NCBI GenBank assembly: GCA_963762565.1 | Contig: CAVXLD010000013.1 | Span: 1-64,000 of the forward strand | Source of the DNA: an uncultured Verrucomicrobiae bacterium | GTDB lineage: Bacteria; Verrucomicrobiota; Verrucomicrobiia; Chthoniobacterales; JAFAMB01 | Length of the DNA: 64,000 nucleotides | Direction of reading: 5' to 3' | Shown here: piece after piece, positions 1-64,000 of the stretch | Layout of the letters: each line of letters begins with the position of its first letter | Position numbering within the stretch: the stretch's first letter is position 1 | Notes under the pieces: generated by a model | Database searches by the model: none | What the model was told of the DNA's origin: nothing | What the model saw: only the letters and a program-made list of their open reading frames with translations | Translations under genes and position numbers: made by a program

Positions 1-1353
1 ATGAGTAGTCCTGTCAGGGTTCGCTTTGCTCCTTCGCCGACCGGGTTTTTGCACGTTGGCGGAGCGCGCACCGCGCTTTTCAATTGGCTTTTCGCCCGGC
101 ATAATCAGGGCGTTTTCGTCCTCAGGATCGAGGACACGGACAAGAGTCGCGAACGTGAAGATGCAGTTGCCGTGATCTATGAAGGGCTCCGTTGGCTCGG
201 GCTGGAATGGGATGAAGGCGGAGACAAAGGAGGAAAGTTCGGTCCCTATTTTCAAAGCGAACGGGACGCAATCTACGAGAAGTATCTCAAGATCCTTGAC
301 GAAAAAGGACAAGTATATTCGGACGAAGGCGCTATTCGGTTTCGTGCGCCGCGCCGGCCCGTGGTTGTAGACGATATAATTTGTGGACGGATCGAGTTCG
401 ACCGCAGTATGGAACCCGATATGACCATCCGCCGGCCGGATGGGTCATGGATCTTCCATTTCGTTAACGTGGTTGACGATACCGAAATGAAAATCTCGCA
501 CGTGATTCGGGGCGAAGACCACTTAACGAATACGGCCAAACATGTTGCTCTTTACCAGGCATTGGGGATCGAGCCCCCGCGCTTCGCCCACATTCCGTTA
601 ATTCTTAACCCAGATGGCTCCAAGATGAGCAAGCGTGATGAGGGATCCAGTGTTTCTAGTTATATAGAGCAGGGATATGCGCCGGAAGCGGTCAGGAATT
701 ATCTCTGCCTGCTTGGTTGGTCGCCAAAAGACAATCGCGAGAAATTAGATATCGAAGAAACGATCCGGCTCTTCGATCTGGAGAAGGTGAATCGGCGCAA
801 TGCGTCCTTCGATCTCGACAAATGTAAGTGGCTGAATTGGCAGTATATCGCGCAAATGCCGATCTCGCGCTTCCGAGAATTAAGTCTGCCGTTTATTGAA
901 AAGGCAGGGATCCAAGTCACCGATGACGCGTACCTGATCGAGGTACTCAAGATTGTGCAGGAGAAGATAAAACTGCTGAAGGATGTTCCGGATTGGATCG
1001 GGTATTTTTTTACTGAGGATTACGAATACGATCCGGAAGCGGTGGCTAAGACTTTCGCCCGAGCCAGTCGCACCGAAGGCTTGGCGAAGGCGGAGCCGGA
1101 AGTGATGTCCCGGTTGGCCAAGTTGGGCGAGGCCTATAAATCGGTGCCTCAGTGGAACGCCTCGACGTTGGAAGTCGCGCTCAAGACTCTAGCAACCAGC
1201 ATCCCCTGCAAGGCCGGAGAACTGATCCATCCGGCGAGGCTGGCAGTGAGTGGGCGCTCGATTGGGCCGAGCCTTTATCACTTGCTTGAAGTCCTGGGGC
1301 GTGAGCGTGTGCTGGCTCGGTTGGGTCGGACGATCCAAAGGTTTAGCAAATAA
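1..1353 (+). CDS. gltX: Glutamate--tRNA ligase
   Basis: RVRFAPSPTGFLHVGG (HIGH-type), RIEDTD, HVIRGEDH and KMSKR motifs. Confidence 0.97.
   Translation: MSSPVRVRFAPSPTGFLHVGGARTALFNWLFARHNQGVFVLRIEDTDKSREREDAVAVIYEGLRWLGLEWDEGGDKGGKFGPYFQSERDAIYEKYLKILDEKGQVYSDEGAIRFRAPRRPVVVDDIICGRIEFDRSMEPDMTIRRPDGSWIFHFVNVVDDTEMKISHVIRGEDHLTNTAKHVALYQALGIEPPRFAHIPLILNPDGSKMSKRDEGSSVSSYIEQGYAPEAVRNYLCLLGWSPKDNREKLDIEETIRLFDLEKVNRRNASFDLDKCKWLNWQYIAQMPISRFRELSLPFIEKAGIQVTDDAYLIEVLKIVQEKIKLLKDVPDWIGYFFTEDYEYDPEAVAKTFARASRTEGLAKAEPEVMSRLAKLGEAYKSVPQWNASTLEVALKTLATSIPCKAGELIHPARLAVSGRSIGPSLYHLLEVLGRERVLARLGRTIQRFSK
1063..1095 (+). repeat. 33-bp mini repeat in-frame inside gltX
   Basis: 30/33 identical to the reverse complement of intergenic 47867-47899; similar to 44864-44895. 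Confidence 0.8.
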
Positions 1354-1370
1354 ACCCGAAACCCGAATTT

Positions 1371-1639
1371 AAGATCCGCAGATTACTCAGATTACGCAGA
1401 TTTTTTTCTCCGCCTGAAAGATTGCCTGGGGCAACCCACGCGGTTGGAATGGCAAAAGAGTATGAAACATTATATTTTTATGTTATTGGTTCTAAATGGA
1501 TGAGCAAACTTATCAAATTATTAGAGCAACTTCGGAACCAGAAGTCTGCAGCATCAGCGCTTTGTCTGGTCCCATGAGGCGTCAACCAAACCTGATTCTT
1601 AGAAAGAAATCTGCGTAATCTGTGTAATCTGTGGATCTT
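1371..1639. repeat. Inverted-repeat element with 9-mer (GCAGATTAC) tandem arms and AT-rich cargo
   Basis: 39-bp arms at 1371-1409 and 1601-1639, 36/39 complementary. Confidence 0.9.
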
Positions 1640-1665
1640 TAATCTTCTGCAGCTTGGAGTAAAAC

Positions 1666-2544
1666 GTGGGAGTCTGGACTGTCGAGAGGCTACAAGCGCT
1701 GTTACCCGGTGCTAGTAGTGGAGAGTTTAGGTTGGCGGTGCTGGGCGATCCCGTAGAGCATTCGCTTTCGCCGTTGATGCAAAACGCGGCTCTGGAAGCC
1801 CGCCGGTTGCCCTACCGGTACGACCGGATTCTGGTTTCGCCGGAAGAGCTTTCAACGGCTTTTGCCTGTTTGCGAAACCTGGAATTTGTCGGTTGGAACT
1901 TAACCATACCCCACAAAATCACTGGCTGCGGGCTGGTCGATCGTCTTGATCCCGAAGCCGAAGCGCTGGGTGCAATCAACACCGTGGTGAATCAGGATGG
2001 TAACCTGATCGGATTCAACACCGACGGTCGCGGCCTCAAAGCTGCACTCCTTGATGCGTTTGGGATCGCCCCAGCTAAATCCAGTATTGCCTTGCTGGGA
2101 GCCGGCGGCGGCGCAGGTCAGGCGTCCGCCCGGTTCTTGGCCAATCTGAAACCGGAAAGGCTTTTGCTAGTTAATCGGACCGCCGGAAAACTGGACGCAC
2201 TTCGCCGTGAACTCGCCGCGAATTCCAATGTAACCTTCTGGGATTTCAGCCAACTCAGAGAGGTTTTCCTAAAAGCGGATTTAGTCGTCAATGCGTCATC
2301 CCTGGGACTCGCAGGCGAAAGCCTGGATTGGGACCCGCAATGGCTGCGCCGGGAACATCGTTTGTTCGACATGGTTTATCGTCCTGAAGGGGAAACGCCA
2401 TTGGTAACCTGGGGTCGACAGAACCAAATCCCAGCGGTGGATGGCCGGTTGATGTTGCTGCACCAAGGCGCCTTTGCCTTTGACCATTGGTTTGGTCAGC
2501 CCGTTCCATTAGCGGCTATGCGCAAGGCCCTTATGGAGGGTTAG
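1666..2544 (+). CDS. aroE: Shikimate dehydrogenase
   Basis: GDPVEHSLSP, NLTIPHK, GAINT, GFNTDG and GAGGG motifs. Confidence 0.93.
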   Translation: MGVWTVERLQALLPGASSGEFRLAVLGDPVEHSLSPLMQNAALEARRLPYRYDRILVSPEELSTAFACLRNLEFVGWNLTIPHKITGCGLVDRLDPEAEALGAINTVVNQDGNLIGFNTDGRGLKAALLDAFGIAPAKSSIALLGAGGGAGQASARFLANLKPERLLLVNRTAGKLDALRRELAANSNVTFWDFSQLREVFLKADLVVNASSLGLAGESLDWDPQWLRREHRLFDMVYRPEGETPLVTWGRQNQIPAVDGRLMLLHQGAFAFDHWFGQPVPLAAMRKALMEG

Positions 2545-2745
2545 GGCGCCCTACCGCTCCCCGAATTCGTCCACGGCCTCGCTCCTGGGAGCGCCGATCC
2601 TCGTCGACCGCTCCCCGAGCACTCACCGTTTTGCTTGCGCAGCGGCCCCAAATACGGCAAAAATGGGGGCCAGTCTGAAACCTAACTATTGTACGAATTG
2701 TGATGACTGGATAACAGGCTTAAGGTACCGGGCACTTCTTTTTCT

Positions 2746-4440
2746 GTGATTCAAAATTTGTTGAAAATCGCCCGCGACAGTCATTGCACTGACGTACGCG
2801 CTTGCGAAGAAATCCTACAGGGAGCCGCCGAAGATCAGAGGTCTTTGATCCGAGCAATTCTCGATGCCCGGGTCGTTGATGAGGCGAAATTTCTGCGAGC
2901 GGTGAGCGGCTGGCTCGGAATTCCTTGGTGGGAAGAGGCAATTAATTCGGTCGCAGCTCCCCTGCGGGAAAAAATACCGGCTCGTCTTGCCCTTCGGCAC
3001 CAGATCGTGCCTCTCAGACTTGAGGACAACACGGTTTGGGTTGGTTTTTACGATCCGTTTGATCTGGTGGCGCGTCAGGCGTTGGCGGGTGCGTTGGAGC
3101 AGAAGGTCGTTTACAACATGGTGACCAGGACCCAGCTCCTGCAGGCGCTAAGGCAAGGGTACGGCATCGGCGCAGAAACCTTTGAAGCGCTGCTCGAAGG
3201 CAGAGCAAACGACGACGACCCGGACCTACGCCAGGAAACCAATGTCATCGATGTCGACGATTCGGAAGCGTCCGTCGTCAAGTTTGTGAACCAGATTTTG
3301 CGCGAAGCCTTAGAGCAGAGGGCGACCGACATTCATTGTGAGCCGATGGCATCCGATCTTCGGATTCGATACCGCATCGATGGTGTCCTCCACGAAGTAC
3401 CGGTTCCGGCCAATATCCGCGTACTGCAAGCTTCGGTTATTTCGCGTTTAAAAGTGATGGCGCGCTTGGATATTGCCGAGCGTCGGTTGCCTCAGGATGG
3501 ACGCATCAATCTTGAATTGGATGGCCAACCGATCGACGTTCGCGTGGCGACGATTCCGTCGGTAACTGGGGAAAGCGTCAGTCTTCGCCTTTTAGGTCAA
3601 GAGAAATTCACTTTTGATCGTCTAGGTCTCGATCCCGACTCTCGCCGTAGGATCGAACATCTTTTGTCGCTACCTAACGGCATCGTACTAGTAACCGGGC
3701 CAACTGGCTGCGGTAAATCGACTTCTCTTTACACGTTTCTGTCCATCTTAAACACAAAGGAACGGCGGATCGTTACGGTTGAGGACCCGGTTGAATATCA
3801 GCTGCCCGGCGTCATTCAAATTGCGGTTAAACCTGAAATTGATCTGACTTTCGCCAATGGATTGCGCAGCATCCTTCGAGGCGACCCGAACGTGATTATG
3901 GTGGGGGAAATGCGCGACCGGGAGACAGCGGAGATCGCCATTCGTGGCGCACTGACTGGCCACTTGGTATTTAGCACATTGCACACGAACGATGCGATCG
4001 GCGGTATCACCCGGTTGCTAGATATGGGGATAGAGCCATTCTTAGTGGGCAGTTCGGTGCGAGCGTTTATCGCTCAACGATTGGTGCGCGTGCTTTGTCC
4101 CCGCTGCAAACAGCCCGGTGAATATTCCTCGGAATACTTTCGTAAGGTTGGGTTCGCTCCGGACAAGGACCACCCTCCTTACGCCGCGGTCGGCTGCCAT
4201 GCCTGCCGAAACACTGGATTCCTAGGCAGAGCTGCTATCTACGAAATCTGTATGGTTTCGTCGCAAATTCAGGACCTGATCGTAGGTGGCAAAACCGCTT
4301 CTGCTCTGCGCGCGGCCGCTGTCGAAGAGGGAATGGTACCGCTGCGACAGTATGGTTGGACCAAGGTTTACGAAGGTGTTACTACGATCGAAGAAGTCGC
4401 GCGCGTAACCGCCGCTGAGCTCGAGATGGCCGAGGAGTAG
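2746..4440 (+). CDS. GspE/PulE/PilB-family secretion ATPase
   Basis: Walker A GPTGCGKST, TVEDPVEY, LRGDPNVIMVGEMRD, GHLVFSTLHTND, two CxxC zinc motifs. Confidence 0.95.
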   Translation: MIQNLLKIARDSHCTDVRACEEILQGAAEDQRSLIRAILDARVVDEAKFLRAVSGWLGIPWWEEAINSVAAPLREKIPARLALRHQIVPLRLEDNTVWVGFYDPFDLVARQALAGALEQKVVYNMVTRTQLLQALRQGYGIGAETFEALLEGRANDDDPDLRQETNVIDVDDSEASVVKFVNQILREALEQRATDIHCEPMASDLRIRYRIDGVLHEVPVPANIRVLQASVISRLKVMARLDIAERRLPQDGRINLELDGQPIDVRVATIPSVTGESVSLRLLGQEKFTFDRLGLDPDSRRRIEHLLSLPNGIVLVTGPTGCGKSTSLYTFLSILNTKERRIVTVEDPVEYQLPGVIQIAVKPEIDLTFANGLRSILRGDPNVIMVGEMRDRETAEIAIRGALTGHLVFSTLHTNDAIGGITRLLDMGIEPFLVGSSVRAFIAQRLVRVLCPRCKQPGEYSSEYFRKVGFAPDKDHPPYAAVGCHACRNTGFLGRAAIYEICMVSSQIQDLIVGGKTASALRAAAVEEGMVPLRQYGWTKVYEGVTTIEEVARVTAAELEMAEE

Positions 4441-4456
4441 CGAGGGAACGTGAAAG

Positions 4457-4643
4457 GTGATTGGTGATTTGTGATTGGTGAAAGGCAAAGCCCGCAACCG
4501 CGCCATCCGAAATGACAAAGCTTCTTAAGCGTCATATTAGTCTGATTCGTGCGATGCGCCTGTTCAGTGTGACCGCTCCTGGCGTACAGCACCAATCACC
4601 AATCACTAATCACCAATCACATAGCGACCAGTGAAAGGGAGCT
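4457..4643. repeat. Inverted element with GTGATTG 7-mer arms and AGCGACC..GAAAGGGAGCT cap
   Basis: Arms at 4457-4480 and 4590-4620; same arms and cap at 5904-6105. Confidence 0.85.
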
Positions 4644-4650
4644 ACTAGCC

Positions 4651-5883
4651 ATGCCTGTATTCGTCTTCGAGGCAGTAAACCGAGGGGGGAAACGCGTTCG
4701 CGGAGAACTGACCGCCCAGAGCCGGTCGGAGGTGTTCCGAAAACTCGATATCGATCGCCTTCAACCGATCAAGATCGAGGAGAAGGACGGTGTAAACGGT
4801 AGTAAGACGCCGGTCACCGAGCGCGTTGTAACCACTAAAGTCCGGCTTTCACGGGGGCAGATCATTCGTTTTACCGAAGAGCTAAGTGATCTTTTGGATG
4901 CCGGGTTGCAGATCGATCCCGCTCTCCACGTCATGGAGAAGCGCAAAGAGCTTTCCGCGCTAAAAAATGTGGCGGGTGCACTTCGCTCCCATGTTCGTGA
5001 CGGCAGCAGTCTGTCAACGGCGATGCGCGCTGTGTGCCCGAGTTTTGGCGAGCTTTACTGTAACTTGGTGTCTGCCGGAGAATTGAGCGGATCTTTACCG
5101 CAGCTTTTACGCAGGCAAGCCCAGTTTCTGGTTACGATCAGTGATCTGCAAGGAAAGGTGTTTGCGGCTTTGACCTATCCGGCCATGATTTTTGTGGTCG
5201 GCATCGGTCTGATTGTCATTTTCATGACCTATCTGGTCCCGCAGATCACGGTGCTCTTTGAAAAGACCGGCAAAGAAATTCCGTTATTGACGCGGCTCTT
5301 GATCCAGACCAGTGGGTTTATGGCGAACTATTGGTGGGCGATCCTGGCAACGGTGGTGATGGTCTGTGTCGGGTTTTGGCAGTTAATCAGTACGCCGGGC
5401 GGACGCCGATGGTGGCACCAAACCCAGATCGGCCTGCCGATAGTGGGAGGTATACTTCGCGGCCGTTTCTATGCCCAATTTGCCCAAACTCTGGCCAACC
5501 TGGTTCAAAATGGTCTTCCCTTGCTGAACGGTCTCCAGTTGGTCAAGGGAGGCACAGGCAATGAACACTGGCAGACGCTTATTCAGAAGGTGACAGATTA
5601 CGTCGGAGAAGGCGGTTCTTTCTCACGAGGCCTAGAAAAACTGTCCGACTTTCCACCGATGTTTATCGATATGGTCGCGGTCGGCGAGCAGACGGGCGAC
5701 CTGGCTAAAGCCCTGGATAAAGTCGGCCAGAAATATGACAAAGAGTTGAATCTCAAGATTCAGCGCCTCACGGCCTTAGTGCAACCGGTCGTGATTTTTG
5801 TGATGGCCGGCATGGTGGGCATAATCGCTTATTCAATTATCAACGGCATCTTTGACGCCGTGTCCGGACTGCAGAATGGATGA
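4651..5883 (+). CDS. GspF/PilC-family inner-membrane platform protein
   Basis: Two T2SSF-like repeats (AGELSGSL, VGEQTGDL), ALTYP, transmembrane segments; follows the gspE-like gene. Confidence 0.93.
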   Translation: MPVFVFEAVNRGGKRVRGELTAQSRSEVFRKLDIDRLQPIKIEEKDGVNGSKTPVTERVVTTKVRLSRGQIIRFTEELSDLLDAGLQIDPALHVMEKRKELSALKNVAGALRSHVRDGSSLSTAMRAVCPSFGELYCNLVSAGELSGSLPQLLRRQAQFLVTISDLQGKVFAALTYPAMIFVVGIGLIVIFMTYLVPQITVLFEKTGKEIPLLTRLLIQTSGFMANYWWAILATVVMVCVGFWQLISTPGGRRWWHQTQIGLPIVGGILRGRFYAQFAQTLANLVQNGLPLLNGLQLVKGGTGNEHWQTLIQKVTDYVGEGGSFSRGLEKLSDFPPMFIDMVAVGEQTGDLAKALDKVGQKYDKELNLKIQRLTALVQPVVIFVMAGMVGIIAYSIINGIFDAVSGLQNG

Positions 5884-5903
5884 GCTATCTGCGCTCATCC
5901 ATT

Positions 5904-6105
5904 GTGAGAGGTGATTGGTGAGAAGTGATTGGTGTCCTCATGTCTGCCACTGGAACAAAACAAACTGACCGGACTAATCCAATGAGTTGTATTACATCTT
6001 CTCCGTCCGATTGATACGACTAGGTCCATCGGCCGACATGAGCTTACCAATCACCAATCACCAATCACCAATCACTTCTCACGCAGCGACCCGCGAAAGG
6101 GAGCT
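5904..6105. repeat. GTGATTG 7-mer-armed inverted element overlapping the HAD gene start
   Basis: Arms at 5904-5934 and 6046-6082; cap at 6085-6105. Confidence 0.85.
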
Positions 6106-6877
6106 GCCGCTCCGCCTACTGAGCCTCGACTTCGATGGCACAATGGTCGGTCCTTGGTTGGACGGCAAAGCGGCGGTTAGCGATGAATTGGTTCGTTGTC
6201 TTGCTGCGTTAAGGAAAGGGGGTGTCTTCCTGGCTGTGAACACCGGGCGCAATTTGGCTTTAGTGGATCAGGGAAGGGAACTGTTCCCGGCGACACCCGA
6301 CTTCGCCCTGACCACCGAACGAGAGATTTTTCGCTGGAGCAAGGAGGGTTGGGAACCGCTATCCGAATGGAACGAACAATGTCACCAAGATCACGAGGAG
6401 CTTTACTCGGAGGCCTCGCTACTTTTGGCTGAGATCGAGGCCGATATCTCGAATGAAAGACAGGCCCGTTCGCATCGAGAGCACGGACGGATGGTAGGAC
6501 TGATCGCTCAAAACAACGATGAAATGGACCGCATCGTCGATTACTTGCGATTGAAATGTAGCCGGGTCGCAAACCTGTCTTTCCAGCGAAATTCCATCTA
6601 TCTTCGATTTTGCCACGCGGTGTACAATAAAGGGTCAGTCCTCAAAGCGCTGCAGACTCACCTGGGCATTCAGCCGCATGAGACTTTTGCGGCAGGTGAT
6701 AACTTCAACGATTTACCGATGCTCGACCCTGAGATCGCCTATCATTTGGCTTGCCCCGCCAACAGCGTCGACGAGGTCAAAGAAACGGTCAGACGCCATG
6801 GCGGTTACGTAGCAGATCAGTCCGGTGGGGACGGCGTTGCCGAGGCACTCCGCAGGATTTGTCCTCATCTAGCCTGA
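6038..6877 (+). CDS. HAD-IIB (Cof-like) hydrolase/phosphatase
   Basis: LDFDGT motif I, NTGR motif II, NKG, AAGDNFNDLPML motif IV; start set at ATG 6038. Confidence 0.85.
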   Translation: MSLPITNHQSPITSHAATRERELPLRLLSLDFDGTMVGPWLDGKAAVSDELVRCLAALRKGGVFLAVNTGRNLALVDQGRELFPATPDFALTTEREIFRWSKEGWEPLSEWNEQCHQDHEELYSEASLLLAEIEADISNERQARSHREHGRMVGLIAQNNDEMDRIVDYLRLKCSRVANLSFQRNSIYLRFCHAVYNKGSVLKALQTHLGIQPHETFAAGDNFNDLPMLDPEIAYHLACPANSVDEVKETVRRHGGYVADQSGGDGVAEALRRICPHLA

Positions 6878-6921
6878 ATTGCTCAAAAAATGCGCATGCA
6901 TTTTTTGAGCAATTCAGGCTA
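6870..6921. repeat. Perfect 24-bp palindrome with GCTCAAAAAATG core (possible terminator)
   Basis: Arms at 6870-6893 and 6898-6921, 4-nt loop. Confidence 0.85.
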
Positions 6922-6945
6922 CGATGCTTGTTTCGCGTGCGTTAG

Positions 6946-7635
6946 ATGACTGAGCGGATTCTAGTGGTTGAGGATGAAGCCGATGTTGCGGAACTGATTG
7001 CGCATCATCTCGGGAAGGCAGGGTTTTCTGTCGAGGTGGCAGCAGATGGCTTGTCCGCTCTGGATTTGATTAAGAGTAATCCGCCGGCTCTGGTTGTTCT
7101 GGATTTGATGCTGCCCCAGATGTCGGGACTTGATCTCTGTCGCGCAATTAAAGCAGACGCTCGCACGCGCGAGGTGGTGGTCTTGATTCTTTCGGCTAGG
7201 ACGGACGAAATTGACCGAGTGATCGGGTTCGAGCTTGGCGCTGACGATTATGTCGTGAAGCCTTTCAGCCCACGAGAACTCGTGCTTCGCGTTCGGGCAA
7301 TCTTTCGCCGGCGCGGCTCGAGTGGAGATGGCGGCGAACGCCTTAAGATTGGTGAGCTGACCCTCGATTGTTCCCGCCACGAGGTAAAAGCTGCCAATCG
7401 GGTGGTGGAATGTACGGCCACGGAATTCAAACTTCTTCGCATCTTGATGGAACGGCACGGCCGGGTTCAAGGCCGGGACCGGCTCCTTAGCGATGTCTGG
7501 GGATACGACTCGATCATCGACACACGGACGGTCGACACTCATATGCGCAGGCTCAGAGATAAACTCGGGGACTGCGCGAGCTACATCGAAACCGTAAGGG
7601 GCTTCGGCTATCGTCTTGCTCACCCCGCCAGGTAG
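6946..7635 (+). CDS. OmpR/PhoB-family response regulator, probably PhoB/PhoP
   Basis: Receiver domain (VVEDE, LDLMLP, KPF) plus winged helix (TRTVDTHMRRLR, TVRGFGY); upstream of porin and pstB. Confidence 0.9.
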   Translation: MTERILVVEDEADVAELIAHHLGKAGFSVEVAADGLSALDLIKSNPPALVVLDLMLPQMSGLDLCRAIKADARTREVVVLILSARTDEIDRVIGFELGADDYVVKPFSPRELVLRVRAIFRRRGSSGDGGERLKIGELTLDCSRHEVKAANRVVECTATEFKLLRILMERHGRVQGRDRLLSDVWGYDSIIDTRTVDTHMRRLRDKLGDCASYIETVRGFGYRLAHPAR

Positions 7636-7735
7636 TTGAATTTCGGGTCCGGCTGGGCGGAATCTTGGCAAAAGCCCTGCTCTACCCGGAAGATGTGAAA
7701 CCCGGGTCCCGGCTGGGGCGGAATGTTGGCAAGAA

Positions 7736-7765
7736 TGTTACCTTTTTGCCATCTGTTTGTAACAT
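7736..7765 (+). promoter_or_regulatory. Putative Pho-box-like array
   Basis: TGTTAC (7736), TGCCAT (7747) and TGTAAC (7758) in exact 11-bp phase, resembling TGTCAT units; phosphate-gene context. Confidence 0.5.
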
Positions 7766-7935
7766 TTGGTTGCTCAAGTCAGGCTGGTTGGAGACGATTG
7801 GCTGAGGGGTTAACAGACCCTTTTTTGTGGTTGCGCCAGAAAGCTAAAGTAGAGTATATCGGTCTGGTTTAGAGGGCGGCTTCGTCTGCCATCATTGTTC
7901 CAAGGAGAAAACAAGGAGAAAACCGAGAAATACCA

Positions 7936-9504
7936 ATGACACGACACAAAATCTGTTTGCTTGCGTTAGGCGGCCTGATTGCCTTATCCGCCGCTAGCGT
8001 GAGGGCCGATGACAGCGCGCTCTTGGACGTGTTGGTCAAGAAAGGGATCTTGACCAAACAAGAAGCGGAAAAGCTCGAAGCTGAGGTCAGCAAAGAGCCG
8101 GTCACTACGGCGCCGCAGGGGCCAGTCATCAAGATCGGTGACTGGGTCCAGGAGCTTGATCTCTACGGAGACATGCGGTTCCGGGAGTATTACCAGAACT
8201 ACGAACAGCAACTTCCGACGCAACCCATATCGAATTTCGATAAGAACATTCAACGTCAGCGGATACGGTTCCGGCTGCGTTTAGACGCTACTTTCAAGCT
8301 GGCGGACAATTTCTTTGGTGGTGTTGAGTTATCGACCTCGGACAATCGCGACGGTACGACGACCAACGCGACCTATACGAGCGGTGTGGATAACTACGAT
8401 ATCTACATCAGCCGCGCGTTCATGGGTTGGGCGCCGATTGATGGCATCACCTTTGTAATCGGTAAACAGAATAATCCGTTCTACACCACAGAACTGAATT
8501 GGGCGCCAGATGTCGGTCCTGCCGGCGTTGTGGAACGAGTGGATTTCCATCGTCTATTTGGCTGGGGCTCCGGTGGCGAGCCTGCGGGGTACAGCAAAGA
8601 TGGGAAGACAGCTCCTCCTCCAGCCCCTGCGCCAAGCGGATTCCCGTTGGAACTGAGTCTCATTGCGGGCCAGTTTATCTTCTATAACAACAACGCTGAC
8701 TCCAGCTTATCCTTCAACAAGACGGATGCGTTCTTCTTCGACACTCAATTGTTGGGTAGAGTCAAATTGTTCCACGATGCGGTAGAAGTGACGTTTGGGC
8801 CGCAGGTCCAAGTTTGGAACAACGCAGGTCTCGGACCAACAGGTGTGCTCCCGAACGGGCAGCCAAACCCGGCGACAGCACCGGCCCAAGGCACCGGAAC
8901 TGGCACTCTGGGAACACTGGATGACGCAGCGCCGTTCCCGGTGTCGACGCGTGACGAGTTTTACCTCCAAGCGCCCGGAGACATTACCTTCAAACTCGCC
9001 GGCATCCCGGTATCGCTCTATTGGGATACGACCTACAATGTGTGGGGACCTGAGCGCTTCAGTGAGGTCTATGGTCCGCTGTTCAGCAAAGTCATTTATA
9101 CGAAGTCGAAAACTGGTACTGTTACGACGACCTTCGCTGATCGCGTATCACCCACGTTCCAAGATTATTTTGGCTGGTTGGCTGGAATCAAGATTGGCCA
9201 GAACAAGAAAGCCGGTGATTTGAGTCTTTTGGTTGACTATCGGCAGCTCGGTCTTGCTTCGGCAGACCCGAACATCAACAGTAACGACTTCAACCTGAGT
9301 TACTTGAACGCAGTTGGCTGGCGCTTCAGTGTTGCCTACAACCTGACCGACTTCGCAGTCTTTGCGGTGACTGGCTGGTTCGCGAATAATCTGGATAGAA
9401 ACCTGTATGGTGGCTATGCAACCAGTCCTCCAACCGGGGGCGCGGCGCTGGCTAATGCTAACTCTTCTGAGGTCATCGCGGTCGACCTGGCTTTCAAATT
9501 CTAA
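7936..9504 (+). CDS. Putative outer-membrane porin, possibly phosphate-starvation induced
   Basis: Signal peptide, LLDVLVKKGILT N-domain, RIRFRLRL, amphipathic strands, C-terminal Phe (DLAFKF). Confidence 0.85.
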   Translation: MTRHKICLLALGGLIALSAASVRADDSALLDVLVKKGILTKQEAEKLEAEVSKEPVTTAPQGPVIKIGDWVQELDLYGDMRFREYYQNYEQQLPTQPISNFDKNIQRQRIRFRLRLDATFKLADNFFGGVELSTSDNRDGTTTNATYTSGVDNYDIYISRAFMGWAPIDGITFVIGKQNNPFYTTELNWAPDVGPAGVVERVDFHRLFGWGSGGEPAGYSKDGKTAPPPAPAPSGFPLELSLIAGQFIFYNNNADSSLSFNKTDAFFFDTQLLGRVKLFHDAVEVTFGPQVQVWNNAGLGPTGVLPNGQPNPATAPAQGTGTGTLGTLDDAAPFPVSTRDEFYLQAPGDITFKLAGIPVSLYWDTTYNVWGPERFSEVYGPLFSKVIYTKSKTGTVTTTFADRVSPTFQDYFGWLAGIKIGQNKKAGDLSLLVDYRQLGLASADPNINSNDFNLSYLNAVGWRFSVAYNLTDFAVFAVTGWFANNLDRNLYGGYATSPPTGGAALANANSSEVIAVDLAFKF

Positions 9505-9517
9505 GCAAGCGACGGAC

Positions 9518-9709
9518 ATGAATCGAAAGTTTTTCAAGATGAAAACGATGACATTACTTTTGGTCGTTGCTGCCGGGTTCGGCTCGATGCTGCTGTCGTC
9601 CTGCGCAACGGGAGGCGCTCAGGCTTCTACCAACCCTGCTTATTACGATCCCAACTCCAAGAATTTCCCTGATACTCGCTGGCCTTTCGGGCCGGGGGGC
9701 TTCCGGTAG
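9518..9709 (+). CDS. Small lipoprotein 1 with WPFG motif
   Basis: Lipobox LSSC; C-terminal YYDPNSKNFPDTRWPFGP. Confidence 0.8.
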   Translation: MNRKFFKMKTMTLLLVVAAGFGSMLLSSCATGGAQASTNPAYYDPNSKNFPDTRWPFGPGGFR

Positions 9710-9756
9710 TCTTGGGGCGTCTGCTTAAAGGCAGCGTTGAATAGCTCTCTGATTGT

Positions 9757-9791
9757 GATTTTGCTCCAGCTTGCTGGAGCAAAATCTTTTT
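9757..9791 (+). terminator. Rho-independent terminator
   Basis: GATTTTGCTCCAGC-TT-GCTGGAGCAAAATC followed by a T tract. Confidence 0.7.
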
Positions 9792-9864
9792 ATGGGCAAT
9801 CCCTATTTACGGTTGCCAACCTGCTAATATCCATCGACCAATAGCCGCCCGGGAAAGGGCCTTC

Positions 9865-10071
9865 ATGATTAAGATTTTGTTTAGGAGCAAGGTGGGTGGC
9901 CGCAGCGTCGGCCCGTTGCTCCTCCTGCTGGCAGCCGTGATTCTTAGCGGATGCGCTGGAGGGTCCAGCAACAGTGAGTACGTGAATCCGTCGCGGCCCG
10001 AGAACTATGACCAACAAGAGACAGGTTACGAGAAACCTTGGCCGTTCGGCGACCTCGGCAACGGTCATTGA
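9865..10071 (+). CDS. Small lipoprotein 2 with WPFG motif
   Basis: Lipobox LSGC; YDQQETGYEKPWPFG. Confidence 0.8.
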   Translation: MIKILFRSKVGGRSVGPLLLLLAAVILSGCAGGSSNSEYVNPSRPENYDQQETGYEKPWPFGDLGNGH

Positions 10072-10127
10072 GGGGAAGCAGTTGGCGATGGGCTGAAATC
10101 ACGTTATGCTCGAATTGAGGAATCGTG

Positions 10128-10401
10128 ATGAATCGCAGCATGTTTTTTCTGGGCTGGAACCAACGAATCACAAAACGCCTCGGGCGTTTGGGCGTACTCG
10201 GGCGCGCCTGCTTGTTTGATACTCTGTTGCGTAGCGGCAGTTTCCGCTGAAGTGGCTTGCACTTCTAATGCGAACGTCGCTGCGCGCAACCGTTGGAATG
10301 GAGTCAAGATGGGGGCTTCGGTGTATGATGCTCGGACTCGAGATTTTGAAAAACCTTGGCCGTTTGGCACCGCTGCCGGCTCTGGAGGGAATTTCAACTG
10401 A
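10128..10401 (+). CDS. Small (lipo)protein 3 with WPFG motif; apparent frameshift near 10215, or TTG start at 10216
   Basis: YDARTRDFEKPWPFG in the frame of 10216; ATG 10128 with GAGGA RBS lies in another frame. Confidence 0.65.
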
Positions 10402-10410
10402 AGCAAACGA

Positions 10411-11277
10411 ATGGATCCTGCAAAGGCTGACGTAGCAGTAAAATCAACCACTGTTGGTGGCGCCGTCGCCGAGAGCACCGCGGAGGTGAGATCGGTCACG
10501 CGAACCGATGAGTTTCCAAAGACAACCATTGTCGATGTTGAATCCGTTGATTTCCATTATGGCCAGTCCAAGGCATTACATGGAGTCAGCCTGAAAATAC
10601 CGGAGAAGCAGGTTACCGCTTTTATCGGACCTTCTGGTTGTGGCAAATCCACGCTACTTCGTTGCTTCAACCGGATGAACGATCTAATCGATCATGCCAG
10701 AGTGACGGCCGGCCATATCCGAATTAAGGGAGCCGACATTAATGCTGCCGCCGTGGATGTGATTGAGCTGCGCAAGCAGGTTGGTATGGTCTTCCAAAAG
10801 TCGAATCCGTTTCCAAAGTCGATTTACGAGAACATTGCTTACGGCTTACGGATTTCCGGAGTTAAAGATCGGGACACGATCGATGGTGTCGTTGAGCAAA
10901 GTTTACGCGGAGCTGCTCTTTGGGACGAGGTAAAGAATCGTCTTCATGAGAGCGCGCTGAGCCTCTCAGGTGGTCAGCAACAGCGGCTTTGTATCGCTCG
11001 CGCGATAGCGGTTAAGCCCAGCGTGATTCTTATGGATGAACCCTGCTCGGCCCTGGACCCAATCGCGACGGCGAAGGTCGAGGAGCTGATCTTTGCGTTC
11101 AAGGATCAATTCACGATCGTCATCGTAACGCACAACATGCAGCAAGCGACGCGCTGTTCTGACTTCACCGCCTTCTTTTATCTCGGCCACCTGATCGAGT
11201 ACGATCGGACCGAGCAATTGTTTACCAATCCGACCCAGAAACAGACTGAGGATTATATTTCAGGGCGATTCGGTTAG
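10411..11277 (+). CDS. pstB: Phosphate ABC transporter ATP-binding protein
   Basis: [61 protein letters not shown]. Confidence 0.97.
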
Positions 11278-11305
11278 CCTGCATTTATCAGCGATGCAGG
11301 CTTTT
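11276..11305. terminator. Hairpin terminator between convergent pstB and tamA
   Basis: AGCCTGCAT...ATGCAGGCT followed by TTT. Confidence 0.55.
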
Positions 11306-13565
11306 AAAACGCAAATCCGAAGCTGAGATTGAACGCTCCAAACGAGTCGTTTTTCCGCGGCGCCGGGTTGACGCCGTAATCGACCCGAATGGGACCTACC
11401 GGCAGGTTGTACCGCAAACCCACTCCAATGCCGGTACTGAAATTATCGAAGGGAGAATTTCCCAAGCCGCCGGAATCGAAAAACACAGCGCCGATGACGC
11501 CGGCGTAGATGGGGAAATCGTCTTCCACATTAAAAATCGAGCGGGTCAATCCTCCTAAGGGATTGTTCCCGATGTCCCTAGGGCCAAGATGTCGTTCCAG
11601 GAAACTGCGCACGGTTGTGGCGCCACCGCTGAAGAGCCTTTCTTCGATCGGAATTGCCAGGTAGCCGCCTTGGGATGGGAAAATGCCGGCAAAGCGCACG
11701 CCTGCCGCTAAAACTGTTGGGCCCACCGGTATGTAAAGAGAGAATCGTTCGGTGAGCGTCGCATAGTTGACGTAATTCCGGAGAAGCTCAGAATCCGAGG
11801 CCGTTAACTCGAGAATCCAGCCTTTGCGAGGATTTAGGGGATTGTCTCTTTTGTCGATCGTTTGGCTGAGCCCAAAAGTAACCAACTCATAGCTAGTCGG
11901 TCCTACGAGCGATTCCGGCGTAATGTCGATCTGACTCAGGTTTGCGTTCCGCAGCTGCAAGAATACACCGGTCTGATATTCCTTTGAACCGGTCGTCAGC
12001 GTCTTCCCATATTTCGCGGTCAGGTTCGCCCGGATATATTCATCAACAAACGTGTACCCGTACAAACTCTGATCCTCGATCCCTACCTCGGTCTGGAAAT
12101 CAAGATTAGTGTTAAAGAGCCAAGGGTCTTCGTAGGAGACTTTTGCTTTTGGACCGCGCCCGGTGATCTCTGCGGACGCGGAAAGGATATGGCCTTCGCC
12201 CCCAACGTCGAGATCGGAAAAATTGCCGCCGAAAATAACGCCGTAAAAAGTGTCGTAACCACCGAATATGCCAAAGTACTTCTGCTTGGACTCTACGGAA
12301 TTGAGAGTGAGTTGAACGGTGTCATCCGGCAAGGGCGTCTCCTGAAAATCGAGCGAGTCGAACAACCCGGTGGAGATCATTTGGGTATCGAGTTCCTGCA
12401 GTTTTAACGGACTGTAGCTTTGCCCCATGAGCGGTTGGAAACGATTAGGCAGGAAATCAGGCTTCAGTCTGGCCTTGGGTCTTTGCTGGACGACGATGCG
12501 GCCGAATGTGTAAACCGGGCCAGGCTGGATGTTAACCTTGACTGGGACAGCTCCTGCTTTTGCGGTAGCGATGTCAGCGCTAACTGAAACCTGAGCGGTG
12601 ACATGTCCGTACTGCTTCAAAATGAACAGAATATCGCGCTGTAAAGTGCTAACTGCGGCATCGGAATAAGGTTTCGGTGGCACAGTCAATTCATTGGCCT
12701 TCGCTTGAAATGCCGATGCCGGAATGCTTGGAACATCCGGAAAATCAATAGTTCCGAATACAAATTTCTGACCTTCTTTGATCGTCACTGTGACATCGAC
12801 TTCATCCAGTGCTTTATCGAATTGATATTGTAACGGCTCGATCTGCACATTCGGGAATCCTTCCGAGATATAGTAGTTCTTTACGAGCCCACTTCCGGTT
12901 TCAAGGTCCGCTTGGACGAAAGGTAGCTGCTTTTTGAACTGAGAGAACCGGGCTCGGGTTGTGCCAATCATATCGTCGTTGAGCGAATTGGCAGGGAAAC
13001 TCGAGTTACCAGCGAAATTGATTTTACCCAGTTTGTAGTACTGCCCCTCCGTAATGTTTAACTTCAATTCTCGTTCCCGAATTTGGTAAGCAACATTCAC
13101 GTCAGGATACCCGTTACGCCGATAGAACACCTCGAGATAGTAAGCGGTATCGTCAGCCAGGGGCGCAGTCAGGCCTTCGTTGCGAATCGATAACAGCGGA
13201 TCCGCCAGCGCTTGTCGGAGTTGGTCCTGAGTGAAGTGCTCGTTACCGGTGAACACCACTCGAGAGGCAGTCTCTGGCGGCGGGCTGGGCGCTAACTGAG
13301 TGGTCGCGGCAGCCTCTTGAGCCTTGCTCTGGGCTAGAGTGGTGGCCGGCAGCGCGCATAGCGCGTAAATGCATAGGCATTTACGCGCTATGCGCGCTAT
13401 GACCGAAGCATAATCCCTAAAGGCGGGACTATGCGTCGGTTTATGATGGCGAGATTTGCAACTCATTACTTCCAAAACAGAGCAGTAGAAGGATGCTCCG
13501 CATACCGGAGCATTCTTCTGCCATAGCCCGAATGGCTCACCAATGCATGCGCATTGGTGAGCCAT
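11304..13565 (-). CDS. tamA: Omp85 BamA/TamA-family outer-membrane protein (start uncertain)
   Basis: POTRA-like repeats, GGATTVRSF, GLRYNLPVGPIRVD, C-terminal FGFAF; adjacent to tamB. Confidence 0.85.
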   Translation of the reverse strand: MAHQCACIGEPFGLWQKNAPVCGASFYCSVLEVMSCKSRHHKPTHSPAFRDYASVIARIARKCLCIYALCALPATTLAQSKAQEAAATTQLAPSPPPETASRVVFTGNEHFTQDQLRQALADPLLSIRNEGLTAPLADDTAYYLEVFYRRNGYPDVNVAYQIRERELKLNITEGQYYKLGKINFAGNSSFPANSLNDDMIGTTRARFSQFKKQLPFVQADLETGSGLVKNYYISEGFPNVQIEPLQYQFDKALDEVDVTVTIKEGQKFVFGTIDFPDVPSIPASAFQAKANELTVPPKPYSDAAVSTLQRDILFILKQYGHVTAQVSVSADIATAKAGAVPVKVNIQPGPVYTFGRIVVQQRPKARLKPDFLPNRFQPLMGQSYSPLKLQELDTQMISTGLFDSLDFQETPLPDDTVQLTLNSVESKQKYFGIFGGYDTFYGVIFGGNFSDLDVGGEGHILSASAEITGRGPKAKVSYEDPWLFNTNLDFQTEVGIEDQSLYGYTFVDEYIRANLTAKYGKTLTTGSKEYQTGVFLQLRNANLSQIDITPESLVGPTSYELVTFGLSQTIDKRDNPLNPRKGWILELTASDSELLRNYVNYATLTERFSLYIPVGPTVLAAGVRFAGIFPSQGGYLAIPIEERLFSGGATTVRSFLERHLGPRDIGNNPLGGLTRSIFNVEDDFPIYAGVIGAVFFDSGGLGNSPFDNFSTGIGVGLRYNLPVGPIRVDYGVNPAPRKNDSFGAFNLSFGFAF

Positions 13566-13571
13566 TCGGGC

Positions 13572-16500
13572 TTAACGGAAGCGAATAAGGTACCGCAGTT
13601 GTCCACTGACGTTTCCGATGGAGCCGAATTCGGCAACTACCTGCCAGCTCTTCGTGATATTGAAACGAGCGCTGATGTCCTGAGACCCAACCTTTTGGCC
13701 AGGAATCACATCCACTTCCAGACGATTGAGAAGGTCTTGTTGTTGCTGGTTACCACCTCCTTTGAAGATCTTGGAATAAAGCTGGCGAATCACCAGAAAA
13801 GCCGCTCGGCCGGCCAGTAAGCTTGGGTCTTGGACAAATTCGGAGGACGTCGCCCCAGTTGCCAAAAGGGTAGCAATATCTCCTTGAGTCAGCGGCGGAG
13901 AGCTATCGAAGAGAATTTTGAAGTTGGAAACCGCTCCATAGATACGCATGGTGATATCGTAGTCACGGACAGTCGAACGGCCGATGATGTTCAACTCGGG
14001 GTCCAGCGGGTTGCCGCCGGAGTTGAAATTAACGTAACTGTTGCTGATATCCATGTGGCTGAAAGGGAGCGAGGCTGTCAGCTGCTCGATCTTGGCATAG
14101 CCGGTCACCGCCGGTTTTTGACCGGTACCACTGACCTGGATCTTAATCACCACCGAACCGCGAGCGAGGTTACTCTGGATCTTGAATGGGTCCGCCGTCT
14201 CAACCGAGATATTGAACTTCCAATTATTGAATGGCGGCGTGTCGACGGAGATATTCGGAGGCGTCTTTGGCGGCTGAGGCGCAGGCTGGCCAGGTAGATT
14301 AAGTGGCAGAATATCAATGTCCTGGAAAAAGCGGCTATTGGTAATTGCGATCCGACCATCAACTTCTCCAGCCGAAAGTGGTCCTTTGATCGTTAGATCC
14401 ACGTTGCTGCGCACAATGATATTGTCGCTACGCGTCACTAGAATCTGAGTGCCGTGGACAGTGATATTAAAGTTCGGGTCGGTGCCCTTAGATAGGTCAA
14501 TGGATCCACTGACATTAAATGGACCGCCTGCTGCTTCTCCTTTTAGTTGGGTCAAATCGACCCGATTCTCGCGGAAATTGATCTGAGTGACAAAGTTGGA
14601 AACTGGCGGCACCAGCTCGGTCTGCGCGCGTGCCTGCGCAATGTTGGCATGAAGCTCTCCTTGCACACTCGGCTTTGCCAACGTGCCCGCGACATCCACG
14701 CTGATGCCCGCTCGCCCTTCGATCGAGCGAATTTCCGGGATCACTCGGCGTAGAAAACTTAAGCTGGTATCAGGCCATTTGACGGTTGCTTGGATCGGGG
14801 TGTTCTGATCCAAGCTTCCAGTTTTCACGATCTGCGGAAAATCGATTGCCAGTTTGCCCGCGATCTGGAGAGGCTGAACGTCGGCTTGCTTAACCGAACC
14901 GTTGAGGGTCAGGACCTTGTTGTTTAAGTTAACTGCAATTTGGAGGCTTGCGGCCGCGAACGCAGAGGCGGCGGCCGACCGCAAATCGGTGGCCTCGAGA
15001 TTCAAAATGATACTTGGATTGTTCGTGTCGCCGGTTGCTTGCAAGGTCAACTGGCCAACTCCATCGACGACCGGTTTTCCGGTCTGAAAATCCGCCAGGC
15101 TCACTTTATCTGTTCGCAAATCCACACTGATCGGTTGGCCGATTGCGATCGGAATCTTGGACCCGCTTTGGAAATCGAGTGGGAGAGTTGCTGTGCCGGT
15201 AAGCTGATGGTTGTGGGTTTTTGCTATCAATCCCGTCACTTCCAGAATCTTGGGAGTGACATGGAGTGACATAGCGAGACTCCCCAGCGGCGAGGTGATC
15301 TTGATGTTAGGCAGGTTGCCGTCCAACGCCTGGTAAGTTCCTGATACTTCCGCGTCAATATGCTGGAATTGTTTTACCGTGATCTCCGTTCCCCGAATCT
15401 CTAAGTGACCGTTGGACGGGTTGGGCGGTTCCGTGGAGCGCTGCCTCGCTTGCGAGGCCGACCCGGTCGGGACCGTGGAGTTTCCCGGTTCCTGTTTTTG
15501 TGGCCCGCCGGTCTGCCCTAGTTCATCTGCCAGCGCTAGCTCTCCGGTTCCGCCCCAGTTGACTGTGAGCTTTCCTCCTAACCCAAGGTCTTGATGGAAC
15601 GCACGCAGCAGCGGGTTGAGAAATCCTAGATCGTCCAGCTCGATATCAGCGCGTCCGGAGTATGGAAATTTGGAGCTTATTTTTCCTGCCCCGGACATGT
15701 CGATGTGGTTCTTCTGATCAAACAGGATCTTCAAGACCGAGAGATTAACGTCGTCGTTAGCGGACGAGCCTTGGACCAATAATTGTTGAATCGTAAGGCC
15801 GCGGAACCCGATCTTGTCCCCGGATATCGATAGTTGGACTGAGTTGGGAACGTCCTTCGCCGTGCCGGCAGCCTGAAGGCTGAGCGCGAGTTTCCCAGCC
15901 AGATCAGCGCCCGCAACATAATTGGATAAGAACGGATTGAAGAGGCGCAAATCCTGAAGCGCAATCTTGCTGTCCAGATGATATCGGAATGGATCCGCCA
16001 AGTCGACCGCCCCCCCGATATCGATCGAGTTCGAAGCATCTAGGTCGATCGTTCCTTTAGAAACATCGATGTGATCGTGAGCGAAGTTCAATTCGAGGTC
16101 CACCGTTTGCGCCGTTAAACCTCGGTAGCTCACCGAACTTCCTTGGACCGCGATTTTTCCGTCTGGCTCCAAGTTCTGTACTGTGACAACGCCGCCCACA
16201 GAAAATGCTCCTAGGATGCTGGGATCACTTAGAAAATCGTTCAGCGAATGGATATCGACCGCGAGCCGGCCAGTAATCGTCCGCAGGTCCAAGGCCGTCT
16301 GTGGTTTGGGAATCGGTACCGTAGCGGAAAGTTTGATGGAGCTCGGCGCCGCGAGGATTTGCGTGGTTAGGTCAATGCTAGCGGTGTTGCCGAGTTTAGC
16401 ATCGACCCGCATTTCGGGAACCCGAATATCTTGATAATGAATGGTTGAAGTTGCCGCGAAGAGTACAGCCGCAATGGAGTCGGTCCAGTTCTCTCCTATC

Positions 16501-17819
16501 GGGAGTACCCCGGCGATGTACCCTTCTGCTCGAGGCGCTTCAACCACACATCCGGCCGCCTTAAGCGGCTCGGCGCTCAAGCTGAAACCGCCGGAAAGAG
16601 AGCCTTTGTCTATCGCGACGCACCCAGTAATTAGCGCGGCGGTCTCGATTTGCGGAACGAACGTCTGGGGTTCAGGCAACCAGCAGGCCAGCCCTAGCTC
16701 CGCTCGCAGTTCGGTCGAAAATCGCGTCCAGTCTGTCGGAAGTGTGTAGCTACCCGATGCATGCGCAAGATTTTGACCTGCCCGAGCCGCTAGCTCGAGA
16801 GACCGGCTTTTCCCTTGAAAAAGTTCAGTTTCAAATTGGCCTGAATCGACGGTGTATTTGTCCCAATGGACCTGTTCCGCTTTTACCTGCGCCGCACCCG
16901 AGAATTCGCTGGGCCGACGGACGTCGCCTGAAACCTGCAGATTTATCGACGTTAATTCCCCTTCCAGTCGTTGCGGTAGGAGCTTCTGGAGGGCCGCGAG
17001 ATCAGCTCCATCAACTTGTACCTTAACCGAGAAAGGGGCCCGAAACTGATTCCCTGCTTGTTCTTGAGCGATCGCCCCGTCGAGCCGCAATTTTCCTTGG
17101 AGAAGTGTCCCGTCCAAGTTAATCGCGCCTGCGCCTTTTGTCGTGTGGCTTAGGTCGGCCGTCATTTCGTTAAGTGAAACGTACGGAGGCAGCTGCAGGC
17201 CGGTAATCCGGAGAGTGTTATTGGATTCGCTAATGAAAGCGCGCAGGTTATCCCAGCTTCCCAGAACAGGAATGGCGACGTGCGCGCAAGACAAAACTCC
17301 AGTCTCTCCTCGCCGGAACTGAAGCCCGGTGTCCAGAATTTCCAACCTGCCCGCCGGGAGACGAAGCGTGAAATTGAAGTTTTGAATATCCGTTTTATAA
17401 GGAAGCACCAAAGGGAATCGAATTAGCTGGGGAGGCTTCCGTTTGCGGGTGAAGGGTCGAATGACCAGCTGAACATCTCGCACCACGATCACGTCAACAA
17501 TGTCCGCGATCCGATTTTGAAATATGCGTCCTGGATTGTAGTGAGCTGCGATCCTTTTTACGACCAGTTGCTCGATTGGGAAGACCGTGTTCCCCGGCTT
17601 TGGTCTAACTTCGACGTCTTCCAAAGTCAGGTCGGTGAAGATGGATCCGTGAACTTTGAATTGGATCTCCAGGTTTTGTGAGTTGGCGACTTGCTGCGCG
17701 ATGAAGTGAGCCAGCCCGAAAAAAATGGGCTGGTAAAATATGACGGATAATAGAAGTCCCAGGATTGTCCCGCTAAGGATGTACCTTAGCCAACGGGTGC
17801 GATTGGGGTGGGCCGCCAT
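13572..17819 (-). CDS. tamB: Translocation and assembly module TamB (DUF490)
   Basis: 1415 aa, N-terminal anchor, beta-rich body, C-terminal DPELNI..FDSSPPLTQGDIATLLATG. Confidence 0.88.
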   Translation of the reverse strand: MAAHPNRTRWLRYILSGTILGLLLSVIFYQPIFFGLAHFIAQQVANSQNLEIQFKVHGSIFTDLTLEDVEVRPKPGNTVFPIEQLVVKRIAAHYNPGRIFQNRIADIVDVIVVRDVQLVIRPFTRKRKPPQLIRFPLVLPYKTDIQNFNFTLRLPAGRLEILDTGLQFRRGETGVLSCAHVAIPVLGSWDNLRAFISESNNTLRITGLQLPPYVSLNEMTADLSHTTKGAGAINLDGTLLQGKLRLDGAIAQEQAGNQFRAPFSVKVQVDGADLAALQKLLPQRLEGELTSINLQVSGDVRRPSEFSGAAQVKAEQVHWDKYTVDSGQFETELFQGKSRSLELAARAGQNLAHASGSYTLPTDWTRFSTELRAELGLACWLPEPQTFVPQIETAALITGCVAIDKGSLSGGFSLSAEPLKAAGCVVEAPRAEGYIAGVLPIGENWTDSIAAVLFAATSTIHYQDIRVPEMRVDAKLGNTASIDLTTQILAAPSSIKLSATVPIPKPQTALDLRTITGRLAVDIHSLNDFLSDPSILGAFSVGGVVTVQNLEPDGKIAVQGSSVSYRGLTAQTVDLELNFAHDHIDVSKGTIDLDASNSIDIGGAVDLADPFRYHLDSKIALQDLRLFNPFLSNYVAGADLAGKLALSLQAAGTAKDVPNSVQLSISGDKIGFRGLTIQQLLVQGSSANDDVNLSVLKILFDQKNHIDMSGAGKISSKFPYSGRADIELDDLGFLNPLLRAFHQDLGLGGKLTVNWGGTGELALADELGQTGGPQKQEPGNSTVPTGSASQARQRSTEPPNPSNGHLEIRGTEITVKQFQHIDAEVSGTYQALDGNLPNIKITSPLGSLAMSLHVTPKILEVTGLIAKTHNHQLTGTATLPLDFQSGSKIPIAIGQPISVDLRTDKVSLADFQTGKPVVDGVGQLTLQATGDTNNPSIILNLEATDLRSAAASAFAAASLQIAVNLNNKVLTLNGSVKQADVQPLQIAGKLAIDFPQIVKTGSLDQNTPIQATVKWPDTSLSFLRRVIPEIRSIEGRAGISVDVAGTLAKPSVQGELHANIAQARAQTELVPPVSNFVTQINFRENRVDLTQLKGEAAGGPFNVSGSIDLSKGTDPNFNITVHGTQILVTRSDNIIVRSNVDLTIKGPLSAGEVDGRIAITNSRFFQDIDILPLNLPGQPAPQPPKTPPNISVDTPPFNNWKFNISVETADPFKIQSNLARGSVVIKIQVSGTGQKPAVTGYAKIEQLTASLPFSHMDISNSYVNFNSGGNPLDPELNIIGRSTVRDYDITMRIYGAVSNFKILFDSSPPLTQGDIATLLATGATSSEFVQDPSLLAGRAAFLVIRQLYSKIFKGGGNQQQQDLLNRLEVDVIPGQKVGSQDISARFNITKSWQVVAEFGSIGNVSGQLRYLIRFR
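15432..15461. repeat. REP-like 30-bp repeat in-frame within tamB
   Basis: 28/30 identical to the reverse complement of 30678-30707. Confidence 0.8.
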
Positions 17820-17883
17820 GCGATCAAGCTTGCAACATCTCGACGCTCTCTGAGGGGTCCTCAGAAGAAAGAAAGTCCCTCAG

Positions 17884-18735
17884 ATGATATCGTCGCCAAA
17901 ACATTGGCACTGGATACAGTTCTGCAAGCGGCGATTTGGACTTTTCGCACAGAACGTTGGAAGAGCGATCCAGAGGTATGGTCGGATCAACGGGGAGCAA
18001 TGCGCAGCCTCCTTTGCTTATTACGCTTTCTTTTCGCTTTTTCCGCTCATCCTCACGTGTGTGGCCTCGTTGACGTTCTCTGTGCGGGATCGGGAAGCGA
18101 CAGCCACAGAGATCCTGATTCAGGTAGACCAATATCTGCCCTTGCCACAGACCGATCGGCTTTTGCTTCTGCACACCGTACAAGGAGTGATACAACATGG
18201 TTTGGGAGCCGGCTTGCTCGGATTTCTGGTCCTGATCTGGAGTGCCTTACGTTTTTCCCAAGCTCTAGTGATCGGGGTCAATCGGGCTTGGGAATTGGCA
18301 GATTACAACTGGTGGAAACTTCCGCTGAAGAACCTTCTGATGATCGGTATCGTAGTAAGTGCAATCGCACTTGGTCTGGTTACGCCGTTAGCGTTCGACA
18401 GGCTCGCCGAATTTTTAGCTTGGGGAAATGTGGTGACTCATATCTTCGCCAGTATCCTACCCACGTTGGTCCTCTTTTACAGCCTGCTTTTGTTCTACGT
18501 CCTGGCTCCACGAAGGAACGTTCGGTTTGCAGTGGCCTGGCCTGCTGCCCTGATCGGCACAATCGCCCTAGAGCTGGCGCGATACCTGTTCGGGATTTAT
18601 CTAACGCGAATCGCCCATTTCAATGCCGTTTACGGCGCGTTCGGCTCCATTATGGCGCTATTGTTCTGGATCTACATCTCTGGGGTCATCGTCATCTTTT
18701 GCGGATGTTTGGCAGCCACGGCTCGCTCGCCTTAG
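17884..18735 (+). CDS. YihY/BrkB-family membrane protein
   Basis: AASFAYYAFFSLFP, YGAFGSIMALLFWIY, multiple TM segments. Confidence 0.92.
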   Translation: MISSPKHWHWIQFCKRRFGLFAQNVGRAIQRYGRINGEQCAASFAYYAFFSLFPLILTCVASLTFSVRDREATATEILIQVDQYLPLPQTDRLLLLHTVQGVIQHGLGAGLLGFLVLIWSALRFSQALVIGVNRAWELADYNWWKLPLKNLLMIGIVVSAIALGLVTPLAFDRLAEFLAWGNVVTHIFASILPTLVLFYSLLLFYVLAPRRNVRFAVAWPAALIGTIALELARYLFGIYLTRIAHFNAVYGAFGSIMALLFWIYISGVIVIFCGCLAATARSP

Positions 18736-18848
18736 GCTCGCTTCGCATGACCAATAGCCGATAGCCGATAGCCAAGCCTCGTTGAACCAACGGCATATTG
18801 GCTATGGGCTATCGGCTATCGGTCATTCTGAGCGAGCCTAAGGCGAGC
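18725..18848. repeat. Inverted element with ATAGCCG 7-mer arms
   Basis: Outer arms at 18725-18742 and 18831-18848; inner arms at 18747-18775 and 18798-18826. Confidence 0.9.
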
Positions 18849-18859
18849 TCAGACGGGGC

Positions 18860-19636
18860 TCAGAAGTAGAAGGGAATCCCCATCTGCTCAAACACCTTCT
18901 TGTTTTCCCCAAAATACTTATTCCCGAGTTCGTTGAAGCCGCCGGTCTCCTTAAACTGCTTGAGGAAGGCGTTTACCTGTTGGCGCAGCTCATCGTTTCC
19001 TTTGCGGATCCCGATCGCCCACACTTCACTCTGAAAAGGCTTAAGGATTGCTTTCGTCGTATCCTGATGGCTTTTCCAAAGCTGAAAGATTGAGATCTGA
19101 TCGTAGAGCATGCAGTCCGCTTTCCCCTGAGCTACCTCGGTTGCGCAAGTCGGTGCGTCACTAAAGGTATTAATCTTTGCGTTGTGAAAATGCTGGATCG
19201 CGTAGATATGGCCGGTAGTAGCCTTTTTTACAGCGACGGTGGCGTTGGGTTTGTCCACATCGTCGATCGATTGGATCGGGCTATTTTTATTCGCCAGGAT
19301 GGAGAGCCCCATCGTTAGATAAGGATCGCTAAAGTCAATGGACTTGGCTCGCTCCGCCGTTCTGGTCATCGATGAGATCGCCAAATCAATTTTCCCCGTC
19401 TTTAAGGAGGGGATAAGCCCATCAAAGGGGATGTTTTCGAAGCGCACCGGCCGGTGAAGATACTCTCCCATCGCTCGCGCCATATCCACACTAACACCCG
19501 CAGGCTGGCCGCTTGAATCCAGCATTTCGAACGGCGGAAACTGCATCTCCATTCCGATGATCAGCTCGTTTTCGGCGGCTCCGGCCGCTCCGGTGAGGAA
19601 AAATGCTAGCAAAAGCCCGCTGAATAGTGATTTCAC
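18860..19636 (-). CDS. Polar amino-acid ABC transporter substrate-binding protein (SBP family 3)
   Basis: Signal peptide, FPPFE, FDGLIPSLKTGKIDL, ERAKSIDFSDPY. Confidence 0.93.
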   Translation of the reverse strand: MKSLFSGLLLAFFLTGAAGAAENELIIGMEMQFPPFEMLDSSGQPAGVSVDMARAMGEYLHRPVRFENIPFDGLIPSLKTGKIDLAISSMTRTAERAKSIDFSDPYLTMGLSILANKNSPIQSIDDVDKPNATVAVKKATTGHIYAIQHFHNAKINTFSDAPTCATEVAQGKADCMLYDQISIFQLWKSHQDTTKAILKPFQSEVWAIGIRKGNDELRQQVNAFLKQFKETGGFNELGNKYFGENKKVFEQMGIPFYF

Positions 19637-19644
19637 AGGAAAAA

Positions 19645-19880
19645 TTCACCACAAAGACTCAGAGGACACAAAGAGAAAACACAGGAGCCGGAAACCAGAA
19701 TCCAGGAGTCAGGAGACGCGCCGTCGGTGGAACAGGGGCGAAACGACGCCAAAGTGGACGAAAGTGGACGCAGTGGACGTAGTGGATTCGCTCAGATTCG
19801 GCGATGGAGGGTTGTCGCTGCACTCTTGGTCCACTCTGTCGACTTAGTCCACTGAGTCCACTTACGCCCACTCGCCCCTG
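19645..19880. repeat. Composite tandem/inverted repeat (CACAAAGA-type, CAGGAGT-type and AGTGGACG / GTCCACT arms)
   Basis: Four AGTGGA(C/T) units near 19752-19787 and inverse GTCCACT units near 19829-19862. Confidence 0.75.
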
Positions 19881-19954
19881 TGCGGCCTTTTGGGACAGTC
19901 GCCGCTACCGAGAGACGAGCAACTATGGTAGCGTTCGCTGCAGCTGCACATCCA

Positions 19955-20773
19955 ATGCTTGAGGTACGTGATCTAACCGTAAAGTTCATCGCCGAGGGCG
20001 AAGAATTCACGGCTGTCGAGTCGGTCTCGTTCATTGTTGGTGATGGCGAGACTCTTGCCGTGGTGGGAGAGAGCGGGAGCGGAAAGAGCGTAACCGCTCT
20101 GGCGTTGACCAGATTGCTGCCTGAGCCGCCAGCCCACATCGCCGGCGGCGTCTTACTTGACGGCCAATCCATTTTCGCCAGCTCCGCACGTGACCTTCGC
20201 CAGATTAGAGGCCGGCAAATCGCTTATATTTTCCAGGAACCAGCGACCAGCTTAAACCCAGTCTTCTCGATCTACGAGCAACTGGCTGAGACCTTGCGGC
20301 GGCATCGGCCAGAGGTAAAGAATTTGCGCAAGGAAGTTCTTTATTGGCTAGATCAGGTAGGAATTCGCGAGCCAAACAAACGCATCGGTGATTACCCATT
20401 TCAACTAAGCGGTGGAATGCAACAACGAGTCATGATCGCGATGGCCTTGTGTGCTCGCCCAAAAATCCTAGTGGCAGACGAACCGACTACAGCCCTGGAT
20501 GTGACCGTGCAAAGTCAGATCCTCGACCTGTTCCGAGAGCTCAAACTGCGGTTCGGAATGTCGATTATCTTGATCACGCATAATTTCGGTATCATTCGAG
20601 GTCTAGCCGACAAAGTGGCGGTCATGTACCGGGGCCGGCTGTTGGAATTTGGCGAATGTAGTGCGGTTCTAAAAAACCCTCAGCACAGCTACACTAGAGC
20701 GCTAATCGATTGCGTCCCCCGGCTCGGCGCCGGCCTGCGCCGGCTCAAGACCATCGAGCGAAGCTCGCCTTAG
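19955..20773 (+). CDS. Oligopeptide/dipeptide ABC transporter ATP-binding protein (OppD/DppD-like)
   Basis: GESGSGKS, IFQEP, LSGGMQQR, ADEPTTALD. Confidence 0.93.
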   Translation: MLEVRDLTVKFIAEGEEFTAVESVSFIVGDGETLAVVGESGSGKSVTALALTRLLPEPPAHIAGGVLLDGQSIFASSARDLRQIRGRQIAYIFQEPATSLNPVFSIYEQLAETLRRHRPEVKNLRKEVLYWLDQVGIREPNKRIGDYPFQLSGGMQQRVMIAMALCARPKILVADEPTTALDVTVQSQILDLFRELKLRFGMSIILITHNFGIIRGLADKVAVMYRGRLLEFGECSAVLKNPQHSYTRALIDCVPRLGAGLRRLKTIERSSP

Positions 20774-21302
20774 GCGAGCTTCGGTGGGCTGCCGCAACGG
20801 CGACGTATTTTGCGGCCAGCTTGGGTAAAGCTGCGATTTCTTCCGGTTGGAGAGGCCGGATCACTTTGCCGGGTGAACCCAATACTAGTGAACCGGGCGG
20901 AATCTTGGTGCCCTTAGTCACTAGCGCCTGGGCTCCGATAATCGAGTCCGAACCAACCTCGGCGCCATCAAGGATGACGGCGCCCATGCCGACTAATACG
21001 CGATCTCCGATATGGCAGGCGTGAATCACGGCTCGATGTCCACAGGTAACATCGTCTCCGATCCGTACGGCGTAATCGTCGGCCACATGGAGAATACAGC
21101 CGTCCTGAATATTGGTGCGCCGGCCAATAACAATCTCGTTGATATCAGCCCGAATGACGGCTTGAAACCAGATGCTGGAATACTCGTCGACAGAAACTGC
21201 CCCGATTACATCCGCGGATCGAGCCACGAAAACCGACGACGCTAATTTTGGCGTGCTATGAATAGAACGCTCCCAACTGGCGATGACCTCTCTTTCAACC
21301 AT
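20745..21302 (-). CDS. Gamma carbonic anhydrase-family protein
   Basis: Hexapeptide repeats, IRAD, NIQDGCILH, GHRAVIHAC. Confidence 0.92.
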   Translation of the reverse strand: MVEREVIASWERSIHSTPKLASSVFVARSADVIGAVSVDEYSSIWFQAVIRADINEIVIGRRTNIQDGCILHVADDYAVRIGDDVTCGHRAVIHACHIGDRVLVGMGAVILDGAEVGSDSIIGAQALVTKGTKIPPGSLVLGSPGKVIRPLQPEEIAALPKLAAKYVAVAAAHRSSPKASFARWS

Positions 21303-21357
21303 AGGACGGTGAGCTTAGATTTGTTAGTTGCCGCTACTGGCTGGGATTCTTTCGCCA

Positions 21358-21451
21358 GTGATTAGTGATTGGTGATTAGTGGGGCTTAACATCGTCCTCG
21401 TGCTCGAGCCGGGGGCGTGCCGGAGTGTTGGAGTACGTGGAGTCGTGGAGT
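21358..21451. repeat. Composite of GTGATTG 7-mer, CGTCCT 6-mer and GGAGT 8-mer arrays
   Basis: Same unit types at 4457, 51293, 46294-46374 and 37544-37603. Confidence 0.7.
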
Positions 21452-21712
21452 CCTTAGACCGGTTAGTATAGTTAAATCGAGGTACTCTGAAACAGCGAAG
21501 CTACCTATTTTCTACCCCGGACTAGCCGGGTTCAGCCTTGGGAGAAGGTTTATTGGGTAAATCCCTCAGAAAAAAGCGGTTTCAAGCCACAAAATCGTGG
21601 TTCTGGATTGACAAATCGACTCGATTCCGATGAAACAGGGGAAACCGTGGGCGAATGCAGCGGCCCTGACAGGTGGTCCAGGAACCGATTGCCAATCCAG
21701 CCATCAATTTTC

Positions 21713-21988
21713 ATGAACAAAGTAGAGCTAGTCGAAGCGGTTAAGAAACAGCTCGGTTCCGAAACGAGCAAAGCCGACGCTGAAAAGGCGGTTACGGCTG
21801 TAATTCATTCTATTAAGGCGGGTGTGAAGAAGGACAAGATGGTTCAACTCGTTGGTTTCGGGACGTTCAAGGTGGTGGAACGGAAGGCGCGAAAGGGCGT
21901 AAACCCAAAGACGCTGCAACAAATTAAGATACCAAAATCGAAGACCGTAAAGTTTGTCCCCGGAAAGGATTTTAAAACAAAGGTTTAG
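21713..21988 (+). CDS. hup: HU-family DNA-binding protein
   Basis: MNKVELVEAV, QLVGFGTF, RKARKGVNPKT. Confidence 0.95.
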   Translation: MNKVELVEAVKKQLGSETSKADAEKAVTAVIHSIKAGVKKDKMVQLVGFGTFKVVERKARKGVNPKTLQQIKIPKSKTVKFVPGKDFKTKV

Positions 21989-22031
21989 GCTTAGATGATA
22001 AAATAGGGTACTTGGTTTCCCCCCCGTGACC

Positions 22032-22102
22032 GAGAAAACCCGTTTGGCCTTGTGCCGAACGGGTTTTCTCCCCTCTAGCCCCGAAAAGTATTCGGGGCTT
22101 TT
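22032..22102 (+). terminator. Two hairpins after HU (terminator-like)
   Basis: Stem at 22032-22070; AGCCCCGAA..TTCGGGGCT plus T tract at 22077-22102. Confidence 0.6.
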
Positions 22103-22126
22103 GTATTCGGGGCGTTTGTAATTACC

Positions 22127-23614
22127 ATGTCGAACGTGATTCTTACTGCGTCGGAGATGCAGGCGCTGGAGCAGCGTGCCTTTGCAGAGGGCGTCGACCA
22201 GGAAGGGCTGATGGACCTGGCCGGAATCGGCATCGCCAGAGAGATCCTTCGCCAAGAAAGCCGTCCAGGAATTTGTATCCTCTACCTAGGGAAAGGAAAC
22301 AACGCCGGTGACGCTCTTGTAGCCGGTTCTCTGCTACAGAATTCTGGGTGGTCTGTTCTGGCCCGATTCAGCGATCCTCCGGAGAACTTAGGGCCATTGC
22401 CTCGAAAGAAGCTGCGTGCTTTCGGATCTCCACCGCGCCATTTCAAAGGCGACGCGGACAGCATTTCCCGGAAGCTTCCCGTGGTCTTAGTTGACGGAAT
22501 CCTGGGTATTGGCTCTCGCCCCACGCTAGGCCCCGGACTGAAAGCGTTGACGCAGGAGATGAATCATTTGCGTTCCTCTCTGCGAGCGAAAACCTATGCT
22601 GTCGATGTGCCGACTGGAGTCACCGAGGAGGGCGTCGACGCCGACGCGGTGATCGCAGATATCACGGTGACCATCGGGTTCGCCAAGACGTGCCTTTTTC
22701 GGGATGACGCGACTAACTTCGTTGGCAAGATCCAATGTATCCCCCTGAAGGCCTTGAGAGAGCGTCTACCGGACGACAACCATCGTGACCGTTTCATTGA
22801 GGTTGACGATCTTCGCGGGCTGGTTCCAAGACGTAAGTTCGATTCGCACAAAGGCGATTTCGGTCGAATCGGAATAGTCGCAGGTTCGTTGGGTTTCGTC
22901 GGCGCTGGTGTACTTTGTTCCTTATCCGCAGTTAGAGCCGGTGGCGGGTTGGTAACCCTCTATACGATGCGGGACGATAGCTATCCGTTGCTGGCCGTTA
23001 AGGCGGCGCCCGAGGTTATGGTAAAACCGATCCACGACTACCGGGAAGTGCTCGATGACAGATTAACCGCCATCGCCATCGGCCCCGGTCTGGGAACCGC
23101 GCATGAGACTCCGGTCTTGGAAATCATTCGGAACTTCGAAGGTCCAATGGTAGTTGACGCGGACGCGCTGAACATTGTTTCCCACCAAATCAATACTCTG
23201 GCCAAGGTGGGGGGACCTCGCTTGCTGACGCCGCACCCGGGCGAAATGAGTCGGCTTTGGCCAACCGGCACGAGCTCCAGGGTTGAGACGGTGCGAGCTT
23301 TTACCGATCAATTTGAGGTTGCGCTCCTACTCAAAGGAGCACGAACCCTGGTTGGGCAGAAAGGAAAACCCCTGTCTTACAACGCAACTGGTACTCCCGG
23401 AATGGCCACAGGCGGATCAGGGGATATCCTTACCGGGGTGTGTGGAGCGCTGCTCGGGCGGCATTTGGGACCCTACGACGCCGCCAGGCTTGGCGCCTGG
23501 TTGTGTGGCCGAGCCGCCGAGCTTTCAGTCGACTCCGAGTCGGAAGAGTCGATGCTTCCGAGCGACACCCTAAGATACCTGGGCACGGCCTTTAGAGAGT
23601 TGCGGGAAGGGTAG
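22127..23614 (+). CDS. nnr: Bifunctional NAD(P)H-hydrate epimerase/dehydratase
   Basis: YjeF-N GKGNNAGD and AVDVPTG; C-domain SHKGDFG, DADAL, LTPHPGEM, MATGGSGD. Confidence 0.95.
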   Translation: MSNVILTASEMQALEQRAFAEGVDQEGLMDLAGIGIAREILRQESRPGICILYLGKGNNAGDALVAGSLLQNSGWSVLARFSDPPENLGPLPRKKLRAFGSPPRHFKGDADSISRKLPVVLVDGILGIGSRPTLGPGLKALTQEMNHLRSSLRAKTYAVDVPTGVTEEGVDADAVIADITVTIGFAKTCLFRDDATNFVGKIQCIPLKALRERLPDDNHRDRFIEVDDLRGLVPRRKFDSHKGDFGRIGIVAGSLGFVGAGVLCSLSAVRAGGGLVTLYTMRDDSYPLLAVKAAPEVMVKPIHDYREVLDDRLTAIAIGPGLGTAHETPVLEIIRNFEGPMVVDADALNIVSHQINTLAKVGGPRLLTPHPGEMSRLWPTGTSSRVETVRAFTDQFEVALLLKGARTLVGQKGKPLSYNATGTPGMATGGSGDILTGVCGALLGRHLGPYDAARLGAWLCGRAAELSVDSESEESMLPSDTLRYLGTAFRELREG

Positions 23615-23646
23615 GAGGGGGGTGGGATGTCGCCCTGCAACGACGT

Positions 23647-23820
23647 GGGAGGGCGCGCGTCCTCGCGCGCCGCGAACAGGTCCATAATCTTGGGTCTAAC
23701 CTGGCGCTGGTCGGGTCTGTCGTGGACTTCGATAACCATCCGGCGGCTGCCGGACGAGGACGCGATCCCTCCCGGCGATGGGCTCGAGGTCACGAGGACG
23801 AGGACGACGAGAACGAAGGG
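23647..23820. repeat. REP-like doublet GGGAGGGCGCG...GAGGACGCGATCCCTCCC plus GAGGAC 6-mer array
   Basis: Second copy at 46910-47093. Confidence 0.75.
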
Positions 23821-23879
23821 GCTGGTCAAGTCCCCCGTCCGTTTTGACAGAACCTGGCGACTCATCGACAGTCACCATC

Positions 23880-25169
23880 TTGATCAAGCCGCGTAATCTC
23901 GATCGTGTCTCTCCAAAGCTCCGATCGCAGGAAGATATCCTGCGCCGGCCGCTCTCGGAATGGTTCCTATTGCTGATGCTGGCGGCGGTTCAATTCACGG
24001 TCGCGGTCGATTTTGTTATCATGATGCCGCTCGGGCCGCAGCTCATCCGGATCTTCGATATCAATACGCCTGCCTTTAATCTAGCCGTGTCGGCCTATGC
24101 CGGCGCCGCGGGATTGGCGGGGATCTGCGGCGCTCTTTTTCTCGACCGGTTTGATCGAAAAACGGTTCTTTTAACGATCTACGCCGGGTTTACCATCGGC
24201 ACGTTGTTCTGCGGGCTAGCGCCCACTTACTGGACGTTAGTCTTGGCCCGTGCATTTGCCGGATGCTTTGGAGGGATTGTTGGTGGAATCAGCTTGGCTA
24301 TTGTCGGAGACCTGGTTCCCGAAGCTCGCCGAGCTTCAGCGATGGGAACGGTCATGTCCGCCTTCTCGGTCGCCCAGGTAGCCGGGATTCCATTGGGGCT
24401 CTATCTCGCGGATAAGCTCAGTTGGCATGTTCCTTTTGTTGCTTTGGCCGGATTAAGCGCAGTGATTTGGGCTTGCGCGCTGATCCAGTTGCCCAAGGTT
24501 CGCGCTCACCTCGCGCTGAGCCGAGGTGAAACCGCGATCCGCCGCTTTACCGCGATCTTGTTCAATGGAGACCATCTGCGGGCCCTGGCTTTTATGGCGG
24601 TGATCACGATGGGCGGGTTCATGATCATTCCCGATCTCGCAAATTATCTGGTGAACAATGTCGGGCTGAGCGCAGCGGAACTCCGATGGGTTTATCTCGT
24701 TGGCGGCGCCGCCACGCTGTTTACCATGAACGGTGTCGGCAGATTAGCCGATCGTTTCGGCCGGATGAGATTGTTCGGTATTATGATGGTGTGTTCGATG
24801 GCGGCGGCTCTTCTGATCACGCATTTGCCGGTGGCGCCGGTCGCCCTTGTGGTCGCGACCTCGACTTTCTTCATGATCAGTATGACCGGCCGCTTTGTGC
24901 CCGCTATCACCATGGTTACCAGCAGCGTCACTCCGGTGCATCGCGGCGGCTTTATGAGCATCAACTCGGCGGTGGCTCAGTTTAGTAGCGCAACCGCGGC
25001 CGCCCTGGCCGGATGCATCATTCATGATGGTCACAATCATCAGTTAATCGGGTTCGGCTTTGTCGGCTGGGCTTATCTAGGCTGGGCCGTCATCGGTCTG
25101 TGGCTAGGGGCACGAGTCCGGGGCGGGCTCAGGGAGCAACCAGTAGCGCAAGTGGCCGAAGCGGTCTGA
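23880..25169 (+). CDS. MFS transporter (DHA1-like)
   Basis: About 12 TM segments, DRFDRK and GRLADRFGR motifs; start approximate. Confidence 0.9.
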   Translation: MIKPRNLDRVSPKLRSQEDILRRPLSEWFLLLMLAAVQFTVAVDFVIMMPLGPQLIRIFDINTPAFNLAVSAYAGAAGLAGICGALFLDRFDRKTVLLTIYAGFTIGTLFCGLAPTYWTLVLARAFAGCFGGIVGGISLAIVGDLVPEARRASAMGTVMSAFSVAQVAGIPLGLYLADKLSWHVPFVALAGLSAVIWACALIQLPKVRAHLALSRGETAIRRFTAILFNGDHLRALAFMAVITMGGFMIIPDLANYLVNNVGLSAAELRWVYLVGGAATLFTMNGVGRLADRFGRMRLFGIMMVCSMAAALLITHLPVAPVALVVATSTFFMISMTGRFVPAITMVTSSVTPVHRGGFMSINSAVAQFSSATAAALAGCIIHDGHNHQLIGFGFVGWAYLGWAVIGLWLGARVRGGLREQPVAQVAEAV

Positions 25170-25185
25170 CTTGGCAGTCCTCCAG

Positions 25186-25725
25186 TTAGATGCCGGGGTC
25201 CGTAAGATAGTCCATCGCTACCGCTCCGGCCGAGGTGCGGGTTTCAACCGAAAGTTTTAGCAGGATATGCTCCACGTGCTTTTCGACCGTTCGTAGAGAA
25301 ATCGCTAGGATCTGGCCGATTTCTCCATTCCGTTTGCCCTTTGCTATCCAAAAAAGCACTTCCGCTTCCTTACAAGTTAACCCGAGCTTCTGTAGAGCAG
25401 TTGGATCATTGGGTTCGCGTTTTTCCTGAAATGCCAAATGAAACTCTTGTGGCGTTGGCGAGGGAAGTAATTCCACGATGAGCCTGCCAGTTTGCTGGTA
25501 AAGAACCAATTCATTGACTGGTTGGGTCTCGACAGTCGGGTGCCAGGTAAGTCGAGTTAGAAACCAGGCCCGTATTCTTTCCGGTAAAACCTCGATCCTG
25601 ACAGAATCGTCGTATTGTTCGACATAGATCCGCGCACTGAGAGTGGAGAAACGAATCCGTCCGGATTGATCGACGATCATATAACCGCGATCGTTGGCTT
25701 GGGCGGCAATAGTTAACCCGAGCAT
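25186..25725 (-). CDS. LuxR-family HTH regulator (possibly N-terminally truncated)
   Basis: GLTCKEAEVLFWIAKGKRNGEIGQILAISLRTVEKHVEHILLKL. Confidence 0.85.
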   Translation of the reverse strand: MLGLTIAAQANDRGYMIVDQSGRIRFSTLSARIYVEQYDDSVRIEVLPERIRAWFLTRLTWHPTVETQPVNELVLYQQTGRLIVELLPSPTPQEFHLAFQEKREPNDPTALQKLGLTCKEAEVLFWIAKGKRNGEIGQILAISLRTVEKHVEHILLKLSVETRTSAGAVAMDYLTDPGI

Positions 25726-25944
25726 ACCTCATATCTTGGCGTTATCGATATAGCTAAGAGTCATCTAGTGAAACCCGTGGCCTTGGATCAAGGAGACTAT
25801 CATGGCCAAGTGATGGTGCTGCCGTCATTTGGTCAAGAGCGTTGTCAGCAGCACAACGGTTGGCAACGGAGAACTGTTTGAGCCACTTTTCGGCGCAATC
25901 TCAGCCGGGATCGCCGAAGTCCTAGCAAAGTTGGCTACCGCTGG

Positions 25945-26280
25945 TTACAAATCCAGCAAAACCTCAAAGCTCGCTTGGCCTTCCTTCAAAGATTGAGATT
26001 CCTCACCCATCCGTATGAAATGAGGGGCTTCGAAATGAGCGACCAGAGCTCCGAAGTCTTGCCAGACCTCAACCAACACGTATTGTAACGGATCTTGAGG
26101 GTCCCAGAAAAACCGGTAGAAAATGTTGCCCGGTTCTTTTTGGGTTCCTTCCTGGAGTCGCAGAGCGGCTTCGATATATTCGGCTCTTTTTCCTTCGATC
26201 ACCTTTCCACGGACCAATAGGCCAAATGGAACCGTCTCATTTGGCAGTTGCCCACGAATTTGTGCCAGCAGAGGATTCAT
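25945..26280 (-). CDS. ABM-family (putative quinol) monooxygenase
   Basis: TQKEPGNIFY, LVEVWQD..AHFEAPH. Confidence 0.85.
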   Translation of the reverse strand: MNPLLAQIRGQLPNETVPFGLLVRGKVIEGKRAEYIEAALRLQEGTQKEPGNIFYRFFWDPQDPLQYVLVEVWQDFGALVAHFEAPHFIRMGEESQSLKEGQASFEVLLDL

Positions 26281-26298
26281 ATCTTTTTCTTCGGCCAA

Positions 26299-26446
26299 CG
26301 AACACAGAATAGCAAATAGCAGATAGCAAATCGAGACCATCGACCTCGGTCAGCGCGAAACCGCTTTTCAGATCCAAGCTCCGGATTGCGCCGGCCTGCG
26401 CAAGCAGAGCTTCCTTTGCTATTTGCTATCTGCTATTTGCTGTTCG
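26299..26446. repeat. Inverted element with AATAGCA 7-mer arms
   Basis: Arms at 26308-26331 and 26415-26446, between divergent genes. Confidence 0.85.
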
Positions 26447-26463
26447 GTCTTCCTTCTCAGCGC

Positions 26464-28491
26464 GTGAAATTACCCAAACTTCTATTTGGCGTTGCTACTG
26501 CGGATCATCAAGCCGAGGCGTTTGATCCAAACATCCCGGATTTCCGGGATGAATGGGAACGGCTAACCGGCCAAACTCTGCGAGGGCAAGCGACCGATTT
26601 CTGGAATCGATATCGGGAGGATATCAGTCTTGCCCGCGACCTCGGTTGCAAAATTTTTCGGTTCTCGGTTGGCTGGTCTCGAGTTGAACCAGAGCCCAGC
26701 AAATTTGACTCCTCGGTGCTGGAGCATTATCGGCAAGTCGCCTCCGCTATCCGCGAAGTGGGCATGTTGCCTTTGGTAACGCTTCACCATTTTACTTGGC
26801 CGATCCATATCCAAGAACGGGGGGGAATGATCGCGCAACATTTTCCCACCTGGTATCAAGCCTATGTGGCCCAAGTTGTGGAGGCGATCGGAGATCTGGT
26901 TCCTTATTGGATCACTTTTAATGAGCCGAACCTGTTGGTGTACGGCTACGTGAAACCGTGGTGGCAGGAAACCTATTTTGTCCCGCCTGGAGCCGGACCT
27001 GAAATCCCTCTTTCGACGCAATTGGAACGGGCAGCCCAGCTGATCCGCAACATCTTTGTGGGGCACCGATTGGCGAGAGAAACGATCCGGCAGAAGAACC
27101 CGGCGGCAAAGGTTGGAACTAATCCTTTTGTGTTGGGTCTGCCATCTGCGCTGCAATGGTTTATTGATTTTTTGGCGACGCGTACGCGGTCTAAGAAGCA
27201 ATTTGAACAGCGCTCAAAGCTGGTGGCAGAACCACCAATCCCGCCGCCAACTTCGGTTGATCTCGTGATTGCCCAATTCGCACCAACTCAAGATCGGGCA
27301 GCGAAGGTCGCATTCTCGAAGTCGTACGATGAAAGCACTGAGCGTTTGGTAGTCAGGAACGGAAGCGGCTTCATCCAGTTGGCAGATTTGAACGGTCACC
27401 GAGTCGGTTACGTTCGCGGTTCAGTCTCGAATCGTACCCTGGCCCGGTATGCGCCAAATTCCTTGCCCCGCCCATTTGAGACTCATCATAACGGATTGGA
27501 AGCTTTGGAGGCAGGCTGGATCGACGGGTTTATTGCGGACGAGGTCCGGATTACTCACGTTGGACTGCCCCCTTCTCTGGTGATGCTGGAACACGCATTG
27601 GGGCAATGGGAATGCGCGGTGGCTGTCGCCCGCGGCAATCCGGATCTATTAAACCTGGTGAACGCCGTGGTCGCGCGCGACCTTCCGGCGGGAGCTCCGA
27701 TCCACGGCCGGTCAATCGAAGCCATCCGGCGTCGGGGCCAGCTTCGAGTAGGTGTCACTTTCGATCCAAATGCCGAGTCGTTACCCGACCGGCTGAAGAA
27801 AGAGATCGATCTTGCTGAAGAGGTAGGGGAACGGATCTTTGGCCGGCGTGGTTGTGTTCAATTCGAACTTCTGCGGATGGATGAAAGAGTAAAATCACTC
27901 CGTTCCTGGCTTCATTTTTTCGAACCGGTGTTAAGAGCCGTTAGCGTTGTCGGTACCGTCCTGAACAGTAACTGGTGGCATCTGGGGATGGCCGGAAAAT
28001 TGCCGGAAATGTTTTGTCCTAAAGAATGTGCCGGTCAGCAGGATTTTGTGGGTCTCGATTACTATTGGGGAATCGATAGTCTCGAATTACATCGGATGCA
28101 CCAACTCATCGACGCCACCATGAGCCGGTTCGATGACGCGCCGGTCGATTCTCCAGGCTTACTAAGGTCGCTATCGCGGTTACATCGCTGGTTTCCAGAC
28201 AAAGAGATTCTCATCATCGAGAATGGATGTATCGAACACGCCGACAATTTAACTCGCGAGGAATACTTGCGCGCGCATATCCGCGAAGTGACTCGGGCTC
28301 GGGCAATGGGTATCCCGGTTGCCGGTTACATTTGCTGGAGCATCACTTCGAACCGGGAATGGGGACTGGAATTTGGGCCGGCGAGCGACTTCGGGTTGTA
28401 TCACATCGATCTCGACGATGATCCCGAGCTAAAGCGCGTATCGACTCCCAGCGCAGAAATGTATAAGCGGGTGATTCAGGAGGAGGGGTAG
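26464..28491 (+). CDS. GH1 glycoside hydrolase with inserted circularly permuted SBP family 3 domain
   Basis: FGVATADHQAE, FRFSVGWSRVEP, TLHHFTWP, TFNEP, IIENG, NREW..FGL; insert at 27256-27900. Confidence 0.88.
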   Translation: MKLPKLLFGVATADHQAEAFDPNIPDFRDEWERLTGQTLRGQATDFWNRYREDISLARDLGCKIFRFSVGWSRVEPEPSKFDSSVLEHYRQVASAIREVGMLPLVTLHHFTWPIHIQERGGMIAQHFPTWYQAYVAQVVEAIGDLVPYWITFNEPNLLVYGYVKPWWQETYFVPPGAGPEIPLSTQLERAAQLIRNIFVGHRLARETIRQKNPAAKVGTNPFVLGLPSALQWFIDFLATRTRSKKQFEQRSKLVAEPPIPPPTSVDLVIAQFAPTQDRAAKVAFSKSYDESTERLVVRNGSGFIQLADLNGHRVGYVRGSVSNRTLARYAPNSLPRPFETHHNGLEALEAGWIDGFIADEVRITHVGLPPSLVMLEHALGQWECAVAVARGNPDLLNLVNAVVARDLPAGAPIHGRSIEAIRRRGQLRVGVTFDPNAESLPDRLKKEIDLAEEVGERIFGRRGCVQFELLRMDERVKSLRSWLHFFEPVLRAVSVVGTVLNSNWWHLGMAGKLPEMFCPKECAGQQDFVGLDYYWGIDSLELHRMHQLIDATMSRFDDAPVDSPGLLRSLSRLHRWFPDKEILIIENGCIEHADNLTREEYLRAHIREVTRARAMGIPVAGYICWSITSNREWGLEFGPASDFGLYHIDLDDDPELKRVSTPSAEMYKRVIQEEG

Positions 28492-28506
28492 TTGGTAGGG
28501 ATCGGG

Positions 28507-28755
28507 TGGAGGGGAGCCGCTTTGTAGGATGGCAGTTCTATCGGTTGCAAGCAGGCGGCTCCCGGGAACTAACCAGCGCGTCGCATTTGCCCGCGGCTTC
28601 CGAACCAAGGCTGTTCGTGTTTCGTACGTCGTCGGTGGAAGTGGTAGACGCTGGGTGATTCTCGGGAGCCGTTTGTTCATCATCGCTTCGGCCGCTCGCC
28701 GCTTTAGGAGGAATGCACTGGGTCTTCAGGCAAATGCCAAAGCGGCTCCCCTCCA
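28507..28755. repeat. Four-block GGGAGCCGC scaffold element, copy 1
   Basis: Four conserved blocks shared, in inverted orientation, with 39806-40090. Confidence 0.9.
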
Positions 28756-28858
28756 TGCGCTACGCTTGGTTTTTCAGCTATTCAAGAGCCTCGCCCTACC
28801 AGCTGAATTGACTTTTGGAGCGCCAGCGTGGATTGAGTCTTCTTCACGGAGGTTAATT

Positions 28859-29386
28859 ATGAAATCTTTACTCGTTGCGTCTTTGTTGTCGGTCGGGTTT
28901 GCATTGAGTGCCTTGGGAGCATCCGACGACCAAAGCAATGGCACACTTAAATTAGGGGATCCAATTCCTGCGGTAACTGCCAAGGATCAGAACGGGCAAG
29001 ACGTAAATCTCGGTGAAAACAATACCGGATACACGTTGGTCTATTTCTTTCCTAAAGCGATGACCGCAGGCTGTACCGCTCAAGCATGCAGTTTGCGCGA
29101 TTCCTATACCGAGCTCCAAGGGAAAGGAGTTAAGATATTCGGTGTCAGCGTTGATACCGTCGACGCCCAGAAAGAGTTCGCCGAAAAGGATCATCTACCT
29201 TTCGAGCTGCTATCGGATCCGGATAAGAAGGTGATCACTGCGTTCGGTGTGCCGCTGTTTAAGAATGCGTACGCGAGTCGGCAAGCCTATCTGTTTAAAG
29301 ATGGCAAGTTGATCTGGTTCGATACGAAGGCGAGCACGGATAAGCAGGCAGCAGATGTCCTGAAAGTTCTGGCGAAACCAGCGTAA
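28859..29386 (+). CDS. Exported peroxiredoxin (BCP/PrxQ-like)
   Basis: Signal peptide, YFFPKAMTAGCTAQAC, PFELLSD. Confidence 0.9.
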   Translation: MKSLLVASLLSVGFALSALGASDDQSNGTLKLGDPIPAVTAKDQNGQDVNLGENNTGYTLVYFFPKAMTAGCTAQACSLRDSYTELQGKGVKIFGVSVDTVDAQKEFAEKDHLPFELLSDPDKKVITAFGVPLFKNAYASRQAYLFKDGKLIWFDTKASTDKQAADVLKVLAKPA

Positions 29387-29404
29387 GCCGCAAAGCGGCC
29401 CAAA

Positions 29405-29468
29405 TTGGTAGGGCGAGGCTCCGGATCTTCCCTGAAGCGTTCGCAAGGCGTTGCGCCTAGCCCTGCCA
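29405..29468. repeat. REP-like TTGGTAGGGCGAGGCTC doublet
   Basis: Same family at 34597, 38817, 50696 and 51325. Confidence 0.8.
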
Positions 29469-29574
29469 CTGGTTAGCTGTCGCCGATAAGTTGCCGAGCC
29501 GGTCACAGCGTTTGCCACCGCTCGGCGGTGAAGCTAGTAGCGTTGGGTATATTAGCGCCGCGGGTTTCGGCATG

Positions 29575-29727
29575 CGCAGTCCGTTGCGGATGGATGGGAC
29601 CTATATGACTTATGGGACTAATGGGAACTGACCCATACGTCCTATAGGTCCCATAAGTCCTATTCGGTAGCAGCGTCGACGGCTGCTTTTCTTCCGACCG
29701 GACGCCCATACGCCGAGCGCTCCCCCC
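29575..29727. repeat. Composite 9-mer (ATGGGACCT/GTCCCATA) plus 8-mer element
   Basis: Homologous, in inverted orientation, to 40955-41170 and 47800-48055. Confidence 0.8.
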
Positions 29728-30432
29728 TCATTTCCCGAGGCTCTCGATCATCTGTTTAGCGAGCTTCGGCCCGATGCCGCTCTCTTCGTGCTTAAAGTAA
29801 ATAAACGTTTCTTTCCATTGGCTCTGTTTGTCCTCCACAAATTTCGCCCAACGGTCGATGTCTGCCGGTTGGTAATCCTCGCGTCTTAACCTGAGGTAGC
29901 CAAAATTCGCGGTCGTGACTTGGGGAGCAGCAAAGTCGCTGCTTTCCGCGATGCAGAGGGCGGCATTGTGCTTTTGCAAAAGAGCGAAAACGGAGTCATC
30001 AAACCAACTTTCATGGCGAAACTCGAAAGCGGCCTGGATGCTTTCAGGGAATGGACTTAGGAAGTCAGTGAGTAGCGCGATGTCCGCCTTAAACGTAGGG
30101 GGCAATTGAAACAAGATCGGGCCAAGTTTTGTCCCTAAGTCCGCGATGACACCAAAAAAATAGTTCAGCGTGTCCGCGCAATCTTTGAGTTTTGCCCAGT
30201 GGGTGATCTTCTGCGGAGCTTTTAAACCAAACTTAAACCTGTCCGTTGTGGCTTGGAACCAGGCTTCAATCGTTTTCGGATTGGGGATCCTGTGGAACGA
30301 ATAGTTAACCTCGGTCGTCCGAAATTGCTCTGCATAAAAGGAAAGCATTTTCGCAGTCGCCAATTTCTCGGGATAAAAGGTACCTCGCCAGGCGGGGTAT
30401 TGGTAACCGGATGTGCCGACGAATGGGTCCAT
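29728..30432 (-). CDS. DUF72 (YecE-like) protein
   Basis: VGTSGYQY..W.G.FYP, EVNYSF, KAPQKITH, LFQLPP, EFRHESW. Confidence 0.93.
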   Translation of the reverse strand: MDPFVGTSGYQYPAWRGTFYPEKLATAKMLSFYAEQFRTTEVNYSFHRIPNPKTIEAWFQATTDRFKFGLKAPQKITHWAKLKDCADTLNYFFGVIADLGTKLGPILFQLPPTFKADIALLTDFLSPFPESIQAAFEFRHESWFDDSVFALLQKHNAALCIAESSDFAAPQVTTANFGYLRLRREDYQPADIDRWAKFVEDKQSQWKETFIYFKHEESGIGPKLAKQMIESLGK

Positions 30433-30484
30433 GGAGGCATAATCAATGCCAACGTGTGGGCTAGATCAAGCATGGCGCTGCGCG

Positions 30485-30740
30485 AATAGCCGGGGGAAAA
30501 TAGCCGATAGCCGAACGACTTGTGGAGCGCGCCTCGCTTGCGAGGCCGTGGTGACCAGGGCAGACGGTAGTGCCCAGCCCCTCGGCGGACTACGCCCTTG
30601 TGCGTGATGAGGCAGGCTCTTGATACAGAGCGCAGACTGAAACAAGGCCGTGCATCCCGATGTTCCCTCGCTTTCCATCGGCGTCGCAAGCGAGGCAACG
30701 CTCCACGAAGCGTTCGCCTTGGCTATTGGCTATTCTCCGC
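30485..30740. repeat. Nested element: ATAGCCG 7-mer arms around a GTGGAGCG..GCCTCGCTTGCGAGGCCG doublet
   Basis: Inner arms at 30522-30548 and 30678-30707. Confidence 0.85.
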
Positions 30741-32714
30741 TACTCTCGATGCAAGCCGCCGTATCCCGTAATACATCGCGACGATCACGATCACAAATGC
30801 AAGGCCTCCCAGAATCATGGACGCGGTGGAGAAGCTATCGCCAACAACGGCGAGCGGGGTTTCCCGGTTACTGCCAACGATCAGTCCGGCGAGAAGGACT
30901 CCGCATAAGCTTTCACCGACGATTAATCCTGAGGCGAGCAGGACACCAAGCCGTTTCGCGATCGCTCCGTACGGTTTGTCTGCGACCCAGCGCTCGTAAA
31001 TCCAGCCCACGATCGCTCCTAGAACGATCGGCGTCGTGGTAGTGAGTGGGAGGTAAATTCCGATACCAGTCGATAATGGGGGCAGACGCAATTTGCCGGC
31101 CAAACCTAACGATTCATCGATTATGATCAACAAGACGCCGGCCAATGCACCGATTCCGATGAGTCCCCAGTCTAATCGGCCCTCTAAGACCCCTTTTGCT
31201 AACGTGGAGATTAGCGTGGCTTGGGGGGCAGGCAGCGGTTGCGAGCTTACCGCGGCTACGTGCGCCGCTCCGGCAAATCCGTAGGCTCGGTTGAGTAAGT
31301 CGAGGATCGGTGGAATCACCAGAGCGCCGGCTACGACACCCACGACCAATGATGCTTGTTGCCGCCAAGGGGTGGCGTTGACGAGTTGGCCTGTCTTCAG
31401 ATCTTGCAGGTTGTCGTTTGAGATAGTGGCCACGGAGAAAACAATGGCGGTTACAAACAACGAAAATGCGACCAAGGCAGATGAACCTGCTGACCCCCGC
31501 TCAACTTGGGCGACCAACATCATCACAAAAGAGGCGCCAATCACCGCCAAAATGCCCACTCCCGAAAGCGGACTGTTGGAGGAACCAATGAGGCCCGCCA
31601 TATAGCCGCAAATTGCTGCCACCAGGAATCCGACAACCACAACGTAAATCACACCGGCAACCGTTAGTGGAATCAATTTGTCCTGAAGGGGAGTTCCGGA
31701 AAGAAACCCAATGATCAGGATAATAATAGGCAACACTGCAATAAGACAAATCGCTGCCACTATCGTAATCGGGATGTCTCGATCGGTTCGTCGCAGCGGA
31801 CCTGTCGCGGATCGGGAATGTAATGCTTGTCTAAAGGCTGATAACAGGCCGAACCAGATCGGTTTCACCATTTTGGCCAATGCCCAGATCGCCGCAACGC
31901 CGATCGTCCCGGCGCCGATCAAGCGGACCTGAGTTTTCCAGACGGTGAGACCAACTTCTGCAGCGGACCCGGTGGCCGGATGGAGCGCGGTGAGAATGGG
32001 GGTCGCAATTCCCCAAGCGATCACCAAACCCACAAGTATAGCGAGTCCGACGGATAGACCCACCAAATGACCAACACCCAAAAGAGCAAACGATAACGAG
32101 CTTCCACAGCCGGTGGCGGCAGCTCCGATCCGAAAAAATGCGACCAATTGGTCGGCAAAAAGTCGCATGTTGACGATCAGGTAGAAACCGGCGGAGATCA
32201 GGGAACCACTAATGACGGACATCAATCCGGCCCGGGTCTCTTTCTCATTCCCCGAGCGACTTCCCGCACCGACCTTAAGTACTTCAGCGGCAGCGACACC
32301 TTCGGGATAGGGCAATGGCGAGTCCACGACCATCGCTCGGCGGAGCGGCACGGTGTACATCACTCCGAGGATGCCGCCGACCGCACAGATACCGAACGAG
32401 GTCCAGAAAGGAAAACCTGTCCACCAGCCAACCATCACGAGACCCGGCAAAACAAAAATGATCGACGAGAGTGTTCCCGCGGCAGACGCAACCGTCTGAA
32501 CGATGTTGTTTTCTTCGATCGTTGAGTTCTTGAAAAATCGAAGGACGGCCATGGAGATCACGGCCGCAGGAATCGATGAAGCGAATGTAAGCCCGACTTT
32601 GAGACCCAGATAGACATTTGCGGCTGTGAACACAAGCGTGATAGCGCAGCCTAAAATCAGGCCGCGAATCGTGAGTTCGACCGGCCGGTCGTTCTGAGGG
32701 ATGGTTTGGCCCAT
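30723..32714 (-). CDS. OPT-family oligopeptide transporter
   Basis: ELTIRG, NVYLGLKVG, ENNIVQT, LPYPEG, NDNLQDLKTG, LPAPQATL. Confidence 0.95.
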   Translation of the reverse strand: MGQTIPQNDRPVELTIRGLILGCAITLVFTAANVYLGLKVGLTFASSIPAAVISMAVLRFFKNSTIEENNIVQTVASAAGTLSSIIFVLPGLVMVGWWTGFPFWTSFGICAVGGILGVMYTVPLRRAMVVDSPLPYPEGVAAAEVLKVGAGSRSGNEKETRAGLMSVISGSLISAGFYLIVNMRLFADQLVAFFRIGAAATGCGSSLSFALLGVGHLVGLSVGLAILVGLVIAWGIATPILTALHPATGSAAEVGLTVWKTQVRLIGAGTIGVAAIWALAKMVKPIWFGLLSAFRQALHSRSATGPLRRTDRDIPITIVAAICLIAVLPIIILIIGFLSGTPLQDKLIPLTVAGVIYVVVVGFLVAAICGYMAGLIGSSNSPLSGVGILAVIGASFVMMLVAQVERGSAGSSALVAFSLFVTAIVFSVATISNDNLQDLKTGQLVNATPWRQQASLVVGVVAGALVIPPILDLLNRAYGFAGAAHVAAVSSQPLPAPQATLISTLAKGVLEGRLDWGLIGIGALAGVLLIIIDESLGLAGKLRLPPLSTGIGIYLPLTTTTPIVLGAIVGWIYERWVADKPYGAIAKRLGVLLASGLIVGESLCGVLLAGLIVGSNRETPLAVVGDSFSTASMILGGLAFVIVIVAMYYGIRRLASRVAENSQ

Positions 32715-32781
32715 CTGGCACAACTGCCGAAAATCAAGTGAGGAAGTAAAGGAAAATACGAGAGCAAATACCGAAATCGGT

Positions 32782-33250
32782 CTAGTCACCTGAACTGGCA
32801 CCGGCGATATTAGTCCAACGGTAGCACGCGACCCAGGTAAGGAAGAGTTGCACGACTATGGGAAACTCCTCCGGGAGGTCGATAACCATCTGCGTAAAAT
32901 CTAATCCGGGAGCTGCAACCAATAGGCTTTGCCAATGCCTGGTTGAACGGATAAAGCCGACGACGTTCTTGCCCTGATAAAGCCTGAATTCAATTTCGGA
33001 CCGGGACTTGGTACACTTCAATTTCCACTCACCACTAGCGTAGCTGAAAAGTCCCGCGTCGTTCCGAGGCCAGCAGAGTGTACCCGTCCCAAAGCTGCAA
33101 ATCGTGAACGAAAAATCCCTCCTTAGCGATACGGAATTCTTTATGCCCAAATGCAAAGGTCTGGGCGACATTTTTTAGGACCGGGTCCGGAGCGGTGGCG
33201 AGACTCAGTTGTAAGCTGGAACGATCGCCTGTTGCGGCTATGGTGGCCAT
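32782..33250 (-). pseudogene. Hypothetical protein split by a frameshift
   Basis: ORFs 33035-33250 and 32782-33171 join if one base of AAAA 33047-33050 is removed. Confidence 0.55.
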
Positions 33251-33407
33251 TCGTTTCGCTATTGAAATGGAAATCTCAGATTATCAGGAACTTCCGTAAC
33301 CGTACAGAAGTTCCTGGCGACCCATTCCAGGGAGTAAGCGGCAAGGAACGCCCCACAGTTGTCCGCTCTCCTTGAACTCCTCGAAGCCCAAAAGTATCAA
33401 TAGTCCT

Positions 33408-34592
33408 ATGCTTGACGGCTTCGAATCCCACCTGAATGAGCAAATCAGTTCAATTCGCACTCAAGGGCTTTATAAGAGAGAGCGATTCCTAAGTACTCCG
33501 CAACGCGCTCATATCGGGACGAGCGATGGGCGTGATGTTCTAAATCTCTGTGCGAACAATTACCTGGGGCTGGCGGATCATCCCGAGGTGATTCAGGCAG
33601 CCAAAGAAGCACTGGATCGTTGGGGGTTCGGCTTGGCTTCCGTCCGATTTATCTGTGGCACCCAGGAGATCCATAAGGAACTCGAGGCAGCGCTCTCTCG
33701 TTTTCACGGCACAGATGATACAATTCTCTACGGGAGCTGTTTTGACGCCAATGGTGGTCTTTTTGAAACGTTGCTTGGCGCTGAGGACGCGGTAATCAGC
33801 GACAAACTGAATCATGCTTCCATCATCGATGGTATCCGTCTCTGCAAAGCCCAGCGGTTTCGTTATGAGCACAACGACATGGCGGATCTGGAGGCCAAGC
33901 TGGTTGAGGCTAAGACAGCCCGTTTCCGGTTGATCGCGACAGACGGCGTATTTTCGATGGATGGCACCATCGCCAATCTCGGCGGTGTTTGCGATCTAGC
34001 GGAGCGATACCAGGCGTTAGTGATGGTTGATGAATGTCATGCCGCCGGCTTTTTGGGAAAGACCGGTCGCGGGACGCCTGAACACTGCGGGGTTGAAGGC
34101 AGAGTTGATATCATTACCGGGACTTTGGGAAAAGCTTTGGGGGGTGGCAGCGGCGGGTATACCACCGGGCGGAAAGCGATCGTGGAATTGCTGCGACAAC
34201 GTTCGAGGCCTTATCTGTTTTCCAACAGCATCACACCCAGTATCGTGGCGGCCTCTGTGAAGGCGATCGACATCGTTACTCGTTCGACGGAGCTGCGAGA
34301 TCGTTTGGAGAATAGCACCCAGTTTTTCCGGAATGGATTGACCGAACACGGGCTAACGATCCGCCCGGGGCAACATCCGATTGTGCCTGTGATGATCGGC
34401 GAAGCTGCGCTTGCCCAGAAGGTCGCCGATCGGTTGCTCGAACTTGGCCTGTACGTGATCGGATTCTTTTATCCGGTCGTACCGCAGGGTACCGCTCGGA
34501 TTCGGACCCAAGTCTCGGCTGCTCACACCAAGGATGATCTCCAGTTTGCCGTTGATTGTTTCGCCAAAGCGAAAGCGGAATTCGGGCTGTAG
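33408..34592 (+). CDS. kbl: Glycine C-acetyltransferase (2-amino-3-ketobutyrate CoA ligase)
   Basis: [46 protein letters not shown]. Confidence 0.95.
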
Positions 34593-34596
34593 GTAG

Positions 34597-34704
34597 TTGG
34601 TAGGGCGAGGCTCGGCAGCACTTAGGTGTTGCATCGCATAGACCAACGCGACGTCATTTGCTCTGATGCCCGCTCTCGGTCGTCCCGGAGCCTCGCCCTA
34701 CCAA
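34597..34704. repeat. REP-like doublet with perfect 17-bp arms
   Basis: TTGGTAGGGCGAGGCTC / GAGCCTCGCCCTACCAA. Confidence 0.9.
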
Positions 34705-34711
34705 TGTCTTT

Positions 34712-36595
34712 TCACTTTTCACCTTTCACCTTTTCCTTACCGTCTGGCATCTCTGCCGCCTTGGGCCGCTCCCAGGCCAAATCCTCAGGACGAGGCGTGG
34801 CCCGTTGTCGTTCTGTTTCGAACAATTCGTCGAGGGTCTTTACTCGCTTCCGCACCTCACCGATAAAATCCTTTTGGTCAGTACCAAAGTACTCCGCGAG
34901 TTGCTGAACCGTCTCTTCATCGTATTCCTTGAAAGTATGGGCGGCTCGATAAGCCCGGTAGGCGCCGAACCCGAGGACGCGCAGTGCCTGAGCACCCATC
35001 TCGAGCGACGATTCCAGCGTCTCGCGAAAGATATTCTTCACGCCCATCTTAATTAATCGGTAGGCATGCTCACGATCTTGTGCTCGCACTAACAGAGTCA
35101 AATTCGGGAAATGTTTTTGGGCCAGCTCCACTAAACGAAGCGAACCCTCGACATCGTTAATCGCGACCACCAATAACTTGGCTTGAGCAGCCCCGGCAGC
35201 GGCCAGCATCTCATGCCTGGTCGCGTCTCCGTAGAATACTTTGAACCCGATCTTTCGAATTAGATCAACTTGTTCCGGATCAAAATCGAGCACGGTGGTT
35301 TTGATGTTCTGGGTATTCAGTAGTCGGCCAACCACGACGCCGTAGCGGCCAACTCCAGCGATAATCACCGGATTCGTAGTCTCATCGATTTCGTCGGGTT
35401 GCCGCTGGCGTAACCGGCTGGAGAACCGAGGTTGGATCCAGAATTCGTTGATCGTGAAGAGGAACGGCGCCGCTACCATCGACAAAGCAACCACCGCAAT
35501 TAACCGGTCACCGATCGCTTGACCAAATACTTGGTTCTGTACCGCGAATGCGACTAACACGAAAGCGAATTCCCCTCCCTGAGCTAAGGCCAAGGAGAAG
35601 GTGAAGTTTTGGCTGTTCTCCAAACGAGAAATTTTTCCGATCCCGTATAACACGGCCGCTTTCACCAGTAGAAGCCCGATAACCAGGCCGGCCATCAAAA
35701 GCGGTTCCGATCGGAGTAACGAAAGGTCAATACTGGCGCCGACCGATACGAAGAACAAACCGAGCAGTAACCCTTTAAATGGCTCAATGTCGGCCTCGAG
35801 TTCATGACGGTACTCACTCTCGGCCAACACCACTCCCGCGAGAAAGGTGCCCAGCGCCGGCGAGAGTCCTACTACCTGCATGGCCAGAGCAATACCGACT
35901 ACTAAGAGTAGAGCGGCTGCGGTGAAGACTTCGTGGAGTCGGGTAAGCGCCAAAAAATGAAACGCAGGACGAACCAAGAAACGACCGCCGATGATAATCG
36001 CACCGACTGTAACCAGAACCAACAAGGCTTGAGACCAAGTGTTTGCATGGGTTGTCGCGCTCGCTGCTGGATGGGTGGCTGCCAAAAAAGGCATCACGGC
36101 GAGGATCGGTATTACTGCCAGGTCTTGGAATAACAGAACCGCAACCGAGCTCTGCCCACCCTTGGTGTTCAACCAACCCTTCTCGGAGAGAGATTGAACG
36201 GCGATGGCAGTGGACGAATCGGAAAGGATGAGTCCGACCGCGATGGCTGGACCAATCCCAAGATGGAAGCAGAGAGTAAGCGCTGCGCACACGAGTGCAG
36301 TCAAACCGACTTGCAAAGCTCCTGACCCAAAAATCGGCCCACGAAGGCGCCACAAAAGGCTAGGCCGTAATTCCAGCCCCACGAGAAAGAGCATCATTAC
36401 GACTCCGAACTGAGCCACGTTCATGACGCCGCCGCGAGCATCTCCGATAAATCCGAAAACGTGAGGCCCTATGATGACCCCGGCCAGCAAATAGCCCAGC
36501 ACGGATCCCAGGCCTAGCCTTTTTGCGATGGGAACCGACACGACGGCGGCTCCGAGATAGATGAACGCTTGAAAAAGAAAATCGGAAGACTCCAT
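34712..36595 (-). CDS. kefC: KefB/KefC-family K+/H+ antiporter (CPA2)
   Basis: LGSVLGYLLAG, LLFQD, ESEYRHELEADIEPFKGLLLG, KTN domain with YGDATR. Confidence 0.9.
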   Translation of the reverse strand: MESSDFLFQAFIYLGAAVVSVPIAKRLGLGSVLGYLLAGVIIGPHVFGFIGDARGGVMNVAQFGVVMMLFLVGLELRPSLLWRLRGPIFGSGALQVGLTALVCAALTLCFHLGIGPAIAVGLILSDSSTAIAVQSLSEKGWLNTKGGQSSVAVLLFQDLAVIPILAVMPFLAATHPAASATTHANTWSQALLVLVTVGAIIIGGRFLVRPAFHFLALTRLHEVFTAAALLLVVGIALAMQVVGLSPALGTFLAGVVLAESEYRHELEADIEPFKGLLLGLFFVSVGASIDLSLLRSEPLLMAGLVIGLLLVKAAVLYGIGKISRLENSQNFTFSLALAQGGEFAFVLVAFAVQNQVFGQAIGDRLIAVVALSMVAAPFLFTINEFWIQPRFSSRLRQRQPDEIDETTNPVIIAGVGRYGVVVGRLLNTQNIKTTVLDFDPEQVDLIRKIGFKVFYGDATRHEMLAAAGAAQAKLLVVAINDVEGSLRLVELAQKHFPNLTLLVRAQDREHAYRLIKMGVKNIFRETLESSLEMGAQALRVLGFGAYRAYRAAHTFKEYDEETVQQLAEYFGTDQKDFIGEVRKRVKTLDELFETERQRATPRPEDLAWERPKAAEMPDGKEKVKGEK

Positions 36596-36601
36596 TGAAA
36601 A

Positions 36602-37219
36602 TTAGGCTGTGGGTAGGAGAGCGACTGCTTTGTTTAGCGTGTCCAATTTCATGATCTCTGATAGATCTACCGTGTTATCGCGCAGGGCCTCGAGTGCCCG
36701 GCGGTAACTTGAGGCGTAGGCCGTGAGCTCGTTTTCGTCCTCCATCCAAAGCACGCCGGGTACCACAAAGGGTGGAAGGTAAGTCATGCCGCAAAGCCGG
36801 GCGGTTTGTTCAAAGGGCGCCAGCAGTTCACGCACGGTAAAATAGTTATACCCACTGCGTTGATAGGCACTAAACGGCCCGCCAGTTGAAATCGCGGTTA
36901 GGAATAGTTTTCCATGAAGCCGGGTACCGCTTTTTCCGTAAGCGAAGCCGTATTCAAGCACCAAATCCTGCCACTGCTTCAGAATTGCCGGAGAACTGTA
37001 CCAATAAAACGGGTGCTGAAAGATAATGACATCATGCTCAAGCAACAGCGCCTGTTCCCGCGCGATATTGATGTGGAATTTTGGATACCACTCATAGAGA
37101 TCGTTCACGGTTATTCCGGGCAGAGATCGAACGTACGACAATAAAACTTGGTTAACGCGTGACTTATGAATAGCGGGGTGGGCGAAGAGGATTAGGAGAC
37201 GACGTGAAGGCGGGGTCAT
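36602..37219 (-). CDS. kefG: KefF/KefG-family flavodoxin-like ancillary protein
   Basis: LFAHP, SRVN, FQHPFYWYSSPAILKQWQD; upstream of the kefC-like gene. Confidence 0.88.
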   Translation of the reverse strand: MTPPSRRLLILFAHPAIHKSRVNQVLLSYVRSLPGITVNDLYEWYPKFHINIAREQALLLEHDVIIFQHPFYWYSSPAILKQWQDLVLEYGFAYGKSGTRLHGKLFLTAISTGGPFSAYQRSGYNYFTVRELLAPFEQTARLCGMTYLPPFVVPGVLWMEDENELTAYASSYRRALEALRDNTVDLSEIMKLDTLNKAVALLPTA

Positions 37220-37343
37220 GGGAATGGCGTCAATGCCTATATTTTCCAGAAAAATTTAAACTTGTCATAAATCAAAACTTGCGTCAGTTAGCCGTAGAAA
37301 TTCGGTTAAAGCCGAATTAGATTGGTAGACCCTCATGGAGGTT

Positions 37344-37469
37344 ATGAAAACGAAAACGTTATCGGATTATCCGCTGTTGATCGGTGAACTTTTGCGACGA
37401 TCGGAAGTTCGTCGACGGAAAAGAGAGCGTCGGAGGCATTTTTGGTCTTCGGTTAGGCTGACGAAGTAA
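37344..37469 (+). CDS. Putative 41-aa Arg-rich small protein
   Basis: GGAGG just upstream; MKTKTLSDYPLLIGELLRRSEVRRRKRERRRHFWSSVRLTK. Confidence 0.4.
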   Translation: MKTKTLSDYPLLIGELLRRSEVRRRKRERRRHFWSSVRLTK

Positions 37470-37543
37470 GTGACTTATTTCAGGGTGTATGCTTTCGCGT
37501 TGTCCGGCGAAAGCAGTACACCGTCCTCCGCCACTCGGCGGTG

Positions 37544-37603
37544 CAGTACTCCAACCCTCCCACACTCCGCGTCGCCGGATTCGAGGACGAGGACGAGAAC
37601 GAA
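37544..37603. repeat. 8-mer (ACTCCA-type) plus GAGGAC 6-mer composite repeat
   Basis: Inverse copy at 46294-46374; related to 54441-54505. Confidence 0.8.
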
Positions 37604-37646
37604 CCACCTGGTGAGCGCCTGCCCGCCCGCTGGAAGCACTCATTGG

Positions 37647-38816
37647 TTATCCGTCGTGCAAGGCGTTGATGGCTTCGCGAAGGTCCACAACATCTTGCAT
37701 CTGATGCGCCGCTGACAGCGTTACGCGGAGTCTGGCCGAACCCCTGGGCACGGTTGGGAACCGTACGGCTGGGACCAGGAAGCCTCGTTCTGCCAGCTGT
37801 TCTGAAAGAGAAAGGGCTTGTTCTTCCAAGCCCACAACTATGGGGACGATCGCTGATCGGGTAGCTTCCGGACTGGATTGGTTAAGGTTAGCCGTTAGCT
37901 CTGCGTGATTACGCCAGAGCGCCTTCCTTAATTGGTCGCCGTTCTCGGAAGCAATGATGCCTAACCCCACAATCGCGGCAGCAATAGCGGCCGGCGGAGG
38001 AGCTGTTGAATAAATAAAAGTCCGGGCGCGATTGATGAGGACATCAATTAAATCTGCGGGACCAGCAATGAATCCCCCGCTGGATCCAACCGCCTTGCTG
38101 AGTGTGCCGAGATGAATGTCGACGCGGCCGATCAAGCCACATGCGGCAGCTAAGCCAGCCCCATTTGGACCAATAACACCGGTTGCGTGTGCCTCATCGA
38201 GAAGCAGCCCAGCCCCGAATTCATCCTTCAGGTCGACGATCTCGGTTAGAGGGCAAGAGTCGCCATCCATGCTAAAAATGGACTCTGTGACAATGAGAAC
38301 TTTGGCCCCGCTTCTTTTCTGGCGAGCCCAGTTCAATAACTCCTCCAAGCGCTCCAGCCGGTTATGAGGATAGACGCGAATCTCCGCGCCGCTCAACCTG
38401 GCGCCGTCGATTAATGAGGCATGCGCCAGCTTGTCTAAGATGATCACATCGCCCTGGCCAAAAAGGGCGGGAATGGTACCCAACGCTGCGGCATATCCGC
38501 TTTCAAACGTAAGGGCCGCCGGGGTCTGTTTGAAGCTAGCCAGCCTTGTTTCCAGTTCTGAATGAATGGCCAGGGTGCCGGTGAGCAAACGTGATGCACC
38601 GGTGCCGGCGCCAAACCGTTGGGCGGCTTCGGCCGCCGCCATCTTGAGCTTCGGATGTTCAGTAAGTCCCAAATAATCGTTGGAGGCGAAGTTCACTAGC
38701 GACCTGCCTGCGCGACTAACGCGGGTCCCATCGACTTCGTCGATGGTCCGCAACCGCCTGTACAGCGCTCGTTGCTTCAGATCGGCGATGAGTTCTGAGT
38801 AAGAATAGGAGTTCAA
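37647..38816 (-). CDS. bioF: 8-amino-7-oxononanoate synthase
   Basis: NFASNDYLGL, GTGASRL, HASLIDG, ESIFSMDGD, DEAHA, GTLSKA; TTG start assumed. Confidence 0.92.
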   Translation of the reverse strand: MNSYSYSELIADLKQRALYRRLRTIDEVDGTRVSRAGRSLVNFASNDYLGLTEHPKLKMAAAEAAQRFGAGTGASRLLTGTLAIHSELETRLASFKQTPAALTFESGYAAALGTIPALFGQGDVIILDKLAHASLIDGARLSGAEIRVYPHNRLERLEELLNWARQKRSGAKVLIVTESIFSMDGDSCPLTEIVDLKDEFGAGLLLDEAHATGVIGPNGAGLAAACGLIGRVDIHLGTLSKAVGSSGGFIAGPADLIDVLINRARTFIYSTAPPPAAIAAAIVGLGIIASENGDQLRKALWRNHAELTANLNQSSPEATRSAIVPIVVGLEEQALSLSEQLAERGFLVPAVRFPTVPRGSARLRVTLSAAHQMQDVVDLREAINALHDG

Positions 38817-39027
38817 TTGGTAGGGCGAGGCTCCCGAATGACCCGAAATTTTCGCAGGTGATGGGATGTCGCACCAGAATAGCATACGTTACCCGACAGA
38901 GCGTGCCGAGCCGTGGTCCGCGCAAGGTGACGGCTCGGCACGTTCATTGGCGCAGCCAGGCGAAAGTTCGTCATAATCAATTCTCCCTGCGCCGAACGTA
39001 ACGTCGTTCGGGAGCCTCGCCCTGCCA
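38817..39027. repeat. REP-like doublet with cargo
   Basis: TGGTAGGGCGAGGCTCCCGAA / TTCGGGAGCCTCGCCCTGCCA. Confidence 0.88.
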
Positions 39028-39031
39028 TCAA

Positions 39032-39754
39032 CTACGGCGTAACTGGCGTCTGCTTCAAGAGGTGATCCATGTCTGGATCGGCGTGTGCGCCCAGTTGGAG
39101 GGCGCGATAGTAGTGGCGGCGAGCTAACTCGATGGCAGGAGGCTTGCGCTCGGTGTAGACCATTGCCAGATTAAAATGAGCCTCGGCATAATCCTCGTCC
39201 AGTTCAACGGCCTTACGGAGCTGGTCCTCAGCTGCATCTAACCACCCCCGCTTACGCGCCAATACTCCGAGATACATGTGAGCATGTGCGTTATCGGGTT
39301 CGAGATAGATCGCCTGGCTGAGTGCCGCCAGGCTGGCATCCAATTCGCCTTTTCGGAAGGCAATAATCCCGAGAGTCAGCCATGCCTGCGTCACGTCCGG
39401 ATCCAGGTGGACGGCTTTGCGCAAATGTTCTTCTGCTTTGTCAAGTTCATCCAGGCGATACTCAGCAGAGCCAAGATTAATCCAGCCTCCAGAATAATTG
39501 GGCAAAAGCTCGGTTACTCGAGCAAACGCTGTCTTTGCTTCTTGAAATTGGCCTGCCTGAAATTTGGCTAAACCGCTTTCGAAAGCCTGGTGTACTTCCG
39601 GCTCCATCACGGGGGCGTTGGTTTGGTCGCTTCGGCCAGCCAGAGGGCAAAGAAAAATGGCGGTTATTCCTGCCGCCAGCGAGAAGCGATAGCAGGAACG
39701 CTTTCTTCGGGGAAGGCCAGGCTGTTTTATGCTCATCGAGGTGAGGACACCCAT
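39032..39754 (-). CDS. Exported TPR-repeat protein
   Basis: Several TPR units (GWINLG, AWLTLG, AHMYLG, AHFNLA). Confidence 0.88.
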   Translation of the reverse strand: MGVLTSMSIKQPGLPRRKRSCYRFSLAAGITAIFLCPLAGRSDQTNAPVMEPEVHQAFESGLAKFQAGQFQEAKTAFARVTELLPNYSGGWINLGSAEYRLDELDKAEEHLRKAVHLDPDVTQAWLTLGIIAFRKGELDASLAALSQAIYLEPDNAHAHMYLGVLARKRGWLDAAEDQLRKAVELDEDYAEAHFNLAMVYTERKPPAIELARRHYYRALQLGAHADPDMDHLLKQTPVTP

Positions 39755-39805
39755 TTAGCGCCTAGTTTTGACACCCGTCCAGCAAAGTCGTTCATCTGGG
39801 GCGCC

Positions 39806-40090
39806 TGGAGGGGAGCCGCTTTGGCGCCCGGCATAGAAACCTCACAACCTTCCTCACAGCGCGGCTGCCGCCAAGATACTTCTTTAACAAGCGGCTCCCG
39901 CGAATCACCCATCGTATTTTTTTGCCCACGCCTCCGTCGTTAATGGACGTTGATAAGCGTATCGGCAATAGACCCTGCGACGCGCTGGGTCATTCCCGGG
40001 AGCCGCCTGTTTAGTACGATTTGAGAACGCACGCCCGCTGGAATGAATCGAGCGGGGCCCTTGGGTTTCGCGCCAAGCGGCTCCCCTCCA
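39806..40090. repeat. Four-block GGGAGCCGC scaffold element, copy 2
   Basis: Inverted homolog of 28507-28755. Confidence 0.9.
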
Positions 40091-40114
40091 GGTTGTTCGG
40101 CGTTGTCGGCGTTC

Positions 40115-40915
40115 CTAATCTCTTCCCAACTCCCGGGCGCGTTCGGATGCCGCGCGTACCGCGGACATAATGGTGTGACGGAGTCCCCGGGCCTCTAAAA
40201 TCTCGATTGCTGCCATGGTTGTTCCACCTGGGCTGGCCACCATCTCCCGAAGTTCGGCCGGGTGTTTACCGGTTTCTCGGATCATCAGAGCGGACCCGAA
40301 CACGGTTTGTACCGCCAGCTCCAAAGCGACTTCTCGAGGGAGCCCCATCATTACGCCGCCGTCGGCCAACGCCTCTACGAAAGTGAAAACGTAAGCAGGT
40401 CCACTGCCGCTCAAGCCGGTCACCGCATCGAGTGCTGACTCGCGAACCCGATACACGATCCCGACGGAGGAAAACACCTTTTCGGCGACCTCCGCGTCGG
40501 CCATGGTCGCGTGATCGCCCAGGGCATAGGCGGTGGCGCCCTTGCCGATTAGCGAAGGCGTATTTGGCATCGCCCTGATCACCCGGGTCCGATGACCCGC
40601 AGCCTCTTGTAACCGGTCGATACTGATGCCGGCAGCAACCGAGATCAGCAATTTGCCATCGAGATATTGTCTCACGTCTTTCAGGAGCTGGAGCGAATCG
40701 GCCGGCTTAGTGCCCAAGATCACCGCCTCACACTGATCGACCAGGGCCCGAGGAGAGGTGCCATAGCGAATCCCAAGTGTTTTGACATCTTCAACGGCGG
40801 ATTCGGGGTGGCGATTAATGACAACGATGTCTTCTGGCCCTGAGCAACCCGCCTTTAACATGCCCTCTATCAGGGCTGAAGCCATTTTGCCAAATCCTAA
40901 GAATCCGAAGGTCAT
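40115..40915 (-). CDS. proC: Pyrroline-5-carboxylate reductase
   Basis: GFLGFGKM, ISVAAG, RAMPNTP, TGLSGSGPAY, SPGGTT. Confidence 0.96.
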   Translation of the reverse strand: MTFGFLGFGKMASALIEGMLKAGCSGPEDIVVINRHPESAVEDVKTLGIRYGTSPRALVDQCEAVILGTKPADSLQLLKDVRQYLDGKLLISVAAGISIDRLQEAAGHRTRVIRAMPNTPSLIGKGATAYALGDHATMADAEVAEKVFSSVGIVYRVRESALDAVTGLSGSGPAYVFTFVEALADGGVMMGLPREVALELAVQTVFGSALMIRETGKHPAELREMVASPGGTTMAAIEILEARGLRHTIMSAVRAASERARELGRD

Positions 40916-40954
40916 GCGTGAGAGGGAAGTAATCAGGCTGGAGACGGGATGCAA

Positions 40955-41170
40955 GGGGAGCGTTTCGGCGTGTGGGCGTTTCGGCGTATGGGCGTGTCGG
41001 CGTGGTGGCGCATCGGCGTACGGGCGGTGTGGGGACGCATACTTCGCCGGGCGCTGCGATCAGATGGGACCAACATATAAGTCCTATCAGTCCCATAGGT
41101 CCTATTCGATCGCGGGGCCCAGCGCACTCCACTACGCCGACGCGCCGCTACGCCGACATGCCGACACGTC
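40955..41170. repeat. Composite element: GGCGTGT/ACGCCGA 8-mer outer arms around a 9-mer core
   Basis: Homologous to 47800-48055 and 29575-29727. Confidence 0.85.
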
Positions 41171-41325
41171 CGCATTTTTCCTGAAACCTTGAACGTTGTT
41201 GCCGTGTATATGTCACAGAGCAGGAGGGGGTACACACCGTATGGCAATTATGGTATTAGGATCGACTATGCCTGGTTCTGTGTCTACGTTATGGGCTCGT
41301 TCGTGCTGGCAGAGAGTTCGAAACT

Positions 41326-42642
41326 ATGCATAAACAGGTCGCGACGCCGCCCTTGGCGGCGATCAGAAGAAAGCGTCCGAAGTGGTGGCGCAGGCTGATT
41401 ATTGCTGGAGTCATTCTAGCAATGATCGCTGGCGGATTTGCGCTTTTTAACAAGGGGAACCAGGTTGCGATTCGGGTGCAGCCGGCGGCTATCAGAGATA
41501 TCACCCAGACGGTGTCTGCAACGGGAAAAATCCGGCCGGAGGTCGAGGTAAAAATATCACCGGAAGTCGCGGGTGAAATCATTGAGTTGCCCGTCATCGA
41601 CGGACAACACGTCAACAAAGGCGATTTGTTGGTAAAAATTCGGCCGGACAACTATATCGCCAGCGTCCGGCAAGCGGAAGCCGCACTCAGCTCAGCTCAA
41701 GCTGATTCCCTGATGCAGAAGTCGCAGATGCTGAATGATGAGCTCGATTATCATCGTTCACAGGACCTTTTCCAGAAGCGCTTGACATCAGACTCGGATT
41801 ACAAAGCCGCTCAAACCAAAAGCCTGGTTTCGGAGGCGTCTTATGAATCGTCTCTACATCGCATTGCGGCCCAACAGAGTGCGCTCGCACAGGCTAAGGT
41901 CCTCTTGGATAAGTGCGTGATCTACTCGCCTATCGACGGAACCATCAGCGCCCTAAATAGCGAGCTCGGTGAAAGAGTGGTGGCTACGGGTGACTTTGCG
42001 GGAACTGAAGTCATGCGAGTCGCGGACCTCGAGTCTCTGGAGGCCCGGGTTGACGTTAACGAGAACGACGTTGTGAACGTGAAGCTGGGTGATCCCGTGC
42101 GAGTCCACGTCGATGCGTACCCAGGCCACCCGTTTCAAGGAACGGTCAAACGAATAGCCAGTACGGCGACGATCCAGAATCAAGGCACTCAACAAGAGGT
42201 CACCAATTTCGAAGTACGCGTCCAGATTCTTCATCCGGATTTACAGATTCGCCCCGGTATGAGCACCACGGTTGAAATCGAAACCCAAACCGTGCACCAA
42301 GTGATTACGGTACCGATTCAATCCGTTACGGTGCGAGATAAAGAAACCGGTAAGACAGCGGACCAAATGAGAGACCAACAGCTCGCCGACCAAGGTGGTG
42401 TCACTACGACGGACTTGGAACGGAAGGAACGTAAGAAGCTTGAGCGGGTGGTGTTTGTGAAGGTGGGCGAGACGGTAAAGATGGACCGGGTCGAAACCGG
42501 GATCGCCGATGACAATTATCTGCAGATTTTATCTGGGGTAAAAGCAGGCGACCAGGTCGTCAGCGGTCCTTATACAGCGATTAGTAAGGATTTGAAGGAC
42601 GGCTCAAAGGTAGAGATCGAGAAACCGCAAGATGCAAAGTAG
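41326..42642 (+). CDS. MacA/HlyD-like periplasmic adaptor
   Basis: N-terminal anchor, lipoyl motifs ([17 protein letters not shown]), IRPGMS. Confidence 0.93.
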
Positions 42643-43408
42643 TCCGGTGATGGCCAGGCCAGCAGCTGTGGTTCGACCTCAGGGCGAGGTTGTGATCCGG
42701 ATCGAAGGGATCACGAAAGAATATGTGATGGGTGAAACGGTGATCCGCGCGTTACGGGGGATCGATCTATTGATTCATCGAAACGAATATTTGGCGGTGA
42801 TGGGCCCGTCCGGAAGCGGGAAATCGACACTGATGAATATGCTGGGATGTCTCGATACGCCGAGCTCAGGCCGCTATGAGTTCAACGGGAAAGACGTCGC
42901 CAGCATGGAAGATGACGAGCTGGCTGAGATTCGGAACCGGGAGATTGGTTTTGTTTTCCAGACCTTCAATCTGTTACCTCGTTCTACGAGTCTAGAAAAC
43001 GTCGAGCTGCCGTTGATCTACGCTGGGCTCGGCACTCAGGAGCGTCAGCGAAGGGCAGAACAAGCGTTAATGGCGGTGGGTTTAGGTGAGCGAATGGATC
43101 ACAAGCCAAATGAATTGTCCGGCGGCCAGCGCCAACGGGTAGCGATCGCTCGAGCCCTGGTTAATCAACCGTCGATTATTCTGGCAGATGAACCTACCGG
43201 AAACCTCGACTCGCACACCGGTGAAGAAATTATGGGGCTTTTGGAGAGGCTGTACGAAGGCGGCAATACGATCGTGGTGGTGACGCACGAGGAAGAAGTC
43301 GCCGAACACGCGCGCCGCGTGGTCCGTTTAAGGGATGGAATTATCGAGAGCGACCAACGGCGGCTAGGCCATCGCTCGACAGCACCCGCCGGGGACGAGT
43401 TTTTGTAA
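42632..43408 (+). CDS. MacB/LolD-like ABC ATP-binding protein
   Basis: [36 protein letters not shown]. Confidence 0.95.
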
Positions 43409-43532
43409 TTTTCCACCAAGCAGTTTAGTGAGTGAGCTGAGCCGCACAGAGCCAATGAATACGACCCGTTCAAAGCTTCGTATAAGGGCAGCGGCAAAAT
43501 ATTCCGCCCTATACGGAACATTTTGCCGCCAT

Positions 43533-43580
43533 AGCCCGCATCGCTCAAAAATGGCTAACCATTTTTGAGCGATGCGGGCT
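43533..43580. repeat. Perfect 22-bp palindrome with GCTCAAAAATG core overlapping the permease start
   Basis: Arms at 43533-43554 and 43559-43580; second hairpin at 43491-43529. Confidence 0.85.
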
Positions 43581-44822
43581 TGGATGGAGCTTTCAGAAAG
43601 CGCTAGGATCGCCGGACAACAAATCCGGGCGAACCGTACCCGCTCTTTTCTGACCGGCTTGGGGGTCATTATCGGGATCATCGCTGTTACCCTGATGGGG
43701 ATCGCCATCAAAGGCATCGATACCGGTTTTGATCAGAGCATGAATATGCTGGGCGAGGATGTTCTCTACGTTGAGCAATACCCTTGGACCGCGATCGACG
43801 ACTTTTGGATCTACAAGAATCGGCCGGACATCAGACCTTCCATGGCAGATAGTTTGAACGCGATCATCGCGGATACCCCCCATTCGCTGCTACAGCTTGC
43901 CGTCGCTGCTCCCAACATCTTCGCGACGGCGACCTATGGAAAGCGCCAACTAACTAACGTTTACCTGATGGGAACCACCGATCTTTACGCGGCGATTACT
44001 CCCGTCAACTGTCGCGAGGGCCGATTCATCGATGAAGTTGAGAGTCGAGGTGGCCGGAATGTCTGTGTGATTGGTACCGACGTGGCTCAAGGGTTGTTTG
44101 GGGGAGACGACCCGATCGGGAAGAAAATTCGTATTGCCGAGCAAGAATACGAGGTGGTCGGAGTGTTCGAGAAACAAGGTTCTTTTCTTGGGCTTTTCAG
44201 TTTCGATTCGCAGATCGTGATTCCGCTGGCCGCTTATGCCAAGTACTTCAAGACAGGCGCCGACAGCGCTTCTATCCGGGTAAAAGTCAAAGATAGGAAA
44301 CGGATGCAAGAAGCGCGGGAAGAACTGCGCAGCGACGTTCGACGCATTCGGGGGATATTGCCCGAGAAAGAAGATAACTTTACCATCAACGAGCAACAAG
44401 CCTTCCGCTCGACGCTTGGCCCGGTCAAAGCCGGTCTTGCTATTGCCGGTCTATTTATTACCGGGCTTGCGTTATTCGTAGGCGCAATTGGGATCATGAA
44501 CATCACCTTTGTCAGTGTGAAGGAACGAACCCGAGAGATCGGGACTCGCAAAGCTTTAGGCGCGCGCAGGCGCACCATTCTTCTCCAATTCCTGATCGAA
44601 GCAGTCTCCGTTTGTCTCTTAGCGGGAGTGATCGGGCTTGTCCTAGCCTTCTTGCTCTTCGGTCTGGTGACGTTGGCCTTTCCTTCTTTCCCCATCTCAT
44701 TCTCACCCGGACTAGTGGTGGTAGCCCTTGTGATTTCGGTAGTAACGGGTGTGATCTCCGGCTTCGCCCCCGCCTGGCAAGCGTCCCGCCTAAACCCCGT
44801 CGAAGCACTCAGGTACGAATGA
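43572..44822 (+). CDS. MacB/FtsX-family ABC permease
   Basis: RSFLTGLGVIIG, GIMNITFVSVKERTREIG, PVEALRYE. Confidence 0.95.
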   Translation: MRAWMELSESARIAGQQIRANRTRSFLTGLGVIIGIIAVTLMGIAIKGIDTGFDQSMNMLGEDVLYVEQYPWTAIDDFWIYKNRPDIRPSMADSLNAIIADTPHSLLQLAVAAPNIFATATYGKRQLTNVYLMGTTDLYAAITPVNCREGRFIDEVESRGGRNVCVIGTDVAQGLFGGDDPIGKKIRIAEQEYEVVGVFEKQGSFLGLFSFDSQIVIPLAAYAKYFKTGADSASIRVKVKDRKRMQEAREELRSDVRRIRGILPEKEDNFTINEQQAFRSTLGPVKAGLAIAGLFITGLALFVGAIGIMNITFVSVKERTREIGTRKALGARRRTILLQFLIEAVSVCLLAGVIGLVLAFLLFGLVTLAFPSFPISFSPGLVVVALVISVVTGVISGFAPAWQASRLNPVEALRYE

Positions 44823-45024
44823 AGTCACAGGAAAATCCCATAGGTCCTATAGGTCGCAATAAGGCCGGCCGCGCCGTAGGCTTGGCGGAGGCGGGTCCTA
44901 TCCGTGATGCGTCCGTGTGGGTTGTTTCTGCTAGTCGCGTTTGGGTGCCTAGCCGCGATCAAGGACCTGCCCAACGCTCAATCGAGCACGAGGACGAACT
45001 GCTAACCGCTAACCCTGAACCCCG

Positions 45025-46254
45025 ATGCTGACCCTCGAAATCATCCAGATGGCGTGGAGATCGCTAGGTGCTAACAAATTGCGATCGGCGCTCACGATTT
45101 CCGGGATCACGGTCGGAATTTTCTCGGTGATCAGCGTGATGACCACCATTTCCGCGTTACAGAATTCCATTGAGACTGGGCTGAGCTTCCTTGGAGCTGA
45201 TGTGTTCCAATTCGGTAAGTATCCAGGAAGCATAAATATTTTGGGGGACGAACGTTTCAAGAACCGCCGGAACATTGACTATCAGACTTATCTTACCTTT
45301 AGCCGGTTGGTTGGGGATCGCGTTCAACTGATCACACCGAAGGTTTTCGATCAGAATGTGCAAGCCGTATTTGAGAATCGGAAAACCAATCCCAATCTAG
45401 AAGTCTGTGGTACGAATGAGGGGTTTATCACTACAAATAACTTTCCGATTGCCACCGGGCGAAATCTTACGGCGAATGACGTTGAGCTTTCGCGTAATGT
45501 CTGCGTGATCGGGAAAGAGGCGGTCGATCGGCTTTTTCCCCAAGGCGGCGCAGTGGGGAAGACGATTCGATTGGATGGGAGGAGCTACGAAGTGGTGGGA
45601 ACTTTTGCACCGAAAGGCGAAGCTTTTGGCGCTAACGAAGATAATGCGGTGATCATCCCCATTACCAAGTTCTTTGAGAACTACGGGTCCAAGAATCGGA
45701 CCGTGAACATCGCCGTCCAAGCTCGGAATCAGATCGTTTACGAAAAGACCATGGGTTACGCGATTGGGGCTTTTCGCAAAGCTCGTGAACTCAAACCGGA
45801 AGACCCGAACGACTTCGAGATCTATAGCAATGATTCGTTAGGGTCAGCTTTCCGTAATATTGCGGGCATGGTGCGAATTGGTGCTTTCGTCATTAGCACG
45901 ATCGCATTGATCGCCGCCGGTATCGGTATCATGAATATCATGCTGGTTAGCGTGACGGAACGAACCAAAGAGATCGGGGTCCGCAAATCGCTGGGAGCCA
46001 GACAACGGGATATTCGTCTACAGTTTCTTTTGGAAGCGCTATTTCTTTCGCTCCTGGGCGCATTGAGCGGAATCGTTCTTGGGGTTGCCGCCGGCAACGG
46101 ATTTGCCGCGTTCGTCAAAGCCCAATTGGTTTTCCCTTGGGGTTGGTCCATTGCCGGCGTCCTGGTTTGTTCCGCCATCGGTATCATCTTCGGCCTGTAT
46201 CCCGCGCATAAAGCGGCTTCGTTAGATCCCATTGAAGCGCTTAGGTATGAATAG
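45025..46254 (+). CDS. MacB/FtsX-family ABC permease
   Basis: RSALT, GIMNIMLVSVTERTKEIG, DPIEALRYE. Confidence 0.95.
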   Translation: MLTLEIIQMAWRSLGANKLRSALTISGITVGIFSVISVMTTISALQNSIETGLSFLGADVFQFGKYPGSINILGDERFKNRRNIDYQTYLTFSRLVGDRVQLITPKVFDQNVQAVFENRKTNPNLEVCGTNEGFITTNNFPIATGRNLTANDVELSRNVCVIGKEAVDRLFPQGGAVGKTIRLDGRSYEVVGTFAPKGEAFGANEDNAVIIPITKFFENYGSKNRTVNIAVQARNQIVYEKTMGYAIGAFRKARELKPEDPNDFEIYSNDSLGSAFRNIAGMVRIGAFVISTIALIAAGIGIMNIMLVSVTERTKEIGVRKSLGARQRDIRLQFLLEALFLSLLGALSGIVLGVAAGNGFAAFVKAQLVFPWGWSIAGVLVCSAIGIIFGLYPAHKAASLDPIEALRYE

Positions 46255-46293
46255 GGCGCGAGAGGACCACTGCGCGTGCCACTCGCGATGCGC

Positions 46294-46465
46294 TTCGTTC
46301 TCGTCCTCGTCGTCGTCCTCGTCCTCGAATTCGGCTCCCGCGGAGTGATGGAGTAATGGAGCGTTGGAGTATTGTGCTAGACCGAATCGCAGCCCCGCAA
46401 CCATTCGGGCGCCGCTTCCAGGGCGCAGATGGGGGTTCGGCTAACCCAGGGTTGAAACCCTGGGT
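46294..46465. repeat. 6-mer/8-mer composite repeat followed by CCCAGGGTTGAAACCCTGGG hairpin
   Basis: Direct reading; inverse of 37544-37603. Confidence 0.8.
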
Positions 46466-46502
46466 TGTTCTCTTCGGCCATTTCATGGCCGGAAAATCGT
46501 CC

Positions 46503-46878
46503 TTATAGCGACCCCAGCATCGCCGTCAGGTCCACGATCGGTTGATTTTGCCGAATGCGATTGCCCCGCTCGGCCAGCAATCTAGCTTGAATCGGAGTCA
46601 AATTATTCAGGTCCAGCATCTTCTTAGCGACCGTGTAGATCAGAACTTCGCGGACCCCAACGATTTTGCCTTGCCGTACGTGGACAGAAATCCATCCTGC
46701 CGCCATGTCACCGGAAGTTCATAGACTATTTTCGCAGGAAGTCCGCGACGAATGTTTCTCGAAGTTCGCAGTCAAAACTGCACGACTACTTTCTGATTGG
46801 CATGGATTCGCCTTCGACGCAAAGACTCCGGCTGGTCCATGTATCCTGAAGGTCACTCATTCGTCCCACCGTACCGAC
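46503..46878. pseudogene. Rearranged phosphotransferase (APH/homoserine kinase II-like) remnant
   Basis: N-terminus MSPEVHRLFS..ILKVTHSSHRT on + from 46705; C-terminus-like REVLIYT..LDLNNL..RIRQNQPIVDL on - ending at 46503. Confidence 0.5.
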
Positions 46879-47346
46879 GGCCGGAAAACACCTCGCAAGG
46901 CCCAAATCGGGGAGGGCGCGCTGCCTGTCCGACATAGCCTGATGCATCCAATCGATTTTTCTCCCGCGTGGGCGACGTCGGATCCCCGCGCGCCGCGAAG
47001 ACGTGCCACAACCGGAGGGTGTATTTTTGTCCACGACTACAACACGCTCTCGGCTTTGCTAACAAAACGGATCGCGAGGACGCGATCCCTCCCGGGCGAT
47101 GCTCCGCGCGCAATCCACGACCGAAGCGCCATCACTTAATCACTGCGCTCAGCCGATTTATTACAAAACGCCACGATTGTGACAAAAAATTCACCTTCCC
47201 GGGCTTAGACTTAAGCCGGGTTTGCAAGGATTAATTCCGCGTAAGTCGCAGGCATTCACCTGGCAGGACGAGGGTGGTCTGATCAATGCGCAGTTTTTTC
47301 GGAATCGTCCGCGTTTTTCTCAGGAGGATCTCAGCGGCAAACAACC

Positions 47347-47788
47347 ATGACTATGAAACAATACCTCCTCTGTGGCGCTAGAATCGCCCACGTCAGTTGC
47401 CTCGCATTCCTGTTGCTGGGGTTCAGCCAAATAGTTAAGGCGCAGCCGACATCGACCAGTCCGGATTATTCGATCACGGTGTTCGCCAGCTGGCTCGTCT
47501 ACGGGGCTTTCGGCAACATTCCGGGTGTCGCGTACCGGGGATGTTTCTCTAGCGTTGCCAGTCTATCTGATGATCACGGATAGCTCGAAAGCATCATCTA
47601 CCACAACCGAGAAGACGGTCACGATCCCTGCTGGAGCATCTTCTGTAACGGTGTCTTTAGCGCTCGCGGCGAGCGATAGTTCAAAACAGAATGTCGTCGT
47701 CAGCGTCCAGCCCGACCCCAGCTACAACGTCCAACCGAATATCCTGAACACCGCAGTCCAAGTTCTATCACTTCCGTTGCCGAAGTGA
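47347..47788 (+). pseudogene. Secreted-protein remnant (signal peptide plus Calx-beta/Ig-like C-terminus in another frame)
   Basis: Signal peptide..AQPTSTSPDYSITVFAS, then RTGD..TVTIPAGASSVTV..PDPSY. Confidence 0.5.
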
Positions 47789-47799
47789 TGTTTGGCGAC

Positions 47800-48055
47800 C
47801 GGCCGGGCGTGTGGGTGTGGTGCACGCGCCCGGGCGTGGAACCCGCGCGGTAGTTCAGCGGATAAGCTCCGCCTTCGCCAAGCCTACGGCGCGACAGGCT
47901 TTATGGGACTAATGGGACCGCCATATAAGTCCCATATGTCCTATAGGTCCCATCCAATCGCAGGGTCCAGCGCGTATGTGTCCTCACACCGCTGGATACG
48001 TCCTTCGCTCACACGCCGATACGCCGACACGCCCATACCCCCACACGCCCCCGTT
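47800..48055. repeat. Composite 8-mer/9-mer element containing the nested 33-bp mini repeat (47867-47899)
   Basis: Homologous to 40955-41170. Confidence 0.85.
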
Positions 48056-48095
48056 CCGGCCTAGATTCTTAAACAACCCGGGCTAGATTGCCGTC

Positions 48096-50675
48096 ATGCG
48101 GATCGATCGTTTCACTGCGAAGATGCAAGAGGGTCTGCAAGAAAGCCAATCCTTGGCTTCTGAAATGCAGAACCAGGAACTGAGTCCCGAGCATCTCTTT
48201 CTTGCTTTGCTGCGGCAACCCGACGGGTTAGCTCGGCCGCTGCTCGAGAAACTTAACGTTCAGCCGAACGCGGTAGAAAAGCAGCTGGAGGACGAACTCC
48301 AGCGCAGACCCAAGGTCAGCGGTGGAAACGCGAGCCAAACCTTGGGAAGCGACCTTCGGAACGTCCTGGATCAGGCTGAGAAAGAGATGTCGAAGCTGAA
48401 AGACGAATATGTCAGCGTCGAACACTTTCTGTTGGCGTTGGTTGATTCGCCAAACGTCGCCGCTGGTAAAATCCTGCGATCGAGCGGGGTCACCCGAGAC
48501 CGGATGATGCAGGCGTTGCAGGCCGTACGCGGCGCCCAGCATGTGACCGACCAAAATCCGGAAGGAAAATATCAGACTCTGGAAAAGTATGGGCGCGACC
48601 TGACCGAAGCGGCGCGGAAGGGGAAGATCGACCCGGTGATCGGGCGGGATAAGGAAATCAGGCGAGTGATGCAGGTTCTTTCGCGGAGGACCAAGAACAA
48701 TCCGGTCCTGATTGGCGAACCGGGCGTTGGAAAGACCGCGATTGTGGAAGGGCTTGCCAGACGAATCGTCAGCGGTGACGTACCCGATTCGCTGAAAAAG
48801 AAACGAATCATCGCCATGGACCTCGGTTCGATGATCGCCGGGGCAAAGTTTCGGGGCGAATTCGAAGACCGCCTGAAAGCGTTTCTCAAGGAGGTAACGG
48901 AATCCCAGGGAGAAATCATTCTTTTCATCGACGAGCTGCATACCATCGTCGGAGCAGGGGCGGCTGAAGGCGCAGTCGATGCATCGAATTTACTTAAGCC
49001 GCAATTAGCGCGGGGCGAGTTGCATACCATCGGCGCTACCACGCTCGACGAATATCGCAAGCACATTGAAAAGGATGCCGCTCTCGAGCGCCGGTTTCAG
49101 CCCGTAATGGTGGATGAACCCAGTGTAGAAGACACGATCGCCATCCTTCGGGGTTTAAAGGAACGGTATGAAGTTCATCACGGTGTCCGCATTCAGGACG
49201 CAGCTTTGGTCGCCGCAGCCACTTTAAGTCACCGTTATATCTCGGACCGGTTTCTGCCCGACAAAGCGGTCGACTTGGTCGACGAGGCTGCTTCGCGCCT
49301 GAAAATCGAGCTCGATTCTCTGCCGACTGAGATCGACCAAATCGAACGCGAGGTCATGCAGCGCGAGATGGAGCGCCAGGCATTAAAAAACGAGAAAGAC
49401 GAAGCGAGCCGGCGAAGATTAGAGCGACTTGAAAAAGAGTTATCCGATTTGCGGGAGCAAAGCGCCCAGCTCAGAGCTCAATGGCAGAACGAAAAGCAGG
49501 TCATCGAGCAGTCGCGAAAGCTTCAGCAACAAATCGAGAACCTCAAAGAGGAATCGGAACAGGCGCAACGCCGGGGTGACTTGGGTAAAGCCAGCGAAAT
49601 TCAGTACGGACGATTACCCGAACTGAATAAACAGCTGGCCGACACCAATAAGCGTTTGAGCGAGCTACAGAAGTCGAAACAAATTCTCAAGGAAGAGGTC
49701 ACGGAAGAAGATATCGCAGAGGTAGTATCAAGTTGGACCGGGATCCCGGTTTCGCGGCTACAGGAAAGCCAAAGAGAGAAGCTGGTGCACATGGAGGACC
49801 GGCTCGGGGAACGCGTCATCGGACAGCGGGAAGCGATCAAAGCGGTTTCAAACGCGGTGCGGCGAGCCCGGGCGGGACTGCAAGATGAGAACCGGCCGAT
49901 TGGTTCTTTCATCTTCCTTGGGCCTACCGGCGTGGGAAAAACCGAGCTCGCTCGAGCGCTGGCTGAATTTCTCTTTGATGACGAGAACGCGATGATCCGG
50001 ATCGACATGAGCGAGTACATGGAGAAACACACCGTGGCTCGTCTGGTTGGCGCCCCTCCAGGCTATGTCGGGTACGAGGAAGGCGGCCAACTGAGTGAAG
50101 CCGTGCGCCGGAAACCTTACAGCGTTGTGCTCTTTGATGAGATCGAAAAAGCGCACCCGGACGTCTTTAATGTTCTGCTTCAGGTCTTGGATGACGGCCG
50201 GATCACCGATGGTCAAGGTCGCACCGTCGATTTCAAGAACACGGTCATTATCATGACCAGCAACATCGGCAGCCAATTCATCATGGATGCCACCGATAAA
50301 GACGTTCGTAACCGCCGGGTGATGGAAGCGCTGCGCAACCATTTCCGTCCCGAATTTTTGAATCGGGTCGATGAGATCATCATTTTCGATCGATTAACCG
50401 AAAGCGAACTGACCAAGATCGTCGATATCCAACTGGCGCGCGTGTTGAAGAGACTACAGCAACAAGGCCTGAAACTGACGCTCAAGGATAGCGCCAAACA
50501 TCTCTTGGCCAAGGAAGGTTACGATCCGGTCTATGGCGCTCGCCCGTTGAAGCGAGTGATCCAGCGCTTGTTGTTGGATCCACTGAGTCTCGCCGTCCTG
50601 GAAGGCAAATTCGCCGCCGGCGACACGATTGAGGCCGAAACCAAGGGCGACGAGCTCGACTTTAAAAAGGGGTAG
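48096..50675 (+). CDS. clpB: ATP-dependent chaperone ClpB
   Basis: Clp-N domain, two AAA modules ([16 protein letters not shown]), long coiled-coil middle domain, [13 protein letters not shown]. Confidence 0.98.
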
Positions 50676-50695
50676 GGGATTTGGTCGGGACTAAC

Positions 50696-50899
50696 TTGGT
50701 GGGGCGAGGCTCCAAAACCTTATCAATCCCATATCGAATTGGCTTACTGGTGTGAATTGTCCGTAAAAGGTGGCAGCCTGGCCGAGCCGCTGCGTCGCGC
50801 CACCCGCGGCTCGGCCAAGCTGATCACGCGCTCTGATGGATCGGCCTTGTAGAACTAATTCGTCAGGAATCGGCCACATTTTTGGAGCCTCGCCCTACC
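50696..50899. repeat. REP-like doublet with cargo
   Basis: GGTGGGGCGAGGCTCCAAAA / TTTTGGAGCCTCGCCCTACC. Confidence 0.88.
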
Positions 50900-51014
50900 G
50901 TCATTACCGCGTAGCGGTCCGCCTCGCCCTACGATTATGGGGCGTAGCCGCCGCCTCGCCCGATCAAACATTTCCCCTGTTGAAATTGCGGCTAGGTTTA
51001 GAGAAATTCCCGAC

Positions 51015-51290
51015 ATGAAATCGGCTTATGAGCTCGCCATGGAGCGCCTTCAAAAAGATGCACCGTCTACCCCCTTAAACGCCGAACAACGCGCCCAGAT
51101 TGCCGAGATTGATTCTCTTTACAAGGCGAAGATCGCGGAAAAGGAATTGTTGCTGAAGAGCGAAATCGCCCAGGAACAAGCCAAAGGGAAATTCGATCAA
51201 GTAGAACAACTCCAAAAACAATTGGCCTCAGAACTGCGCCGCCTGAACGAGGAACGCGAGGAGAAGAAAGAGAAAGTACGGCGGGGTTAG
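51015..51290 (+). CDS. Hypothetical coiled-coil protein
   Basis: MKSAYELAMERL..., charged helical composition. Confidence 0.8.
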   Translation: MKSAYELAMERLQKDAPSTPLNAEQRAQIAEIDSLYKAKIAEKELLLKSEIAQEQAKGKFDQVEQLQKQLASELRRLNEEREEKKEKVRRG

Positions 51291-51514
51291 AAGTGATTGG
51301 TGATTAGTGATTGGTGGAAGAAACTTGGTAGGGCGAGGCTCCCGATCGGCCGACAACGGTTCGCAACGCTTTTGGCTTTATCCGTCGGATTAGTGTGCTT
51401 CACCTTCTTGCTCGCCGAGGCGCTGACCCATCGCGTGCTACGCAGCCCCGTCCCCCAATTGCTTCTTGCACCGATTCCCTTTCGGCGCTAACTAGTCCGT
51501 CCAGCTTTTCAAGC

Positions 51515-51587
51515 GGGGGTATAGCTCAGTTGGTAGAGCGTCTCGTTCGCAATGAGAAGGCCAGGGGTTCGAATCCCCTTACCTCCA
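51515..51587 (+). tRNA. tRNA-Ala (anticodon CGC), CCA not encoded
   Basis: GGGGGTA/TACCTCC acceptor stem with G3-U70, D arm AGCTCAGTTGGTAGAGC, anticodon arm TCTCG-TTCGCAA-TGAGA, GTTCGAATC T loop. Confidence 0.96.
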
Positions 51588-51686
51588 AATAACTTAGGCC
51601 GAGTTACTTACGAAAATAATATTGCCTACTCTCAACACTAATCCTCAGTCTTTAGCACTAACCGGCGACATTCCCGGGCGATCGCC

Positions 51687-51773
51687 AAACCGCATGCCGC
51701 CGGCAGTATCTTTATCCGGCCGCATATCGACTTGGTGGCAGAGCATGGACCAGAAGCGATTATCCCGCTATCT
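51687..51773 (+). pseudogene. Phage tail tape-measure C-terminal motif remnant
   Basis: Reads KPHAAGSIFIRPHIDLVAEHGPEAIIPLS with no in-frame start codon. Confidence 0.6.
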
Positions 51774-52127
51774 GGATCTACCGCGGCGGCGGGTTGGGCT
51801 CTTTTACGATTCACTCCAACCCGGGCATTAATATCGGTGCAGGTGCCATGAGGCGGATCCGCCATAGATATTGCTCGGGTATCGGGGTATAAATCTTCGC
51901 TTTCGCCTTGTGTTGTGAGGCAAACTGTTTGAGTCTGAAAGCCCTGCTTCGTCCGACTTCCTCCTCCGATGCTGGTAGGGTTAAAAACTGGAGCTTTCGG
52001 TCCGGGGTTTAGCTCGATGTAGATAGTCACCGCCCCGCCTGCGCCTCAGCGCTGGTGAGGAGTTTTAAGCCCGGGCTTAAAGGCCGGCTACTGCGAGTTA
52101 ACAAAATCGAACAGGAAACACCCTACT

Positions 52128-53735
52128 ATGAACTCGTTTCCCGTATCTCACAAAGAACTGCATCGCTTTTCTCCCTCGCAAAACCCGGCTGAGGAGGCCC
52201 CTTTGGCGGGCCCGAAAGAAGAAGGGGGTTTGCTGCCGCACCCTGGGAGCACCCGAACGAACCCTAGCCGCTTAGGACTGGCTCAAAGAGGTGGCCTCGT
52301 GAGAAGAGGTTGGCTGAGTGTCTTTTCAATGCTCGCGATCGGCGGTGTCTGGCTGGCGCCACCATTGCGCGCCCAGTTTGCCTACGTGGCAAACGAGGGC
52401 GGCAACACCGTCTCGGCCTACAGCATCGGTGCCGGCGGGACCCTGACGCCGGTCCCAGGGTCGCCCTTCGCAACGGGGACCAAGCCCCTCGCAGTGGCCG
52501 TGGATCCAAAGGGCAAGTTCGCCTACGTGGCAAACTATGACGACAACACCGTCTCGGCCTACAGCATCGGTGCCACCGGCGCCCTGACGCCGGTCAAAAA
52601 TTCGCCCTTCACAGCGGGGACCCACCCCATCTCAGCGGCCGTGGATCCAAAGGGCAAGTTTGCCTACGTGGCAAACATTACCAACGACACCGTCTCGGCC
52701 TACAGCATCGGTGCTGACGGAGCCCTGACGCCGGTCCCGGGTTCGCCCTTTGGAGCGGGGGGCTCCCCCAACTCAGTGGTCGTGGATCCAACGGGTAAGT
52801 TCGCCTACGTGGCAAACGAGGGCGACAACACCGTTTCGGCCTACAACATCGGTGCCACCGGCGCCCTGACGCAGCTCTCAGGGTCGCCCTTCGCAGCGGG
52901 GAGCGGGCCCTACTCAGTTACCGTGGATCCAAAGGGTAAACTCGCCTACGTGGCAAACATCGGCGGCAACGTCTCGGCCTACAAAATCGGTGCTGACGGC
53001 GCCCTGACCCAGGTTACAGGTTCGCCCTTTGGAGCGGGGAACTTGCCCAAATCAGTGGCCGTGGATCCAACTGGCAAGTTCGCCTACGTGGCAAACTATG
53101 GCGGCGTCAACGTCTCGGCCTACAGCATCGGTGCTGACGGCGCCCTGACCCCGGTCCCGGGTTCGCCCTTTGGAGCGGGGAACTTGCCCAACTCGGTGGC
53201 CGTGGATCCAACTGGCAAGTTCGCCTACGTGGCAAACTATGACGACAACACCGTCTCGGCCTACAGCGTCGGTGCCAACGGAGCCTTGACGCAGCTCTCA
53301 GGGTCGCCCTTCGCAGCGGGCAGCGGGCCCTACTCAGTGGCTATTACGCCACTGGTGCCCTTCGCCTCGTCCTTGGCCAAGCTCGAAATCGAGTCAGAAC
53401 TTTCAACCTTCCATCTATCGGATTCCTTCACTCTGGGAGCGAATAGCAACGGAATTACTCCCACCACCCAAAAGCTGACCCTGCATATCGGCACCTACTC
53501 GGTAACGATTCCGTCTGGCTCATTCACAAAGACACCGACTGGAACCTTTATCTGCAAGAGGACCATCAACGGCGTAACCTTGAACCTAAAGATTGTGCCA
53601 CTTAGCGCCAACATGTTTACTTTCAATGTAAACGGTTCGGGTATTAATTTAGGCGGCCTTACCGACCCGGTCACCGTGGTTTTAACTATCGGGATTGATA
53701 GCGGCACTACCAAAGTGGCGCATTACACGCAATAA
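52128..53735 (+). CDS. Secreted 7-bladed beta-propeller (lactonase/YVTN-like) protein with C-terminal beta domain
   Basis: Seven 46-47 aa FAYVAN..GSPF..VDP.GK repeats; hydrophobic segment ending LRA-Q; start may lie downstream. Confidence 0.9.
   Translation: MNSFPVSHKELHRFSPSQNPAEEAPLAGPKEEGGLLPHPGSTRTNPSRLGLAQRGGLVRRGWLSVFSMLAIGGVWLAPPLRAQFAYVANEGGNTVSAYSIGAGGTLTPVPGSPFATGTKPLAVAVDPKGKFAYVANYDDNTVSAYSIGATGALTPVKNSPFTAGTHPISAAVDPKGKFAYVANITNDTVSAYSIGADGALTPVPGSPFGAGGSPNSVVVDPTGKFAYVANEGDNTVSAYNIGATGALTQLSGSPFAAGSGPYSVTVDPKGKLAYVANIGGNVSAYKIGADGALTQVTGSPFGAGNLPKSVAVDPTGKFAYVANYGGVNVSAYSIGADGALTPVPGSPFGAGNLPNSVAVDPTGKFAYVANYDDNTVSAYSVGANGALTQLSGSPFAAGSGPYSVAITPLVPFASSLAKLEIESELSTFHLSDSFTLGANSNGITPTTQKLTLHIGTYSVTIPSGSFTKTPTGTFICKRTINGVTLNLKIVPLSANMFTFNVNGSGINLGGLTDPVTVVLTIGIDSGTTKVAHYTQ
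52377..53350 (+). repeat. Intragenic 141-bp tandem repeat, seven units
   Basis: Units start at 52377, 52518, 52659, 52800, 52941, 53079 and 53220. Confidence 0.95.
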
Positions 53736-53770
53736 TTGGGCATACGATTTGGTTGAGCGTCAAGCCGCGC

Positions 53771-54340
53771 TCACTTCACGACTTCGGGAACTTCCTTACC
53801 TTGATCAACGAAGATCAACGCGGCTGAATTCATGCAATAGCGTAACCCGGTCGGGGCTGGGCCATCGTCGAAAACGTGCCCGAGATGTGCGTCACAGCGC
53901 GCACACAGGATCTCGGTACGCTGCATCCCGAAACTGTCATCCTCCTTGGTCAGAACATTTTCTTTTGCAATCGGCTGGAAAAAGCTCGGCCATCCCGTTC
54001 CTGAATTAAACTTGGCTGAAGATGAAAAAAGCGGCAATTGGCAGCAAATGCAATGATAGATGCCTTCGCGGTGATTATCGAGGAGTGTGCCACAAAAGGC
54101 CGCTTCAGTGCCTTTGCCCCGCGCAATCGCATATTCCTCCGGAGTCAATTGCTGCCGCCATTCCGCATCGGTCTTGATGACTTTCGGAACGGAAACTGGC
54201 CCTCTGAGAGCGCCATCAGGTCCGATGAGACGGACCGTGACCATTTTGTTCGAGGCAGAATTTTCTGCTCTGACCGTCGGCAAAAGGCACGCGCCGGCGA
54301 AACCACCCAAAGCGAGACAGAATGATCTTCGAGATTTCAT
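53771..54340 (-). CDS. msrB: Peptide-methionine (R)-S-oxide reductase with Tat-like leader
   Basis: [41 protein letters not shown] leader. Confidence 0.95.
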
Positions 54341-54524
54341 AGTCCAAAAAGTCGGAGGCAGCTTACTACTTACCCTCGCGTGTGATCTTCCGCGCCTGAA
54401 TTTTATTCCCGAGATGGCGTACAAATGGCCCTTCGTGGCACAGTACTCCAACACTCCAACCCGCAACGCTTCGCGTAGCGATGCGGGCGCGGCCATCACT
54501 CCGCGTGGTTGATGCATTCGCGGT

Positions 54525-55466
54525 TCACTTTAAGTACAAGGTGCGCCCGCCGATATCGAGGATTGCCTGGTGATCCCAAAGAAGGTCTTCTCCAATAATT
54601 CCCCCAAAAGGATGACTGAAGCCAAGATGGGAGACAGTGAGATTAGCGCCAGCGAGATCAGCGAATTGTGCGAATTTCCTACTAACATCCAGAGTTCCCA
54701 GTTTGAAATTTCGCAGGTCTCCAGTCGCCACCAGGCGCTGTTTATCGACCAATCCAAAATAGAGCATACCGCTAAGCCGGACCGGAATCTGATTTGCCTG
54801 CCCGACCTTCCAGTCGAACACCGATCGGCGCGAGCCGGTATCGAGCAGGAAACTGTAAAGTTGCGAGCCGATTAACCCGGACACCTCGATCCGTCCCGTG
54901 GTGGTAACTTGGATAGGCACCGTAGTAAAGCCTTCGACTGGGGTCGCTCCGGACAATCCGTTGCCAGCGGTGAGGAACAGGCGTTGGGCCGAAAAGTTGA
55001 ACCGTGCCCGATGTTGCACAAGGAAATTGAGTCCCAGGAGACCGCCGGTTTGAAACGGCTGCGCGAAACCAACTCGCGAGTTACGATTGGCATCGAGAGC
55101 GCCGAGCGAAGGATATTCGATGAAATCAAAAGGCCCCACGGATTGGCTGGCAATATTTATTCCGACGCTCCTGAGAACCGAGTGGGTTTTTCTGCCCATC
55201 GTGGCGCTTTGCTCTTTAATACCCGGATTAGAATGAGTGAGTTGTTTAGCTTGTTCCGCGTTGACCAGGGACAAAGGAGAACCCGTATCGACCAGCCACC
55301 AACTCGGTTGTGCCTGACCTTGCAGCGCTGCTTGGACGTAAAGACGGCCATGCAAGACCGTTAACGGACATTGGACCGTACCTGGTAAGCCCGCGCCCTC
55401 AGCGAGCCTCCAAGAAAACAATTCCAGGGCGAGAATTGTGCTGACGAGAATCGAGGCAGCTTTCAT
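54525..55466 (-). CDS. Secreted two-domain retropepsin-like aspartyl protease
   Basis: [14 protein letters not shown] and [14 protein letters not shown]. Confidence 0.82.
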
Positions 55467-55494
55467 ACCGCAGAGTGGTGAAAGTGAATACCTG

Positions 55495-55905
55495 CTATCT
55501 CAGTCCTGCCCATCCCGGTCCACCCCATCCGTTCCACGTGCCCCAATCCGATTCTTCGCCGAACCCGGCGGCTTCAAGACTTTCGTTTCTAAATTGAATC
55601 GCTGTACGAATCTGCTTGTAAGCTTGATACTGAGTTGGACCACCTACATAGGCCCGATTGTTAGCTACGTCCGGGAAAACGTAGTAGGTCTTCCCGTCTT
55701 TCTGGACCAACGTCAATCTATCAGATGGAAGTGCTCTAAGTCTTTGTTGCTGCGCGGCAGTACGGGGGACGATCACTTTGAAGCCTGCGGCGATTAGAAA
55801 CTTCTCTTTGTTCTGCGTCTCCCTCTGCGTCAGGGTGCAGCTAACTGCCAGTACCAAAAGCGCGATGGCGCCGATGAGATTGAATCCGGTGAATATAGGT
55901 TTCAT
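55495..55905 (-). CDS. Hypothetical lipoprotein
   Basis: Hydrophobic leader with AVSC lipobox; W/G-rich tail. Confidence 0.75.
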   Translation of the reverse strand: MKPIFTGFNLIGAIALLVLAVSCTLTQRETQNKEKFLIAAGFKVIVPRTAAQQQRLRALPSDRLTLVQKDGKTYYVFPDVANNRAYVGGPTQYQAYKQIRTAIQFRNESLEAAGFGEESDWGTWNGWGGPGWAGLR

Positions 55906-56019
55906 GCTTTCCCCTGTCGGATATTCGAGGAAATCTTTGAAAATGCCAGTGGAACGCTACGGCCAACGCCAGTATCGTCGAACGAACCGAAAATATCCCG
56001 AGTATAGGGGTTCAGCACA

Positions 56020-56307
56020 ATGGCCGACTATCTTTACATGGTTGATCTCAGCGCAAGCGAAGAAACTGCGAGTAATCCTAAGTATGTAGACCGGCTTCTG
56101 GTCCAGTTAATGTGTGACGAGCACAAAAAGAGTAGCTCACCCGAAACCGATCGCGAAGCTTCAGCCTGCGAACTAGCGCTTAGCCGGTATGACCCGGAAA
56201 CTACACTCATCCAATACAGGCGGGCAAAGCGCTACGACGGTACTTTGCCGTCCGCCCTTGGGCACCCATATATCGAGCCTTGCGGGTGCAAAGTTTGGCG
56301 ATTGTGA
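56020..56307 (+). CDS. Hypothetical protein
   Basis: ATG-initiated 95-aa ORF; no recognised motif. Confidence 0.4.
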   Translation: MADYLYMVDLSASEETASNPKYVDRLLVQLMCDEHKKSSSPETDREASACELALSRYDPETTLIQYRRAKRYDGTLPSALGHPYIEPCGCKVWRL

Positions 56308-56974
56308 ATTAGACGCAGCGAGGCACGTTCGAAAATCTCGCCGCCTTGCCCCACGCGAAAGTCGTAGCTAAAAACGAAACCAATTTGACCGAGGTCGGAA
56401 GAGTAATTGCCGCGCGGCTTTGCTTTCAAAGACCAGTATTTTCCCGATAAGCGAACCTTTGTTTCGCGCATTAAAGGGCAGCGACCACTCGTAAGAAAAG
56501 GTCACTCTGGCAGATGGAGATTTCGTACGGCGGATTATCGAAACGAGGCAGTGCCTGATGTCTCAAAAAAGATCCGCTCAAGCCTCAAGGCGCGAAGAGT
56601 TGTCGGGAGAGAGAGGCGGGCATAAAACTGGGCCAGCCTAAAACCGCTCGGCTTCTCTCAGCAAAAACGCTAAGGACATGGCGTTAGCCCAGCGAGTGTG
56701 GGTTCGCTGGGCTCTTTGCTTCCGGCGGAGTCCATCAAAACTTCGATCATCGCCCTGTTCCTAATTTTATTTGCTAAAATACATCCGGGTCACAAACGGA
56801 TCGAGATTCACCGCTCGAGAACGGTTAGGGAATAGTTCCAGAAAAGATTCGACTTCCTTGGGAGCATCCCCCTGCAGCCAGAAAAAATTGAGGTTGGCGA
56901 TCTTCGCTGCCGGTTGAAGCTCGTTGCACGAACAACCCGCGCGCGAAGCTCAACCGGGCGCGGCGACCGAATTC

Positions 56975-57415
56975 TTACGGCGTAGCCGTCGGGTTGGGAG
57001 TGGTTGCCGGATTTACTTCGGGGCTCGGGCTGGGAGAAGGTCGGGTAGCCGGATTGACCTCCGGGCTTGAAGACGGTTCCGGTGTCGGGCTTTCTTTATT
57101 TACTGGTGATTCCTTTGCAGTAGGCGAGGTGTGGGTAGTCCTATGCCGCGGATGTGACGGAGTTGCTCCGGCATTTCGGATGGTGTTCCCGGCTTTTTGG
57201 ATACCCTTGCCGACGGTCCGTTCCGTTGCTTTTGCTCCTTTCACGATCACGCTTCCGGTGGCCTTCGCGTCGTGTTTAATGGTTTGACCTGTCTCTTCGG
57301 CGGTTTTTTTGGTCGTATTTGCCGCTTTTTCGGCCGGTCCTTGTTCTTCATCCGCTGTTACCAACGCAAACGGGACCAGTGCTGTGATCGCCAGAATCGC
57401 ACCAAGCTTCTTCAT
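56975..57415 (-). CDS. Secreted low-complexity protein with Pro/Ser/Thr-rich tail
   Basis: Signal peptide; K/T/A helical repeats; duplicated SPEVNPAT. Confidence 0.75.
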   Translation of the reverse strand: MKKLGAILAITALVPFALVTADEEQGPAEKAANTTKKTAEETGQTIKHDAKATGSVIVKGAKATERTVGKGIQKAGNTIRNAGATPSHPRHRTTHTSPTAKESPVNKESPTPEPSSSPEVNPATRPSPSPSPEVNPATTPNPTATP

Positions 57416-57650
57416 ATTCGAGTCCTTACGCTAAAGATTCGAAGAAGGATTCGAAGTTGGATGTGTTAGGGATTTCAAAGAGGCACAGATAAATGTTTCC
57501 ACTGCCTACCGCGAGAGCAACTTTGAATCAGCCATCATTCCGCCAGCCGTTACTCCGTGGAGCTTATCTGCCACGAATTCGTTTCAACAAGATTAAGGAC
57601 AAGGTGTGAGCGAAATACGAACGTGATTAAATAAGGCCCGCTTATCTCTT

Positions 57651-57944
57651 ATGAGTATGGATGTCAGCCCCGTGGCTATCGTCGAAGACTGTCAGTTGGA
57701 TGCTTTTGGCAAAGTCACTCGAGATATTCAAGTCACCCTCTACAACGTCGAAGCGCGAATGCTGGTTCCCGCAGACGCGTACTCGGAAGGAATGTATTTG
57801 ATAAGGATTATTGAACCCGAAGGGATGGGACACTTGATGCCGGAGCGTGGAACCCCCATGGAGAACGGAAAATTTTCTTTCACCTCGACGGAAGAGGTGC
57901 CGAAAGGCACCCAGCTAGAATTAGAGATCACTCCGGTGGGCTAA
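57651..57944 (+). CDS. Hypothetical protein
   Basis: 97-aa ORF with globular beta-like composition. Confidence 0.55.
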   Translation: MSMDVSPVAIVEDCQLDAFGKVTRDIQVTLYNVEARMLVPADAYSEGMYLIRIIEPEGMGHLMPERGTPMENGKFSFTSTEEVPKGTQLELEITPVG

Positions 57945-58044
57945 GTGCCGAACCCGCGCCCTCGAAGGTACGGAAAACGTTTACAGTAGTTTGACAATAT
58001 TTATTCTCGCATGCCGATTTCTGCTCAATCAGCCAGCTCCAAGA

Positions 58045-58380
58045 ATGTCTGACATTCCAATACCGAATCTTAGCAGTGGGGGGAACGCCGAAGGATTACT
58101 ACGCAGTCTTAGGTGGGCATACGAGGGTTTCCAAAAGGCTTTACCCAGCAATCGAAGGGCGGTAATTCGCGTTTCTTCTAACGGCCAAACCATTCGGGTG
58201 GACGGTGCTAAATGGATAAATCCTGCGACAATTATTTTTCTTCAACATCCGCAAAGCGAAGGCGAGGCACTCAAGGTTATGGTCCAGCACGTTTCCCAGC
58301 TAAACGTTTTCTTAGACTCTGAAGAGATCGTTAAAACTGAACAACCGAGACCGCCTATTGGTTTCGGGCCAGCAGAATAG
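58045..58380 (+). CDS. Hypothetical protein, DUF6173-like
   Basis: QHVSQLNVFL...RPPIGF C-terminal pattern (family motif recalled from memory). Confidence 0.55.
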   Translation: MSDIPIPNLSSGGNAEGLLRSLRWAYEGFQKALPSNRRAVIRVSSNGQTIRVDGAKWINPATIIFLQHPQSEGEALKVMVQHVSQLNVFLDSEEIVKTEQPRPPIGFGPAE

Positions 58381-58564
58381 GCTGGGGAGTTTGCGACCTT
58401 CCACCGAGCAGGATCAGCCCTAGCGAGCGCGGTAATCTTCTGAACAGGCCGCTCCTAAGTCGACGATTTACAGCACTATCCCAGGTCAGCCTTAATCTAA
58501 TACGTGTTTCCACGTATCGGCCTGCGGGCCCAACTGCTGAGCGTGGCGCCTTTCCCTCGCTAAT

Positions 58565-59962
58565 TCAGCCTGTTGTGGCGGCCATGGCCGTCGGCGTATT
58601 TGCTGGTTGAGACTCAACGGCGGGCTTAGGGTCTGCGACCGCGCCGATTAAAGACCCTTGTTTGAACCGATTGAGATAGTCCAGCAAATGTTCTTGGACA
58701 TGCGACTTAATCTGGAACGCGATGTCAGGATTCGGAGCACCCACGGTGATGCGAACAACCATGGAGGATTCACCTAACTCACTGATCATCACTTCCCATT
58801 TGCCGCCCTGCCAAAGCGGGTCCGCCTGGAGAATGGCATCGACCTGTCGACGGATGGAGGGAAGTGATGCGTCCAAGGCCAGGACTAGCGAGAACGAAGT
58901 CATTGATTCAGCCGATGTCCGCGTCCAATTGGTGAACGGCCTTTCCAGGAAATAGGTCACAGGCAAAATCAAGCGGCGGAGATCTCTTAAGCGAACGGAA
59001 ACAAAACTGAAAGTGATTTCCTCTATCGTACCGACAACATTCTCAACTTCCACGACGTCACCCAGCGCGATCGGCTGAGTGATTGCCAGTTGCAGACCGG
59101 CAAACACGTTCTGCAAGGTTCGCTGAGCCGCAATTCCGGCCACTAACCCGACGATTCCAGCCGAGGTTAGCAGGCTGGCGCCGAAGCTGCGGACTTGATC
59201 AAAAACCATGAAAGCCGCGCCGACAGTCGCTAAGATCACCAGCACATTTAATATTCGGTGCAAAACCGAATATTGGGTTTGAGCGGCTCGAATTTGGCGT
59301 TCTTCGCCATCATATTTTAGCTTCGCGCGATTTGCGATCTTTGCTTCGATCAAGCCCAAGATTCTTAAGGTGTTAATCCCGACCATGATGATAACGAGGA
59401 CCACGGTAAGGCGTTCAATGACCTCTTGAATATCACCGGGGAGCCCCAGCATTGGGATTACCAGAAAGACAAATAAGAGCGGTAACACCGCCTGCAGCGC
59501 CTGGGCGCCGGTCAGCAGCAGAATCGCGTGCGAGTGTTCGAGATCTTTCAGGGCCTCCTCTCGCAGTCTTCGGCTGTGGAGCCGGCCAAACGTAGTAACC
59601 AGATTGATCAAAATGCCGATCGCCAGCACAACCGGCAATCTCCACTCCCATCCCGGCCGGCTGAACCAATTCGCAAAAGTCGAGCGAAGCCCGAGGTCGT
59701 AAAGCAGAATGAGATAGATGCCGATGATCGCCGTAACCGGGATCAGACGCGAAACCGCTAATTGAATCGCTAGTCGCACCGCCACCCAGCCGCGAGGCGG
59801 CGCTTCATACTCTCCTTTGACCGCCAACTGAGTCGGACAATGGATATGACATTGAACCAGCGAGCGCGCCAGATAACGATGCGTCTGTCGTAAACCGAAC
59901 AGCACCAAAAAGAGAACCAGGAGATGACTGAGTGTGACCATCAAAATATGGCAAATGGACAA
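58565..59962 (-). CDS. MscS-family mechanosensitive channel
   Basis: GASLLTSAGIVGLVAGIAAQ..NVFAGLQ..QPI..GDVV, F.NWTR; start uncertain. Confidence 0.92.
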   Translation of the reverse strand: MSICHILMVTLSHLLVLFLVLFGLRQTHRYLARSLVQCHIHCPTQLAVKGEYEAPPRGWVAVRLAIQLAVSRLIPVTAIIGIYLILLYDLGLRSTFANWFSRPGWEWRLPVVLAIGILINLVTTFGRLHSRRLREEALKDLEHSHAILLLTGAQALQAVLPLLFVFLVIPMLGLPGDIQEVIERLTVVLVIIMVGINTLRILGLIEAKIANRAKLKYDGEERQIRAAQTQYSVLHRILNVLVILATVGAAFMVFDQVRSFGASLLTSAGIVGLVAGIAAQRTLQNVFAGLQLAITQPIALGDVVEVENVVGTIEEITFSFVSVRLRDLRRLILPVTYFLERPFTNWTRTSAESMTSFSLVLALDASLPSIRRQVDAILQADPLWQGGKWEVMISELGESSMVVRITVGAPNPDIAFQIKSHVQEHLLDYLNRFKQGSLIGAVADPKPAVESQPANTPTAMAATTG

Positions 59963-60347
59963 CCATTCCGCGCGGCTGCAAGCGGAAGCTTCGGATCTTC
60001 GGTGCGCTTCGAGTCTTGCGTATCGGCGTCCCGTAGGGACATATATTTTCCCTTTGAGAGCTAGGCAAACGGATAAATTCCTGAGCTAAAGGAAAAATGG
60101 GGTGATCGAGGTGTTTGCAGCAGCTGAACCTGAGGGTTCCTCAATGGCAACTTTCCGCTCAATGCTGCTCTGGAATTGCCATATTTTTTGAAATCCCCAT
60201 ATTCAAAAGCCATGGCAGCTCTTCTAAAACAATATAGCGGAAGTTCAAAGATCTGAACGAGCCTCCCGCGATAACCAAAGATAGTTCCCGCGTGCTCGTT
60301 TCGTACTTGAGCTAAGACGGGACGCTCCCCAGAGCGCGATAGCACAC

Positions 60348-61763
60348 ATGGCCACACTTCTTGCCAAGAACGCCGAAATCCTGGTGACCATGGACGGCCA
60401 ACGCCGGGAATTGAAGAACGCTGGGGTTTACGTCGAAGACGGTTTCATCAAGCAGGTCGGTCGGAACGAAGAGCTTCCTGGCACGGCCGAAATGGTGCTC
60501 GATCTTTCCGGGCAGATCGTTCTCCCAGGATTCGTCAATGCCCATCATCACCTGAATCAGACTCTCACGCGTAACCTGGTCGCTGCGCAGAACAACAATC
60601 TTTTCCCTTGGCTCCAGGCGCAATATCGGATTTGGGCCCGCACGACAGAGGAGGCCTCGCGCGCTAGTACGTTGATTGGACTGGCTGAACTCGCACTTTC
60701 CGGCTGTACGACGGTCTTCGATCACACTTATGTGTTCAAAAACGGGAACAACGTGGATTGCCAAATCCAGGCCGCGAAGGATCTCGGTGTACGTTTCCAC
60801 GCCAGCCGGGGCTCGATGTCCCTTGGCCAATCCCAAGGCGGGTTGCCACCGGATGATTGCGTAGAGGACGAGGGGTTTATCCTCAAGGACAGCCAGCGTG
60901 TCATCCAAGCTTATCATGACGCGTCCCCGGGTTCCATGACGCAGGTCGCGCTGGCGCCGTGCTCACCGTTTTCGGTTACCATCTCGCTACTGCGCGACTC
61001 CGCGGCGCTCGCTCGCCAATACAAAGTCAGACTCCACACTCACCTTTGCGAGACCCGCGACGAGGAACGCTACACACTCGAACGTCACCAGCTTCGTCCC
61101 GTGGATTGGATGGAGACGCATGGCTGGCTGGGTGACGACGTGTGGTTCGCCCATGCGATCCATGTCGATGACGATGAAATCAGGAAGTTCGCTCAGACCG
61201 GTTGTGGCGCGGCGCATTGTCCCTGCTCGAATATGCGTCTTGGATCCGGCATCGCGCCCATCAAGAAATATATGGCAGCCGGCGTGAAGGTCGGTATTGG
61301 CGTGGACGGATCGGCCAGCAACGACGCTTCGAACATGCTATTGGAAGCTCGCCAAGCGATGTTGCTAGCCCGGCTGCAAATCGGCCTGCTTCCACCGGAT
61401 GGTCCGCGCAAATATTTTCTGCTCTCGCAATCTCATCCGGTCCGGGCCAACGAATGGATGACGGCGCGCGAGGCGCTAGAGCTGGCCACGTTGGGTGGCG
61501 CCAGCGTGCTTGGACGCTCCGATATCGGTTCGCTCGAGCCGGGTAAATGCGCCGACTTTTTCTCACTGGATCTGCACAGCATCGGGTACGCCGGCGCGCT
61601 GCACGATCCGGTCGCTGCCACCCTTTTCTGCGCCCCGCAAAGCGCCAAATTTACCGTCGTTAACGGCAAGGTCATCGTGCGAGACGGTGAAGTTGTCACG
61701 ATGGACATGAAACCGGTTATCGAAACTCACAACCGCTGCGCCGCCGAAATGGCCAATGCCTAA
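60348..61763 (+). CDS. 8-oxoguanine deaminase-like amidohydrolase
   Basis: PGFVNAHHH..QTLTR, APCSPFSV, HTHLCET, HCPCSNMRL, GVDGSASND. Confidence 0.9.
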   Translation: MATLLAKNAEILVTMDGQRRELKNAGVYVEDGFIKQVGRNEELPGTAEMVLDLSGQIVLPGFVNAHHHLNQTLTRNLVAAQNNNLFPWLQAQYRIWARTTEEASRASTLIGLAELALSGCTTVFDHTYVFKNGNNVDCQIQAAKDLGVRFHASRGSMSLGQSQGGLPPDDCVEDEGFILKDSQRVIQAYHDASPGSMTQVALAPCSPFSVTISLLRDSAALARQYKVRLHTHLCETRDEERYTLERHQLRPVDWMETHGWLGDDVWFAHAIHVDDDEIRKFAQTGCGAAHCPCSNMRLGSGIAPIKKYMAAGVKVGIGVDGSASNDASNMLLEARQAMLLARLQIGLLPPDGPRKYFLLSQSHPVRANEWMTAREALELATLGGASVLGRSDIGSLEPGKCADFFSLDLHSIGYAGALHDPVAATLFCAPQSAKFTVVNGKVIVRDGEVVTMDMKPVIETHNRCAAEMANA

Positions 61764-61781
61764 ATTTACACGCCTTTATTT

Positions 61782-62600
61782 ATGGACCTAAACACCATCA
61801 CCGAAGTCCTGCGGCCCGCCGATGCGAACGCCGTGAAAAAATGGGAAAGCGGGTATGCCTGGCTGGCTGGCGGGACCTGGCTATTCTCGGAGCCGCAAGT
61901 TGCGACCCACACGCTCATCGACCTGGAATCATTGAATTGGCCCTCTCTGACCTCCTCGCCAGAGGGACTGGAGATCGCCGCGACTTGCCGGGTAGTAGAA
62001 CTCGATCACTTCAAGGCTCCGCCCGATTGGAAGGCAGCACCGCTTTTCCCGCAATGCTGCCGGGCGTTTCTTGCTTCTTTCAAGATCTGGAATGAAGCGA
62101 CCGTCGGCGGAAACATCGTCATGTCTCTGCCGGCCGGACCGATGATTTCTCTTGCGGCGGCGCTGGAAGGTATCTGCACGCTCTGGCCGCGCAATGGGGC
62201 GCCCCGCAAAGTGCCGGTGGTCGACTTTGTTACCGGGGATCATGCAAATGTGCTCGCGCCGGGCGAACTATTGCGTTCGATCTTTCTGCCCGCCTCGGCG
62301 CTGAAGAAAAGCTATGCATTCCGCCGCTTCACTCTGACTCATTTAGGACGTTCGGAGACTTTGCTGATCGGCACCCTCTGCCCGGAAAGCGGAGAATTTC
62401 TTTTGACCGTCACCGCCTCCACACTGCGACCTGTGCAGCTGCACTTTGAGAACGTGCCGTCCGCCGAAACGTTGGAGAACGCCTTAGACGACGCGGCGCC
62501 TTTTGACCTCTACCTCGACGACGCCCATGGCTCGCCCCGTCATCGCCAACATCTCACCTACTATTTTGCCGAACAGATTCGGCAACAACTTTCTAACTGA
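61782..62600 (+). CDS. Xanthine dehydrogenase-family FAD-binding subunit
   Basis: WLAGGTWLFSEPQ, ATVGGN, N.L.PGEL. Confidence 0.9.
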   Translation: MDLNTITEVLRPADANAVKKWESGYAWLAGGTWLFSEPQVATHTLIDLESLNWPSLTSSPEGLEIAATCRVVELDHFKAPPDWKAAPLFPQCCRAFLASFKIWNEATVGGNIVMSLPAGPMISLAAALEGICTLWPRNGAPRKVPVVDFVTGDHANVLAPGELLRSIFLPASALKKSYAFRRFTLTHLGRSETLLIGTLCPESGEFLLTVTASTLRPVQLHFENVPSAETLENALDDAAPFDLYLDDAHGSPRHRQHLTYYFAEQIRQQLSN

Positions 62601-62609
62601 AGCATTTTT

Positions 62610-64000
62610 ATGAGGTACAAAATCAACGGAAAACTCTTCGACGCCGAACCCCGGCCTGGCCAGTGTTTGAGAACTTTTGTCCGCGGCCTTGGTTGGTTAG
62701 GAGTCAAGAAAGGCTGCGATGCCGGCGATTGCGGCGCCTGCACGGTCTGGCTCGACGGGAAACCGGTGCATAGCTGCCTGCTTCCGGCTTTCCGCGCAGC
62801 AAATCGCGAGGTCACGACCATCGAAGGCCTCTCTAGCAATGGTGAGCTGCATCCCATACAGCAAGCATTTCTCGATGCGCAGGCGTTCCAATGCGGTTTT
62901 TGCAGCGCGGGCATGATCATGACATCCGCCAGCCTCTCTGAAGAGCAGAAACAAGACCTTCCATTTCACTTGAAGGGCAACCTTTGCCGCTGCACCGGGT
63001 ACCGCAGCATCGAAGATGCCCTTCATGGCATAAAGAACACAGAAGAGGATGTCGCCGGGAAAGCTTGTGGGGCGGGTCTCGGTAATCCGTTCGGCCCCAG
63101 CATCGTCACGGGCAAGGCTCGTTATACGATGGATTTGCCAGTGGACAACTTGCTGCACCTAAAGGTCCTGCGCTCACCACATGCCCACGCCCGCATCCGC
63201 GGCATTGACACCAAAGCGGCGCGAGCTGTCCCGGGAGTTGTTCAGGTTTTTACCTGGGAAGATGTTCCCCGTCGCCTTTTCAGTACGGCAATTCATGAGG
63301 ATCACCTGGTCGATCCTGACGATACTTATGTTCTCGACAACGTCGTTCGCTTCGTGGGCCAGCGGGTCGTTGCAGTGGTTGCCGAGAGCGAAGCCGCGGC
63401 AGAAGCCGCCTGTCGCGAAGTGCGGGTGGATTACGAAGTACTCCCCGCGGTTTTCGACCCGGAGCTGGCGATGGAGCCGAATGCCCCGATTCTTCACCAT
63501 AAAGAGGGCCAGGCGAAGGGTAATATTTTTTGTGAGATCCATGGCGAGGTCGGCAGCGTAAAGGATGGGTTCGCGGCAGCTGACGCTGTTCACGAGATGA
63601 CCTACTCGACTTCCCGGGTCCAGCATGTCCATCTGGAAACGCACGGTTCGATCGCATGGAAGGGCGACGACGGCCGGATTCATGTCCGCACCAGTTCGCA
63701 GGGGCCTTTCATCGTGCGCCAGAAGCTCTGCCATATCTTTGGCCTCAACGTGGCTAACGTCCACGTTTTCACCGAGCGAGTGGGCGGCGGCTTCGGCGGC
63801 AAACAGGAGATGGTAACCGAAGATCTCTGTGTCCTGGCGCTCCTTAAGATCGGCCGGCCGGTCAAATGGGAGTTCACGCGTGAGGAACAGTTCATCGGCG
63901 CAACCACACGCCATCAAATGACGACTCATGTAAAGTTAGGCGCAAAAACCGACGGAACACTGACGGCGATTCAGGTGAGGGTAGTTTCTAACACCGGCGG
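62610..64000 (+). CDS. Xanthine dehydrogenase-family fused 2Fe-2S plus molybdopterin subunit (partial, runs off window)
   Basis: Not in the ORF track; reads MRYKING..KKGCDAGDCGAC, FQCGFC, GNLCRCTGY, LRSPHAHA, VGGGFGGKQ. Confidence 0.93.
   Translation, partial: MRYKINGKLFDAEPRPGQCLRTFVRGLGWLGVKKGCDAGDCGACTVWLDGKPVHSCLLPAFRAANREVTTIEGLSSNGELHPIQQAFLDAQAFQCGFCSAGMIMTSASLSEEQKQDLPFHLKGNLCRCTGYRSIEDALHGIKNTEEDVAGKACGAGLGNPFGPSIVTGKARYTMDLPVDNLLHLKVLRSPHAHARIRGIDTKAARAVPGVVQVFTWEDVPRRLFSTAIHEDHLVDPDDTYVLDNVVRFVGQRVVAVVAESEAAAEAACREVRVDYEVLPAVFDPELAMEPNAPILHHKEGQAKGNIFCEIHGEVGSVKDGFAAADAVHEMTYSTSRVQHVHLETHGSIAWKGDDGRIHVRTSSQGPFIVRQKLCHIFGLNVANVHVFTERVGGGFGGKQEMVTEDLCVLALLKIGRPVKWEFTREEQFIGATTRHQMTTHVKLGAKTDGTLTAIQVRVVSNTG

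Follow-up and report, generated by a model that had tools for sequence, protein, structure and literature searches.

The locus considered here raises the question of how a glycoside hydrolase of family 1 (GH1) comes to carry an amino-acid-binding domain, with its parts in permuted order, inside the catalytic barrel, and of whether ligand binding to such a domain could govern hydrolysis. The gene lies in a stretch of 64,000 nucleotides from an uncultured Verrucomicrobiae bacterium (contig CAVXLD010000013.1, positions 1 to 64,000), hereafter the window. Its features, including the segments of the inserted substrate-binding protein (SBP) domain, are the following, with the source of each in brackets:

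26297..26455, no strand: inverted repeat of TTTGCTA-like heptamers, with 35-nt arms at 26297-26331 and 26421-26455 (divergent intergenic region)
26464..28491, plus strand: coding sequence of the GH1 glycosidase with inserted permuted SBP (GTG start, 675 codons encoding 675 aa, stop at 28489-28491)
26464..27144, plus strand: N-terminal part of the GH1 domain, residues 1-227, with strands beta1-beta5 and the acid/base motif (best Pfam stretch, covering profile positions 9-218; AF2; alignments to GH1 chains of the PDB)
26914..26928, plus strand: TFNEP, with E154 as predicted catalytic acid/base (matched to the NEP motif in solved GH1 chains)
27145..27255, plus strand: outgoing stalk, residues 228-264, with helices 228-240 and 244-255 and a Pro-rich linker before the insert (AF2)
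27256..27675, plus strand: SBP segment A, residues 265-404, corresponding to a canonical SBP from about residue 68 to near the C-terminus (Pfam, PDB alignments, fold of the insert)
27676..27711, plus strand: short linker, residues 405-416, bridging the former C- and N-termini of the SBP (alignment A2)
27712..27900, plus strand: SBP segment B, residues 417-479, corresponding to the canonical N-terminal residues, about 70, which form the beta-alpha-beta unit of lobe 1 (PDB and profile alignments)
27901..27990, plus strand: return stalk, residues 480-509, whose helices are 482-500, a long one, and 504-509, a short one (AF2)
27991..28488, plus strand: C-terminal part of the GH1 domain, residues 510-675, with the subfamily motif ..GMAGKLPEMFCPKEC.., strands beta6-beta8 and the nucleophile motif (Pfam, PDB alignments, conservation, AF2)
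28213..28227, plus strand: IIENG, with E586 as predicted catalytic nucleophile (matched to the TENG/ENG motif in solved GH1 chains)

Translation from the GTG at 26464 reproduces every coordinate of the first-pass annotation: VDLVIA begins at residue 265 (27256), SIEAIRRRG begins at residue 417 (27712), and DERVKSL terminates at residue 479 (27900). Homologs can be aligned from residue 1 of this protein and the GTG start is also used in close relatives. A longer mechanical ORF from a TTG at 26386 gains a hydrophobic stretch at the N-terminus, which is the translated arm of the upstream heptamer repeat and is missing from the homologs. The first reading, that no signal peptide is encoded, agrees with inspection of the sequence; no extension precedes GH1 strand beta1, which in the model begins at residue 7, the N-terminus of the six homologs inspected passes directly into FGVATxDHQ, and the protein is predicted to be cytoplasmic. 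In one close relative (L001) the gene is divided into two ORFs, probably because the frame shifts locally or the MAG is misassembled at that point.

The GH1 barrel and its subfamily

Both catalytic motifs are intact, as had been noticed from the letters alone: TFNEP occupies residues 151-155 and IIENG residues 584-588. In an alignment of 44 homologs N153, E154 and P155 are invariant, as are E586 and G588, and the same holds for Q16, H108, Y533/Y534, W625, E632 and W633, positions that in GH1 enzymes take part in sugar binding. The Pfam profile Glyco_hydro_1 (PF00232) is matched with 163.9 bits (cut-off 22.6, E 5.9e-48) in two stretches around the insert; the split match expected from an HMM scan was indeed obtained, with the SBP_bac_3 match between its two stretches.

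The AF2 model of the whole protein reaches a pLDDT of 87.9 and a pTM of 0.85, with strands beta1-beta5 at residues 7-11, 64-70, 102-108, 148-153 and 216-225. Foldseek returned at least 500 PDB matches for this model, the listed ones being GH1 enzymes with E values around 5e-20 and target-normalised TM scores of 0.63-0.72, so that the model and the search agree on the (beta/alpha)8 barrel of GH1. A search of the ESM Atlas, which holds no structure for the protein, gave only clusters of its own family. The NCBIfam search yielded no model that attains its cut-off; in particular, the equivalog TIGR03356, 'GH1 family beta-glucosidase', scores 173 bits, below its cut-off of 478.5, and the name of a canonical BGL is therefore not warranted. 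On sequence grounds the gene product is predicted to be a retaining beta-glycosidase, and it belongs to a GH1 subfamily distinct from the others.

Among known systems close to it are the canonical single-domain GH1 beta-glucosidases, such as BGL167 (4r27), BglA of T. maritima (1od0) and the termite enzyme 3ai0. The fold, the NEP and ENG motifs and the conserved residues of the sugar pocket are common to all, whereas the window protein adds about 260 residues of stalk and SBP between beta5 and beta6, possesses motifs found only in the subfamily (D14-H15 before Q16, C62, NSNWWHLGMAGKLP and LCPxEC) and, as read from the sequences, has a shortened stretch from the G-x-Y-P region to beta6. The helices of the outgoing stalk are also present in relatives that have no SBP, for example P0133, and the return stalk is found in SBP-less relatives as well.

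The inserted SBP domain and its permutation

The insert of about 215 aa, placed between barrel strands beta5 and beta6, belongs to the SBP_bac_3 family (PF00497, 37.7 bits, cut-off 26.4, E 2e-9). Segment A comprises the lobe-1 strand VDLVIA, the whole of lobe 2 and the return into lobe 1, and it holds R278 (27295-27297), S320 (27421-27423), H341 and D359 (27538-27540). Segment B ends in DERVKSL, which includes R475 (27886-27888), the counterpart of Arg147 in GlnH. The two are joined by the linker 405-416, whose counterparts in the cyanobacterial and Chloroflexota forms are far longer in alignment A2; in the AF2 model the pLDDT falls to 74-80 within this linker.

The permuted order reported in the first-pass annotation emerges at two levels. 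When the single insert is compared with PDB chains, its residues 9-149 match residues 68-214 of an AncQR chain (E 5e-11) and its residues 163-226 match residues 43-111 of an M. tuberculosis GlnH chain (i-E 0.09). With the family profile and alignment A2, built from 29 inserts, the signal rises to E 8.9e-59 against SBPs of the PDB; profile positions 2-168 match residues 73-239 of 5eyf_A (i-E 1.2e-46), positions 203-274 match residues 4-75 of the same chain (i-E 9.2e-10), and GlnH 6h1u gives the same two-piece reversed pattern. Two SBP pieces in reversed order relative to solved Glu/Asp-binding proteins are thus found far beyond chance. The SBP of the window's own 18860-19636 region, which had been offered as a reference for the canonical order, does have that order (SBP_bac_3 E 4.9e-40 over the whole profile); its gene is to be read on the minus strand. 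BLAST of the insert against it is weak (E 0.012 for the large piece and 0.27 for the N-terminal piece), with the pieces in the order expected.

Modelled alone, the insert is predicted to fold as a two-lobed SBP (pLDDT 90.7, pTM 0.85), with both lobes and the hinge strands confidently predicted, contrary to the refuting case, named in the first-pass annotation, of an insert that lacks the SBP fold. The PDB matches listed by Foldseek are almost all amino-acid-binding proteins, and superposition on ligand-bound SBPs gives RMSD values of 1.8-2.2 A over about 145 columns. Its nearest canonical relatives are the Glu/Asp binders 5eyf, GlnH and PEB1a, other near relatives being annotated as 'glutamate ABC transporter substrate-binding protein'. 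The models place a complete two-lobed, permuted Venus-flytrap at the tip of the GH1 helical hairpin between beta5 and beta6.

Both ends of the insert fall within one helix of lobe 1. The breakpoint lies in the canonical helix ..R-I-P-L-L-x-S-G-K-V-D.., whose second half opens the insert and whose first half closes it, and the two halves overlap by 2-3 residues; judged from the sequence, such an overlap is the footprint expected of a tandem duplication followed by trimming. A search with the insert for stand-alone permuted SBPs, covering proteins of up to 517 aa, was examined for the best 120 of 164 hits together with P0172. Against the family profile the order is canonical in 105 of the 116 proteins examined; the other 11 are nine with GH1 sequence and two short pieces (P0277 and P0279), and in this set there is no demonstrable case of a free-standing permuted SBP.

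With the polar-amino-acid SBPs of E. faecium (5eyf), M. tuberculosis (GlnH, 6h1u) and C. jejuni (PEB1a, 2v25) the insert has in common the two-lobed fold, the sequence family and the Arg and Asp that serve the carboxyl and amino groups of the ligand. It differs from them in its permutation, which breaks the chain within the helix ahead of the VDLVIA strand, in having no signal peptide or lipobox, in being embedded in an enzyme with no permease or ATPase genes adjoining and, in the window's clade, in the absence of the old C-terminal helices and of part of one loop.

The candidate ligand site can be read against GlnH. According to the GlnH study (PMC6069109), Ser164, Arg169 and Asp250 bind the ligand at its amino and carboxyl groups and are conserved across amino-acid SBPs, while Arg147, Thr162 and Trp232 bind its acidic side chain. 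In the single-sequence alignment to the residues named there, the first three correspond to A273, R278 and D359 of the window protein and the others to R475, Q271 and H341; two of the three residues that hold the alpha-amino and carboxyl groups are thus retained (Arg278 and Asp359), the third being Ala273. R278 and D359 are each found in 42 of 44 homologs and, as R21 and D102 of the insert, are two of just seven columns invariant among the 29 inserts. R475 is present in 39 of the 44, with His in four; Thr occupies position 273 in 33, and position 341 carries His in 24 and Tyr in 16. The flytrap of the window's clade is trimmed relative to the family: five residues are deleted from the ..DVPGFGYRDP.. 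loop and the old C-terminal helices (..FKESGAW..) are absent. Because of these two losses, and of Ala273 and Gln271, ligand binding may be altered or weakened in this clade.

Distribution, selection and genomic context

The architecture is common to homologs, as the permuted insert occurs in 119 of the 120 listed, and the possibility of an assembly chimera raised in the first-pass annotation is thereby discarded. In the genome scan a relative is encoded in 456 of 542 candidate stretches, from which 66 loci were kept, representing six named phyla; among their sources are Verrucomicrobiota, Nostocales, Chloroflexota, Pseudomonadota and Acidobacteriota as well as two archaeal MAGs, and they include the complete chromosomes of Chlorogloeopsis fritschii PCC 6912 and Nostoc sp. 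NIES-4103. SBP-less members (P0133, P0138, P0143, P0146, P0148 and P0149), which carry the same subfamily motifs, and members with a degenerate SBP (P0132 and P0154) are scattered within the subfamily tree, whose starred branches require, by a quick method, at least five changes in insert state. The insert has probably been lost repeatedly, to judge from these sequences, and the scatter indicates that it is dispensable for a functional barrel and its fold.

The insert evolves under purifying selection, of a strength like that on the GH1 core. The dN/dS between the window gene and L002 is 0.098 for the insert and 0.054 for the core, and between L009 and L011 it is 0.084 and 0.085, respectively.

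The neighbours of the window gene encode an MFS transporter, a LuxR-type regulator, an ABM protein and a peroxiredoxin, and no pair of ABC permease and ATPase genes is found among them. Synteny around the window gene is common only to very close relatives. In Verrucomicrobiota as a whole, neighbours are shared among close relatives only and vary by subclade (MFS/ABM/peroxiredoxin, an unnamed protein, or rhomboid/YkuD), which offers no lead to function; in Nostocales they are lipid- or sterol-type enzymes, and genes for an alpha/beta-hydrolase, a GMC-oxidoreductase, a P450 and a patatin lie upstream in Nostoc. The gene neighbourhoods inspected contain neither a link to amino-acid metabolism nor a pathway for glycosylated amino acids. 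The upstream inverted repeat may be an operator, as a candidate for this or the neighbouring gene; the promoter scan gave one promoter-like site where 1.7 are expected, and the terminator scan five terminator-like sites where 4.6 are expected.

Ligand modulation and its alternatives

The reading tentatively preferred here, with a confidence somewhat short of even, is that of a ligand-modulated GH1, in which closure of the flytrap on an amino-acid-like ligand tunes the hydrolysis of a beta-glycoside. The ligand bound by the flytrap would be small and resemble an alpha-amino acid, an acidic compound of the Asp/Glu type being the likeliest; the two connectors would anchor lobe 1 on the barrel and leave lobe 2 able to close. 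Closure would be relayed via the connectors, the C-terminal one of which begins four residues past the ligand-contact Arg475, and the signal would reach the conserved segment before beta6, with an effect on the hydrolysis of the beta-glycoside. GH1 accounts for about 66% of the residues, and from this and the pTM of the full model it appears that the SBP is confidently placed relative to the barrel. Conservation of the ligand-contact residues and purifying selection on the insert support ligand gating indirectly and keep it plausible as a candidate function. The fuller proposal, a natural switch in which a cytoplasmic GH1 beta-glycosidase is gated by an Asp/Glu-like metabolite on a permuted flytrap inserted by duplication and trimming, is possible but doubtful. 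The trimmed flytrap of the window's clade, the dispensability of the insert and a context with no amino-acid link are points counted against gating.

Known systems offer several parallels. MltF (4owd and 5aa2, weak PDB matches of the insert) unites an SBP_bac_3 fold, which has a regulatory role, with a glycan-cleaving domain in one polypeptide, but as an end-to-end fusion with canonical SBP order, periplasmic and membrane-bound, whose catalytic fold is SLT and not GH1. In ionotropic glutamate receptors ligand closure is converted into work on an effector; their S1-S2 ligand-binding domain (AvGluR1, 4io2/4io7, among the matches of the insert) is the same flytrap with two connectors leaving one lobe region, but there the channel lies within the flytrap and the effector is a membrane pore, whereas here the flytrap lies within a soluble enzyme. 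Maltose-binding protein/beta-lactamase pairs are engineered domain-insertion switches. In PMC4896006, XynA-XBP271, a xylanase/xylose-binding protein chimera made by domain insertion between a glycoside hydrolase and a binding protein, is about 3-fold more efficient with xylose, an engineered precedent for ligand-stimulated activity. Both engineered examples join a binding protein and a hydrolase by insertion, as in the window protein, with circular permutation uniting the termini and ligand-dependent catalysis as the intended outcome; in the laboratory switches, however, the enzyme is within the binding protein, whereas here the binding protein is within the enzyme, in a natural, ancient and widespread architecture that is a candidate switch.

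A different and rather unlikely function would be substrate recognition, in which the flytrap binds a portion of the substrate, either an aglycone that resembles an amino acid or some second part, and presents the substrate to the GH1 pocket; it would then act as an aglycone subsite or delivery arm for a glycosylated amino acid, peptide or amino-lipid, and not as a regulator. The conserved contact residues and the purifying selection fit this equally, and the confident placement of the SBP against the barrel would permit a composite site. In some GH1 enzymes, moreover, aglycone subsites are formed in part by the residue at the end of beta5 and by the beginning of the beta5-alpha5 segment. Yet in the model the SBP stands at the end of two stalk helices per side and may be far from the pocket, and the absence of a glycosylated amino-acid pathway from the neighbourhoods also speaks against it. 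The common motifs of SBP-less members, together with SBP-less L056, which shares a neighbourhood type of alpha/beta hydrolase and patatin, suggest that the substrate class is independent of the SBP.

It is less probable still that in this clade the flytrap has ceased to bind small molecules and serves oligomerisation, stability or docking as a structural or protein-interaction module. Such a role would accord with the missing C-terminal helices, five-residue loop segment and Ser164 equivalent, with the repeated loss or degeneration of the insert, and with its faster change than the core at long range (48% against 74% identity between the window protein and L005). Against it, the eight Verrucomicrobiota rows of A2, at 36-83% identity, all keep R278, G-S320, T-H341, D359 and R475, and the retention of contact residues in such diverged inserts is the pattern of a working ligand site and not of a mere scaffold; the high-confidence prediction of both lobes and hinge likewise disagrees with it. 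An artefact (assembly chimera, pseudogene or chance resemblance) has next to no probability, given the open frame of 675 codons, the insert in nearly all listed homologs, the 66 loci with complete chromosomes among them, a dN/dS of about 0.1 and E-values to 1e-46 and below.

In the literature searched, no published description of the permuted-SBP/GH1 architecture was found; a search on DUF6765 likewise gave nothing describing it, and in the sole paper found with both domain names (PMC13111413/PMC12632509) these stand in unrelated tables. As far as sequences tell, the GH1 enzyme with a permuted flytrap insert is of old origin and has been conserved across several phyla; it represents a separate GH1 subfamily, as yet uncharacterised, that has motifs of its own.

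Flytrap domains that control attached effectors are well known in receptors, kinases and channels, and protein engineers build enzyme switches by domain insertion and circular permutation. If ligand modulation is true, evolution would have reached the same recipe as the engineers, and the protein would be a natural counterpart of laboratory domain-insertion switches; it would also offer a ready scaffold, shaped by evolution, on which the transmission of hinge closure to a TIM barrel could be studied. The question of gating is directly testable, as the insert should be expressible alone because its ends meet, and the SBP-less sister enzymes are natural controls. For the organisms themselves, modulation would make the liberation of sugar from a glycoside responsive to nitrogen or amino-acid status in Verrucomicrobiota, Nostocales, Chloroflexota and other phyla.

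The gene and the order of its domains

P0001, the GH1-SBP protein of the window, is a GH1 enzyme (the core) interrupted between barrel strands beta5 and beta6 by a permuted SBP_bac_3 domain (the insert). The mechanical ORF, 26386-28491 on the + strand, starts from TTG and encodes 701 aa; its 26 additional codons are the translation of one arm of a heptamer repeat lying upstream. Alignment of homologs begins at the GTG at 26464, from which the N-terminus reads VKLPKLLFGVATADHQ, and a GTG start followed by AAA or GAA is also found in five relatives. The gene is therefore taken as 26464-28491. In this frame all the coordinates of the first-pass annotation fit, and the two GH1 catalytic motifs that it had described, together with the catalytic site, are intact.

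Features in the frame from GTG 26464
26464-28491, + strand: GH1-SBP gene P0001 (675 aa), by homolog alignment
26914-26928, + strand: TFNEP motif
27256-27900, + strand: permuted SBP insert, matched by Pfam SBP_bac_3
27712, + strand: start of the "normally N-terminal" SBP piece
28213-28227, + strand: IIENG motif

The divergent region separating the ABM gene from the GH1-SBP gene holds an inverted repeat (arms 26297-26331 and 26421-26455, 35 nt, 89% complementary, 89 nt apart) made of TTTGCTA-like heptamers, the sole such cluster within the 64-kb window, whose arms, when translated, give both mechanical ORFs a spurious hydrophobic extension at the N-terminus. Among the related loci, the array of heptamers at this position differs in L001 and L002 and is similar in L003; the window element (26297-26455) may serve as an operator or be a variable repeat. 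L001, the closest genome relative at 88% identity, has the gene (2618-4674) split into the overlapping ORFs 2618-3700 and 3649-4674, which is a frameshift or assembly error in that MAG.

The Pfam scan of P0001 found Glyco_hydro_1 (E 5.9e-48) in two stretches with SBP_bac_3 (E 2e-9, above the cut-off) between them, as anticipated; the reversed order, expected from the same scan, came from searches against PDB chains. Searched as a single sequence, the insert yields two matches: its residues 9-149 pair with 68-214 in an ancestral Gln/Arg binder (E 5e-11), and its residues 163-226 pair with 43-111 in Mycobacterium tuberculosis GlnH (i-E 0.09). The profile of A2, an alignment of 29 inserts (the window plus 28 hand-picked from 56 full-length locus ORFs), matches 281 distinct PDB chains at E <= 0.001; the best is 5eyf, the Enterococcus faecium glutamate-binding protein (E 8.9e-59), in which profile positions 2-168 correspond to chain residues 73-239 (i-E 1.2e-46) and 203-274 to residues 4-75 (i-E 9.2e-10). 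The pieces are reversed against GlnH as well, and the permuted order read from the sequence is thus borne out.

Mapped onto the canonical protein, the two pieces share ~3 residues. Inserts in the A2 rows from Cyanobacteriota and Chloroflexota start with ..ALLEKGQVDVVIA.. and end with ..ERLPLLRS, each being one half of a single canonical helix (..R-I-P-L-L-K-x-G-x-I-D..). In terms of the "permutation by duplication" model, the split helix and the overlap would be the footprint expected of a tandem duplicate trimmed at both ends. As a control, the profile was run on 116 proteins (the best matches of the short-relative search plus P0172): 105 have the canonical order, GH1 sequence is present in 9 of the remaining 11, and the two short pieces P0277 and P0279 show neither order clearly; no free-standing permuted SBP was seen among the 116.

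P0001 has the GH1 profile, fold and catalytic motifs and does not reach the NCBIfam beta-glucosidase equivalog cut-off; the insert has the SBP_bac_3 profile and fold and lacks canonical order, export signal and transporter partnership. The canonical SBP_bac_3 protein used earlier for comparison (18860-19636) is real and lies on the minus strand; it bears a signal peptide and adjoins an oligopeptide-type ABC ATPase (19880-20773, + strand), with no permease gene between the two. Since it shares only 18% identity with the insert over the aligned part, it is not a recent donor.

Predicted fold

The full-length model, built with A1 (P0001 and 43 homologs hand-picked from 120 listed), has a mean pLDDT of 87.9 and a pTM of 0.85, and Foldseek matches it to GH1 structures at E about 5e-20. 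With GH1 making up only some two thirds of the residues, such a pTM suggests that the model is confident of the SBP position relative to the barrel.

Elements of the full-length model, by residue
up to 225: beta1 to beta5
228-240 and 244-255: outgoing helices
267-469: SBP strands and helices
482-500 (long) and 504-509 (short): return helices
between helix 504-509 and beta6: conserved loop of 18 residues
528-536: beta6
581-587: beta7 with ENG, followed by beta8

Folded alone with A2, the insert gives a pLDDT of 90.7 and a pTM of 0.85, and the PDB matches listed are nearly all amino-acid-binding proteins, with an RMSD of 1.8-2.2 A to ligand-bound PEB1a-Asp, GlnH-Glu and holo ArgBP; the proposed SBP fold is therefore supported. 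In nearly all PDB rows only about 143-175 of 227 columns are aligned, as expected from a sequence-order-dependent aligner on a permuted domain.

Distribution, history and genomic context

A word-indexed search gave 631 relatives; among the 120 listed, both Pfam domains are in the database's own annotation of 114, and the insert profile detects the permuted insert in all except P0103 (119/120). In the genome scan, 456 of 542 candidate stretches encode a relative; the scan retained 66 loci.

The 66 loci by record-title taxonomy
Cyanobacteriota: 32
Verrucomicrobiota: 15
Chloroflexota: 9
Pseudomonadota: 2
Methanobacteriota: 2 (MAGs)
Acidobacteriota: 1
without phylum: 5

These include the finished chromosome of Chlorogloeopsis fritschii PCC 6912 and the genome of Nostoc sp. 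NIES-4103, which is nearly complete; such recurrence of one architecture rules out an assembly chimera. The window gene has its nearest relatives in MAGs of Verrucomicrobiota (85-88% identity). Full-length GH1-SBP proteins (40-41% identity) are also encoded by two archaeal MAG contigs of Methanotrichaceae, L064 and L065, due either to horizontal transfer or to contig mis-binning.

An exhaustive representative search found SBP-less relatives of 457-551 aa (P0133, P0138, P0143, P0146, P0148, P0149) and two others, P0132 and P0154, with remnants of the SBP; these proteins have the subfamily motifs LGC, NxNWWHLGMAGxLP and LCPxEC and keep both stalk helices, which are joined directly. A tree ("quick" method, SH-aLRT support only) was computed on GH1 columns, with insert columns dropped, from 47 rows hand-picked from 270 proteins: 31 carrying the SBP, 8 lacking it or having a degenerate one, and an outgroup of 8 canonical GH1. 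It recovers the subfamily as a single clade (support 100), in which SBP-less rows are scattered, with at least 5 changes forced by starred branches. The simplest reading would be a single gain and, later, several losses or decays, which fits the remnants; the tree cannot order these events. At the insertion site P0138 has a hydrophobic, membrane-like stretch, which shows that insertions are tolerated at the hairpin tip, and P0078 has an SBP seemingly without most of lobe 2; the tip appears to be a hot spot for insertion and deletion.

Three cysteines are invariant, C62 in LGCK (26647-26649) and C518 and C522 in LCPxEC (28015-28029, FCPKEC in the window), as are D14-H15, which precede the sugar-binding Q16, and the motif NSNWWHLGMAGKLP; all mark the GH1 subfamily, SBP-less members included. 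In this enzyme, cytoplasmic by its sequence, they may constitute a metal or redox site.

Upstream of the window gene are genes for an MFS transporter and a LuxR-type regulator and the divergent ABM-domain gene, and downstream is a peroxiredoxin gene; since only relatives of 78-88% identity have this order, it says little. In Nostocales, GH1-SBP closes a conserved gene cluster on one strand that always includes an alpha/beta hydrolase, noted at L016, L021 and L051 and at 25 further loci (upstream 1-8000 in each case); the hydrolase occurs at 26 of 32 cyanobacterial loci and, among the 28 loci having one, lies upstream and on the same strand at 27.

Forms of the Nostocales cluster
form 1: GMC oxidoreductase, DUF6765, 3beta-HSD-like epimerase
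form 2: unknown protein, RoxA-like cytochrome c, P450, metallo-beta-lactamase-fold protein
form 3: acetoacetate-decarboxylase-like protein, patatin

A similar neighbourhood surrounds an SBP-less subfamily member in L056, a Chloroflexota MAG. This context, a lead from outside the window's lineage, hints at a lipophilic glycoside of a lipid- or sterol-like pathway as substrate. In open full text no match for DUF6765 and nothing describing the GH1-SBP architecture emerged; literature on switches of comparable build gave engineered examples only. The family is real, widespread and, within that scope, without a published description.

Predicted ligand site and possible roles of the insert

In GlnH, Ser164, Arg169 and Asp250, conserved across amino-acid binders, neutralise the ligand amine and carboxyl, and Arg147, Thr162 and Trp232 hold its acidic side chain (PMC6069109). 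The equivalents were counted along the single-sequence alignment of the insert to GlnH.

GlnH residues and window equivalents
Ser164: Ala273
Arg169: Arg278
Asp250: Asp359
Arg147: Arg475
Thr162: Gln271
Trp232: His341

Of 44 homologs, 42 keep Arg278, 42 Asp359 and 39 Arg475 (4 have His instead); Thr occupies position 273 in 33, and position 341 is His in 24 and Tyr in 16. A2 has only seven invariant columns, two of which are the Arg278 and Asp359 equivalents, and all eight Verrucomicrobiota rows (36-83% identical) keep Arg278, Gly-Ser320, Thr-His341, Asp359 and Arg475. The closest canonical relatives of the insert are Glu or Asp binders, and the conserved positions are, judging from the alignments, those of a working amino-acid site. 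Low NG86 dN/dS in close pairs (more distant ones are saturated at synonymous sites) indicates that the insert is maintained by selection.

dN/dS of close pairs
window and L002: insert 0.098, core 0.054
L009 and L011: insert 0.084, core 0.085

Three roles of the flytrap, which are not separable from sequence and model, can be considered. For ligand gating, the flytrap of P0001 is complete, permuted and under selection, and both connectors leave lobe 1, which is tied to the barrel; the C-terminal one starts four residues past the predicted ligand-contact Arg475 and is a 19-residue helix running into the invariant loop before beta6. The free lobe 2 would close on the ligand, and closure, passed via the connectors or via a lobe-barrel contact, would alter catalysis. 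Engineered binding-protein/glycoside-hydrolase fusions behave so, as the XynA-XBP271 chimera of a xylanase and a xylose-binding protein, which gains ~3-fold in catalytic efficiency with xylose (PMC4896006). Alternatively, the flytrap, with the same conserved site, may bind part of the substrate. Finally, it may now be a structural or docking module only: in the window's clade the domain is trimmed, with the old C-terminal helices and five residues of the ..DVPGFGYRDP.. loop gone, and this, together with Ala at the Ser164 equivalent, counts against retained ligand binding.

Flytraps are known to drive effectors in receptor channels, sensor kinases and MltF. In construction, GH1-SBP is most like engineered domain-insertion switches; in function, it would be most like these flytrap-driven systems, and gating of GH1 catalysis by a ligand of the flytrap is here an attractive and testable proposal.
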